Origin: Trichinella spiralis
Taxonomy: Eukaryota
DNA length: 53,731 nt
Direction: 5' to 3'
Assembly (NCBI RefSeq): GCF_000181795.1
Contig: NW_003526940.1
Coordinates: 2,455,346 to 2,509,076, forward strand
A program made the position numbers and the translations under genes. This document shows, piece by piece, positions 1 to 53,731 of this stretch (positions within the stretch are counted from its first letter, which is position 1; the number at the start of each line of letters is the position of its first letter). The notes under the pieces were generated by a model. It had not been told where the DNA came from. It did no database searches and worked only from the letters and a program-made list of their open reading frames with translations.

Positions 1-3000
1 GAACAAATATTATAAAAAAAACAAAAAAGACAGCAACAAATAATATGCAGCAGACAGCAACAATATTAAATCAAGTACAATTCAGTGCAAGCTAAAAGCT
101 GATTCTTTTGATATTAAATAAAAGTATAACTGCAAATAAATATACTTTATGTTATATTCCCACCACTGAAATTTTGGAAGAAACTCTACATTAGCTTTAT
201 AATAAAGGAAAATATTGCAACAATTTTTCTTTAATGTTTTAATGTTATTTTTATTTATTCAAACTTTGAAAATAGTCACTGGAACTGCAACTGAGGATGA
301 TTAAAATAATTTTCATTTCCATTATTATTTATGCAAGTTTTTTTTTAATTTTAATTAAACAAATTCATTCCAGTAATTATAATTCAAACAGTTGCATCCG
401 TTTCAACAAAAATGCTTTTCATTGAAAAAAAGATGCAGAGCTTTTTGATTTTTCCAAATTCGATCTATAAAACATATTCACCAGAATCATAAAAGTGAAA
501 TGTATAAAAATCATATTTTCGATTAGAGCGAAAATTAATTTTGCAAAATAAATCGTGAACATTCTCATTTTTATATTTTATTTGAAATATATATTAAAAC
601 GATATCAATAGAATGTTTCATAATTTTTATTATCAAATTGTTGAAATTATTAATTAAAATGAAATTTTATTAAACAACACAAAATTTACTTTGTAAAATA
701 CTGATTGTCATTGTTTTGACAGAAACTGAAAGGCATTAGAATGAAAGTTTCTATTATATTAATTTTAATTTTACTTTGCAGTAAAAGTTTGCATTTTCTA
801 ATATGTTTTACAATTTATTATTACTTGAATTTCTGAGATGGGCTATATTTTTTAAAATTGCAAGTTTAGTAATGCAATTTCAAATGCGACAAAGTAAAAC
901 AATAAATAATAATTTATTGCATGAAGATGAAATTATTGATTAAAAATTCCGTTTGTTATTGGTATTAGTGTTATCATTATTAATATTGTTCAATGTCATC
1001 TTGTAAAGCAAGTTTTATTTTGAAAAATAAAGTTTAATTATTAGTGAGAGAAATTGAACACCTGAGAGAAAAAATTATTAATAATTGAAGAAGAAGAATT
1101 GAAACAAAATATTCATTGTGTTTATCAATTGCTGGCTATCTTGACATCGGATGAAAATTCACTTGCTCATTAGTGCAGTTTGCTTACAAGCAGCTGTATA
1201 TAACTCTGCCTATTAAATGATTGGTCACATGCATATCAGAAGACAAGGCGTCCATGTTCATTGACTTTTACTTTCCAATCATTGCATCCACTCTTATGGA
1301 AACGTATTGCTAACACCATTCGTAAGTGAATTCTTATCCCATATTTATTATTATGATACGAAATTAAATGAATTTCATAATTTTTTCAATAAGCTTATTA
1401 TTTTTTACGCACTACTTTTAAATTTCTACTCTATACTTGTAAAAAATGTAGAAAATAAAATCTACATTTAAATAGCATGATTTTAGTTTTCATTAAAAGC
1501 ATTTCTTCTTTCACAACTGTGCAACAATTTCTTTCTCATAAAATATTGCAATCATATTTTTTGATTATTAAATTCATTATATACTTATTGATGCTACACA
1601 CATTCTACACGTCTTGATACTTGATATCCATTATATACATATTTTTATTTATTTATTTATTTACATTTATATAATTGATAATGTTCAATAAAGATATATA
1701 AAAATAAAGAAAATGATACATTTAATTGCTGCGATTTTATTTAATAAATTTTCAATTGAATCTTAACAACTTTCACACAAAACTATTTATTTCATTTCAA
1801 TTTCAGCTGTTAATTATCACATTAGAGTGAAAATAAAAAATATACATGTACTAAAACTACTATACATATTATGTAATGAATGTACTATGTAATCACCAAT
1901 GAGCTCTGAGAATTATTTCTTGACGTCAAGCTGTTTCTAGATAGAAAGAAAAAAAAATTTTTTCTTCGAATTTCTTTCAAATAATAATTATAATTATGTA
2001 ATGAGACATGCATTGAATTTTGCATGCTGGCATAAAATAATTTTCAAAAAAAGAAAGGTAATCATGACAGCATGCTTAGTGTATTTGTATACATGCATAA
2101 TTTGTGTCAATAAAAAAAACACTTTATCGCATTTTGTTAACGATAATTCAATTATAACTTTCGGTTTATGCTTGGGTTGGTTTGGAAGGATATTTTAAAA
2201 AATTCTTCAAAAAAGCATTTTTGAATGTTTTTTGAATTAAGCCAAAAAGCTTTTCGCCTGGGCATGTATTATTTTATTGATTTTCTGTGATAAATGGTTT
2301 AAAAAAAGAAGAAGAAAAGAAAAGAAAAAAGATGGCAGTCAATCTTTGGAGATTCATTTATTCTTGAATAGAAGATGGAAGATTTTTTGAAATTTGGTAA
2401 TTGGTGAGATGAATCTTAAATTCTCCACTTGAAAAGGAAACCGCTGTTTATCAATCACTTAACTTTCCAATGCAAAAATCACTCCAAAATGCTATCATCA
2501 ATTCTACTGGTCATTATAATCTTCGTTTGATAATCCTCAACTCTCTATAAGCAGTCAACCACACCCACTCGATTAAACTGAAATAAACTTTAATATAAAT
2601 AGAAACACAATTGCTATTTTTTACAGTTATTAATTTTTTGCATTCTCCTTGTACAGAATGTTTAAAATTACAACTAAGAATTATTTAATAAATAACTTTT
2701 TGTTTATATTTGTATTTTCATTTCACCTCAACAACAATGCTACCGCTATTATTGCTAATAATAATACTATTGATCATTTTTGATAATTTTCAAAAATCGG
2801 TTGATGAAATATTTAAATAAATATTTTTGAAAATTCCACTTTACGTCTAAAAGCAAATAATCAGATTATTATTGATAAAGATGAAAAATTTATTATTTTT
2901 TTGTATAAATATATTTTTATTATCACTGTTTGTTTTAATGACGAACTCTTTATCTGTATCTTTTTGAAATCAACCTTGTCATCAAGCATTGCAAAGCTTA

Positions 3001-3462
3001 ACAAAAACTGAGCAGTAAAAATTAAATCAACACTCTTCGTCACTGAGAAATTTTTCAGTCGAAAAGCTTATCATTTGTTTAAATTATGTGCAAGCAACTA
3101 GTGTATATATGTAGGTTTTATATGAAATCAAAAGCTGTTAAATCAGTAGAGTGGCGTAGAAAATGATTATTAAAAGCTTATATTCTTATGTTTGTTCAAG
3201 AAGATATGATTAACTTGTTAAACACGAATTATTTTTATTGTTTACAGAAATTAGTAGAATTATAACTGATGATGGCGGTTCAGAGTTGAAAATTTGTTTA
3301 TTCACATTTCTTAAAACTGAGATTGCCCTTTTGCTTAAAAGTAAATCAAATAATTCTCAGGGCGTAAATTAAGTGAAAGAGCTTAACAATGCAATGAAAA
3401 TGCTTCATTACATAAAGTTCAGCTTGACATTTCCTTTATTTAAATCTTTGAGTTTAATAAGC

Positions 3463-3533
3463 TGCTACTATTACTATTACTACTACTACTACTATTAATA
3501 CTACTACTACTACTACTACTGCTACTGCTGCTA
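3463..3533. repeat. (TAC/TGC)n trinucleotide microsatellite
   Basis: Direct run of ctactactac...gctactgctgcta with a few interruptions. Confidence 0.85.
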
Positions 3534-4079
3534 TCGGATTCGATGATTGCTTAACAAATAGTTTTATAATGCTTTCTCAAAGCAAATTGATCCAATCCAA
3601 TCCAATCTATTGTCAATACATAACTGCGTCTGTTGATAAATATTGCATTCAAAATTGAATTTATCCATCTTTACAAAACTTAAAAATTATCAAATGCATA
3701 ACATGATAAATAAATGAAGTTCACTGAAGTTCAACTTTTAAAAGTTATCAAATAAAAAAACAGTGATAATAATAATATTATTAATAATAGCAGTAGCATT
3801 TCAAGAGAAAAAATGAAAATACTTTTAAAGTTCTTTTGTTGCAATATTAGACAATAAGACAACTGCATACATTTTATACCTTAGATTTACTTTATCAAAT
3901 GTTTCAAATATGGATATTATTTTTGTTAGCTCTTTTTTTTCTCTCCAGTTTAGATGAAAAAGATTGAAATTTCAAGCTATTTTACCTATAATTATTCCAT
4001 CATTTCAGATATCTAAGCGCAACAAGCCAGCAGCCATTTGCATCACCAAAGAACTAAAGACATTGAATATTCACAACAA

Positions 4080-7897
<3,818 letters not shown>

Positions 7898-8175
7898 AAA
7901 ACTGCTTTCTAATTAAATTAAATGAATATTATAATTTATTTTTAAAAATGCAAAGAAATCAATAAATTTAAACTCACAAAAAACAACTGCCATTTTTTGA
8001 TACAGTGTTTATATGAGATTTGCTGAAGTAAGATGCAAGATTTTACATGCTTTTTGGAATAATTGATATGCAGGTGCTATTGTGAATACAATTAGAAATT
8101 TATCAGAAAAAAATGCATAAGCTACACTTCTGGGACAAAGTTTTACTGAGTTGTAATGGAAATTTTTTACTCATT

Positions 8176-9835
8176 TTAAAAATCATCATAAGAAGAGACA
8201 CAATTTACATGATCGAAATGAGACAACGTGGCCGTGTTGTCATTGTCCCAAGGTGATTTGGCAAAGTCGTTCTGTTTGAAAAAATTTTTCACTTCATTTT
8301 TGTACTGAAGAGCAAAACGTCGAGGATCTCTGGCAAGTACTAGAACGGGTGTTTTAAACAACTGTGATAATATTACATATTCATATTTTTGTTCACTGTT
8401 CAAAGCACCCGTTTTGACAATAAAATCTGAAAACAAATTGTACAATTCCGTTAAATAAAATTAAAATAAATAAATGTTTTATTTTTGAGCTTTAAATAAT
8501 GTAATAAAGAAAAAAAGAAGTAATATTACTTTTCAAATAAAAATTACCACATGAATATTTAATTCATATAATTTATGATGTAATTAATTAATGACAGTTA
8601 ATCTTTTTCAAAAAGCACACTGATGTAAACTGGTGTAATGTAATTAATGATAATAATTTATAAAAATCAAAAGTATGACAACAAAATAGCACTTACAAGG
8701 GCACACATCTTCTTGGCGACCTGTGAAATATAAAAAGCCACCAGGATCTGGACCGATTTTGAAAGCTTCACCCCTAGAAGTTAGGACAGTACCATTTGGT
8801 CCGTTTGGCCTGTAGAATTCTTTAATAGAAAATGTAGCAATATACTGCGATTGTTCAATAATTTTTACTAAAAAGATATTATAATTTGATCATTCTTTTT
8901 TGTTCAATTTACCAAAAATGTCTTCTCACTGTCAACAACGCTGCAAATTTCATCGTAAAATCCACTGCTGTCCATTACCTAAAAAATTATATCATTCATT
9001 ACAAATCATAGCAAAAAAAATTGACCAATTTTAATGAAAGAAGTGTGTATCACACTGATAGAGAGTTTCATTTTGCTCATAAACTGGAAAATTTATCCAG
9101 TATTACATAAAATTTGCTTTCTTTATTATGATAATCTTTTGAAAAATTGTCTGTGTTCGTTCATTTATTAATCTTCATTAATCAAAAGAAAATTACTGTT
9201 ATCGGTTAGCGTGACTTTTTCTAATAAGAAAAAATTAAGAACATTTGACTAAAAAATTCTTCCAACAAAACAGCAGTACCTGCAACACTTTTACGATAAT
9301 GTGAAAGTCGTCACTGTTAAAAAACTTGCAAACTGTCTATTCAATAAAACAAACCAAGCATAAAATATTAATTAAAAATAAAAAAATTAAAACAAATAGA
9401 TAAGAATACTTACACGATACCATTTACCAGCTAGTTTATTTGGATCGATGCTTTGAATAGCAAAAAATAGTTCACTGTACATTTTTTGAAGAAACTGTTC
9501 TCCATGACCGTCGGCTAGCATCTATTAATGAAAAGAAACAAAAAAAGTTTTTTAATAATCAAAATTTTCAAATTAAAATAAATTTAATAAACTTTAATCG
9601 TGCTGGACAAAATGTCGCCCTGAGGAAGTTCTTCAAAGCCAGGCTTGCACGAGCGCACGTAAAGTTGTAACACGTCGGTGCCGCTGATTGAATTTCCCGG
9701 AACGGGTATGCCAAAAAATGAAGAACTTCGCTTAATTGTACTGGTCAAGTTTTCTTCAATTTCCACTTGACCATTGGTCAGTTGTAAAATGACCGTGAGA
9801 AAGAGAACTGAAAATCGATTTTTCAAAATTTGCAT
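8176..9835 (-). CDS. lpr-1: Secreted lipocalin-related protein (nematode LPR-1-like), multi-exon
   Basis: Signal-peptide-like N-terminus; lipocalin GxW motif (LAGKWY, ~9420); GPDPG..TG..DVCPY; YEYVILSQ..PVLVLARDP..F..Y..EV. These match nematode LPR proteins from memory, so the orthologue assignment is not verified. Confidence 0.8.
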
Positions 9836-10275
9836 CACAACAAACAGAATGAACAAAAGAATTTCTGACCACGAAGAGGAGAGGGGATGCAGAAGAGAAT
9901 GGGAAAATTATATCGCTGAACAATGGACCAACGGGTAGGTAGGAGGTGAACGACCTGAAGCGACCTCAGCAAACAGGAAACAAAATAGACCAACAACAAA
10001 ACAGAGTTCGGTGTTCTCTACCAGCCTTGGCTGTAAACAAATAAATAAAAATTCAAACAAATTATTCATAATTTTTTTTAAATTAACAATTCACTTTAAA
10101 CAATAATCGTTCAACAATTGAAACAGAATAAAATTTTGTCATTAAAATATTAATGGAAATAAATAGTTCAAATGTAATAATTTCGTATAAATTATTTATT
10201 CATTAATCGAAAATTTCCTACTTTCTTCGTGCTCTGGGCAACTTTATGAAGGAATAATTTCACAAACAAAACAAC

Positions 10276-10346
10276 GCGTCGGTGGTTCAGTGGTAGAATG
10301 CTCGCCTGCCACGCGGGCGACCCGGGTTCGATTCCCGGCCGACGCA
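10276..10346 (+). tRNA. tRNA-Gly (GCC)
   Basis: 71-nt cloverleaf: acceptor GCGTCGG/CCGACGC, A box TGGTTCAGTGG, anticodon GCC at 10308-10310, T loop GGTTCGATTCC, downstream T-run terminator. Confidence 0.97.
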
Positions 10347-10801
10347 GTAATTATTTCTCTCCTTTTTCTAAAACAGCAATTTTGCAATACTTTCTTGAAA
10401 CAGATTATCTGCAAAAAAAATTATCCAAATATACATGCCTCCGTTTCACATTACATTCATTCGTATGCATAAAATTTGAGTTGTGAATAAAAAAAAATTT
10501 TTTTAATGTCTGAAAGTGATAATAAAAAAATGAAATTTCATCCAAAATCTATCACATTTATAATGATTCAATTTAAAAAAAGCATTTGCAAAAAGTGCAA
10601 AAACAAATGGCTAGTTTAAATATGCTTTTTTACAAAAAAGACAGTCGACAAACTTCAAAACTTACATGTATTTTTTTCATTCAACATGTTCAATTTCTTT
10701 AAAATTGATCTTAAAAAATAAATTGAAAACCATCGACCCAAATTAAAAAAAAACAGACGATATTAGAGACAACGAACATTTTATTTAAATTTTAATATAT
10801 A

Positions 10802-13800
10802 TCAGCTCGATCCATCCCCTAATCGTAATTGTTCCACACGATCCGGATAAAGGAAGGCAAATCGGTGCTTCCAAATTTCCCATTTCACATCGCCAAGAGC
10901 TTTCGACTTTTCCACCACATACTGTAAAATCTGCAAAAGAAAAAATATTAACCAAATATACGCTTCTCGATGCTGGACTTAGTTGGGGCGTGGAAAATTT
11001 AAAAATGAACGAAAAAGTTAACCACAGCATTCGGCTCCTCTTTCCAGACTGCATTTCGAAAAGTGGTCAGATTTTCGAGCTTCAATTGATTCGTTTCGTC
11101 CAAAAAATCCAACAAAATCATTTTCACCCACGATTCATTCATCGCAACTGCAAACAATTCACACAAAAATGCCGCATTCAATTTCTAAAAATAAAAATTT
11201 GTCGTATTCGCAATTTATCGAACAAAAATGTGAACAATTAATTAATTTTTTCATTACAACCTGTCGATACAAGTACAACAAATAGAAGAAGGCATCTTTC
11301 AGAGATTTGCTGAACTTTGAAAGTAAATTCAAAGCACGCTTTGAAACGTCTTCGAACGGCATATCAGCTTGGAATAAATTCCAAAGCAAACAAACCAAAC
11401 CAACTGGTGGCATTTCGTCCAAATTTAACCTAAAGAGAAAAAAAATGTTTTTTTTTTTCAAAAAATTCAATTCAAAATGCGCACTCACTCGGCCAGCAAT
11501 GCTTCACAATGATCGGCAGTAATCCCGTTTGTTAACAGATGTTTGCAGCAAATTCCCAAAGCTCTCTGGGTAGAAGTTTCGGCAAAAATTGCCAAGTTTT
11601 CAAAATCTGAAATATTACAGCAAAAAAAAAAGAATTTTGTTTTCATCTTCGAAAAGTAAAACAACCAAATTATCAAAAAAACCATCTCGATTACTTTCAC
11701 AAGCTTCTTCTACAAGCGATTTGCGCCAACTGCATCCAGCCATCATAGCATATCGAAGAGGCAAATTTCCTTCGGCTGCCTCATCATCAGGTTCGTACAT
11801 TTTTGCTATTTTCCAATCCAATCTATTCACAAATTGAAAAAATAATATCAAACCCACACGCAGTGATAATTTTTAAAAAACTAATCTTCTTCTACCCAGC
11901 TAATCTCAATATATTCGTTTTCACAATCACTCTCGTCTCTTTCCAATCACAATCGTCAGAATTCATCAGGGCCAAAGAACTGCAAATGTGCAAAAAATAC
12001 ACAATAAGTTGCAAACATCAAGCAACCATATCAATGATGACTTCTTACTCATTGTAAGCTTTGTACGCAGCATTATAATCGCCTCGAATTTCAAAGAATA
12101 CGCCAAGATTATTTAATGTTATGGGATTCGAATAGAACAAATCTACAAACAACGCGTAAAAAATGTAAAATTGAAACAAAACTGATCAAATCAACAACAA
12201 TAACCAACAGAAATGGATAATTTATTTACATATAACTGTTGGAAATATTTCGGATACAAATAGCAAATCTTTCACGTTAAAATGATCGCAATGGCCATGT
12301 TTCTTTGTAAATTCGACTAAATTTTCACAAAAGCGGCGACCATAATCAAAAACTACAGATCGCTAAAAAAAGTTTCATACAATATCATATAATAATTAGT
12401 TCATTTGATAATTTTAATTAACATATCATTTTCATATAAGCAATCATCACCTGGCAAGATATACGACAGCTTTCTTTCAAAATGTCCAACGTGCTTTCAG
12501 ACTGCTTCACTTTTTCTGAAAGCAATCCCATCCCATACCAACTGTGTCCATAACAGGCAGTCATATTTTGAGCATTACGAAAACATTCATAAGCAAGGTC
12601 GTAGTCGTGATTTTCCAAATAGAGCATTCCAAGATTTGTCCAACTTTGCACACTTTCCCTATTAATCATTATAGCTCTAATGAAACAGTGCTGCGCCAGT
12701 TTCGGTTTGCGTAATCTAGCGGCAGCGAAGCCTTCAAAAAAGCAAATTCAAAAAAAAATTAACAATCGCATTTCCACCAACATATTTATTGCGCAGTTGA
12801 GCGTATGAGAAAGGAAAAAAAATGCAAATTCTCACCAAAAATAATCCAATTGGAAATAACGTTCGGCTGTGCTTTGATCGTTCGTTTCAAAGCTTTCAAC
12901 GCCGGACGACCAACTTTACGAAGCTGGTCGTCCAAATCCTCGTCGGATGCTTTTTTGCACAAATAAACTGCGCACAGTGCCATGGAACGAGCTACTTGGC
13001 CGTAAACATTGGACGGATAACGTCCAATGCATGACCAACAGTTCAAATAATGCTGCCAAGCTTTCCTGGCCCAGAGGATCGGATTCGGCTGTCGGTAAAT
13101 GGCCATGGCAAATTGGGCATCGGCGAGAGTTTTCTCCACAAACATCGCCGACGGTCGAAGTTGAAGAGCTCGTTCGAGTGGTTCAACAGCTGCACACCAA
13201 CTACGGAAAGCGATCCCAAATTTGCCTGCCTTTTCGTTCACTCTGGCCTTGTAAGCATACGCGTGACCAGTGGAAAACAACGGTGCCCAGTGTTCTTCGC
13301 CAATACGACCGTACGTTTCGAGCGCCTCTTCGAAACGTTGAGACTTTTGCAGCGCATCTCCAAGCAGCTGGAGATGGTACATGTCGGGATTGAATTTGCA
13401 ATATTGCCTCCAAATTTTCGCCGCCGTCGGCCAGTTGCCTTGTCGATAAAACGACTCGGCCAACAAATCCAACGACACCAGATCACCGTTTTCGGTAACG
13501 CCGGCCGGAGATGGACAAAGACGTTGGAACGCTTTGATCGCTTTGATCGGATTGTTGCCCTTGAAAAGTTGATACATGCCGACCTCTCGCCACGCCCAAG
13601 TCCACTGGTCGAATTGTCGATAGCCGGCGCTCTTTTCCAACAATTCCATATTTTCCTCATTTTTGCCCAACGAACAATACCTTTCACTCAAGGAGCGAAT
13701 GATCAGCCTGTCGTACGGTCGCAAATGGACCGCCCATTTGAAACATTCCAACGCTTTTCCCGTGGGACCTTCGGTCAACCAAAGCAACTGACCGAGGCTG

Positions 13801-16736
13801 AAAAACGACGGGGCGTGGTAGGCGTTCAATTTGCAAGCTTGCAACAGTTCTTTCAAAGCAACAGCCGGATCTTGTCCAATCGAACGCAACGTTTCACCCA
13901 TCAAATAGTGGGCTTGGGCGTCGTCGTCGTCGTTTTGATCCATAGCGGCCGTCGCTTCAGCCAACGCTTCCTGCAGCTTTTCCATCCGCAAATAGCATTC
14001 GGCACGAGCGCAGTGAATTTCATAGCCGGTCTCATCTTGGGCCAACAGTTCCAAACCCCTCGCCACGTCACCCTCTTGGGCCAGCAGCAATGCCAAACAG
14101 ATCCTGGCACGTTGTACCGTTCGTTCGCTGAACGGCAAATGAATCTGAGCCAGAAGTTCTAAGCAATATTCTTTCGCCTGTTCATAATTCCACTGCAGTT
14201 CACGGTAAATTTCTGCCAAACGCAAACGTAAAATATAATAACGCGGACGTGAATCCATGCCCAAATTCAATTTCACCACTAAAATCAATTCAAAAAACGA
14301 AATTAAATTTTAAAATAATATGCACCCCCCCCCTATATATATATATTGTGCAAATTATTTCCCATTCTTGTACTTTCTTCAGCCACTAGCTGTGCATTCA
14401 AATAATCGTGCTTGTGTACGTATGCAACAATCAAAAAAAAACCAATTTCAAACCGATACGGGATATACTCTAGAAAAACAAATTACACTTGCCATAAGAT
14501 GATAAAAATTTTACAATTGACAGATGCTCACTGTTTCTAACTAAATAGAGTGGAGGCAAATTTGAACGAATACTTTCTTCACCATAATCGACAGTATTGC
14601 TATCACGGCAGTCTCCATGCATGCCTTTCAAACCGACGCCTCGAAAAATAGTATTCAAAATTTCTGCAGCTCTATCATAATTGAACGTGTCAATCTCTCG
14701 CAAGCCATCTACCAGTGTCATAAAAGCCCATCCTATATCGCCGCTGTGCGCCTGCATATGGTCAAAGTTATTGAACAGATATTCTTCACACTCGTCCATT
14801 ACAGACATGTCAATGTCAATTTCTGAAACAACATTTATGTTCTTTTTTTTCAATGAAGAAATGCAACAATGCTTACCGTCACTGTTAATATCGATATATA
14901 TATGGCCTATTAATTTGAAAACTTGAATTAAAAATGCCAAATCTTTGTTTTCAGTCATTTTTGTTAGTGCCAACCCTTCTATCAAAGCTTTCTTTGAAAA
15001 AAAATGCTATAAAAAATATTTATGCTCAAAAAGCAAACAGAAAGAAAAACAAATATAAACACACACTGCACCTAGGATATTTCAAATCAAGTATTTCACA
15101 TTATGGTTTAATTTCAATCTCAAAAATGAAAAATACTGACGAAAAACAAAAAAATTTTTTCACTTACCTTTTGACAAAATTCTGCATATTTCAATTGAGC
15201 ATCAGTTGACACCAAATGTTTTTTCAACATAATCTCATAACTGTCGAACACCTAAAATTGAATATTTTTATGATAATTTTTCCATTGAAGGGGGAAAAAA
15301 TCTTGCCAAACGGATGCCATCTTCGGAAAGGCAACCTTTGAAAGAGGAGAGTAAATTGAAAATATCGCTCGCCCAATCATTAATCACCTCCAATTCGTCA
15401 TTCACATCACCCAAATATGCAAACAATTCTGACAATGCCTGATAAAATGTAAAACTGCTATGTGGATATCAAAATTATTTTCAGAAAAATACCTCTTCTC
15501 TTTTTCCCAAATCGACTAATGACTTGAATAATTTTAAAGTCAGTTTTTTTCTGTTTTCCCTGAAGTGAATGATACAATTAATTCAACAAAATTTTAATTA
15601 TTTCATTTAATTCAAAAATAAACAACAACGGCAAGTATAAATTATATATATATATTCATTTTTGATTGAAATAGGAAAAATAATTATAGTGCAATTTTGG
15701 ACTCACTTCTCCACCTGAATCAACTTGCGCAATACTTCCACGTGAAGAATGTCGTTAAAATTGAACGTCTCGTAATACATTTCCAAACCCTAATTAATCA
15801 TTTATGAAGAACAAATTATAAAATTCACAAAACTGGACAAAATGTAGTCTCTCAAATTCACTTTCCACGCGTTGACATTGTCCGGCTCAATTTCCAAGGC
15901 AGCTTTCAAAAATTTCTTTGCTTCAGTGTAATTGTTCAAAAAAATATAACATAAACCAGAAAACAAAAAACCAAAGTAACACTTCGTATTGCAATTCAAA
16001 ATCGTCTAAAAATTCAACATATTTATTTCAAATATTATTCCAATGTTTATCAGCAAACAATTTATAAAGCCATTTTCATTTTTCATCATTGAATTTGTAA
16101 ATAATTACAACTTCAGTTCAATCTTTTTCTTATCTTATTAAAACAATGCCGCATTAAATGTTTTTCAAACTACGAAACAACAAAACTTTGAAATCAATAC
16201 TATCTACATTAACTGCTGCTGCTGCTGTTGAAAATTACAAATTTATACAACAATGATCGATAAAATTGTTAACATTTTCTCTTGCTATCAAAATTAATTT
16301 TCCAAAGAAACAAATCCTGATTTTCAACTGCACTTCGAAAATATGCTAATTTCATTCTATTTTGCATAACTTTCATACCTTATGATTAAATTTATAATTT
16401 CGTTTATACTGAATAAAAAATAACAAATTTAACACTGCTTCATTTCTTCATTTAAGTAAAATATTAAATAATGCATACTTTACAAATTTCAAGACATTTA
16501 TTATACTCCTTTTCTTGATACTTTGCTTTTGCATCTTTTAACAGTGCTTTCTCCTCTTTTGGATCCATGACACGTGATGGTTGATCAATGACAACATTTT
16601 GCTGATTCTTGGCAGACGATTCTGCCGCATCTTCACAAATAGAAACACCTTTGCTCCTTCCTTTAGTCGTATTCTTATTGCAGGTATTTTTATTCTGCTT
16701 TTTCGTCTTTTTATCTTTGTTCTTCGGCACTTTCAT
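10802..16736 (-). CDS. TTC37: SKI complex TPR subunit SKI3/TTC37, multi-exon
   Basis: N-terminal LKDAKAKYQEKEYNKCLEICK..ALEIEPDNVNAWKGL and internal LAQHCFIRAI..WTNLGMLYL..AYECFRNAQ match TTC37/SKI3. TPR repeats occur throughout, with one large exon at 12836-14278. The 3' exon boundaries are approximate. Confidence 0.88.
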
Positions 16737-17699
16737 CCTGATGAAGTATAAAGTTTCCTCATGTATTTTCTACCAAAACACTGCTTAAAATAGAACTGAA
16801 AATAAAACAAATTCTAATATAAATTTAACAACAAGTGTCCATTTGAAAAACTCAAATTTTACAACACGACAAAATACAGTATTATATAATACACAAAATA
16901 TTTCAGTTCTGAATAAAAAAATTATGATAAACAAAAAACATTCGCTGAACGTACCGCTTTCAAAAAATAAAATATACCTAACCTAAGTCTAAATATATCA
17001 TGCATAACTATAAAATGATAGTAATGAATTTTGTCTGTGAACTCATTCAAAAAATAATGAAATGTATGAGATTCAAGTCTTTCATTAGTAGTATCATAAA
17101 ATATAAACAACGCATTAAATTAATAATAACTTACAGTAACAGAATGTCTCGAGTATATGAAGATAAACGTTTTTCAGTATATTTAAAAACCAAAAACTAT
17201 CTTCAACAACGAAGAACTAGTTGTTATAAATTTGTACGATAGTAGTAACAGTAAACATGTACCTGATTATCAAATTTTTAATGGTAATTAGAACATGTTT
17301 GTAAATTCTCAGGTATATCATGATTTGTCAAACTGTTTCGTTATTATCTTATGTAAATAATATGAAAGAAATCTTTCACTAACTGTAAAGATTGGTACAC
17401 GTGAAAATTTTATTTTATAAATAACAATCAATGGAGCAAGACAGCACTGTTTGGTGGTGCTTACCTTTTAAGCGTGTTTCATCAATGCACGTAAATCACG
17501 ACTTCGTGTAGGCGAAGAAGCCCTGTAAGTTATGTAGGTTCTAATACACTGGCAATTACAGACAATCAGGTTTGTGAACGCAATTCAATATTCGTTAAAA
17601 TTGCGCGACTTACTCATCCGTTCCTTTCTATTGTAAACAGATTAGAGTTAATATTAGACTTGGGGTAGATTCGATGTTGACATGAAGACATGCTGCTTC

Positions 17700-18275
17700 A
17701 AAATATGATTGGTTTTAAATTTCATCGTTGCTGGGAACCTAAATTTTACTGGTTGTCATTGTTATGCGTGCTATTTGTCAAATTTTGATTTCTTTTTAAT
17801 GGTCACTTTTATATTCTAAGCTTTACTATTTATCTTCTATATATTAGTAGTAGCTAAATTATAAATTTAAAAGCTGACTAGCATTTCAAAATTATAAGTT
17901 TATTAACAAATTTTCTTGCGGTTTCATAGTTTAAATTAAAGTATAAATTGAATTTAGAAGTTACGGATGCTATTAGTAAGACGTGGATTCACCATTTCAC
18001 TGAATTTTATTAAATAATTAATTGTAATTAATTTCACCAAATAAATATCATAAAATTGTAATTTTTTAATATATACATACACAGAAAATAAATAGTAAAG
18101 CTTTGAATATCAGAAAACTGACCATTAAAAAGAAATCAAAATTTGACAAATAGCACGCATTACAATGACAACCAGTAAAAAATTTAGGTTTGCGACAACG
18201 AATAAAAAAACTCATCGCAACAACAACTAATGAAATTTAGCCCGGTTGAAAACCAATGAAATTTAAAGCCAATCA
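17700..18275. repeat. Long inverted repeat pair (foldback/MITE-like)
   Basis: 17736-17805 is a near-perfect reverse complement of 18119-18190. Similarity extends inward to ~17840/18078 and outward (TGATTGGTTTTAAATTTCAT vs ATGAAATTTAAAGCCAATCA). Confidence 0.8.
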
Positions 18276-18794
18276 AGTGTCGAGCGGCGTGCCTGTGAAG
18301 CCAAAACCGGGAGTAGACCATTAGCCTTGTGCAAATACTTGCAGCTATCAAGTAAAACGATGAAGAAGTAAACACTCCATTTTCAGCACTGCATAGCAAC
18401 CACATAACAAAATACCGAGCAACGATAGGAGTTCGGCTGCCATTGCAGTCCTAACAAACAGTAAAGATTAACAATAATAATTCTGGCGCTTTCCTCTAAT
18501 ATGCATACACTTTTTATTCGTGTTTATTTATTTACTTATTTATTTATGTGCATATTTGATCTTGGCATCATGCAATCATCAAATAAGTAGTAAAAAAAAG
18601 TGTCACGTAACAGTGATTTTATCGGTAATATGCCTCCCGTAGAATCTTCCGGCTGGTGAACTTTTGACTTAAATTGTGGTAGCTAAAATAAATCACTAAC
18701 TGTATTTAACAAACGTGAAAAGATGGCTCGATGCCGATATTCGGCATTTCTTACACCTCGGCGTAAGCTACGCAAATAATGTGATCGTTATTTA

Positions 18795-20220
18795 AACTCA
18801 GTAGCAAATTCAATCTCGTTGAACTGCCCTCAATCCATTATCGTCCGCACAGTCTGTCCCTCAAAGACAGAGACAAACAGACCAAAACTTTACCGCATAG
18901 AGCTAAAATATACGCTAATACATCGGACAGAACTGGTTAGAGTTTTCCAATGAAAGATCACCTGTACACACAATGAACATGAAGTACTTTGTCAATGAAA
19001 CCTATGCAGCAGAGGATATCAAGGGCGAATCCATCTGTTGCCTGACATCTCCATGTTGCTTGTCTGATGGATGACCTGCTTTCTTCTGCTCTGCTGTTGA
19101 AATTTAAACCAAGTGCTACGGATGTCGACCTCAACTCTTCGAAAGGAGAGCAATTCATCTACATTTCCCTCTTCTTGTGCCGTGGGTGTTCTAACTTCGC
19201 ATCAATCCTCTTGGAAGGCGAACTTGGAGATCAGAAAGGCCTGATGCCCACTTGGATCTCTTCCTAAAGCCTGTAAACCCCGACTGCGCATTTCTATCTT
19301 ATCGTTGAATCTCCTCTAAGTGGCAATATCCCAAGTTTCACGCACGGATAATAGGCACTGGGGCTATCTCATGTACTTCTCTATTGTCGCTTTCGGATTT
19401 CTGAAACGATCTTACAGAATGTGCATCACTGCTTCAAAGTTTGCCGCAGTCGTTGGCAAACCTCCAATTTCTGTAGCTGCAGTTCCAATTAGAAGCAGCA
19501 GCAAGTAGTTAAATTTCTCAATATCCAAAACATCCGACTGACTGATGCAGTGAACTTATCGTTTCCAATCTTGTTGACTTCCACTGAACTACTGAATCTC
19601 CAATTTCGGTAATCTGACTCTGGACAAAGCAGCCACATTACTCGTGATAGGCATGTCGGTCTCCTTTTTCCTGACACTGGCATTACCACGTGACTCCACC
19701 TCAAACCGAAAACCCTTAACTACTGCAATTCTTCTCTTTCATTTATCAGCATAAATGTTTCATCATCAGAATCAATTAAATCAATGAGTTCCTCGACCAC
19801 ATCGTAGTGTCTTCACTATGAATCTGACAAGTTTCTGAAATTTAGTTGACGTTCTTCAAAAGAGAATTCCATAGCATCTTTCAGACTGCCCATGTACTTT
19901 AATACTCAGCGATTTAACCAGCCTTTTTCCTAAAGTAACTCTTGTTCATGATGATATCATGAAGACTTCTACGGAATTCGTGGAGACAAACTCTCAACTA
20001 GCTGACCACTTTTCCACCATTAGTCGATATCGGCTATCACTCGAATACGGCTCGGAAAATCAAATTGTAAGCGATGAAACAACCATGGCTTACACAGGTA
20101 AAATGAGCTGCATATGAATTGAGTAAAAAATTCGATCTCATTAAACTGCCCTCAATCTGTTATCGTGAACGCAATCCATCCATCACATTCAGATACTACG
20201 TTCAGCGGCATTTATCAACA
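18795..20220 (-). mobile_element. Internally deleted BEL/Pao element with degenerate LTR-like direct repeats and a tRNA-Tyr-like PBS
   Basis: A diverged direct repeat (core AACTGCCCTCAATC) at ~18795-18865 and ~20118-20185 flanks the gag. On the minus strand, ..TTACA at 20066 is followed by TGATTTTCCGAGCCGTATTCGA, which resembles the Tyr PBS TGGTCCTTCGAGCCGGAATCGA. Confidence 0.55.
19050..19920 (-). pseudogene. Degenerate BEL/Pao LTR-retrotransposon gag (DUF1759-like)
   Basis: Manual translation gives RVRLPKLEIQ*FSGSQQDW..DIEKFNYLLLLLIGTAATEIGGLPTTAANFEAVMHIL*DRFRNPK and RGLQALG. This is the BEL/Pao gag signature with stops and frameshifts. Confidence 0.8.
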
Positions 20221-20995
20221 GCCTGTCAAACAAATTCTTTAAATTCCTCATAACTTTTCGCCTCTAAAAATAGTAACAGGATTCGTCATGCTTTACAGTA
20301 TTCAAATAATAAGGTATAAATGGAATTGTTTTCAACAAATTGCATTTTAAAATATTGATAAAACTAGATTTTTTTAATAAGCAGTTTGAAGCAATTTTAT
20401 CTTTGTATCATGTAAATAAAAACCTAAAATTTATAAATTAATCAAACGCGAAATGCTGCATACACTCTGTGCGATATATTTATACTGAATAATTTATAAG
20501 AAACATTTTATTTGTAATGATTTACTTTAAAAGTATTTTAAATAAGTTTTATTATTACTTTTTTAATGCATTTATTTTCATGATTTTTGAGAACCTACAT
20601 TTACTTAGTTTGGTCATCTATACTGTATTTACAGTGCATCTGTGTTTTCTAGTAACCGAGGTCAAGTTTGTAACTGGTAAATGCATTAGTGCTTAATATT
20701 GCATTTTCAATAACATTTATTTAAATTTAATTAAGTTTTGTAAAGTTATTTTGTTACAAATTTATATTTCTATTCTGTGTCAAAAACTCATTGTACTGAA
20801 ACGACTCGACTAACTTTTTAATATCTTTACTTAACTTTTGATAAAAGCTTTCTCAATATGATTTCTAATGAAATCTTTCAATTATTGGTGTATATTTGAT
20901 ATAATGTCATTTCCGTATAGCCACATATATTTACATTTGTCATAGGATAAATATATGGAGGAAATTGATGTTTTATTGATTTGTAGGTATTATTC

Positions 20996-23679
20996 ATGGC
21001 CGATAAATTTCAGTTTAATCCTGACGCTCCTGATTTTATCCCAAGTTTTTCTGTTGTTGCTCGTGAAGCTAATGATGAAACGGCGAACGGTACAGGTTGA
21101 TTCACTTTATCATTATTTCGTTATGAAATGTATTTTTAAATATTACTTTTATGAAATAAATTTTAGATCTTGAAGCAACTGATGAATTATCTGCTGAAGT
21201 TTCGATGGATTCTAATGCTAACGTATTAAAAAGTTTAGATTTAAGTGACGAAAGAATTCCTGACGGTATGCACATATTTTTTAATTATTCCATTCACTGC
21301 TTTACTAATTAAATATTGTGTTTTTGGAAATTTTAACTTGACATTTATTGTTCTGTTTACGTAATAGCAATATGAAACTAAATTTACAATGATGTCAATG
21401 TATCTTCTACAATATATCCGATTAAATATTGTAAACTTTTATTTATTAGAGTGGGAAGTGGATGATGAAGCATCAAAAGAAGAGGATGTTGTTGCTCCAT
21501 CGAAATCTATTAAAAAGAAGAATACTGCTTTGATTCCGAAGGTGCGCAAAGAATACGTGAATGTGATTTTTATAGGTCACGTCGGTATGAAATTTTTGCA
21601 CAAAATTTGAACTTTTTTATTTTATTATTTTAATTTTTCTGTAAGACGCTGGCAAGTCTACCATTGGTGGACATTTGATGTACCTGACAGGTCAGGTCGA
21701 TAAACGTACTTTGGAAAAATACGAACGTGAAGCAAAGGAGATGAATCGAGAAAGTTGGTGAGACTGGGAAATATTTTCTTTTGATTTTAACATTAGATTA
21801 CTTGACTTGTAAAATTGAAGGTATTTATCGTGGGCTCTCGATACAAATATAGAAGAACGTGAAAAGGGGAAAACTGTTCAAGTAGGAAGAGCAAATTTTG
21901 AAACTGCAAAGAAACACATAACAATCTTGGATGCTCCAGGACACAAAAGTTTTGTGCCTAACATGATCGGTGGTGCTAGTCAAGCTGATTTAGCAGTTTT
22001 GGTTTGTTGTATTTTAAATTTATATTTAAATTTTCTTTTATTTGAATATTTGATTACTTGTAAAGGTTATATCAGCACGGAAAGGAGAATTTGAAGCAGG
22101 CTTGGAACGAGGCGGACAAACAAGAGAACATGCTGTGTTGGTCAAAACTGCTGGCGTGCGTCATATGATTGTTTTAATCAACAAGATGGACGATCCTACT
22201 GTGAATTGGGATCTGAAAAGGTAAAGTTTTTTGTAATGAATTTTAATATTTTTCACATTTTTTCTTTACGCAGATATAATGAATGTCGTGACAAAATTAT
22301 TCCTGTTTTAAAAAAGGTTGGTTTTGTGCCGGGAAAAGATCTATATTTTATGCCTTGCAGCGGCCAGACTGGAGCATTGCTTAAAGATCCAGTATCAGAT
22401 GATGTATGCCCGTGGTATAGGTGAGAAAGACGTTCGTGTACTTTTTTTTATCTTCATTGTCATTTTGAAATGGTTATTTAGTGGGCCTACTTTTTTGGAA
22501 TATTTGGACCAACTTCCGCCTATCAGTCGAGCTCGAGAAGGTGCTGTTAGAGTGGTATTGTTTGACAAATACAACGTAAGCGATGTTTTGAATTTGAAAA
22601 CATCTAGTTGAATTTATTATTTTCAGTATATTTGTTTTAGCTTTATAAGATATTATATGTGTATATAGTAAAGTTTATAAACATATTTATGCTAAAAGGA
22701 ACATTTTTTTACAACAGCTTTTCTTTGTAAAAGATTTTCAGATATGTGATAAAATATTAAATGGTATGAGAATTTTGGTTTGCTATATAAAGACTTGTTT
22801 TGTTTAATTTGAATGTAACGTGTGCATTTTTTAGTTATAAATTTTCATTGTTGCTTCTTTTAGGATATGGGTACAGTTGTCATGGGAAAAGTAGAATCTG
22901 GATCGGTTGTAAAAGGCCAGTCATTAGTTGTTATGCCGAATCGAGTAATAAATGAAAAAATCGATTTCATTAATTTTGTTTTTTTATTATTATTATTAAT
23001 TCTTTAGACTCCTGTTCAAGTGTTGCAGTTGTGGTCTGATGATGATGAGGCGGATGAAATCACTCCTGGGGAAAATGTCAAGATAAAGTTGAAGGGTATC
23101 GAAGAAGACGCAGTTTCTTCTGGTTTCGTGTTATGTTCACCGGACGATACTTGCGTTGTTGGTCGTATATTTGATGCGCAAGTAGAATTTTTTTAGTGAA
23201 ATTTTGATTTGGTTTGCAGTATTTTTTTCGAATTCAGGTAGTAATTATGGAACATAAGTCGATTATTTGTCCAGGTTATAGCGCAGTGCTTCATGTTCAT
23301 GCTGCTGTGGAGGAAGTATCAGTGAAGGTATTAAATAGTTCAGTTTAAATTGAAATTTATAAAGCGTTTAAAATTTTAAATTAGAATTTAATTTGTTTGA
23401 TTGATCGTAAAACTGGAGAAAAATCTACGACAAGGCCGAAATTTGTTAAACAAGATCAAGTTTGTATCATGCGTTTGGAATCGAGCGAATTATTTTGTTT
23501 AGAGCCATTTAACAAATTTCCGCAGATGGGTCGTTTTGTTTTACGTGATGAAGGTAACAACTTGAGCGTTTCATTCTTCTAATTTTTGTTCTGTAAATTA
23601 TCAGATACTTAACTTTTTTTATTTATCTGTTTCAGGTCGTACGGTAGCGATTGGTAAAGTACTGAAAATTATCGAATAA
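20996..23679 (+). CDS. GSPT1: Eukaryotic release factor 3 (eRF3/GSPT), multi-exon
   Basis: N-terminal PAM2-like [10 protein letters not shown]; GTPase motifs GHVDAGKST, DAPGH, GGQTREH, NKMDD; C-terminal [23 protein letters not shown]. All introns examined are GT-AG. Confidence 0.95.
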
Positions 23680-24256
23680 GGTGAATGCAGGATGCGAATG
23701 GAAACAAAAAATTTAGGGATTCTTTCTTTCGTCACTGTTAATTATGTAATTGTTTCATGTTATGGCGTCATATTACAGTTCTTTCAGTCATTCAAAGAGA
23801 AGGTTAATAAATCCTTTTATCGTCTCTTATTTTTGAGAATTAAATTCACAAAGTGTAAATTATTTATTCGCAACTGCAACTGAGAAATACAGGGATTAAT
23901 AAACTGTTCAAGTTAAGAGCTTTCATCTTTTGAGAAAAGCAAAACTTATTAAAGAGATTGTTGAAATAACGGTGTAAATTGTAATTAGCGGCTTTGTAAA
24001 TATTTTGTAAGATTTATAAAGAGAATTGTAATGATGAATTTTTCACTTCTCAATTTAGGATATTTTATTCGTTGCATAGAACAAAACGTTTTATTTTTTA
24101 ATAACTTCAAATAGTAGTTTCAGTGATTCACTACTGTTTGTTAATAAACTGATACACGTATGCATTTATAATAGTTATATGCATATGGTTTTCTAATTAT
24201 CGGAACTTAAGTGCACAGTAACAAAATACATTTATTTGAACAAATTTTTTTGCTCT

Positions 24257-24554
24257 TCAAATCGTGAGTTTGAAACCATATCTCTCCAAAGCGCGAGCAG
24301 TTGATTTACACATACATGGTAGGACTTGAGGGAGCTTTCCCTCGAAGTTGGATAAGAATTGATGAAAACGCTGTTCACAAACTTTGCTGACGCTTTAAGA
24401 AAACAGCACAAGCAAATCAGTGATATGATTTACGGTGAAGCAGTAGAAAATGTTACATTGCAATTTACATTTATCATATTTGAATTGAATAATAACTTCA
24501 ACTCTAAATAATTTAATATTATGACCGTTACTTTAAACTCTCCATTGCTGACAT
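24257..24554 (-). CDS. Candidate 52-aa two-exon small ORF, unknown function
   Basis: Exon 24554-24532, intron GTAACGG..TTTTCTTAAAG, exon 24392-24257 encode MSAMESLNVSKVCEQRFHQFLSNFEGKLPQVLPCMCKSTARALERYGFKLTI*. AATAAA lies ~20 nt after the stop. Confidence 0.4.
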
Positions 24555-25294
24555 GCTTCATTCAAATACTGGCATGCTTCAAATCGCTTGAACGATTCAT
24601 TTCAATCGAAATGCTGTGGTTGGTTTGCCGTAGAACATTATTGAAAATGAATTTTATTATATGTCGCATCCAGAACTAGTCAAATCCGTTGCTTGAAAAC
24701 CACTACTCTAATAAACAGCTTTGCACCTCTCGAGTTTGAATGTGTAAGCAACTCAAAACACAATAAAGAAACACATATAGAAACACAGCGCTTATCACAG
24801 ACACAACCATTCGGATCAAGCACATCTCACTGCCAACTGAGCACCACACTCTTTACTACCGTATGCCACCGTAACTTGAATTCAGGTACAAAGCCACAGG
24901 TTCGCCACCGAATGGTTTCCAAGAACATTAATTTGTTAACTCAAGTTTTTCAATAATTTTATTTTTAACAGTGTAAAAATGAATAAATCAATAATTTTCA
25001 AAAGCATATATTTAATCCTCTAACAAGCATTTGCAAAATAATTTTACTGTTTAATTTTTGGAAGAAATTCAATCTGCATGCAAATGCAAATATCGAATTC
25101 AATAAACTAAAATAATTTTAAAAAAATTAAATTTTAATTTACTGATTTAAATTTTTGATAACATTATTTATCATAGCATTAAGTTTTGATTTTTGATTAA
25201 ATGTACTTCATTGTCTTTACACAATTAAAATGGCTTACTGTACTCTGTTAATTCTGTTTTTATATGGCAGTTTTCATTTTAAGCGTTCTGTATA

Positions 25295-27698
25295 ATGAAC
25301 AAATCAAAGAATAGTAATGAGGTAATAAAGTATTTTCAGCTAACTCTAATAGGATCCGTTTATCAGTTTTATTTAATTTTCATTATTTATGATGTAAATA
25401 TAGTTTTAATAAAAGAAAAATTTATGTAAAATTATTAAATGCATTCTGTTGTTTATATAAAGCTGCTATTGCTCCATGACGCGCATGTGAAAGACGTTGT
25501 TACATATTCTATTTTAAGAATGAGGTTTCGAAAGGAAAACTGCGATTTTCTGTCGTTTGCTCAAGTAATATGAATCGTAGTATGGAAGCTCATGCTATGC
25601 TACAGTAATTGATTAAAAGTTTAATGTGATTGAAATTTGCTTTTCCATAGTCGTTTTGTTTCAGAAAGAAAGGCTTTAATGTTCGTTCATTTGGATCTGG
25701 TTCTCAGGTAAAACTTCCCGGCCCATCGCCTACTGTTCACAACATTTACAGTTTTTCTACACCATACGAAGAAATTTACCAAGACTTAGTTGCAAAGGAC
25801 AAAAATTTGTATGATTTTAGCTATTGATTGAGCTCTGTTGATTTATCTGTTTCATTGTTATATAACTGTTCGCAGGTATACACAAAATGGTTTATTAAAT
25901 ATGCTTGATCGAAATAGAAGAGTGAAACCGCATCCAGAACGATTTCAAGAATACAAAGGACTGTCTGATGTTATTATATGTTGCGAAGAACGTGTTTACG
26001 ATCAAGTTTATGAATGTAATTGGTTTCATCGTTTTTTTGAATTTAGGTTACGTATTAGAAGAAAAAGGAAGATAAATGTTTAAATATCATACCAACATTC
26101 AGTCCTTTAGATGTACGAAAGCTTCTTATATAGGTTAGCATATAAACTTATACAACCGTACAACATAAAACCATATTATCACATCATATACAATGATTTG
26201 AAACATCAACAGTGAGTGTTGTTAAATTAGGTGGAGGCTAGTTTGTTGCTGGGACAGTTTATTAGAAGAAATGAAAAATATAGAGGTAATGATTATGACA
26301 GAAATTAATGAAACAAATTTTTCTATATTTTGTTTATTGCTGCAATACGTGCACAGTTTTACACCTTTTAGAGCATGGTTTGGATTTTAATAGTAAGTAA
26401 ATATTCGTGAGGCCATCTAGTTTTTGCTTTCAAAACATTACAAAATTTTAACTACTTTTCAGTGTTCACTAACAGATCTGCATTGATTTTGAAATTGTGA
26501 AATACTGGTAAAATAAAATTACGATAAGTATTTTTGTATTACAGTATGCTCGAGATAATGAAGTTTATATTTTGAAATCAATTTGTTTAAGTTGTATGGA
26601 TGGTTTATTGCTACCTGATTTTGTGAAAAAGCCGCATATTTTAAATAAGAACGCAGATATAAATGTTTGACTTCACAATTTTAATTACACAGAGATTAAT
26701 AATTGTGAAAATTTCTTCGAATTCTCGAACTTTAAATGGCAGGTTGATTTGTATTCACAAAAATGAAATGGTAATTACATATTTACTTTTGTCTGTTATT
26801 TTAAGTGTGAGAAAAATTTTTTAAAGAATTATGTCATTAAGGTTGCTATAAATGTGGAAGAACAGTTTTCGGTAATAAAAAGTGATTTAAGGTTGTACTG
26901 ATTTTTATATTCAGTAGAGTATTTTATAAATAAATAAATTCTTGTGAAGCTTATCAAATTTACTAAAAAACTGAGAGAATCAATTTACATTATTTATTTG
27001 AAAAATGTTATGGTTGGTTAAATAGCAAATAGTTTAGAAACGGTATTTGAAGTGATATGTTGAATTATAAGACGAAATGTATTAGAATTTAACATACTGC
27101 AAAAATAAATAATCTTAATAGTTGAAGGATTTATAAAATTATGCAAGAAATAGTTTAAATTTTGCGTTAAAATATACGGATGTTTAAAAGATGAAAGATG
27201 TTTTATAAAAATAAAATAATTATTTTTTGATGTTTATAGTTTTGATGAACACTGAAATGAAATATTGTCATCTTGTACACATCATTAACATAGACATTCG
27301 GGATAATCATGAAGAAGCCACCTGTGGAGCTCTTCTATTTTGCCATTTATGCACTTTGGTAAAGAAAATTTTTATTTCACAACTGTATCAGTTCCTTAAA
27401 TTCGATGAAGTTGTAAATTATAATGAAATGATTAATAACATAATAGCAGTAGAATTGTTTGATTAAATTGTGGCTTTTTTATATTTTTATATTTGTATAA
27501 TATTTTGTATCTGTATAAAAATTATGTGTTATTTAAAAGTTTAAAATGTATTTAAATAGAATGATTATGTAATGTTTTTTGTTGATACAATTTTAGTTGG
27601 AAAAGTCTGCAGATTTGGACAATGAAATTGAAGAAATTCTATCAAATTTTGAAAACATCTGCAAACGAACTATTCTGCATACTGTTTGTTTTCTTTGA
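25295..27698 (+). CDS. SSU72: RNA polymerase II CTD phosphatase SSU72, multi-exon
   Basis: Catalytic [59 protein letters not shown] and C-terminal LHTVCFL*. The first exon (ATG 25295) is inferred. Confidence 0.95.
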
Positions 27699-28384
27699 AT
27701 AAAATTATTATTATTATTATTTTGAAGTTGTGATGTAATTTGATAATTTTTATTTATTTTTTTTGTTTGATATGTGAATAAAAGAGAAGAAAAACAGCCG
27801 TGCTTTTTGCTTTGCTAGATTTTGAAACAAATTTGTTTGCAACGTTTATTTCATTGTTGCAGCATGTTGATGTTGGTGTTAAATGAATCAAATTTTAATT
27901 ATTGCATATTGTGCAGCTTGCATTGAAACGCAATTCTGTTACCAGCGTAAAATTTATTCAAACTGAACGCTGAATGTTGTAAGAAAAATTAATTGTATTA
28001 ATATTAATTCAACTGTATTATTTATTTTTTACCTGCAGTTTGCATTATTATTATTCTTCTTATATTATTCAAAGATGTAAGCAGCAGTTGTTGTTGATTT
28101 TGTTTTATTTGAAAAATTTTATATAAAAGGTGAAATTTCATTTCGAAATAACGTGGTGAAAGAGTTAATTTTGTCAAAGTTGAAAAATGTCAAACTTTTT
28201 CCCCTTTCATCGATGATATAATTTTTTCACAGGAAAGAGGCATTTAGAAAAAACTTAACAAAAAACAGCTAATAATAATAATAATCAAGTAATAATAATG
28301 TTTTTATTCTATTGCCTTTGCACAATAAAAATATGAAACAATCAGTCTAGATGGAAAGAGTTCGTTATGAAACAACATAATTAT

Positions 28385-29109
28385 TCATTTTTTCTTAAAC
28401 TTCTGCAACACTTTGCCCGTCTTTTTCAAATCCTCCTTGATATCTCGATTCGCATCAGATACGAGTGATTTGTAATCGTCGAAATCTTTCACCGTCGAAC
28501 ACAGCTCACCTCGGACGTCGTCCAACTGCTGCTGAAGTTCTTGAACCATTTGTTGCAGATGTTTATTCTAAATAAAGAGAACATACAGTACAAATTCAAA
28601 TAAAAAAGTAAACAAAAAAACAGACAAACAACCTCAATAAGTATATCATCCAATGATCCGTTGGTATCGCGAATGCATGCACCAATGCTGACGTTACAAG
28701 TGCGCACATTTTCAAGTGAACATTTCAGATCTTTTATCAATTTTGATAAATTCATTTGTTGTTCTTTGGGCTGAATAAATGAAAATTAAATTTTAAATAA
28801 CCACAACCAGAACAATAATAACCTTGCTCGATTCGCTCAAAAATTTCACAAATTGATTCATTGCGATGGAAATATTTTTCTGACTCGATGTCAACAATTC
28901 TGCCAAATCGTCCATTACTATAATTGTTGATTTATGATGAGAAATTCTATTCAAAAATTTGAAATAGAACAACAAACTTTTCATTGTTTTATCCGCTGTT
29001 GGTGTAGTTGTTGTATTCAATTTATCCATCGTTGCGTTGCTGCTGCTTGGAGCAATGTTGATATTATCCGATGGATTATTATTGCTGGCATTTTCTTTTT
29101 CCAAAATTC

Positions 29110-29153
<44 letters not shown>

Positions 29154-32100
29154 GGGATAATCGATTTGTCGGCTTTTTCATTGTTGATCGCCTGTTGCAG
29201 TATTTCAATTTTCAATTTTGCCAAATCGTATTTTTTCTGAAAATCCAAACAGCGTTTCTTCCAACAAGACTGATCGTCTACAGTAGCCTCGATGGTACGC
29301 ACGTATTCGGCCAGACGTTCGTTGTTCCGTTCCAATTGTTCAATAGTAGCGCTGAGCTGCTTTTCACGTTGATCACTGGAACGTAGAAGCATCTCAACCC
29401 GATCCAGACGATCCAAATCTGTCAACGAGCTGTTATTCGTCGTCGCCAATTTCACCTCTTCTTCGCCAATTAGTAGATATTTTTCAAACTGCTTGAATTT
29501 CCCTTTCACCAGTTTGATATACTTTTCCAATTTGGCATTTCGTTCCTTCAAACCGACATCCGCCGACACTTCCAACATTCCTTTCCCATCAACTGCAGTC
29601 GTTCCGTTCGTTGTGCAATTTTTCTTCGGTTCACTTTTCAAACTTTCCTAATCATCATACACACACATTCATTCATTCATCATTCAGAAAAATTACTATT
29701 GGTAACACCAACAAACCTTGGCAGAATCAACTGTTTCATCAGCATTATTATTAGTATTGTTGTCAATTTTGAATATTGCATTCGCTGCACTGATGCACAT
29801 TTTCAACGCAATTGCCATTTTTCGTAATTCTTCTTCAAACTCTTCTGCCAATAAATAATCCTGTCGAAAATCAAATTCACTTCATATTCCAATTCAAATT
29901 TTTACAATCATACCCGACATCTACACCAAGCTCTGACAGTTGACAGTAAACTTTTCAATTCTGTCATTAATATTGTTTCTGGCTTCACAGATAAATTTGC
30001 CACATTTATCGAACAACTTTCGTTCTCTTCTTCATTGTCATCATCTTGTTGTTCGACACCATTCGTGGAATGAATTGTATTCTTCTGAGATATCAGAGGT
30101 AGAACTGTCTCGCACATATTCGTAAGCAAATTTCCAATATATTCATCCCTCTTCGAATCGCTGATATCATTCTTCTGAGTTATCTGTAAAAAAAAGAAAA
30201 GAAAAGATTTTCGGTTTTCCTAATTTTTTTTCCCTTTTATTATTTTTTTCACTTCTTCCAACAAAATCATCTCACCTGAGCAAATAGATCTAACATTTGA
30301 ATAAAGTTGCACGAAAAATTCGGCAACCAACCGTACCGCTCTGTCACCAAATTTGGCCAATCAAATGAAATCGGATCGAAAGATAGTTTACAAAGAACTG
30401 CTTTGTCCTGTGAAGTTTCGATCACTACTTCCGTTTCAACTGCCTGAAATAGCAAAAAAAATAAAAGAATATTAAAATAAACAATTTCATATCGTCGAAA
30501 TAAATACACCTTATCTACAGAGAATTCCTTTTTCGACAAAAATGTATCCAATTCCAATTTTAAGCAATCGATCATTCTGAGAAAAAGAGACAAATATTAT
30601 TTCTTTTCAAGAAACATAAAATAATTAATAAATTATACTTTTGTCTAGACTTGAGCAAACCGTCCAATTCTTCAATGTGCTTATCCCTGGAGTCGAGGTG
30701 CTGGCGCAACTGTTTAATCTCATCTTCTGCTTCAACAATATGCAAAAACATATTATCCGTACCACCACCACCATCACCACCGTTGATCAATGAATGAGAA
30801 AATGAGTTTCCTAGAAAAAAAAAACCATTGATAATGATGTTCGTTTGAAAAAAAAATTAAACAATTGTGTTTTCCCACCTTCCAAAAGTGATATAAATGC
30901 TGCAGTTGCGTTCAAATTTTCCAAAATATCCTCATTCAGCGTTGATAAGCCAGCAATAGTGCTCAATTCGTTGCCATTTGCGTTTGCCAATTTCATTCTC
31001 ACCGCCTAAAATTGTATTCAAATTTCAACAATTCAAAGCAATCACAAACAAACAAACAAACAAAATTCAAAATTACATTCAAAGCAGCAGCGGAACTTTT
31101 CAAACGCGAATACAAATCTTTCGTTCGATCATAAATTTGACGCAATTTGGTCTGAAATTCAGATTGAATTTCGGGAAAAGCAGAAGCTGAATTTTCCATT
31201 GTCATCTTGGCAAAATTGCCATCCAACAATTCCGAATGTCTACTGCTAAACGACTGCCAATCGCTGTTCCAAGATTTGGAACTACTGTTGAAAAATTTTT
31301 CCCTTATATGAATAATCACTTTTTCACGCTTTATACGTTTCTGGCGTTCTTTCTCCACTTCCATTTTCAGTCGATCAATTTCCTCAAAAAAAAGAACAAT
31401 TTCTTCCAATCACAAGCAGATATTTGAATTAGAAAAAAAACAATAAAACACCTCTTCTGAAGAAACAGCATGTGATTCGTTCGTTTCCAAATTTGTCACC
31501 AATTTCGGAAGCTTCTCATCGGAAGCTAATTTCAAATCTGCCAAAGTTTCTTTCCACATGACGGCATTTTTTTCCGCGTGTCGAAGCTGCTTTTCCAATT
31601 CTTCCATTTCAAAGTTGTGCTTTTTTTCGAGCAATTCCAATTCTCCTTTGACTTTCTTACATTCTATCTGAATACAATAATTTCATCCATTTCATAAATA
31701 AAATGATAAATACATAAAATATTTTATAATTTTTGTACGCAATTTTCAAGAGCTTCCACATCAATATTGGCGTATTGTTTTAATTTGTTGCATTTTTCGT
31801 CCAATTCTGCTTCTAAATGAGCTATTCTTGTCTTCAAATCCAAAATAATGCTTAAATTGCAATATGTACTATTTATTATCGAAATTGAAAACAAATTACT
31901 CATCTCCTTACGCTTCGTTTTTGCTCATCAAAACCATGCCCTCACTGCCATCGTCGTCGCACATAGAACCATTCACCGCTTTATATTGTTCCAATAAAAT
32001 ATTGTAACTAAGCTGTAATTTCTTTAACATCTCATCGTATTCTTCTTTCTCTTCTTGTAAATTCTCGCATTTCTTCAAATTTAAAACTTTTTCAAATACT

Positions 32101-33314
32101 ATTTTCAAAGTCTCTTTCTTCATATTACAAAAATCTAACTCTATACATTTCACAAAATTGTTATAACAATTTCATCCAAACATAGCCGTAATTTGTATTT
32201 TAAACTTTTCTATTACAAGTAAAATAAGTTTATCATAAATTTCACATACTTGAAAAACTTTAAATTAAAAAAGTATTTAATTACACATTATTTTAGTAAT
32301 AATAAGGAATTTTTCTTTTTTGATTAATTAACACAAAAAATCAATTATAAAATTAATAACACTAAAAATGAAACCACCTTATAATAAAAATCCTACATCC
32401 TACAGTAAAAAGTGAATAAAATCAATACAATCTTCAAAATTTCTGCTTCTTGATAAACTCTTTCAGCCATTCTCTGCTTTTCTCGCAAGGACATTATTTT
32501 TTCATCTCTAATTAGAATTTCTTTATCCCATTCTTTACTAAAATACAATGGTGAATTAGAAAACAAAAATTTCACACGATTTCTATGTTCAACAATAAAT
32601 ACCGAGCTTTGGCAAAGGCAATTTCTTTTTCCACAAGCTGCTTCTTCACATCAGAAAGATCGTCTAAATTTTCAGCAGTCCCGTTGATAAAAACGTCATT
32701 GACTCCCAATTCTCGAAGTTTCAACTGCGCATAGCTCAGCGAAACTTTCAAACTGAAATTTTCCCTTCGCAACTCTTCAAAACGTTGCTGAAACTCTCGC
32801 AGTCCATAAGAGGGTATTTTTGGAACCACATTTTCGACAACCGAATCTACTTGATCAGCTAAACAGCTGACACCACACGTACTCAAATCTAAATACGATA
32901 CGATTTATCTTACCAAATTTTCAAACATCCAAAATAGAAACATCATCTCAAAATGGAAATAAATCAACAATAAAATAATTCACCGAAAACCATACAGCAC
33001 CGTATATCAACTAAAAACTGAAATTAAGCAGAACCGAGGACAAAAATTTCAAATATATATATATTTTCGAATTAAAATTTATGGAATATTGAAAAAATTC
33101 AAATATTACCTGGTAACGAAGCATGGGTGACGTTAAAATTCGGTTTCGTTGTCGACGACAAATTGCCCAGACAGCTAAAATAGAGCAACACCAATTTATA
33201 GCATCAAATAAAATCATATAGCTTAAAACCGAACTCCTTTTTTGAAGTAAAATCAGCAGTCAACGTTTTCCATCGGGAACTCTGCTGATCTTCACCACCA
33301 CCGAAAGAATTCAT
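28385..33314 (-). CDS. Centrosomin/CDK5RAP2-like coiled-coil PCM scaffold, multi-exon
   Basis: CM1-like LREFQQRFEELRRENFSLKVSL (~32740-32805), long coiled-coil exons and a C-terminal CM2-like IKEDLKKTGKVLQK*. The start codon is uncertain. Confidence 0.7.
29111..29152 (-). repeat. (AAT)14 coding microsatellite encoding poly-Asn
   Basis: A perfect ATT repeat on the plus strand; translated as N14 in the 282-aa minus-strand ORF. Confidence 0.95.
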
Positions 33315-33831
33315 AACGAAAATAAGTTCAACCTTCAAAATATAAACCAAAGTAATTTACAAATTAAATACAGTACATAAACACTGTAAATAGGTTTATC
33401 AGGAACCTATAATACTTTTATAAAATTATTTTACTACAGAATTATTAAAAAAGAAAATAAAATATTGATGCAAAAATATTTCAATATTATAGATTTTTTT
33501 TTTAAATATTTTTTAAATAATTATTTTTTTGGTAAAACAAAAATGTCAAAATGGAATTGCTTTTAAACACTTGAAATTATTACAAAAATTAATTTTCAAG
33601 TTATAATTCATACTAATTATTTAAATTTTAAGTGTATAATTTTTTAAATGTTTTAATAAAAAATATTTCTTAAAATATTTTTTAAAGGTCAATATTTGTA
33701 CTTGAAAATACGTAACACTGTATTAGATTTTCCTACCTGACTTTAAAGATTATTTTTATATAGTTATTATTTTGTTCTATTTGTATTTGTTTTATTGCAT
33801 GCCATAGTTGTTCTTGTTTTTAAGTGCAGCA

Positions 33832-36588
33832 ATGGCTGAGAACGATCACATTCAGAAAATTATTGATGAAGCCAGAAATTTGATGAATTTTGGCTTTTCT
33901 TTCAAGGTAAAAGTTCTCAGAAAAATAAATGTGGAGGTCTGCCGTTACAAAATTAGCAATGCTAAGCGAATTATACACATTTCACCTGATTACATTGATG
34001 ATAAGAAAGATTTTGTTATGTTCGATCTTGTTCGCGTTCTTATGGCGATGCATAATAAAGTTGTTTTATATGCAGAGAGACATTACAGATTAATCGATGT
34101 TGTGAAATTTGAAGACTTCAATGAAGAACTGCTTAAATTTTTATTTGAATATTGTTGTTTCTGCATGGGAAACGATGTGGTGAAACTTTACCCTGGTGTG
34201 GAGAGTTACTTTTGTCACAAACGTTTTGATGGTTTGTGGGATTTATCTACACCTGAGAAACGCTTGTTCTCAATACCGACACTGATTGATTACTTTCTTG
34301 CAATTCAACATTTGTACATTGTACGAGGAATGTTGTTTTCTCGTTTTGGTGGTAAAATGATTGCCATATTGCTGTTATTGAGATTTTGTTCAGCAGATGA
34401 AAAATATTCTAAAGCTCTTATTAACATGATGACTACTGCTTATGCAACAACGAAAGCAAATAATTTATTGTTGCTTATGAAAACTTTTAGAAATTTGAAA
34501 TCTCGGTACGCTAAATATGTGTTGGTTTTTTGTGGGAAATGTATGTCTGAAATTACGATACAGCGCAATGGTATTTTCCACATTTTGACTTGCTTTAATA
34601 ACAAGATCCTTTTGAATGAAAAAGATAAGTTACAATGGCAAAAACGTATGCCTGAATTAATTTGTAAATTTCCGAAAAAATTTAAAGATAAGCCGATGAA
34701 ATATTATTTGATCGTGTTTCGACAATGCGTTGGCATTTTGGAAATGCGCAATGCTGATAAATGGATTAAAAATGTATGTGCCGATATTCTTCGCAGTTTA
34801 TTTACTGAAAAGAGTCAACTACCAGTATCAGTATTAAATGAGTACATCAAGAACAGATATGTCGATCGAATTCGCTCAATTTCAGACAAGCAGCTTCATG
34901 ATGTTATTATGGACGAGAAAGCAGTGTTGTCATTTTTGAGTTTAATGGATGAATTAATGACAGTTGTGACTTTGGATGATCATTTTGACGAGGTTCTTCA
35001 AATAATAGTACCTGTATTGCTGTCAATGAATTGTGATGTGCGTAATTCAGTTACATACTGCGCACCATTAATTTCTGATATTATGACCAATTTATTTGAT
35101 ACTCAAAAGCCAGCTGCATTTGCCAAGAAATTGATGGCGTGGCTTTGCAGTCGAATTGAAGATTCGTTGCTATCATTACGTGCTAAGTTTGTAATTGGTC
35201 GTCGTAATGGTGTGCAAGCAGTGGTTGTTTCATATGACGAAGATGTGGAATTTATCAACAGATCTGTAGATAGTTTCTACGCTATTTTGAATTCGATACA
35301 GAATAAGAATAATATTTATTCTGCTGTTTTAGAAGAATGGTTGAAAATTATAATCACACATTCTTTTGCAGCGCAAGAAGAAAAGCAGCAGCAGCAATCC
35401 CAGTTGCCTTTCAGTTTCCTTTTGATTGAATCTCTTTGCAGCATACTCGATACGCATATTTCGCATTTTTATGATCTGTTTTCAACGCACGCAGTGGATT
35501 TTTTGAACGTGTTGCGCAAAATTCTCAATTGGTTACTTAAGCGCAGTCACAAAAGCACACCGCTTACAAACCAAGTGGCCGCTTTTTTGTTAAAATTTGT
35601 CGGCATTTTTCATCTTGAATATTTTTTGTCACAAAAAGATATTTTGGAAACGTTTCAATCTGTTATTCGGGTGGTGAAAATTTACTCTGAAAAATATCCA
35701 AATTCCAGTATTCGTGCAACTGCTGCAAAATTAGTTGTCAATGTGAATTGTAAAAAGGGACGTTTTGATGATATATTGCAAAAATGCCAAGAAGCTTATT
35801 CGAAATTGTCAGAAGAGGAACAATCGCGCAAAGTTGAAACATTTCAAACTGTGATGGAAGATTTAAATTCGACTGCTGTAGAAATCAAAGGACATGCGTT
35901 GATCATGCTGAGGCGATTGATTGAAAATGGAGATACGCATGCGATGATGGCTTTGGAAAAGAAATCTTTTTTCGAAACACTTTGCACAGAACTTCGGGAT
36001 AAAGATTCTTATGTTTATTTGTTGACTATCAAAGTTTTAGCCGAAGCGTGCAGAAAACGGAAAGCAAGTGTGTTTCCATTCCTTTTGCAGATGTTTGACG
36101 ATATGCAAAGCAAAGGTGACGTGGAAAATTGTTTGAAAATTGGAGAAGCAGTAGCTTCGGTGATACGCCGCTTGGGCGATGTGACTCCTCATTACGTTGA
36201 ACAAGTTTTGAACAGATTTTTGAAAATTTATTACACCGGTGAATGCAACGTGAAAGTGTCCTGCTTGTGCATTATAGCTGAGATCGTCAAATCTGCATCT
36301 TACAAAATAATGATGTTCAAAGTTGAATTGTTGTCGTTGATCGAATATAATCTCAAGATACAGAAATGGTCGGTTTTGCTTCCGGCTTCTGTTCACTTGC
36401 TGCATAATTTGTTTCTCGGTGCCGAAGGGAAGTTGCTTGAAATTTATGGTGACCGACTGCATTCTATTTACAGAGAGTTGAAACGAATGTACGAAAAGGA
36501 AATCGACAATGTTGAAATTGAAAAAGCCACGAGATTGCATATTCAGTTGTGTATAGAACAGCTTAACCGAGAGTTGAAAAAGTGCTGA
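33832..36588 (+). CDS. TANGO6: TANGO6/RTP1-family HEAT-repeat protein, single exon
   Basis: ~918-aa ORF with an RTP1 C-terminal-type motif (DLNSTAVEIKGHALIMLRRLI..LRDKDSYVYL..LKIGEA..RLGD..PHY). AATAAA lies ~30 nt after the stop. Confidence 0.8.
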   Translation: MAENDHIQKIIDEARNLMNFGFSFKVKVLRKINVEVCRYKISNAKRIIHISPDYIDDKKDFVMFDLVRVLMAMHNKVVLYAERHYRLIDVVKFEDFNEELLKFLFEYCCFCMGNDVVKLYPGVESYFCHKRFDGLWDLSTPEKRLFSIPTLIDYFLAIQHLYIVRGMLFSRFGGKMIAILLLLRFCSADEKYSKALINMMTTAYATTKANNLLLLMKTFRNLKSRYAKYVLVFCGKCMSEITIQRNGIFHILTCFNNKILLNEKDKLQWQKRMPELICKFPKKFKDKPMKYYLIVFRQCVGILEMRNADKWIKNVCADILRSLFTEKSQLPVSVLNEYIKNRYVDRIRSISDKQLHDVIMDEKAVLSFLSLMDELMTVVTLDDHFDEVLQIIVPVLLSMNCDVRNSVTYCAPLISDIMTNLFDTQKPAAFAKKLMAWLCSRIEDSLLSLRAKFVIGRRNGVQAVVVSYDEDVEFINRSVDSFYAILNSIQNKNNIYSAVLEEWLKIIITHSFAAQEEKQQQQSQLPFSFLLIESLCSILDTHISHFYDLFSTHAVDFLNVLRKILNWLLKRSHKSTPLTNQVAAFLLKFVGIFHLEYFLSQKDILETFQSVIRVVKIYSEKYPNSSIRATAAKLVVNVNCKKGRFDDILQKCQEAYSKLSEEEQSRKVETFQTVMEDLNSTAVEIKGHALIMLRRLIENGDTHAMMALEKKSFFETLCTELRDKDSYVYLLTIKVLAEACRKRKASVFPFLLQMFDDMQSKGDVENCLKIGEAVASVIRRLGDVTPHYVEQVLNRFLKIYYTGECNVKVSCLCIIAEIVKSASYKIMMFKVELLSLIEYNLKIQKWSVLLPASVHLLHNLFLGAEGKLLEIYGDRLHSIYRELKRMYEKEIDNVEIEKATRLHIQLCIEQLNRELKKC

Positions 36589-37653
36589 GTATAATTTTTG
36601 TCAAGTTTTAAAAGTGGAATAAAAATGGAATCCGTGTTATTCCTTTACTTGAAGTGAAATACTATTTAAACTTTTTTTTGATTAAAATAATATTTTTGCA
36701 ATGTCTTTGTATTCGTTGACTGGTTTATTTTCATGGGTTTCTTGTTTTTGATTTATAGAACTTACAAGTATTACAGATTTAGTCAGGAAAAGAAGTCAAG
36801 AAACATTTAATGCAAATTTATTAGTAGAAATCTTTTCCAGACATTCAAGGTATAATCAAACATTATTGCAAAACCGGACTGTGTAGTTTGTGCTCTGTTA
36901 ATTGAACCCAACCGATTTTGTATATCTAAGCTGAAATATCCGCTTGCAATCAGTCTCATATGCAACTCAACAAATCAATTTAGAGGCTTCATTCAAAAGG
37001 TAACATGATAGCTGCAAGAAGAATAATTATCGATGAACAAGCAAGGATCAAGCACACGCTTCCACACCACCAGAATATTCAGTTTTGAAGACTCTTTTAA
37101 CTGATTGTGCATTTCCTTGTATAGTCAGTGCTCGAGGTCAAATGAACAAAATGAGAAAGCTTTTTCACCGTTACATTTTACCATACACGCTGACAGTCAT
37201 AATTGTGCGAAAACTTATAACATGAAATGTATACAACACACAAATTACTAAGCATAATGTATAATTTTTGTCTTCTAGATCAATACTAATATTATTTGTT
37301 ATTGTTCATGATATGCAATTAATCATCAGACATGCTTTCTCATCATTTGACTGCTATGTATTTGTTTTAACTAATGAATTTTATCGACTCTTTCTTCAAA
37401 AGGAAAGCACGCGACTGAAAAAACTTGCCTCGTTCCAAGGTAGAACAAATTTTTCCCACCGCATTCATCGTCCAGGAAAAAATGCTTTAAATTACTATTA
37501 TCTACTGCAGACAAATTTCATTGTACATTTCATTCAAATATCTACAACTGTATTATATAATATTATTACATTATATATTATTATACTGCTAGTAGTTTAT
37601 ATTTCGTAAAATAAAACATCCATAACAATAATAATTCAAAGTGAATTTTATTC

Positions 37654-39750
37654 TTAAACAAGCAGAACAGCATTGATGCAACCATCATTTTCAGGGTTAT
37701 TGGTTACTTGAGCATATTTTCCCCAGACAACTTTACCACTTGTAGTGACAAGACCAAGTTCGCTGACGTTCACTTCTATTATGGTCCCTTTTGTAATGAC
37801 GCCTAGCTGAGTATACATCGTAGAAGATGGATTTTTTTTCACGCCGATTATTGGCAAATGAAACGTCGCTTGCAACTCAGGATGAGTGACATGAGCTTTA
37901 TTGAACCGAAGTGACTAAATAAAAAAAGAAACAGTTTTTGCAACATCACATAAATGCAATTAAAAAGATAAAATATAATGCGAACCATTGGACGAATAAA
38001 GCGTTCAAATTTTGGTGGTTTACGAGTAAAGCCTTCTCCAACGTAGCAAACCTTTGTCACCATGCGTTTCCATGCTTTCCCTTAATAGAATTGTTTAACT
38101 GACAAAATATAATCAAATAAAGACCATATATCAAATCACTTCTAGATTTTCCTGTACGAATCACTTTAAAAGTTTCTGCTTCACTCATAGCTTTCACTTT
38201 TGGCAGAGGTACAGCCCATTTTCCCTTAAATAACCACTTTAAAATGAAAGAAAATATAAGTGCCAACAAGCTTACAGCTTTCTCCTTTCTTTTTTGCTTT
38301 ATCATGTTACTCAGAACTTTTCCGCTAGTTTGTTGTTGACGATCAAGCAAATACACAGGAATAGCACCATCCGCTGACTTCTCTGGTTTTCTTGTGCCCT
38401 GTTGCTGTTTTTCTTCATGTGCCTTTATTCTGCAACATTAAACTTTTAACAAAATATACATAAATATTTAATTTAAATACATTATAAAACAAATTAGACA
38501 CATAAAAAGAAAGAAGCTTACTAATTACTTAACCAAAATATTATCAACAATTATCGTTCATATAAAAGTATCACATTACGACTTTTACATTACAAATTAA
38601 ACACAAAATCATACAACCATATAAGTAATAATTAAACTTTGGAAACACCTAACAAGCCTAAAAAATTAGTAAAATAAGAAAACAAACTAAAAAAGTTTCA
38701 AAACTTTGATAAATAAGATGAACGGATAACCGAAATTAAATTATAAATGTTACTTACTACAATATTTAAGATTCTTATGACAATTGAGGAAAAAATTCAA
38801 TAAAAATCAACTCACAATTTTCGCATTTGAACTTTCTCCGTATAGCGTTTTCTGTTGTATAATTTCGCCTTTATTCCGCGCAACGTTTTTGCTTTTTTAG
38901 CCAATACATGGCGATCTCGGCTAATCTTTTTCCGTCTTAAAATGCACAAATTTAAATTAAAGAATCTGCATTAATGCATATATTCATTAAAATAATTCTA
39001 AATCAGAAAACAATTTCCTAAAACTTTATTATAAAAGTAAAAAATATCATAATATTGACGAGAAACAAATTTATTACTCTCTTTCTTCATGATCGAAGCG
39101 ACGACCATAGCGTCTCCGATGAAGCTCTATATGCTCGTTCTGGGGCTACAAAATACAGATTGAATAACAAAAATCATTACATTTCAAATTTAATTAGAAC
39201 AGCAAAAATACATTAGTATAAACTTGCAAAAATTGCATAAATAATTAAATTAGTGAAATAACAAACAATATTTTGCGTTATGCATAATAAAATGTTATAA
39301 GAAAAGAAATGACATTTATTATCCAAAATAAGATGCTAAAAATTAAGACTACTAATATCACTATAAAGACAGTTATAAACAGTAATAAAATACTACACAA
39401 ATGTTTTTCATTACAAAAAAATAAATGTCGAAGACAAATTTCAAAGGGAAATTATGCGTCACGTTACTCTACTAAACGTGAAATTCATAAAGTTATAAGC
39501 ATTAAATAATTTTACTTTTAAAATTGGCTGACATACTAATTTTAAAAAATTAAATGCTAAACTTTTTAAAAACGGTTTTTTTCATTTAAATTAATGAGCA
39601 ATTTATTTCCAATTTGTGTATTCTATACTGTGTAATACTGCATTCAAAACATCTGATAATAAAATGTAACTAACCATTCAAATTTAAAATACTTTAAAAT
39701 ACAAAAATAATTTATTATTCATAAAAATAAAATAGAATGCAACATACCAT
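37654..39750 (-). CDS. NSA2: Ribosome biogenesis protein NSA2, multi-exon
   Basis: [89 protein letters not shown]. Confidence 0.97.
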
Positions 39751-40472
39751 TTATAAAATTTCTACATCATTTAATATTTGTACAGTATTCTTACCGTAAT
39801 TTGAAAAAATGTACAAACTGTTACAGTAAGAGAATATACAATTAATAATGCAGAATACGGTTTGTCTAATCATATTTTAATTATTGTAAAAAATATTTTG
39901 TTATTTTAATTTATATGCCTCACGCATTACAATAATTTATTGCTTAAAATTGCGATGATACTTGATAAGCGTGATGAAAAAGAATGATTATAGTTACCTT
40001 TTCCTTATGAATTAACTGCTAAGCTGACATATCCCTAGCTTTGAACAACAGTTCTCATTGTATAGTTGTATAATAACAATTATATAATTTATTAATGTGT
40101 ATCATGATTAAAAAATAATAAAATTTGCAGGAATGAAGCAGAATAAAGTTTTTTGGTTTTGCCATTGCTGATGATGAAAATACGTAATACTCAAAGATTA
40201 TTGAAAAAAATTATATGCACAGATTAGGATCAATGCTATGAAGCCATTATGTATCTGACGATACACATCATCAGTACAAGGATAACAGAAATAAACGTTT
40301 TCTTAACATTCACACTCCATTGTGCCAGTTGTAGTGGTTGTGAAAGTTTCATGTTATTCAGAAAGTACGTATTTTGCACTTCTGCTATAAAGTAAACAGA
40401 ATTAGACGCCGCTCGTTATTGCTAAGGTAACACATTTGACGCTTGAGTTTTGTGTTTACGGTAGTATTCTTC

Positions 40473-41108
40473 ATGGCTGAAGATGACAGAGAAATATTTC
40501 GCCTTTGGAAGATACGGCAGAATGCATTTCAAATGTGTCGTGATCGCGGTTTTCTGGTCACATCCTACGAATTAGACCAAAATTTTGAAGATTTTGTACG
40601 ACAGTATGGGGATCGACCAAGCGAAGGAAAACCCGCCAGATCGGATTTGAGTTTCCTTGTTTCGCACGAAGAGGACGCTGCTGAAAATCTATTTGTTTAT
40701 TTTGCTGATGAGAGAAAAGTTGGCATAAAGACCATAAAAAACGTCTGTTTACGTCTCCAGAGCGAAAATATGAGTAGAGCTATTATGATTGTTCAAGAAC
40801 CGATGACGGCCATAGCCCGACATTCAGTAGCGGATCTCTCCCCTAAATATAAGTTAGAACAATTTTTGGAGGCCGAACTGATGGTAAATATAATACGGCA
40901 CGAGCTTGTACCACGGCATGTCATCATGTCCAGTAAAGAAAAGGACGAACTGTTGGATAGGTATAAAATCAAAGAACATCAGCTGCCGAGGATCCAAAGC
41001 ACCGACCCAGTTGCTCGTTATTATGGGGTTGTTCGCGGACAGGTATTTAAAATAATTAGGCCATCAGAGACTGCTGGCTATTACGTGTCCTATCGTGTTG
41101 TTGTCTGA
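40473..41108 (+). CDS. POLR2E: RNA polymerase I/II/III shared subunit RPB5 (RPABC1), intronless
   Basis: RLWKIR..DRG, KVGIKTIK, HELVP.H, QLPRIQ..DPVARYYG..RGQV.KIIRPSETAG. The ORF is intact at 211 aa with no introns. Confidence 0.96.
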   Translation: MAEDDREIFRLWKIRQNAFQMCRDRGFLVTSYELDQNFEDFVRQYGDRPSEGKPARSDLSFLVSHEEDAAENLFVYFADERKVGIKTIKNVCLRLQSENMSRAIMIVQEPMTAIARHSVADLSPKYKLEQFLEAELMVNIIRHELVPRHVIMSSKEKDELLDRYKIKEHQLPRIQSTDPVARYYGVVRGQVFKIIRPSETAGYYVSYRVVV

Positions 41109-41113
41109 ATAAA

Positions 41114-41165
41114 TGCTAATCTATTGGGGTTTCCCCGCGTGAGTTCGATCTCATCCTCGTCGCCA
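41114..41165 (+). pseudogene. 3' half of mature-type tRNA-Ser(GCT) with encoded CCA (extended primer-binding site on the minus strand)
   Basis: T-GCT-AA anticodon-loop half, variable arm GGGG-TTT-CCCC, T arm GTGAG-TTCGAT-CTCAT with a 6-nt loop, acceptor strand CCTCGTC-G, then CCA. The 5' half is absent. Confidence 0.88.
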
Positions 41166-41166
41166 A

Positions 41167-41377
41167 TGTAACGTTTACGCTTTTTATCAACAAACCAATC
41201 TTTTTTTATTTAACGAAACAACGCTTTTATTCAGTTAGGAATAACTATATAAAGTGATAACACACACGGCAATATTAAACTCGCTAGCACATCGACGCCA
41301 ACGCCACTTTATGCAAAATTAGATCTCCTACTCTAGATTATTGATGTTTAGGTTGTTGAGGTCGTAATACCATTACA
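41167..41377 (-). mobile_element. Single LTR-like segment (Gypsy-type, tRNA-Ser primed)
   Basis: Bounded by TGTAA..TTACA. The minus strand has a TATA-like element then AATAAA, and ends ..GTTACA, 1 nt before TGGCGACGAGGATGAGAT (18-nt Ser PBS). No second LTR is visible. Confidence 0.65.
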
Positions 41378-41607
41378 ATACAACCTACTTCATTAGATTA
41401 CTCTATGTAGTAATGCAAAATAACTGTTGTTTTACCTTGAGATGCAAGCTAATTATCTTTTAATTGTGTTTTCATCAGTATTATAATATTTTTCATTTAA
41501 TTCTTTTTATTTTTTTTCTTATTCAAATAATTTTTAATTAATTGCGTTAATTCTGTAGCGTGCCGAGCTTTTCTTCCAACTGTTTCCTCCGTTTCTACCA
41601 GCTACAT

Positions 41608-41923
41608 TGTCGTGGAGCATTACGAGACACATACACAACGGAACTCGGCATAACTATTTATTCAATAGTAGAATAAAAATGAACAACACACCAGCGGGAG
41701 AGCGCTATAAACACACACACTGATAGTCTTATTGCTAAGGATGTAAGTCAAAACGGTCGTTAACTGATGGACATGGCCACATGACGGGACATATTAAGTG
41801 CTGGATGTTGACAGCAGGCGCGCCAGCTGTTGCATCTCGTGACTAATTGATGGGCGTCTGTTTATCTTATGATGCAGCGGTGTGTTGATGGCCGTTATCA
41901 GAGACCATCGTTCGTGCCAGGCA
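41608..41923 (-). mobile_element. Possible solo LTR
   Basis: GC-richer island bounded by TG..CA, with AATAAA near the minus-strand 3' end (..CCACGACA). No TSD found. Confidence 0.3.
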
Positions 41924-42684
41924 AACTTTTAAAAACAATTATCGAACGAGATAGTACGATGAGCTTGCTGGGCATTATAATTCGAATCATTAACTGATTT
42001 ATGTATTTTTAAGCATTTTATAAATTTTTAGTAATTTTTATTTCTTATTTCATCAGTTACAAAAGTATTTATTTATTTTTTTAAATGATAAATACAGAGT
42101 TATGGATGACATCTATAAATTGAACTTGACGATCATTAATATGCATGAATTTTACAAATATGGCGTAATATTGAGAGGAGAGGGCTTAACAAATTATAAA
42201 CTTGTTTTTGGATGTTGTTTTGTAATTGTGATGCTGTCGAGTAAAAGATTCTACTGCACCAGTTTTGTAGGATGACTTCCTTATCGTACAACTTTGCGGG
42301 TATCGCAGTATGGTTAAATAGTGAACTAATGGACGAAATCTGGTTATCTGGATAGACGCTTGATTAGCATAATCCGCAAAAATAAGCATAATCCACTGCT
42401 AGCCTGTAGATTAGATTTTCTGAGAATCAATAGTTTATTTAAATTTGATTCTCTACTATTTTGTATTTTTTAGCAGGTTTACTAGTTATTTAAAAAAACT
42501 TTTTAAAATTAATATATACAAGATATTTTGCGCTTCTGCTTTGAAGAATACGTTAAAAAACAGAAACGTAATATAAACTGAATAATGAACTTGATTATCT
42601 TTTAATTGAGATAAGGTAAAATTATAAACAAAGAGGAAGTAATCCTTAATAAGTGCAGTGGTGCTGTAGTTGGACAAAATTGAA

Positions 42685-43984
42685 ATGATTGGTTTTTATG
42701 AACTTGATTCTTTTTTAATTTGGGTTATTATTGCAATTCTTTGTATAATCACTGGGCGGTAATACTGAATTTTATTTTACATTGTTGAAGATTTTTTTAG
42801 CTTTATTTGTTTAGTTTCTATTTCAAAGGTTCTCAATTTTATGGCAAAGAAAAATGCAAAGGTAGGATTTATGTGGTTACTGGTGCGAATTCCGGTATTG
42901 GTAAAGAAATTGTTCGAGAACTGAACTATAGAGGTATTTGATAAAGAAAAGCTACTTGTATAACTAACTATATATGATCAATCATTATTTGAATGAGTAT
43001 TTTTGTTGCATTCCTTTGGTTTCATTTCAAAATTTAATGTTTTAATGTTCACATGTTGTGAATCTATCATCATCGTAGGTGTTTTTTTTTTGTAATTTAA
43101 GGTGCTGTGGTTTATATGGCTTGTCGCTCTATGGAAAAAGGATACAGTGCCATTGATGACCTGGTGAAATTGGGTTGTTCGGCGGATCGGCTTCACATTT
43201 TAGAATTAGATCAAAGCTCATTCGAATCAGTGAAAGCTTTTGTTGATAAGTTGAACAGTTTAACGAACAAACTGGATGGAATAGTATTAAATGCAGGAGT
43301 GATGTATGTACCGAGATATCAGCTGACAAAGGACGGGCATGAATACATTTGGCAGGTGAATTATTTAAGCACTGTTCTTTTGTGTGAAAGTTTGATTCCT
43401 TTGCTGGAAAAGTGCCGTGACGAGGGTCGAGTTGTGATACTTTCTTCAAATGCCCACTTGTGGATAAATGATTTGAATATTCACTCGATTGACCGCCGTA
43501 ATTATTGGAGTTCAGTTAAAGCTTATGGAAGAAGTAAACTGGCGCAAGTATATCTACTCAATACAGAAAATACAATGATAAAAATTTATTGATTGTACTT
43601 TTTAAGGTAATGTATACTGTTGCTCGTTCTGCGATGCTTCGACGTGAAGGCTATTTAGTAACGATCAACGCTTGCCATCCAGGAATTGTTAATACGCCAC
43701 TGTTTCGTCAGGTGCCAATTTTAGGCAGTTCTACTTTCCAATCTGTAATAGCACCATTTGCATGGTATTTTTTGAAAAATGCCAAAGATGGAGCCCAGAC
43801 ACCACTGTACTGTTTGCTGTCGAAAGAACTGGGCAGTGTTTCAGGAAAATATTTCTGCGAAATGAAACAAGCTGAAGTGAATCCGTTAGTGGAGAATTCT
43901 GAAGCACGCCAAGCACTCTTTGAATACAGTTTGGAAGCATGCAATTTACTCAAAGATGAAAAAGCAGTTTTGTCTGAAAATTGA
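42685..43984 (+). CDS. Short-chain dehydrogenase/reductase (retinol dehydrogenase 11-14-like), 4 exons
   Basis: N-terminal hydrophobic anchor, TGANSGIG Rossmann motif, LNAGVM, catalytic YGRSK, HPGIVNT, GAQTPLYC, SGKYF. Confidence 0.93.
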
Positions 43985-45068
43985 AATTTTCTCTTTTATG
44001 TATTTCCAGGCGTTATTTATTTCATGTAGATCTTTAATTAATAAACAAGTTTAGTTGTTTTGTGCAGTGCTATCGGATAATAATTTTTATGTACTACAGA
44101 GCATTGTTTGTTTTGAATATTTTTTAAATTTTTTAAGTAACACTTTGCATGTTTACTTTGAAAATATCGATAATCTGGAAATTCCGCTTGACAAGCGAAC
44201 ACCAGATGGCAAAGAGCTGGGTGTTACGAATTAGAATCGTCCAATTAGAAAGTGACTCAGGCATGCTTCTACTCAGGGAGTAGCATATGTTTATACGCCT
44301 TGAAATTGTTGTAGTTTATGATTAGGGAACATTCGTGCAATGCTTTGCAATTAAAAAGGAAATTGTTTAAATAAATGTTGGAACGAAAGCTATTAGTTTC
44401 CGTTTGCACCTGCATTTTTCTACTTTACTGTACTAATTGAGTTGAATTTTTTTCAAAATTCAGGCAACAGGTAATCTTATTGTTGCATTTTAAAAATTAT
44501 TTTGAAGAAAAACTATTTTTTAATCCTTAAATTTTAAAATATTCCGAAATCCATAAAATGTTCTCACTTCTCAGGAAAAGCAGATCATTGCCAATTTTTT
44601 GCACAATTATTTTACTAAAGTATGTTTTATTAATATATTTTTACCGAACTTATTTGGTATTCATTTATAAAATTAATTACAATATTTGGTTTTGTGCATA
44701 ACGTGATTGAATATGATCATATTGTTTTGTTCTATGCAACTGAAATTTTTGCTAATCGTCAGAATTTAATTTGTATAATAACATCATAAAGGAATGTTAA
44801 ACTTTTTGCAGATTAATTATTTTGTTACAAGTGAAGTGTTTAATTTGTTATCTTACAATGTCAGTTGTAAAATTTACGCTGACTATAGTTGATACTTTAT
44901 ATGTGAAAATTTGAAGTTGAAAACTTTGCAAGTTGCTCATTTGAATATGCATACATATTTATTCTAAATACATGTATATGCGCAGAGGATATTGTTTCCA
45001 TGTAAAATTTTGCATTACACTGAGCATGCAATTTAATGTGGTTTTGGTTTCAATTCAGACGTTTTCAA

Positions 45069-47136
45069 ATGAACAGTACTGGTTTACTGATTTTAACACA
45101 ACGATCATCAACGCTTAAAATTGGAATAGAATTTCTGCTTTTGAAAGCTTGCCTACACGTCAAGGATACATTGTTTATTTCGGTTCATGAAAATTTGGTC
45201 CGACAGTTGACGACTGAGAATATATGCAACTTTGTTCAACATACGTACAATGCAAGTTGTTCATTGGATAAGTCATTAGATGTCCGCTTGATGGTGGACA
45301 GTTTGAAAAGAATTGGCGACTGCAAGCGGAAGTTGAATCCCGAAACTTGCCTATTGCTCGACTGTGATCTTAGTCAGCTTGGCGATTTTTTCACCAGCAA
45401 AGAGAGATTGCATCTACCCATGCAAATGGTCATGCTTCACTTCGATAAGCAACTAGCTGACATGTCTGGTTTGTCTACGCAAATGACCACCTTCTGCTCG
45501 ATGGAGAAGTTTTCCAAAGCGCCACAAACTTTGCCCATGTACAAGCATATTGTGCTCGGAGGGACTTTCGATCGGTTGCATGATGGTCACAAATTTTTGC
45601 TGACAATTGCATTGTTGTTGACCAAAAGACAGCTAACGTGTGGAATCACATGCGGATCAATGTTGACCAGTAATATTAGGAAAGAAATACAACAACAACA
45701 GCAGCAGCAGTAGAAATCTTTGTAATCATTGATTTAATTTGATTTAGATAAATTTTTGTCAGAGCTGATTCAGCCTGTGAAAGAACGTTGTAAAATTGTT
45801 GAACAATTTTTGACTGATGTCGATCCGTCGGTTCGTTTGGACATTGTGCCAATAGAGGATTCATTCGGTCCTTCTATAGATGACGCTTCCATGGATTGTA
45901 TTGTTGGCAGTGAAGAAACTGCATCAGGCATTCTAAGGGTCAACGAAAAGAGGAAAAATAAGGTATATTTTTTTTAGAAACTATCTCTGTTTTTTAAATT
46001 ATATTTTTTAAAATAGAATTTACCAGAATTAGCTGCATATGCGGTTTCTTTGCTTCAAGTGACTCAGAAAAACGGTGGTGTTAACAAGTTGAGTTCATCT
46101 GAAGCGCGTAAACAACTCTTGGGCTCAACACTTCGTCCTTTTGAAGTTTATTTATTTATTTATTTATTGAATAATAAGTTGATTTTATCTAAAACAAATC
46201 AAACAGTTGTTTAGAAATTGAAATCAAAATCCGAGTCAAAACCTTTTATTATTGGACTCACTGGCGGTATTGCTAGTGGTAAATCGAAAATTGCCGAATA
46301 TTTAAATCACTGGGGTGCTTGTGTAATTGATTGCGACAAAATTGGCCACCAATCGTACAGTCCCAATACTGCTGTTTATGAAAAGTATTGTTTTGTTGTT
46401 TTTAATGTGAATTATCATTACAAATTATTTTAATTGCAGACTTGTAAATACATTTGGAAAACGAATTGTCAACCAATGCACTGGAGAAATTGACCGTGGC
46501 TGCCTTGGGAAAATTGTCTTTTCTAATCCTGTATAAAATTATTTATCGAATGTGAATAAATCGGTGAGAATTTCACCTGTTGTTCCAGGCAGCTTTGAAA
46601 GAACTCAACGAAATTGTATGGCCTGAAATTTTATCATTAGTCAAATTTCAATTGGATTCGATGAAGGAACGGAAGAAAATTGTAGTCATCGAAGCAGCCG
46701 TACTTATTCAAGCTGGATGGCAAAAATTTGTCGACGAAGTCTGGGCTTCTTTCATCCCTGTGGATGAAGTAGGATGCGGAATTTTTTTACAGTCTTTCTT
46801 TTTTTATTATTTCCATTCACTTTATTATAAAAAAAGTGAAAATTCAATTATGATGATGATCCTTATTTTTTTACAGGCAGTGAAACGTCTTGTCGAAAGG
46901 AACAAGCTGACCGAAGAGGATGCAAGGCGACGTTTGAATGCTCAATTGAGCAATGATGAAATTATCAAAAATTCCCACGTCGTATTCTGCTCTCTTTGGC
47001 ACTACAGTTGCACAAAAATGCAGGCATTGGACCATTTGTATTTCGATTTAAATTTTTTCCCACAAAATGAAACTGTTTTCTTATCAATTAGGTTGCAAAA
47101 GCATGGCGTGATTTGTGGCAGCGCATCGATTTGTGA
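45069..47136 (+). CDS. COASY: Bifunctional coenzyme A synthase (PPAT + dephospho-CoA kinase), multi-exon
   Basis: PPAT motifs LGGTFDRLHDGHK, GPSIDD and KLSSS; DPCK P-loop IGLTGGIASGKS; IVWPEI, EAAVLIQAGW and C-terminal QVAKAW. Confidence 0.94.
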
Positions 47137-48190
47137 TCACAGTTTTCACTCAACATGTTAAAGTTATCTTCGATTTTGATTCATTTTTTAATTAATTAGT
47201 AAGTTCATGCAACAAGATGATTTTTTTTACTTGAAACAATGCTAAATTCAGTTGTTTTATTTTTTAAATTTGAAGCAATATTTTAATGCAGTGTTCAATA
47301 ATAAGCATTGTGCTTTTCAATGTTGAATTGTACAGTACCAGATAATTAGCTTTTGTATTTTATTATACAAAACAATTTTTAATGATAATTTTTGATATTG
47401 TTACTCACTCAAATGAAATTACTTTTTAACAATTAGATTTTTCATTTCATCAGTTCTATAATGGATCATTTAGTTTATTATGTTTATTACGCATGTTTAT
47501 TCCATTCAGTAATTATTATAGTAAACATTGATTTTGTGGAAAGTACATTTAGATGAATAAATAATATTCAATTGACACTGAATAATTTTAAATAATTTAC
47601 AAAAATTAAAGCTTTTTAAAGAGCATTTATTACTTATTTCTTAAGCAGATATGCTTGTTTTTTTGTATTATAAAAATAAACAGCATAAACGTTATCAAAT
47701 AATTACACTTATTTCAGTTGATTGGCCCAATGCGCTAACAATCTTTGATGCGGGAAAAGAGAGTAAACAAGCGAAGCATTTGTTCAAATGCGGCGCTAAA
47801 TTATTTCTATTATTTGTAAAATTGGAATTCTGATTTATTAGCATGTTTGCAATTATTGCTGAAGTAGTACTGGTTGATTTGTAACTTGATTTATTTGTTA
47901 TTCGCTTTTTGTTATAGCTCTTTATGTGATTTGTTTACGACAAATCGTGGGATGTTGAATAAGTGCATTTTTCAGTCTTTGCTTCAGTATTCAATACATC
48001 AGTGCTATTTTTATTTTAACTTACAAGAATTGTGAATGATTTATTATTTATTATATGTTCAAATTGTTCATAAATAATTTTATAATAATTGAATAATTGA
48101 TTAATTTTTCAAGTGAAAACATGAAAGAGTGATAAAGAAATTTCAATGTCTTTACTTTTAAAACTTTCTTTCTACATTTTTGATGACTTA

Positions 48191-49376
48191 TTAAATCTTT
48201 TCAACTTTATAATTTCCATTTTTGAGTTCGCTTACAGCTTTGTCGATCCATGTGTAAAATACAGATACACGTGTATAGATGCCTGGATAGAACATTCTAC
48301 CGCAGCCTATGCCGAAACTTGTTATTCCAAACTGTACCCATTGTCCAGTTTTGGCTTTGCAGATTAACGGTCCGCCAGAATCACCCTGAAAATATGCTTT
48401 CAATTGTGATTTTAATTAAAAAAGAATATGTGTGTACTTGACAAGAATCTGAACTCCCGTAGCTTTTTCCAGCGCACAACATTGTAATTGGGCTGTACAG
48501 GATTCTGTTTGAAGATCTGGAGCATTCTTTATCTGACATTATTGGGCACTGTGGCCTGCTGAAACCACACTGCTTAGTTCAGCATTTTCTGAAACGTATT
48601 TAATCGCTTAAATAATTTTAATTTTATGCTAAATTAACGACCAACGAACCTGCTGGTTCCTTCCCCCACCAGATAACAATGCAATTTGTAAAAACAATCC
48701 GTTCCATTTGTAAAGTAAGTTTTAGGACCGGATGCAAACCTGGGTCGAAACAATAAGTCGGTGAATTCTCTACCTGGGTCGCGTTAAGCCAAAAGTAATT
48801 GGCAATTATCATTACGTTTAGGCATTGTTCAGGGTGAAAATGAAGAATGGATTTTCACATCTGCTACTTTTCGAACCATTTGATTCGATTCTTTAATCAA
48901 ACGATTGTGAACTCCCAGTACTACGGTTATGTTACTTTTGTCAATGAGTGTTTCACTAAATAGGAAAAATTTATTGCAAGTATTTTTTTCTAATTTCGAA
49001 ATAATACTCATTGCATACTTTGCATACAAACAGTGAGCTGCCGTTAGCACTATGTTGCTGCTGTTTTCTTCAGATTGCACTTTTAAGAGGCTTCCACCAC
49101 AAATAGTGTCTTCAGCATCATCATCAGATTTATTATCTATGTTGATCAACACTTGCCATGGCAGTGAATGTGGTCTTACTACTGAACCACGAACTATGCG
49201 CAAGCTGTATCCATTCACGACTGGTGAGTTTACACTTGTACCACAAGGAACCGTTTCGACAGTATACTGAAAAAATTGCTAAAGTTATTTGTTTAAATTA
49301 ACTTATCTTTTTTCTGATATACTAGGAAAAAGATACTGATGCAGTGAAGAATGCCTTTCAAATGCTTGGAAATCAT
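48191..49376 (-). CDS. Secreted trypsin-family (S1A) serine protease; frame disrupted at ~48660-48832 in this assembly
   Basis: Signal peptide, activation site R|IVRG, PHSLPWQV, CGGSL, LTAAHC, DSCQGDSGGPL, GITSFG, PGIYTRV. The catalytic-Asp segment carries many extra bases. Confidence 0.85.
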
Positions 49377-50810
49377 TTTTCCGTATTGTTCAACTAAGTG
49401 TGCTCCAACTAAATGTGAACTTTATTAAATGGAAATTAAACTGCACTTTTCATTTATTTAACAATTTAATTTAATTTAATAAAACTGATTGTTTATTTTT
49501 GCAAATTATTCCTAAATTTTATAGTTGCAATGTTAACATGTACTTTATTAAGTGATGATTTTTCCTTTTTTTACAATACACTGTAAAATATTCTAATTTT
49601 ATTCTTGCAATTTTTTTGTGCTTAGTTGATGTTTGCATTTTAGTTTGACACAGTTCTATTAAAATTGTGTATTTTAAAGAAAAAAAGAAATATTATTACA
49701 ATTGCATTATCTTCTTTATGCATTGTCTTTTATTTACTTTTTGACGTAAACATATTACGAATGACAGCATCTTATGTTTATTTATCATTAAACTAAATGA
49801 CTTATGATGAATTATTAAATAGTTATTAATGAATCAATGAAAATGATTTCATCACCCTTCCCTGATGAGACATTTTAAAAAACTACTACTTAATTTAAAC
49901 AAACCGTACATGACAATGGTGAAGCAGGTATAGAATTAATTAAAATATTCATTTCTAATTTATTTTTTACATTTATAATGGGCACAAAAAATCATTTTAT
50001 CAAAAATCTGTATTTCGTACATAATCGGCACTTCTTGTTTACACGCAGATCATAATGGACGTAATGTTTAAGCACATAATGTTTAAACATTTGCTTTTCA
50101 TACATCATCTTAAAAGCAGACTATTGTTTATTTCTACAACACAATGTTGGAATTTAGGTGACACTGAATATCTGATCTTTGATCCTTTGGCTTTTTTCCT
50201 TAATTTGTCAGCTCAATTCTATTTAATAAAATTTTTCAACCTGGTAGATGTTCATTACTGTTTTAATGTGAAAGCTCTGCATTTTATTAACGCTTATTGG
50301 AAAATTTAGAACAAGCAAAACGCTACTTAATTTTGAATAGCACATTGGAGATTCAGACCTAACCGGCATAGTAGAACATTGCTCTTTTGATGACAGACCA
50401 ATGTACATTACAAAAAGAGTAGTATTGTTTTCTCTTTTTCTATGAACTGCATAAATGAATTTAAGCGATTCGTTAAAATAATTTTTCACATTTTTAAAAA
50501 AATTGCAGTTATGCAGAAAAAGCAAATGATATTAGGAATTAACATTATTTCAGCTCTTCTTCCTGTATTATCAAACTTGGCTTCATTTATAATAATTTTA
50601 CATCCATTTATAAGCATCACTTTTAGAGTCATAGTGTTGCGCAAGCATGTCATTTCTGATCGAAATACGATGTAAACGATAAAACGATAGACATATACCT
50701 GATCATCTTTTAGACCTACTGTAGGCAACAGGTGGCAGAGGGATCTGCTCAGTGGAGATCCGTTGTGTTGTGCCTTGGTCGTACCTGTTATTCTGTGTTT
50801 ATTTCCGTAG

Positions 50811-50976
50811 CAATACGACAAAGATTTCACTGAGCAATTAGACAAAGAAAACCATTACGACAAAGACTTCACGGCCAAATAAAATGAAAACCAATACAAC
50901 AAAGATTTGACGGTCTAATAAAATAGCGTGGGCAAAGACCAATGAGAGAAAAGCGGGACCGAGTAAAACCACCCCT
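50811..50976. repeat. DNA-transposon (probably MULE) terminal repeat with ~39-bp subrepeats
   Basis: Reverse complement of 52071-52222; repeated unit CAATACGACAAAGATTT; terminus GGGACCGAGTAAAACCACCCC. Confidence 0.7.
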
Positions 50977-51486
50977 ACGACATTAAAATGCTGTTACGCA
51001 TAATGAAAAAACTCTGCAACATTGTAAAAAATTCATTTTATTTCTATTTAATCTAGACACAAAATAAATTGTTGACCATACAAGCATTTCTAGAAATTAT
51101 TCATATCTTAAATCGTAAAAATAAACTGAACTTATCATGAAAAAGGATTTTTTCATAAATTTTAATATTAAAAATCGAAACCATTGTCAAAGTTAGAAAA
51201 TGTAAACAGATAACTGAGGGCTGAATTTTATGAACCAAAAACTGATTTTATAAAGCAGTTGCTTATTGAGTACTGAGCGAACTACAGTAAAAAAATGATA
51301 GCAATCAGAGAAGTTGAAAAGCAACTGTTGAGAAATCTTTTCTCAATACCTGCTCATCACTATCTAAAAATCCCAGTGGCAACAAAACATTGCTCCTGGT
51401 ACGAAAACAACGGTTGCACAACGCCAGTTGCACACCTTGTTTTTCTCAATGGAAAAACAATGGAAGAGCAATTAAGCGGTGAAAAG

Positions 51487-51886
51487 GTCAGCGTCCTGTC
51501 ATATATCTGCCACAACTCCGGTGGCCAGTTGCTGAAAAAGCGTCAAAGTGAAATGTGGCTGACAGCACGCCTGTTCAGACCCCGGCTAAGCTGCACAGTC
51601 TGAGAGATTGCGCAACCAAGCCGACTTCCTAATTACTTTTCGACAATCTAGGTCACCAGACGCGGAGTGAGGTCAAGAAAAAGATATAAATACAAGTGCG
51701 GAGGGAGGAGGGAACATTAACACCAACATTAACTCCAATCACACGGAACACGCCGTCTCGAACACCGCCTGAACCGTTTCTCTTGCTATATCATTGTATT
51801 ACTCACTGTTTTATTCTGAATAAACCGATTCTTAGTCGAACCCGTTGTCACTGATATTCTATAATTAACATATACAGTCCACTACA
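51487..51886 (+). mobile_element. Solo LTR
   Basis: ~400-bp GC-richer island with TATAAAT (~51685), AATAAA (~51820) and a ..CCACTACA end, flanked by AAAAG on both sides (candidate 5-bp TSD). The 5' TG is degenerate. Confidence 0.55.
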
Positions 51887-52070
51887 AAAAGGATCCTCAA
51901 GTTCGAACTAAAGATTCTTCAACAGCAACAATAAAAGTTCTTTACAATGTGGCAAAATTCTAGAAATAACAGTACTCTGCTCTCGTCCGCAAAAATTCGA
52001 CCACAAGTTGGATTTTTCTTTTACTTACCCCTCCATGTTTTTTACAAGTGGTTGTTCTCAGGCAATTTAT

Positions 52071-52222
52071 TGGGGAGATTTTACTCGGTCCCACTTTTCT
52101 CTTATTGGTCGTTGCCCACGCTATTTTATTGGACCGTCAAATCTTTGTCGTATTGGTTTTCATTTTATTGGGCCGTAAAGTCTTTGTCGTATTGGTTTTC
52201 CTTGTCTAATTGCTCATTGATT
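52071..52222. repeat. DNA-transposon terminal repeat, probable 3' TIR of the adjacent MULE
   Basis: Starts GGGGAGATTTTACTCGGTCCC; inverted copy of 50826-50976; lies downstream of the minus-strand transposase remnant. Confidence 0.7.
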
Positions 52223-52294
52223 CAAACTCTTCAGTGTGATTAGCTGTAATATTTTTTTTATTTCATTGTTCAAATATCCATTTAGGATTACGTA

Positions 52295-52681
52295 NNNNNN
52301 NNNNNNNNNNNNNNNNNNNNNNNNNNNNNNNNNNNNNNNNNNNNNNNNNNNNNNNNNNNNNNNNNNNNNNNNNNNNNNNNNNNNNNNNNNNNNNNNNNNN
52401 NNNNNNNNNNNNNNNNNNNNNNNNNNNNNNNNNNNNNNNNNNNNNNNNNNNNNNNNNNNNNNNNNNNNNNNNNNNNNNNNNNNNNNNNNNNNNNNNNNNN
52501 NNNNNNNNNNNNNNNNNNNNNNNNNNNNNNNNNNNNNNNNNNNNNNNNNNNNNNNNNNNNNNNNNNNNNNNNNNNNNNNNNNNNNNNNNNNNNNNNNNNN
52601 NNNNNNNNNNNNNNNNNNNNNNNNNNNNNNNNNNNNNNNNNNNNNNNNNNNNNNNNNNNNNNNNNNNNNNNNNNNNNNNNN
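52295..52681. other. Assembly gap (N run)
   Basis: Continuous Ns. Confidence 1.
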
Positions 52682-52967
52682 TCCAAGGAGACATTATATC
52701 AAACGCGTTAGTAATTATTTTGGGGGTACGATACCAAAAATAAGTTAAATAGTGATTTTCATTCACTAGCTAACAGCAGCAACAAGAACGGTAATGAACA
52801 GCCAACAACAACAACAACAAAAAACAACAGTGAACGGCATTAACAAAATGGAAACAACGAAAAAGCAAGAAAGGAAATAATATAATACAGTACAATACTA
52901 TACTATATATATATAATACAATACAATACAACACAATAAAATACAATCCACCACTTGGAAGGCGGCA

Positions 52968-53488
52968 TTAAATCGGCTCCGGCGTTATATACATTAAAGC
53001 TTCTAGGAACTACTCTAGCGTTCGTCTACCGTTGGTGTATTCACCCGTATATCGTGCAAACTGTCGTTGCTTTTGAGCATAAACCTTGTTAACCCATCTT
53101 AAGTCACCAACGGTAGCATTTCCTGATAGCACTTGCTAAATCAGGGTGTCCATCACACCCTGTTCCGCTATCAGGAGCTGGAGCAGTTCATAAAACCCGT
53201 TATGACTTTTAGCCGATTTTCTGTTGAGCCGATTGTGGTTATTGGTTCTCATATTTACATTATACACATCCAAAGCGGCAGTCGCTCGTCGGTCATCCAC
53301 TCCTGCCGAAAGTATTGGAATAGAGCGGCCAAAGTACCCGTAGTGCCTGTTTCAAGCAGTCTAACACTCGTATCAATTTCCGGTACAGAAAAGAAAGCGG
53401 TGGCCAGCAGCATTCTTATCTTTCTTCTTGTTCCTTTTTCCGTTCGATATCATGTTTTCAGTCCCAGCTCACCGACTTTCCTATGTAC
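52968..53488 (-). pseudogene. MULE/Mutator-like transposase C-terminal remnant
   Basis: Manual translation gives VHRKVGELGLKT*YR..FQYFRQEW..LPLW/VYNVNMRTNNH-NRLNRK..FLEALMYITPEPI*. It has stops, a frameshift and a deletion of the LEGWH-type segment. Confidence 0.8.
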
Positions 53489-53731
53489 ATAAAGATGACA
53501 TGTCCAGATGACATGACATCCTATGTCCTATGTACATACAATGACTTTCATAAAGAAAGAAACTTTGTAAATATTAAAGTAAAATTCTTGGATTGTAAAC
53601 AAGAAAGATTTAAATAGAACACTCCCAGTAAAATCAAGAAATTAATCATGTGCTAACAATTTAGTAGTTGTCACTCCTTGGTTAAGCTAGAAAGCTGCAA
53701 CTGAACAATTTGTCAATTGTGCATTTTTCCC

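Follow-up and report, generated by a model that had tools for sequence, protein, structure and literature searches.

How does a gene for an RNA polymerase subunit come to end, on the very base behind its polyadenylation signal, in a piece of a transfer RNA that itself runs into a long terminal repeat (LTR)? This arrangement is found in a stretch of 53,731 nt of Trichinella spiralis DNA, here called the window, whose features are collected in Table 1. A sequence-only reading had described the RPB5 gene in this window, hereafter W, as intronless, with a TGA that overlaps AATAAA, a tRNA fragment that begins at the next base and neither a 3′-UTR nor poly(A), and all of this holds base for base. 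Direct reading also bears out its statement that the minus strand is one continuous LTR, anti-tRNA and anti-mRNA tract with the polarity of a cDNA, which is the order expected from a single growing DNA strand.

Table 1. Features of the RPB5-tRNA-LTR locus and its surroundings (positions in the window)
Feature	Positions	Strand	Remarks
Transcribed stretch upstream of W	40096..40409		covered by a 655-nt RNA contig from X12 (2 differences, depth 186.7)
5′ leader of W still alike to the second copy (Alt)	40403..40472	+	minimum extent; may reach 40338-40357
RPB5, W copy	40473..41108	+	uninterrupted ORF, 211 aa, TGA included
AATAAA overlapping the W stop codon	41108..41113	+	last bases common to W and Alt
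Putative tRNA-Ser(GCU), positions 33-76, sense copy	41114..41165	+	CCA at 41163-41165; one T-loop A (A58/A59) missing
Primer-binding site, 16 nt + 1-nt spacer, as in ordinary element copies	41150..41166	-	two X13 contigs
Complete LTR, TGTAACG...CATTACA, 211 bp	41167..41377	- (sense)	multi-copy depth; loose ends of other copies
First exon of the SDR gene itself	42685..42759	+	tblastn of P0148 N-terminus; downstream edge of the insert's interval

Is W a working gene? The ORF, read directly, opens with the ATG at 40473 and closes with the TGA at 41106-41108, its product being encoded by 40473-41105. Both Rpb5 domains, each at full length, identify this product as RPB5/RPABC1: Rpb5_N (PF03871) with an E value of 1.2e-27 over profile positions 1-88 of 89 and Rpb5_C (PF01191) with an E value of 2.8e-33 over positions 1-73 of 73. 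RPB5/RPABC1 is the subunit common to RNA polymerases I, II and III. The W product is 98% identical to the RPABC1/RPB5 common to six Trichinella taxa, 91% to that of T. zimbabwensis and T. pseudospiralis, 63% to that of Trichuris and about 60% to that of other animals (over 99-100% of the length), and the ORF is colinear with RPB5 of other animals with no intron needed. Its first 190 residues agree exactly with the RPB5 portion of P0142, a gene model from T. spiralis. An estimate of dN/dS, as asked for in the sequence-only reading, gave roughly 0.15 or less between W and the second RPB5 copy of this genome (hereafter Alt), with 5 replacements and at least 10 synonymous changes among the differences listed; the value is a rough one, as the coding haplotypes are not separable and the contigs of runs X1 and X16 are mosaic at 40714-40878. 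Across seven taxa, W varies at 4 of 190 positions. Run X12, taken as RNA from its joints with GT..AG ends, covers the W ORF together with an upstream stretch (40096-40409), and X16, which like X18, X19 and X20 is only guessed to be RNA, holds both variants, W and Alt. The W/Alt differences and the near-invariance among the seven taxa suggest that W has been kept as a working gene.

The piece that follows the polyadenylation signal can be read in order as U33, the anticodon GCT, AA, the 3′ strand of the anticodon stem, a long variable arm (GGGG-TTT-CCCC), the T arm, the 3′ acceptor strand, the discriminator G at 41162, CCA and a single A at 41166. No tRNA was called at this fragment by ARAGORN, and an Rfam search of 40000-42500 gave no match at the tRNA piece; when the piece was searched alone, Rfam returned a weak, 5′-cut tRNA match of 10.7 bits (E 5.3, model positions 32-71). 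The firm evidence comes from contigs of X1 and X12 that match 41130-41162 and 41123-41162, respectively; no letter differs, and a single A is inserted behind 41147. These contigs continue as TATCCTTTTATG, with no CCA, and represent a genomic tRNA gene with the T loop TTCGAAT and a T-run; their likeness to the tRNA piece breaks off behind the discriminator base, after which they read TATCCTTTT. The match spans 40 nt and the 3′ part of the tRNA only, and it is this match, along with direct reading, that points to tRNA-Ser(GCU) as the identity of the fragment. Because CCA is present in the window and absent from the genomic tRNA gene, the fragment derives from a mature tRNA.

What follows the tRNA piece is an LTR whose signals lie on the minus strand (TATATA at 41251-41246, AATAAA at 41231-41226 and at 41210-41205). 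It belongs to a multi-copy element: summed depth over it is 175-640 vs about 10-100 in the flanks, and in each of the four runs compared, further copies break off at 41167 and 41377/41378. On the minus strand the LTR is followed by T and then by TGGCGACGAGGATGAG, that is, by a primer-binding site, and the sequence continues as anti-tRNA and anti-RPB5. Two contigs of X13 show how ordinary copies of the element are built, since they match the window from 41150 onwards (agreement 0.97) and are unlike it before that position. Because ordinary elements have only 41150-41166, the window copy reads 36 nt further into the tRNA, with 52 nt of tRNA against 16 nt. The piece has the anatomy of plus-strand strong-stop DNA, a complete LTR from the U3 edge plus the complement of the tRNA 3′ end with CCA. 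LTR sequence is present on the 3′ side of W alone, and no second LTR copy occurs in the 53.7-kb window.

The junction is not a product of assembly. The passage from stop codon to tRNA to LTR is bridged in 3 of the 3 DNA runs compared (X1, X13 and X14), which come from three Trichinella taxa; neither the X13 bridge (41084-41232, 4 differences) nor the X14 bridge (41057-41251, 5 differences) contains a gap. Both of these runs represent taxa other than that of the window, X14 with an intergenic divergence of about 4%. Since the junction recurs in independent runs from three organisms and at least two studies, an assembly artefact is ruled out. With 0 gaps in their bridging contigs, X13 and X14 share the loss of the T-loop A.

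Where did the RPB5 part come from? The sequence-only reading had called for a search for an intron-containing RPB5 parent; a second copy does exist, and it is intronless like W. Alt is seen in contigs of X1 (DNA) and X16, two runs from the organism of the window, that match the window to 41113 and then continue as GCTTTCCCAATTTT or GCTTTCCCAATTTTATG; this 3′ flank was found in 2 of the 4 runs compared, X12 and X19 having no contig that reaches 41113. The one difference of the Alt-type contig is placed at 41090, since the shared contig ends at 41089. Two variants of 40928-41057 lie side by side in X1 (depths 12.2 and 5.4) and in X16 (179.5 and 263.6), the second of them having the base for V180I that is known from the common protein of Trichinella. 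In T. nativa both RPB5 types are annotated on different contigs (13,795 and 10,746). W and Alt are two loci rather than alleles, because one species has both types on separate contigs and their summed depth is about twice that of the flanks (in X1, 12.2+5.4 and 10.3+8.9 vs 8-10; in X14, 128.8 vs 73-76). The 3′ flank of Alt has 0 matches in the 53.7-kb window at up to 3 mismatches, with only chance words of 18 letters or fewer, and metagenome scans gave 0 hits both for this flank and for a 30-mer of the shared RPB5 sequence.

The comparison of the two copies weakens one argument for an RNA intermediate. Alt is colinear with the W ORF in DNA contigs over 40403-41113; because it is intronless as well, the absence of introns from W, offered earlier as a sign of retroposition, is no evidence for an RNA intermediate. 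The supporting contrast with intron-dense neighbours stands in part: NSA2, SDR and COASY have introns, and the next gene upstream of the NSA2-W region, a TANGO6-like gene of 918 aa at 33832-36585, is one uninterrupted ORF. At the 5′ side, the likeness of W and Alt reaches beyond the ATG by 70 nt or more, its limit being bracketed between 40338 and 40403; the Alt-type contig of X1 spans about 40403-40509, and one contig each of X13 and X14 has its start within the bracket, at 40338 and 40357, respectively. A 5′-open model of T. pseudospiralis reads ..HTVVFF before MAED, compared with ..FTVVFF in the window. At the 3′ side, the likeness ends exactly at 41113|41114, the latter being the first tRNA base. 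Direct reading finds no A-run and no further 3′-UTR after 41113, and the flank of Alt behind the break point is not poly(A). Clean microhomology is lacking at the junction, where Alt continues with GCT and the window with T and then GCT; this match of 3 nt is offset by one base and may be due to chance. No word of 7 or more letters is shared between 40250-40440 and 41378-41420, where a target-site duplication was looked for.

Which of the two copies is the older one? Gene models place W in the NSA2-SDR interval of seven or more encapsulated taxa. Nine W models, drawn from seven taxa (T. spiralis, T. nelsoni, T6, T. nativa, T8, T. patagoniensis and T. britovi), were inspected and all nine carry Q16, Y32, R81 and K127, where Alt has H16, N32, K81 and R127. 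Of the four SDR(-COASY) models inspected from the non-encapsulated species T. pseudospiralis and T. papuae, which are gene models and not DNA, none contains RPB5 residues, an outcome in favour of the sequence-only reading, which had proposed to compare this interval in related species; the four models start with the first exon of the SDR gene itself. The single RPB5 of non-encapsulated species is located on contigs other than those of TANGO6 and SDR, for example in T. pseudospiralis on the contig of 196,561, with TANGO6 and SDR on that of 140,553. Adjacency of genes in the annotated genomes was judged by a shared contig; distance between accessions was discarded as a measure, genes that lie 4 kb apart in the window being 3 to 134 accessions apart. 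In the tree, W and Alt group together against the RPB5 of non-encapsulated species (support 80/82) and share at least 12 residues.

These data also bear on the possibility that the window locus is ancestral and Alt derived, the non-encapsulated species having moved or lost theirs. W has retained Q16 and V180 as found in the outgroup, where Alt has the derived H16 and I180 in most taxa, and Alt forms a clade (95/97) while W is not resolved as one. Nevertheless, W has derived residues of its own, Y32 and K127, its 3′ end is a reverse-transcription product, the Alt flank behind the break point is not poly(A), and the non-encapsulated models that were inspected place RPB5 away from this interval. 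Altogether, we consider an ancestral W highly improbable. W appears instead to be the derived copy, which came into being along with the tRNA-LTR piece, the outgroup side of this argument being based on gene models and contig assignment, and the most economical reading of the distribution is one duplication into the NSA2-SDR interval at the stem of the encapsulated clade.

A model of the origin of W can be proposed on this basis. W is likely to be one chimeric cDNA, which began as plus-strand strong-stop DNA, passed through the tRNA primer and ended on RPB5 mRNA. Strong-stop DNA started from the LTR (41377 to 41167, minus strand) would have read through the tRNA-Ser primer past the usual 16-nt site. 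Two irregularities in the tRNA copy would then coincide with predicted modified bases: i) one A was skipped at the m1A58 site and ii) synthesis stopped after U33, before a predicted m3C32, modification being the putative cause in both cases. The base m3C blocks reverse transcriptase. As for the presence of these bases, m3C32 is described as widespread in eukaryotic tRNA-Ser and tRNA-Thr (PMC8373065) and m1A58 as a reverse-transcriptase stop for plus-strand strong-stop DNA (PMC8599865). The nascent strand would next have switched onto RPB5 mRNA just behind AAUAAA and copied it toward the 5′ end. The product presumably entered the NSA2-SDR interval by break repair rather than through integrase, because there is one LTR only and no target duplication, and it would have done so at the stem of the encapsulated clade. 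The retained AATAAA would now direct 3′ end formation within the tRNA-derived piece, and the stop codon and poly(A) signal retained at the landing point may explain why the copy could function. For the complete sequence of steps, namely that a single aberrant reverse-transcription product, with read-through of the primer, a skip at m1A58, a stall at m3C32 and a jump to RPB5, made a conserved and expressed gene at the base of the encapsulated clade, we would give an even chance.

From these sequences, a template switch looks the same as the end-joining of two cDNAs, and the switch is therefore our interpretation of the junction. The closest competitor holds that two fragments, an RPB5 cDNA or DNA cut 5 nt past the stop and a free strong-stop DNA with an over-long tRNA copy, were end-joined in one break with no switch at all. 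According to PMC11372161, LTR intermediates of yeast Ty1 are a hotspot of end-joining capture at breaks, and 40 of 56 yeast LTR inserts contain nucleotides found only in cDNA; in the window, the lack of a target duplication and of clean microhomology at 41113|41114 both fit end-joining. Three observations count against it. By our own count, only about 1/8 of the random orders and orientations of two fragments would yield the colinear polarity seen here, in which the tRNA end meets the 3′ end of the mRNA; the tRNA copy reaches the predicted stop site in full, with no trimming of its end; and the reverse transcriptase of an LTR element has no primer on a free mRNA except by switching a nascent strand. 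We thus regard the joining of two fragments as unlikely.

Could the two parts have arrived one after the other? An RPB5 duplicate with a normal 3′ end, made through DNA or RNA, may have come first, with a later capture of strong-stop DNA and a deletion of the 3′-UTR. This is a weaker form of the alternative put forward in the sequence-only reading, in which strong-stop DNA was captured at a break just after an older intronless gene. It draws on the captures of LTR intermediates at breaks that are known from PMC11372161, and the order of events is unreadable from the three taxa with DNA evidence, all of which have both parts. On the other hand, an insertion and a deletion would be needed that together removed exactly everything beyond the last base shared by W and Alt, no remnant of the Alt 3′ flank is left anywhere in the window, and an orthologous W free of the tRNA-LTR piece, the case that would speak for a separate later insertion, was seen in 0 of the 3 taxa with DNA contigs. 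Two successive events are, in our opinion, a rather improbable course.

How is W transcribed? Its head-to-head position with NSA2 had suggested that it uses the promoter of that gene, an idea that finds no support here: the 5′ end of NSA2 (about 39160) is 1.3 kb from the W ATG, and the X12 RNA contigs leave 39162-40085 almost bare, cover resuming at 40096. The 655-nt contig that covers the upstream stretch then continues with letters found nowhere in the window. This stretch is possibly an acquired leader or promoter region of W. As regards the 3′ end of W transcripts, X16 has no contig over 41116-41175 and X12 has a depth of 0.7 over 41010-41163, stretches which carry no information on this point; a short dead end may also have been trimmed away during assembly. 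Downstream, X12 shows a joint with GT..AG ends from 42757 to 42814 at the first exon of SDR. W-type models, which came to light through a search with the adjacent SDR exon, are annotated in encapsulated Trichinella as RPB5-SDR or RPB5-SDR-COASY fusions through a cryptic donor behind 41052; since no joint from this donor to an SDR exon is present among the X12 joints listed, a fusion transcript is rejected and the models are regarded as annotation artefacts.

How does W relate to systems already described? Normal plus-strand strong-stop DNA and the piece in the window share the start at the U3 edge, the order U3-R-U5 and the copied 3′ end of the tRNA primer. The difference is that normal strong-stop DNA halts at m1A58, some 18 nt into the primer, whereas the piece in the window runs to position 33 and lacks one A at 58/59. 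Chimeric retrogenes driven by L1, in which U6 or another small RNA is joined to an mRNA, also combine a small structured RNA and an mRNA in one cDNA by template switch. They depend on an enzyme of another class and show target-primed insertion along with poly(A) and target duplications; W has none of these.

The nearest relative of W is LTR-mediated retroposition as presented in the main text of PMC5131818, which documents animal retrocopies that arose by template switching and are fused to LTR elements; chimeras of yeast Ty1 (Derr 1991, Schacherer 2004) are cited there. In both cases a copy of a host mRNA is joined to LTR-element sequence with cDNA polarity, and the retrocopies of that study are attributed to a template switch made by the reverse transcriptase of the element and can be transcribed and kept. 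The differences are equally clear. In the model of that text the retrocopy replaces internal element sequence, lies between two stretches of LTR-element sequence and undergoes integration as a pseudo-element, whereas W has one LTR; the junctions have a median of 6 bp of microsimilarity, whereas that of W has no clean microhomology and the locus bears no sign of integrase; and the bridge at W is a copy of the tRNA primer and not of element RNA, the word tRNA occurring 0 times in that main text. The captures of Ty1 intermediates at breaks in PMC11372161 resemble W in the LTR-sized intermediate, the nucleotides found only in cDNA and the lack of integrase hallmarks, but they are filler DNA at induced breaks with no host gene, whereas the piece at W joins a complete, conserved CDS. 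A product with one LTR in which the tRNA primer forms the bridge to a host mRNA thus lies outside the described models of LTR-mediated retroposition. In Trichinella, one retrogene has been claimed, that of thymidylate synthase (PMC4022200), and our searches of the literature found no report of an RPB5 duplicate.

What does the locus mean for the biology of Trichinella? As a route to new genes, it describes a product that kept its stop codon and poly(A) signal and so could work at once. Its junction records, at single-base resolution, a likely slip (58/59) and a likely stop (before 32) of reverse transcriptase on a modified tRNA in vivo. For genome annotation, the RPB5-SDR(-COASY) fusion models amount to a systematic error in at least seven taxa. 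As rpb-5 is a drug-target hit in an orthology-based screen (PMC13334664), we infer that this error may affect screens of that kind. For the genus, W and Alt form a hitherto unrecognised pair of paralogues for an essential subunit of the polymerases, and this pair is confined to the encapsulated clade. If the proposed origin is true, W would be a natural fossil of read-through on a tRNA primer and the first tRNA-bridged LTR retrogene, and the locus would provide a marker that defines the encapsulated clade, in which two forms of RPB5 differ at four fixed residues.

Public gene models from at least seven encapsulated Trichinella taxa join the RPB5 copy of the window to the downstream gene SDR, and often also to COASY, through a cryptic splice donor (CAG/GT behind 41052; window 41050-41054). 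Since SDR has a first exon of its own (see table), and since the RNA joints listed for X12, a sequencing run taken as RNA by its GT..AG joints, include 42757>42814 in SDR and none from 41052, these RPB5-SDR(-COASY) fusions look like annotation artefacts. As to the uninterrupted reading frame of RPB5, the TANGO6-like gene at 33832-36585 is likewise one 918-aa ORF without interruption and, therefore, intronless long genes are not unusual in these surroundings.

Upstream of RPB5, positions 40096-40409 are covered by an X12 RNA contig of 655 nt (depth 186.7, 2 differences), which continues for about 340 nt more that match nowhere in the window; the interval 39162-40085 has nearly no RNA cover in this run. 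The stretch may represent the acquired leader of this RPB5 copy; equally, the contig may reflect an insertion specific to the strain, or be chimeric. At 40449-40451, in the leader that directly precedes the start codon, the window has TTT; the second RPB5 locus elsewhere in the genome carries a G at 40450, and the 5′-open models of the window copy from T. britovi and T. nelsoni have C at the codon 40449-40451 (LSCV..). TTT is thus a minor change confined to the lineage of the window.

Features located in the window
Feature	Position	Remarks
tRNA-Gly(GCC) gene	10276-10346	Intact; sole tRNA called in the window
Further repeated element	41540-41960	Past the LTR, ahead of SDR; raised depth in all four runs
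First exon of SDR	42685-42759	Within the region 42685-42860
N run	52295-52681	387 N

In the repeated element that lies beyond the LTR, several different internal skips (41644>41799, 41785>41881, 41825>41882 and 41835>41881) together with loose ends point to internally deleted copies elsewhere in the genomes. With regard to the LTR itself, its TATA box and poly(A) signals (41205-41251, minus strand) are directed into the antisense strand of the neighbouring RPB5, and it is conceivable that the LTR drives antisense RNA across this gene, which would here be indistinguishable from transcripts of other LTR copies. For many genomic LTR copies the match ends at 41268 and the sequences then differ, as seen from loose ends in all four sequencing runs compared with the window. 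This common stop (41167-41268 against 41269-41377) suggests LTR subfamilies with U5-R in common and with different outer U3 regions.

Follow-up and report, generated by a model that had tools for sequence, protein, structure and literature searches.

The window, that is, the whole 53,731-nt stretch of Trichinella spiralis DNA that was analyzed, encodes TANGO6 (33808-36588; 98% identical to the T. murrelli and T. spiralis proteins) and an intact RPB5 gene, next to which lies a tRNA fragment joined to a long terminal repeat (LTR) (Table 1). The tRNA piece begins 5 nt past the RPB5 reading frame and abuts the AATAAA of this gene without overlap; RPB5 is antisense to the LTR and has the same sense as the tRNA. 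An earlier note, made from the sequence alone, had described the minus-strand layout (LTR, one nucleotide, complement of tRNA-Ser(GCT)), and this layout is borne out. The junction of the tRNA end with the duplicated RPB5 gene had been missed in that note, and because the two are joined, the probable route by which the piece was fixed changes.

Table 1. Coordinates of the features around the tRNA-LTR piece (positions in the window)
Feature	Position	Strand	Details
RPB5 gene (subunit shared by RNA polymerases I, II and III)	40473..41108	+	Intronless, intact, 211 aa; ORF, Pfam PF03871/PF01191
AATAAA overlapping the RPB5 stop codon	41108..41113	+	From the sequence; last bases common to the other RPB5 copy
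Left half of a possible 5-bp target-site duplication	41109-41113	+	4/5 identical to 41378-41382
Copy of mature tRNA-Ser(GCU), CCA to U33	41165-41114	minus, as complement (tRNA sense +)	52 nt
Missing A of the 58/59 pair in the tRNA copy	between 41147 and 41148		
18 nt copied by normal plus-strand strong-stop DNA	41148..41165	-	16 of them (41150-41165) are the primer-binding site (PBS) of a family member
CCA tail, absent from the native gene	41163..41165	+	Native-gene contig ends at 41162 by depth arithmetic, 3/4 runs
1-nt spacer (T) between LTR and PBS	41166	minus	Same spacing in a family member, among the differences listed
LTR	41377-41167	minus	211 nt; TG...CA ends, 7/9 terminal bases inverted, TATA box, AATAAA
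Right flank of the LTR	41378..41382	+	4/5 identical to 41109-41113; then single-copy DNA

Elsewhere in the window, we observed a tRNA-Gly(GCC) gene without CCA (10276-10346), a MITE-like inverted repeat with arms of 67 and 34 nt (17744-18180), and a pair of 149-nt inverted arms, 92% complementary and approximately 1.1 kb apart, that resembles a non-autonomous DNA transposon (50827-52220) and encloses an LTR-like piece recognized by eye at about 51570-51883; the run of N from 52295 onward is an assembly gap. A second multi-copy repeat, probably another LTR family, occupies 41742-41785 onward on the plus strand and starts with TGTAA around 41742-41744. A 12-mer is found at exactly two places in the window, 40416-40427 and 41729-41740 (E = 0.015); this pair flanks RPB5, the tRNA piece, the LTR and a further 350 nt, and may represent a promoter motif, a target duplication lying further out or a chance match.

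There are two genomic copies of RPB5, visible as a bubble at 40928-41057. The window protein differs from that of the stand-alone copy, P0005, which is identical in six or more species, by 5 amino acids, and the paralogs show 3 synonymous changes in about 43 codons. Both copies are collinear and intronless over 40479-41113, so that intron loss cannot prove retroposition. The match to the other copy ends at 41113, which may reflect the end of a contig rather than divergence: its branch, seen in three sequencing runs, extends 7.4, 6.9 and 7.0 nt beyond 41106 in X1, X3 and X4, respectively, by depth arithmetic. To the right of the LTR, from 41403 on, there is no second contig (matches shorter than about 25 nt would escape detection), and thus the 3' flank of the other copy does not continue there at 88% or more. 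As in retrocopies, the RPB5 gene of the window is a dispersed, derived copy that ends at the mRNA 3' end, with its poly(A) signal.

In the survey of Trichinella gene models, in which 15 of the 24 members of the main cluster were listed, RPB5 is present at the window locus in all 8 fused models and in 2 unfused models checked, from 7 encapsulated taxa, and Q16, Y32 and R81 are common to them where covered. The fused RPB5–SDR–CoA synthase models come from T. spiralis, T. nelsoni, T. nativa, T6, T8, T. patagoniensis and T. britovi; the T. spiralis model KAL1227297.1 reads the RPB5 locus of the window, including upstream bases. None of the 5 T. papuae and T. pseudospiralis models at this locus contains RPB5, although a fused model without RPB5 is no proof that the locus lacks it. 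One T. pseudospiralis assembly has RPB5 on a 196,561-nt contig, and TANGO6 and CoA synthase on a 140,553-nt contig; in the remaining non-encapsulated assemblies, the separation of RPB5 from the locus is judged from distant accession numbers. Going by these models, the window copy is derived and has been kept intact in encapsulated Trichinella; a copy unique to T. spiralis was considered and rejected, given that the models place it in other encapsulated taxa. Encapsulated Trichinella keep two near-identical intronless RPB5 genes, and that in the window is often mis-annotated as fused to SDR and CoA synthase. The odd C-terminus of model P0008, from the other RPB5 locus, has no match in the window, and no Trichinella gene model reads residues from 41091-42500 at a meaningful score.

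The junction was checked in 4 sequencing runs (X1, X3, X4 and X5, of which X1 is possibly the source of the window itself) among the 24 listed, from 4 studies. In all four, a single contig spans the RPB5 end, the tRNA and the LTR, without differences over 41060-41231 in X1, X3 and X4 and with one difference over 41011-41231 in X5, which answers the concern, raised in the earlier note, that the assembly might be chimeric. Each of the four runs also contains a contig with an extra A after 41147 and no other difference listed in the tRNA stretch; the native T loop accordingly has 7 nt, as the earlier note had expected, and not the 6 nt that it had named as refuting. As 50 loose ends and 77 pieces fell outside those listed, further contig ends were solved from binned depths, assuming 30-nt unitig overlaps, and these ends are deduced from rounded depths rather than from alignments. 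By this arithmetic, coverage by the extra-A contig in the bin that begins at 41144 amounts to 19.0, 19.0 and 18.98 nt in X1, X4 and X5, respectively, which places the contig end before the CCA; in X3, the value is 45.6, owing to an unlisted contig, and no clear end emerges. The claim that the tRNA copy bears a CCA that the native gene lacks is thereby upheld. The tRNA core starts at 41114, the only position that yields the expected 14 nt in X5, and the native tRNA match spans 41114-41162. With the native RPB5 match ending at 41113 and the native tRNA match starting at 41114, the two templates meet without overlap. Aligned to whole Ser(GCT) genes, the tRNA piece covers 53 reference nucleotides with one 1-nt gap; C32 is present in two such genes of other organisms, the native Trichinella match being known only to stop at 41114. 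The 52-nt piece was not detected by ARAGORN or Rfam.

The LTR belongs to a multi-copy family of low copy number, the other copies of which exit the window sequence at 41377/8 and 41165/7 and differ from one another by about 5-10%; these exact shared boundaries settle that 41167-41377 is an LTR. One family member matches 41150-41231, that is, its tRNA part is only 16 nt long, with loose ends before 41150, and it is separated from the LTR by the same spacing as in the window. Hence the long tRNA segment is not a property of this member, and of the normal 18-nt PBS read earlier at 41165-41148, the position holds, but not the length, the genomic PBS of the family being 16 nt. Mag elements of the Ty3/gypsy group have a PBS complementary to tRNA-Ser or tRNA-Leu, short LTRs (145-287 nt in the rows seen) and mostly 5-bp duplications (PMC3286476). 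The Trichinella family resembles them in its tRNA-Ser PBS and short LTR, and is probably a Mag-like Ty3/gypsy family; this assignment is drawn from LTR length and the Ser PBS.

We conclude, with near certainty, that 41114-41165 is a read-through copy of the primer tRNA, because the native gene has the A that is missing here and lacks CCA by depth arithmetic, and because the family PBS is short. The same had been claimed in the earlier note and now has the support of the junction, the native-gene contig, the family PBS and the recurrence in metagenomes described below. As expected of read-through plus-strand strong-stop DNA, the product starts at U3, with neither internal sequence nor a polypurine tract ahead of it (7 purines in the last 12 nt before the LTR, in a single-copy flank), although a solo LTR would look identical, and, at the family's PBS position, it continues beyond 18 nt as a copy of a mature tRNA with its non-encoded CCA.

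Metagenome contigs were scanned with a pattern consisting of TGG plus Ser(GCT) sequence past position 58, with base 58 free or absent, and the 26 loci recovered were examined with 400-nt flanks; removal of 9 near-identical repeats and 3 gene-type loci (L009, L017 and L024) left 14 distinct non-gene loci. LTR-like ends were recognized by eye upstream in most of the 14; L007, L014 and L016 have a common upstream repeat and are not fully independent. The ends of eleven loci are spread over the T and variable arms, and three loci reach the anticodon stem. Of these three, two (L012 and L016) have their end at U33, and the third, L014, is full length; in L014, C32 is read as T, outside a CpG, along with 5 other differences from the nearest gene. 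The U33 end of L012 is defined relative to native genes (54 nt when L014 is the reference), and the next base is A, as m3C miscoding would give. Two ends out of 14 at one preset position have P = 0.021 under uniform ends. Five of the 14 end on CA (P = 0.028), with U33 accounting for two of the five, which is not significant (P = 0.12). Position 58 is A in 11 loci, G in 2 and C in 1; the substitution in 3 of 14, two of them from one family, is a weak signal (P = 0.03-0.14), as the pattern fixed all other bases. A deletion at 58 was found in none of the 26 loci, 21 of which read this base correctly. Downstream, L001 runs directly into a Ty3/gypsy reverse transcriptase (RT) frame and L014 into a zinc knuckle, from which it follows that re-priming after read-through happens; these are the two identified by Pfam among 18 downstream frames, the others giving nothing over the curated cut-off. 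Judging by these contigs, read-through copies of the primer tRNA recur. One upstream repeat family (L007, L014, L016, L019 and L026) comes with three read-through tRNA lengths (41, 85 and 53 nt), and two of its members have G at 58, so the extended primer site may be inherited within the family. The gene-type locus L024 looks like an allelic form of the native Ser(GCT) gene of L009, its T arm being interrupted by an insertion of about 88 nt.

The two irregularities of the Trichinella copy, the lost A and the end at U33, had both been read as footprints of tRNA methylation. The normal end of plus-strand strong-stop DNA lies before m1A58, minor stops being known at 54, 55 and 37 (PMC8599865, PMC13191261), and RT jumps or deletions at m1A are known, strong in one of 13 enzymes and lacking in HIV RT (PMC7144921). 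In the window, the change at 58/59 is absent from the native gene, as the earlier note had expected; the lost A sits in an AA pair, however, and either A could be the one lost, so that its placement at A58 is ambiguous. A random 1-nt loss would strike this pair with P = 0.04, and a random end would strike U33 with P = 0.02. The skip over m1A58 has documented RT behavior on its side, and against it the lack of a deletion in the 26 metagenome loci; by analogy with that behavior, m1A58 is somewhat more probable than not the cause of the gap, the window being the sole case with a deletion.

As for the end, m3C32 is present on Ser(GCU) of fission yeast, mouse and human and is a hard stop, mostly misread as T (PMC4986895, PMC7969016); a search of the m3C32 literature found no nematode paper. 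An end one base 3' of C32 recurs (the window, L012 and L016, all at U33), and two of the three long metagenome loci end there while the third reads C32 as T, which speaks for the proposed stall at m3C32. This pattern is confounded by CA: integrase choice is a real alternative cause of the U33 end, because U33 gives a CA-3' end, CA ends are enriched and the flanks of the piece match in 4 of 5 positions. Extrapolating from the organisms in which m3C32 is known, we lean toward a stop at m3C32 in the window copy.

The mechanism that we favor, and to which we assign about an even chance, is an aberrant plus-strand strong-stop DNA that skipped m1A58, stalled before m3C32 and jumped onto RPB5 mRNA. 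Synthesis would have been primed at the polypurine tract, giving the exact U3 start; RT would have omitted one A and so got beyond the 18-nt stop, only to stall at m3C32, the next base that blocks Watson-Crick pairing. Longer strong-stop products cannot pair after transfer (PMC8599865, PMC13191261), and the 3' end, no longer matching the PBS, would have re-primed on co-packaged RPB5 mRNA, copying it towards its 5' end. Fixation of the product, with NSA2 on one side and the SDR gene on the other, would then have taken place in the ancestor of the encapsulated Trichinella, the RPB5 frame having been kept since; the taxon spread of the locus comes from the RPB5 gene models, and the LTR-tRNA piece was read in T. 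spiralis. We favor stall-and-jump because a single step accounts both for the position of an RT product right at the exact end of a derived, intronless gene copy and for the orientation seen: the copying of two RNAs in succession would leave RPB5 antisense to the LTR but with the sense of the tRNA. Whether RPB5 was captured in the same event as the read-through appears to us evenly balanced. In favor, the divergence of the LTR copies and that of the RPB5 paralogs are of like size; against the same age, the tRNA piece is free of substitutions over 48 nt (P = 0.09-0.18 if neutral and as old as the RPB5 copy). Against the jump stand the lack of microhomology and poly(A) at the junction, microsimilarity being present at 86% of LTR-mediated retrocopy junctions in Drosophila (PMC5131818), and the form of the tRNA-plus-LTR piece, which reads TG...CA between flanks identical in 4 of 5 positions. 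Stall-and-jump leaves the absence of poly(A) and overlap, as well as the flank match, unexplained. With no A-run, no overlap and only one LTR, the RPB5 copy bears the marks of neither L1-type nor LTR-mediated retroposition of the Drosophila type, and we file it under neither.

The same read-through copy might instead have been fixed by integrase, a reading that we consider rather unlikely but that accounts for exactly what the jump leaves unexplained, namely, the absent poly(A) and overlap and the flank match. Here, a full-length cDNA would have kept its primer and the plus strand would have run into it; the normal U3 end and the CA at U33 would have been joined, with a 5-bp duplication, into the 3' UTR of a pre-existing RPB5 duplicate, and LTR-LTR recombination would later have reduced the insertion to a solo LTR followed by a tRNA tail, the U33 end being set by the need for CA, with or without m3C32. 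Indeed, the piece has CA at both of its 3' ends, the flank identity falls at the exact LTR edge (P of about 0.03 by chance), Mag elements mostly make 5-bp duplications (PMC3286476), CA ends are enriched among the metagenome loci, and the tRNA piece is unmutated. This sequence of events requires, however, that a young dispersed duplicate was hit by chance 5 nt past its stop codon, at the very point where the match of the other copy ends, that one mutation arose in the duplication, and that detectable homology to the other RPB5 copy was lost to the right of the LTR, where short matches would be missed; moreover, no A-run over 4 nt follows. A target duplication around the whole of RPB5, tRNA and LTR was sought as well; the candidate, one 5-mer plus TG at 39421, lies far off and is taken as chance.

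It is less probable still, and in our view unlikely, that the details of the read-through copy are no footprints at all, the primer having been the 3' half of a tRNA cleaved in its anticodon loop, or the cDNA having been trimmed during the patching of a DNA break or deleted later, with the missing A an ordinary slip in the AA pair. Anticodon-loop cleavage is common (PMC13191261), the modifications of Trichinella tRNA-Ser(GCU) are putative, many of the scattered metagenome ends are not at known hard stops, and no other locus has the deletion; yet the low probabilities of a random loss at the AA pair and of a random end at U33 count against this explanation, and the repeated U33 ends and the C32-to-T change in L014 fit m3C32, whereas a cut half would not explain L014. 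That no RT product is involved, the piece being a chimera of the assembly or a truncated tRNA gene next to which an LTR inserted, is extremely improbable: there is an N gap elsewhere in the window, and 2 of the 26 pattern hits are whole native genes followed by CCA, with one more an allele of such a gene, but the junction is present in all four runs, the native gene ends before CCA and the LTR-tRNA spacing is that of a family member, such that, short of long reads, we count this option as refuted by the run junctions and depth arithmetic.

A search of the literature for genomic read-through fossils or a tRNA-bridged retrocopy found none, with most subscription papers and all supplements outside its reach, and a search for the literal PBS sequence in papers found only primers. 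Retroviral strong-stop read-through, as studied in HIV-1 with tRNA-Lys3, is alike in that the LTR is followed by a copy of the primer 3' end (PMC8599865, PMC13191261); there, the major stop precedes m1A58, minor stops lie further in, and the products, made in vitro or in cells, are said not to integrate. The Trichinella piece, by contrast, is fixed in the germ line; it extends over 53 nt with one A missing, and its end lies short of position 32 in a Ser tRNA. Among genomic precedents, the nearest one seen is cqgypsy_1 of Culex quinquefasciatus, in which a CCA-bearing mature tRNA likewise replaces the short PBS after a Ty3/gypsy LTR (Marsano et al. 2012, PMC3286476); it differs in having two whole tRNAs head to head and a 26-nt LTR duplication, inside an element and with no host gene, and the available part of its paper does not interpret it as read-through or as modification footprints. 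LTR-mediated retroposition (Tan et al. 2016, PMC5131818) is similar in the RT switch to co-packaged host mRNA and in the gene copy beside an LTR, but there the retrocopy replaces the internal sequence between two LTRs, usually with microsimilarity. The Trichinella locus has one LTR, a tRNA bridge, no overlap and a gene antisense to the LTR. Colicelli and Goff in 1986, and Moore and Haber and Teng et al. in 1996, reportedly described the presence of tRNA sequence at the junctions of LTR circles and the capture of Ty1 cDNA at DNA breaks; these products are said to be alike in the primer tRNA copied next to the LTR and the aberrant cDNA patched into chromosomes, and to differ in being laboratory products without a retained host gene copy.

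The locus, then, is real and reflects an RT error of a known sort, with a likely m3C32 footprint, a plausible m1A58 footprint and a possible link to the birth of a gene. Tentatively, and with more doubt than confidence, we propose that the primer tRNA served as a bridge, with m1A58 skipped, a stall at m3C32 and a jump to a host mRNA leading to the RPB5 copy kept intact in all encapsulated Trichinella, and that LTR-tRNA fossils, recurrent in the genomes of eukaryotes, are a DNA record of tRNA methylation in the germ lines of the past. Retroviral read-through past m1A58 is thought not to integrate; here, one such product has been fixed in a genome, and one pattern search gave 14 further distinct read-through cases, some of which end at or miscopy C32. 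If the ends and errors track methylated bases, genomes would record the tRNA modification of organisms and ancestors beyond the reach of assay, and genome mining could be used to test the in vivo stop rules of retrotransposon RT. If RPB5 was captured together with the tRNA piece, this would be a new, undescribed plus-strand route to gene duplication, by which one nematode clade would have gained a conserved second gene for a core RNA polymerase subunit.
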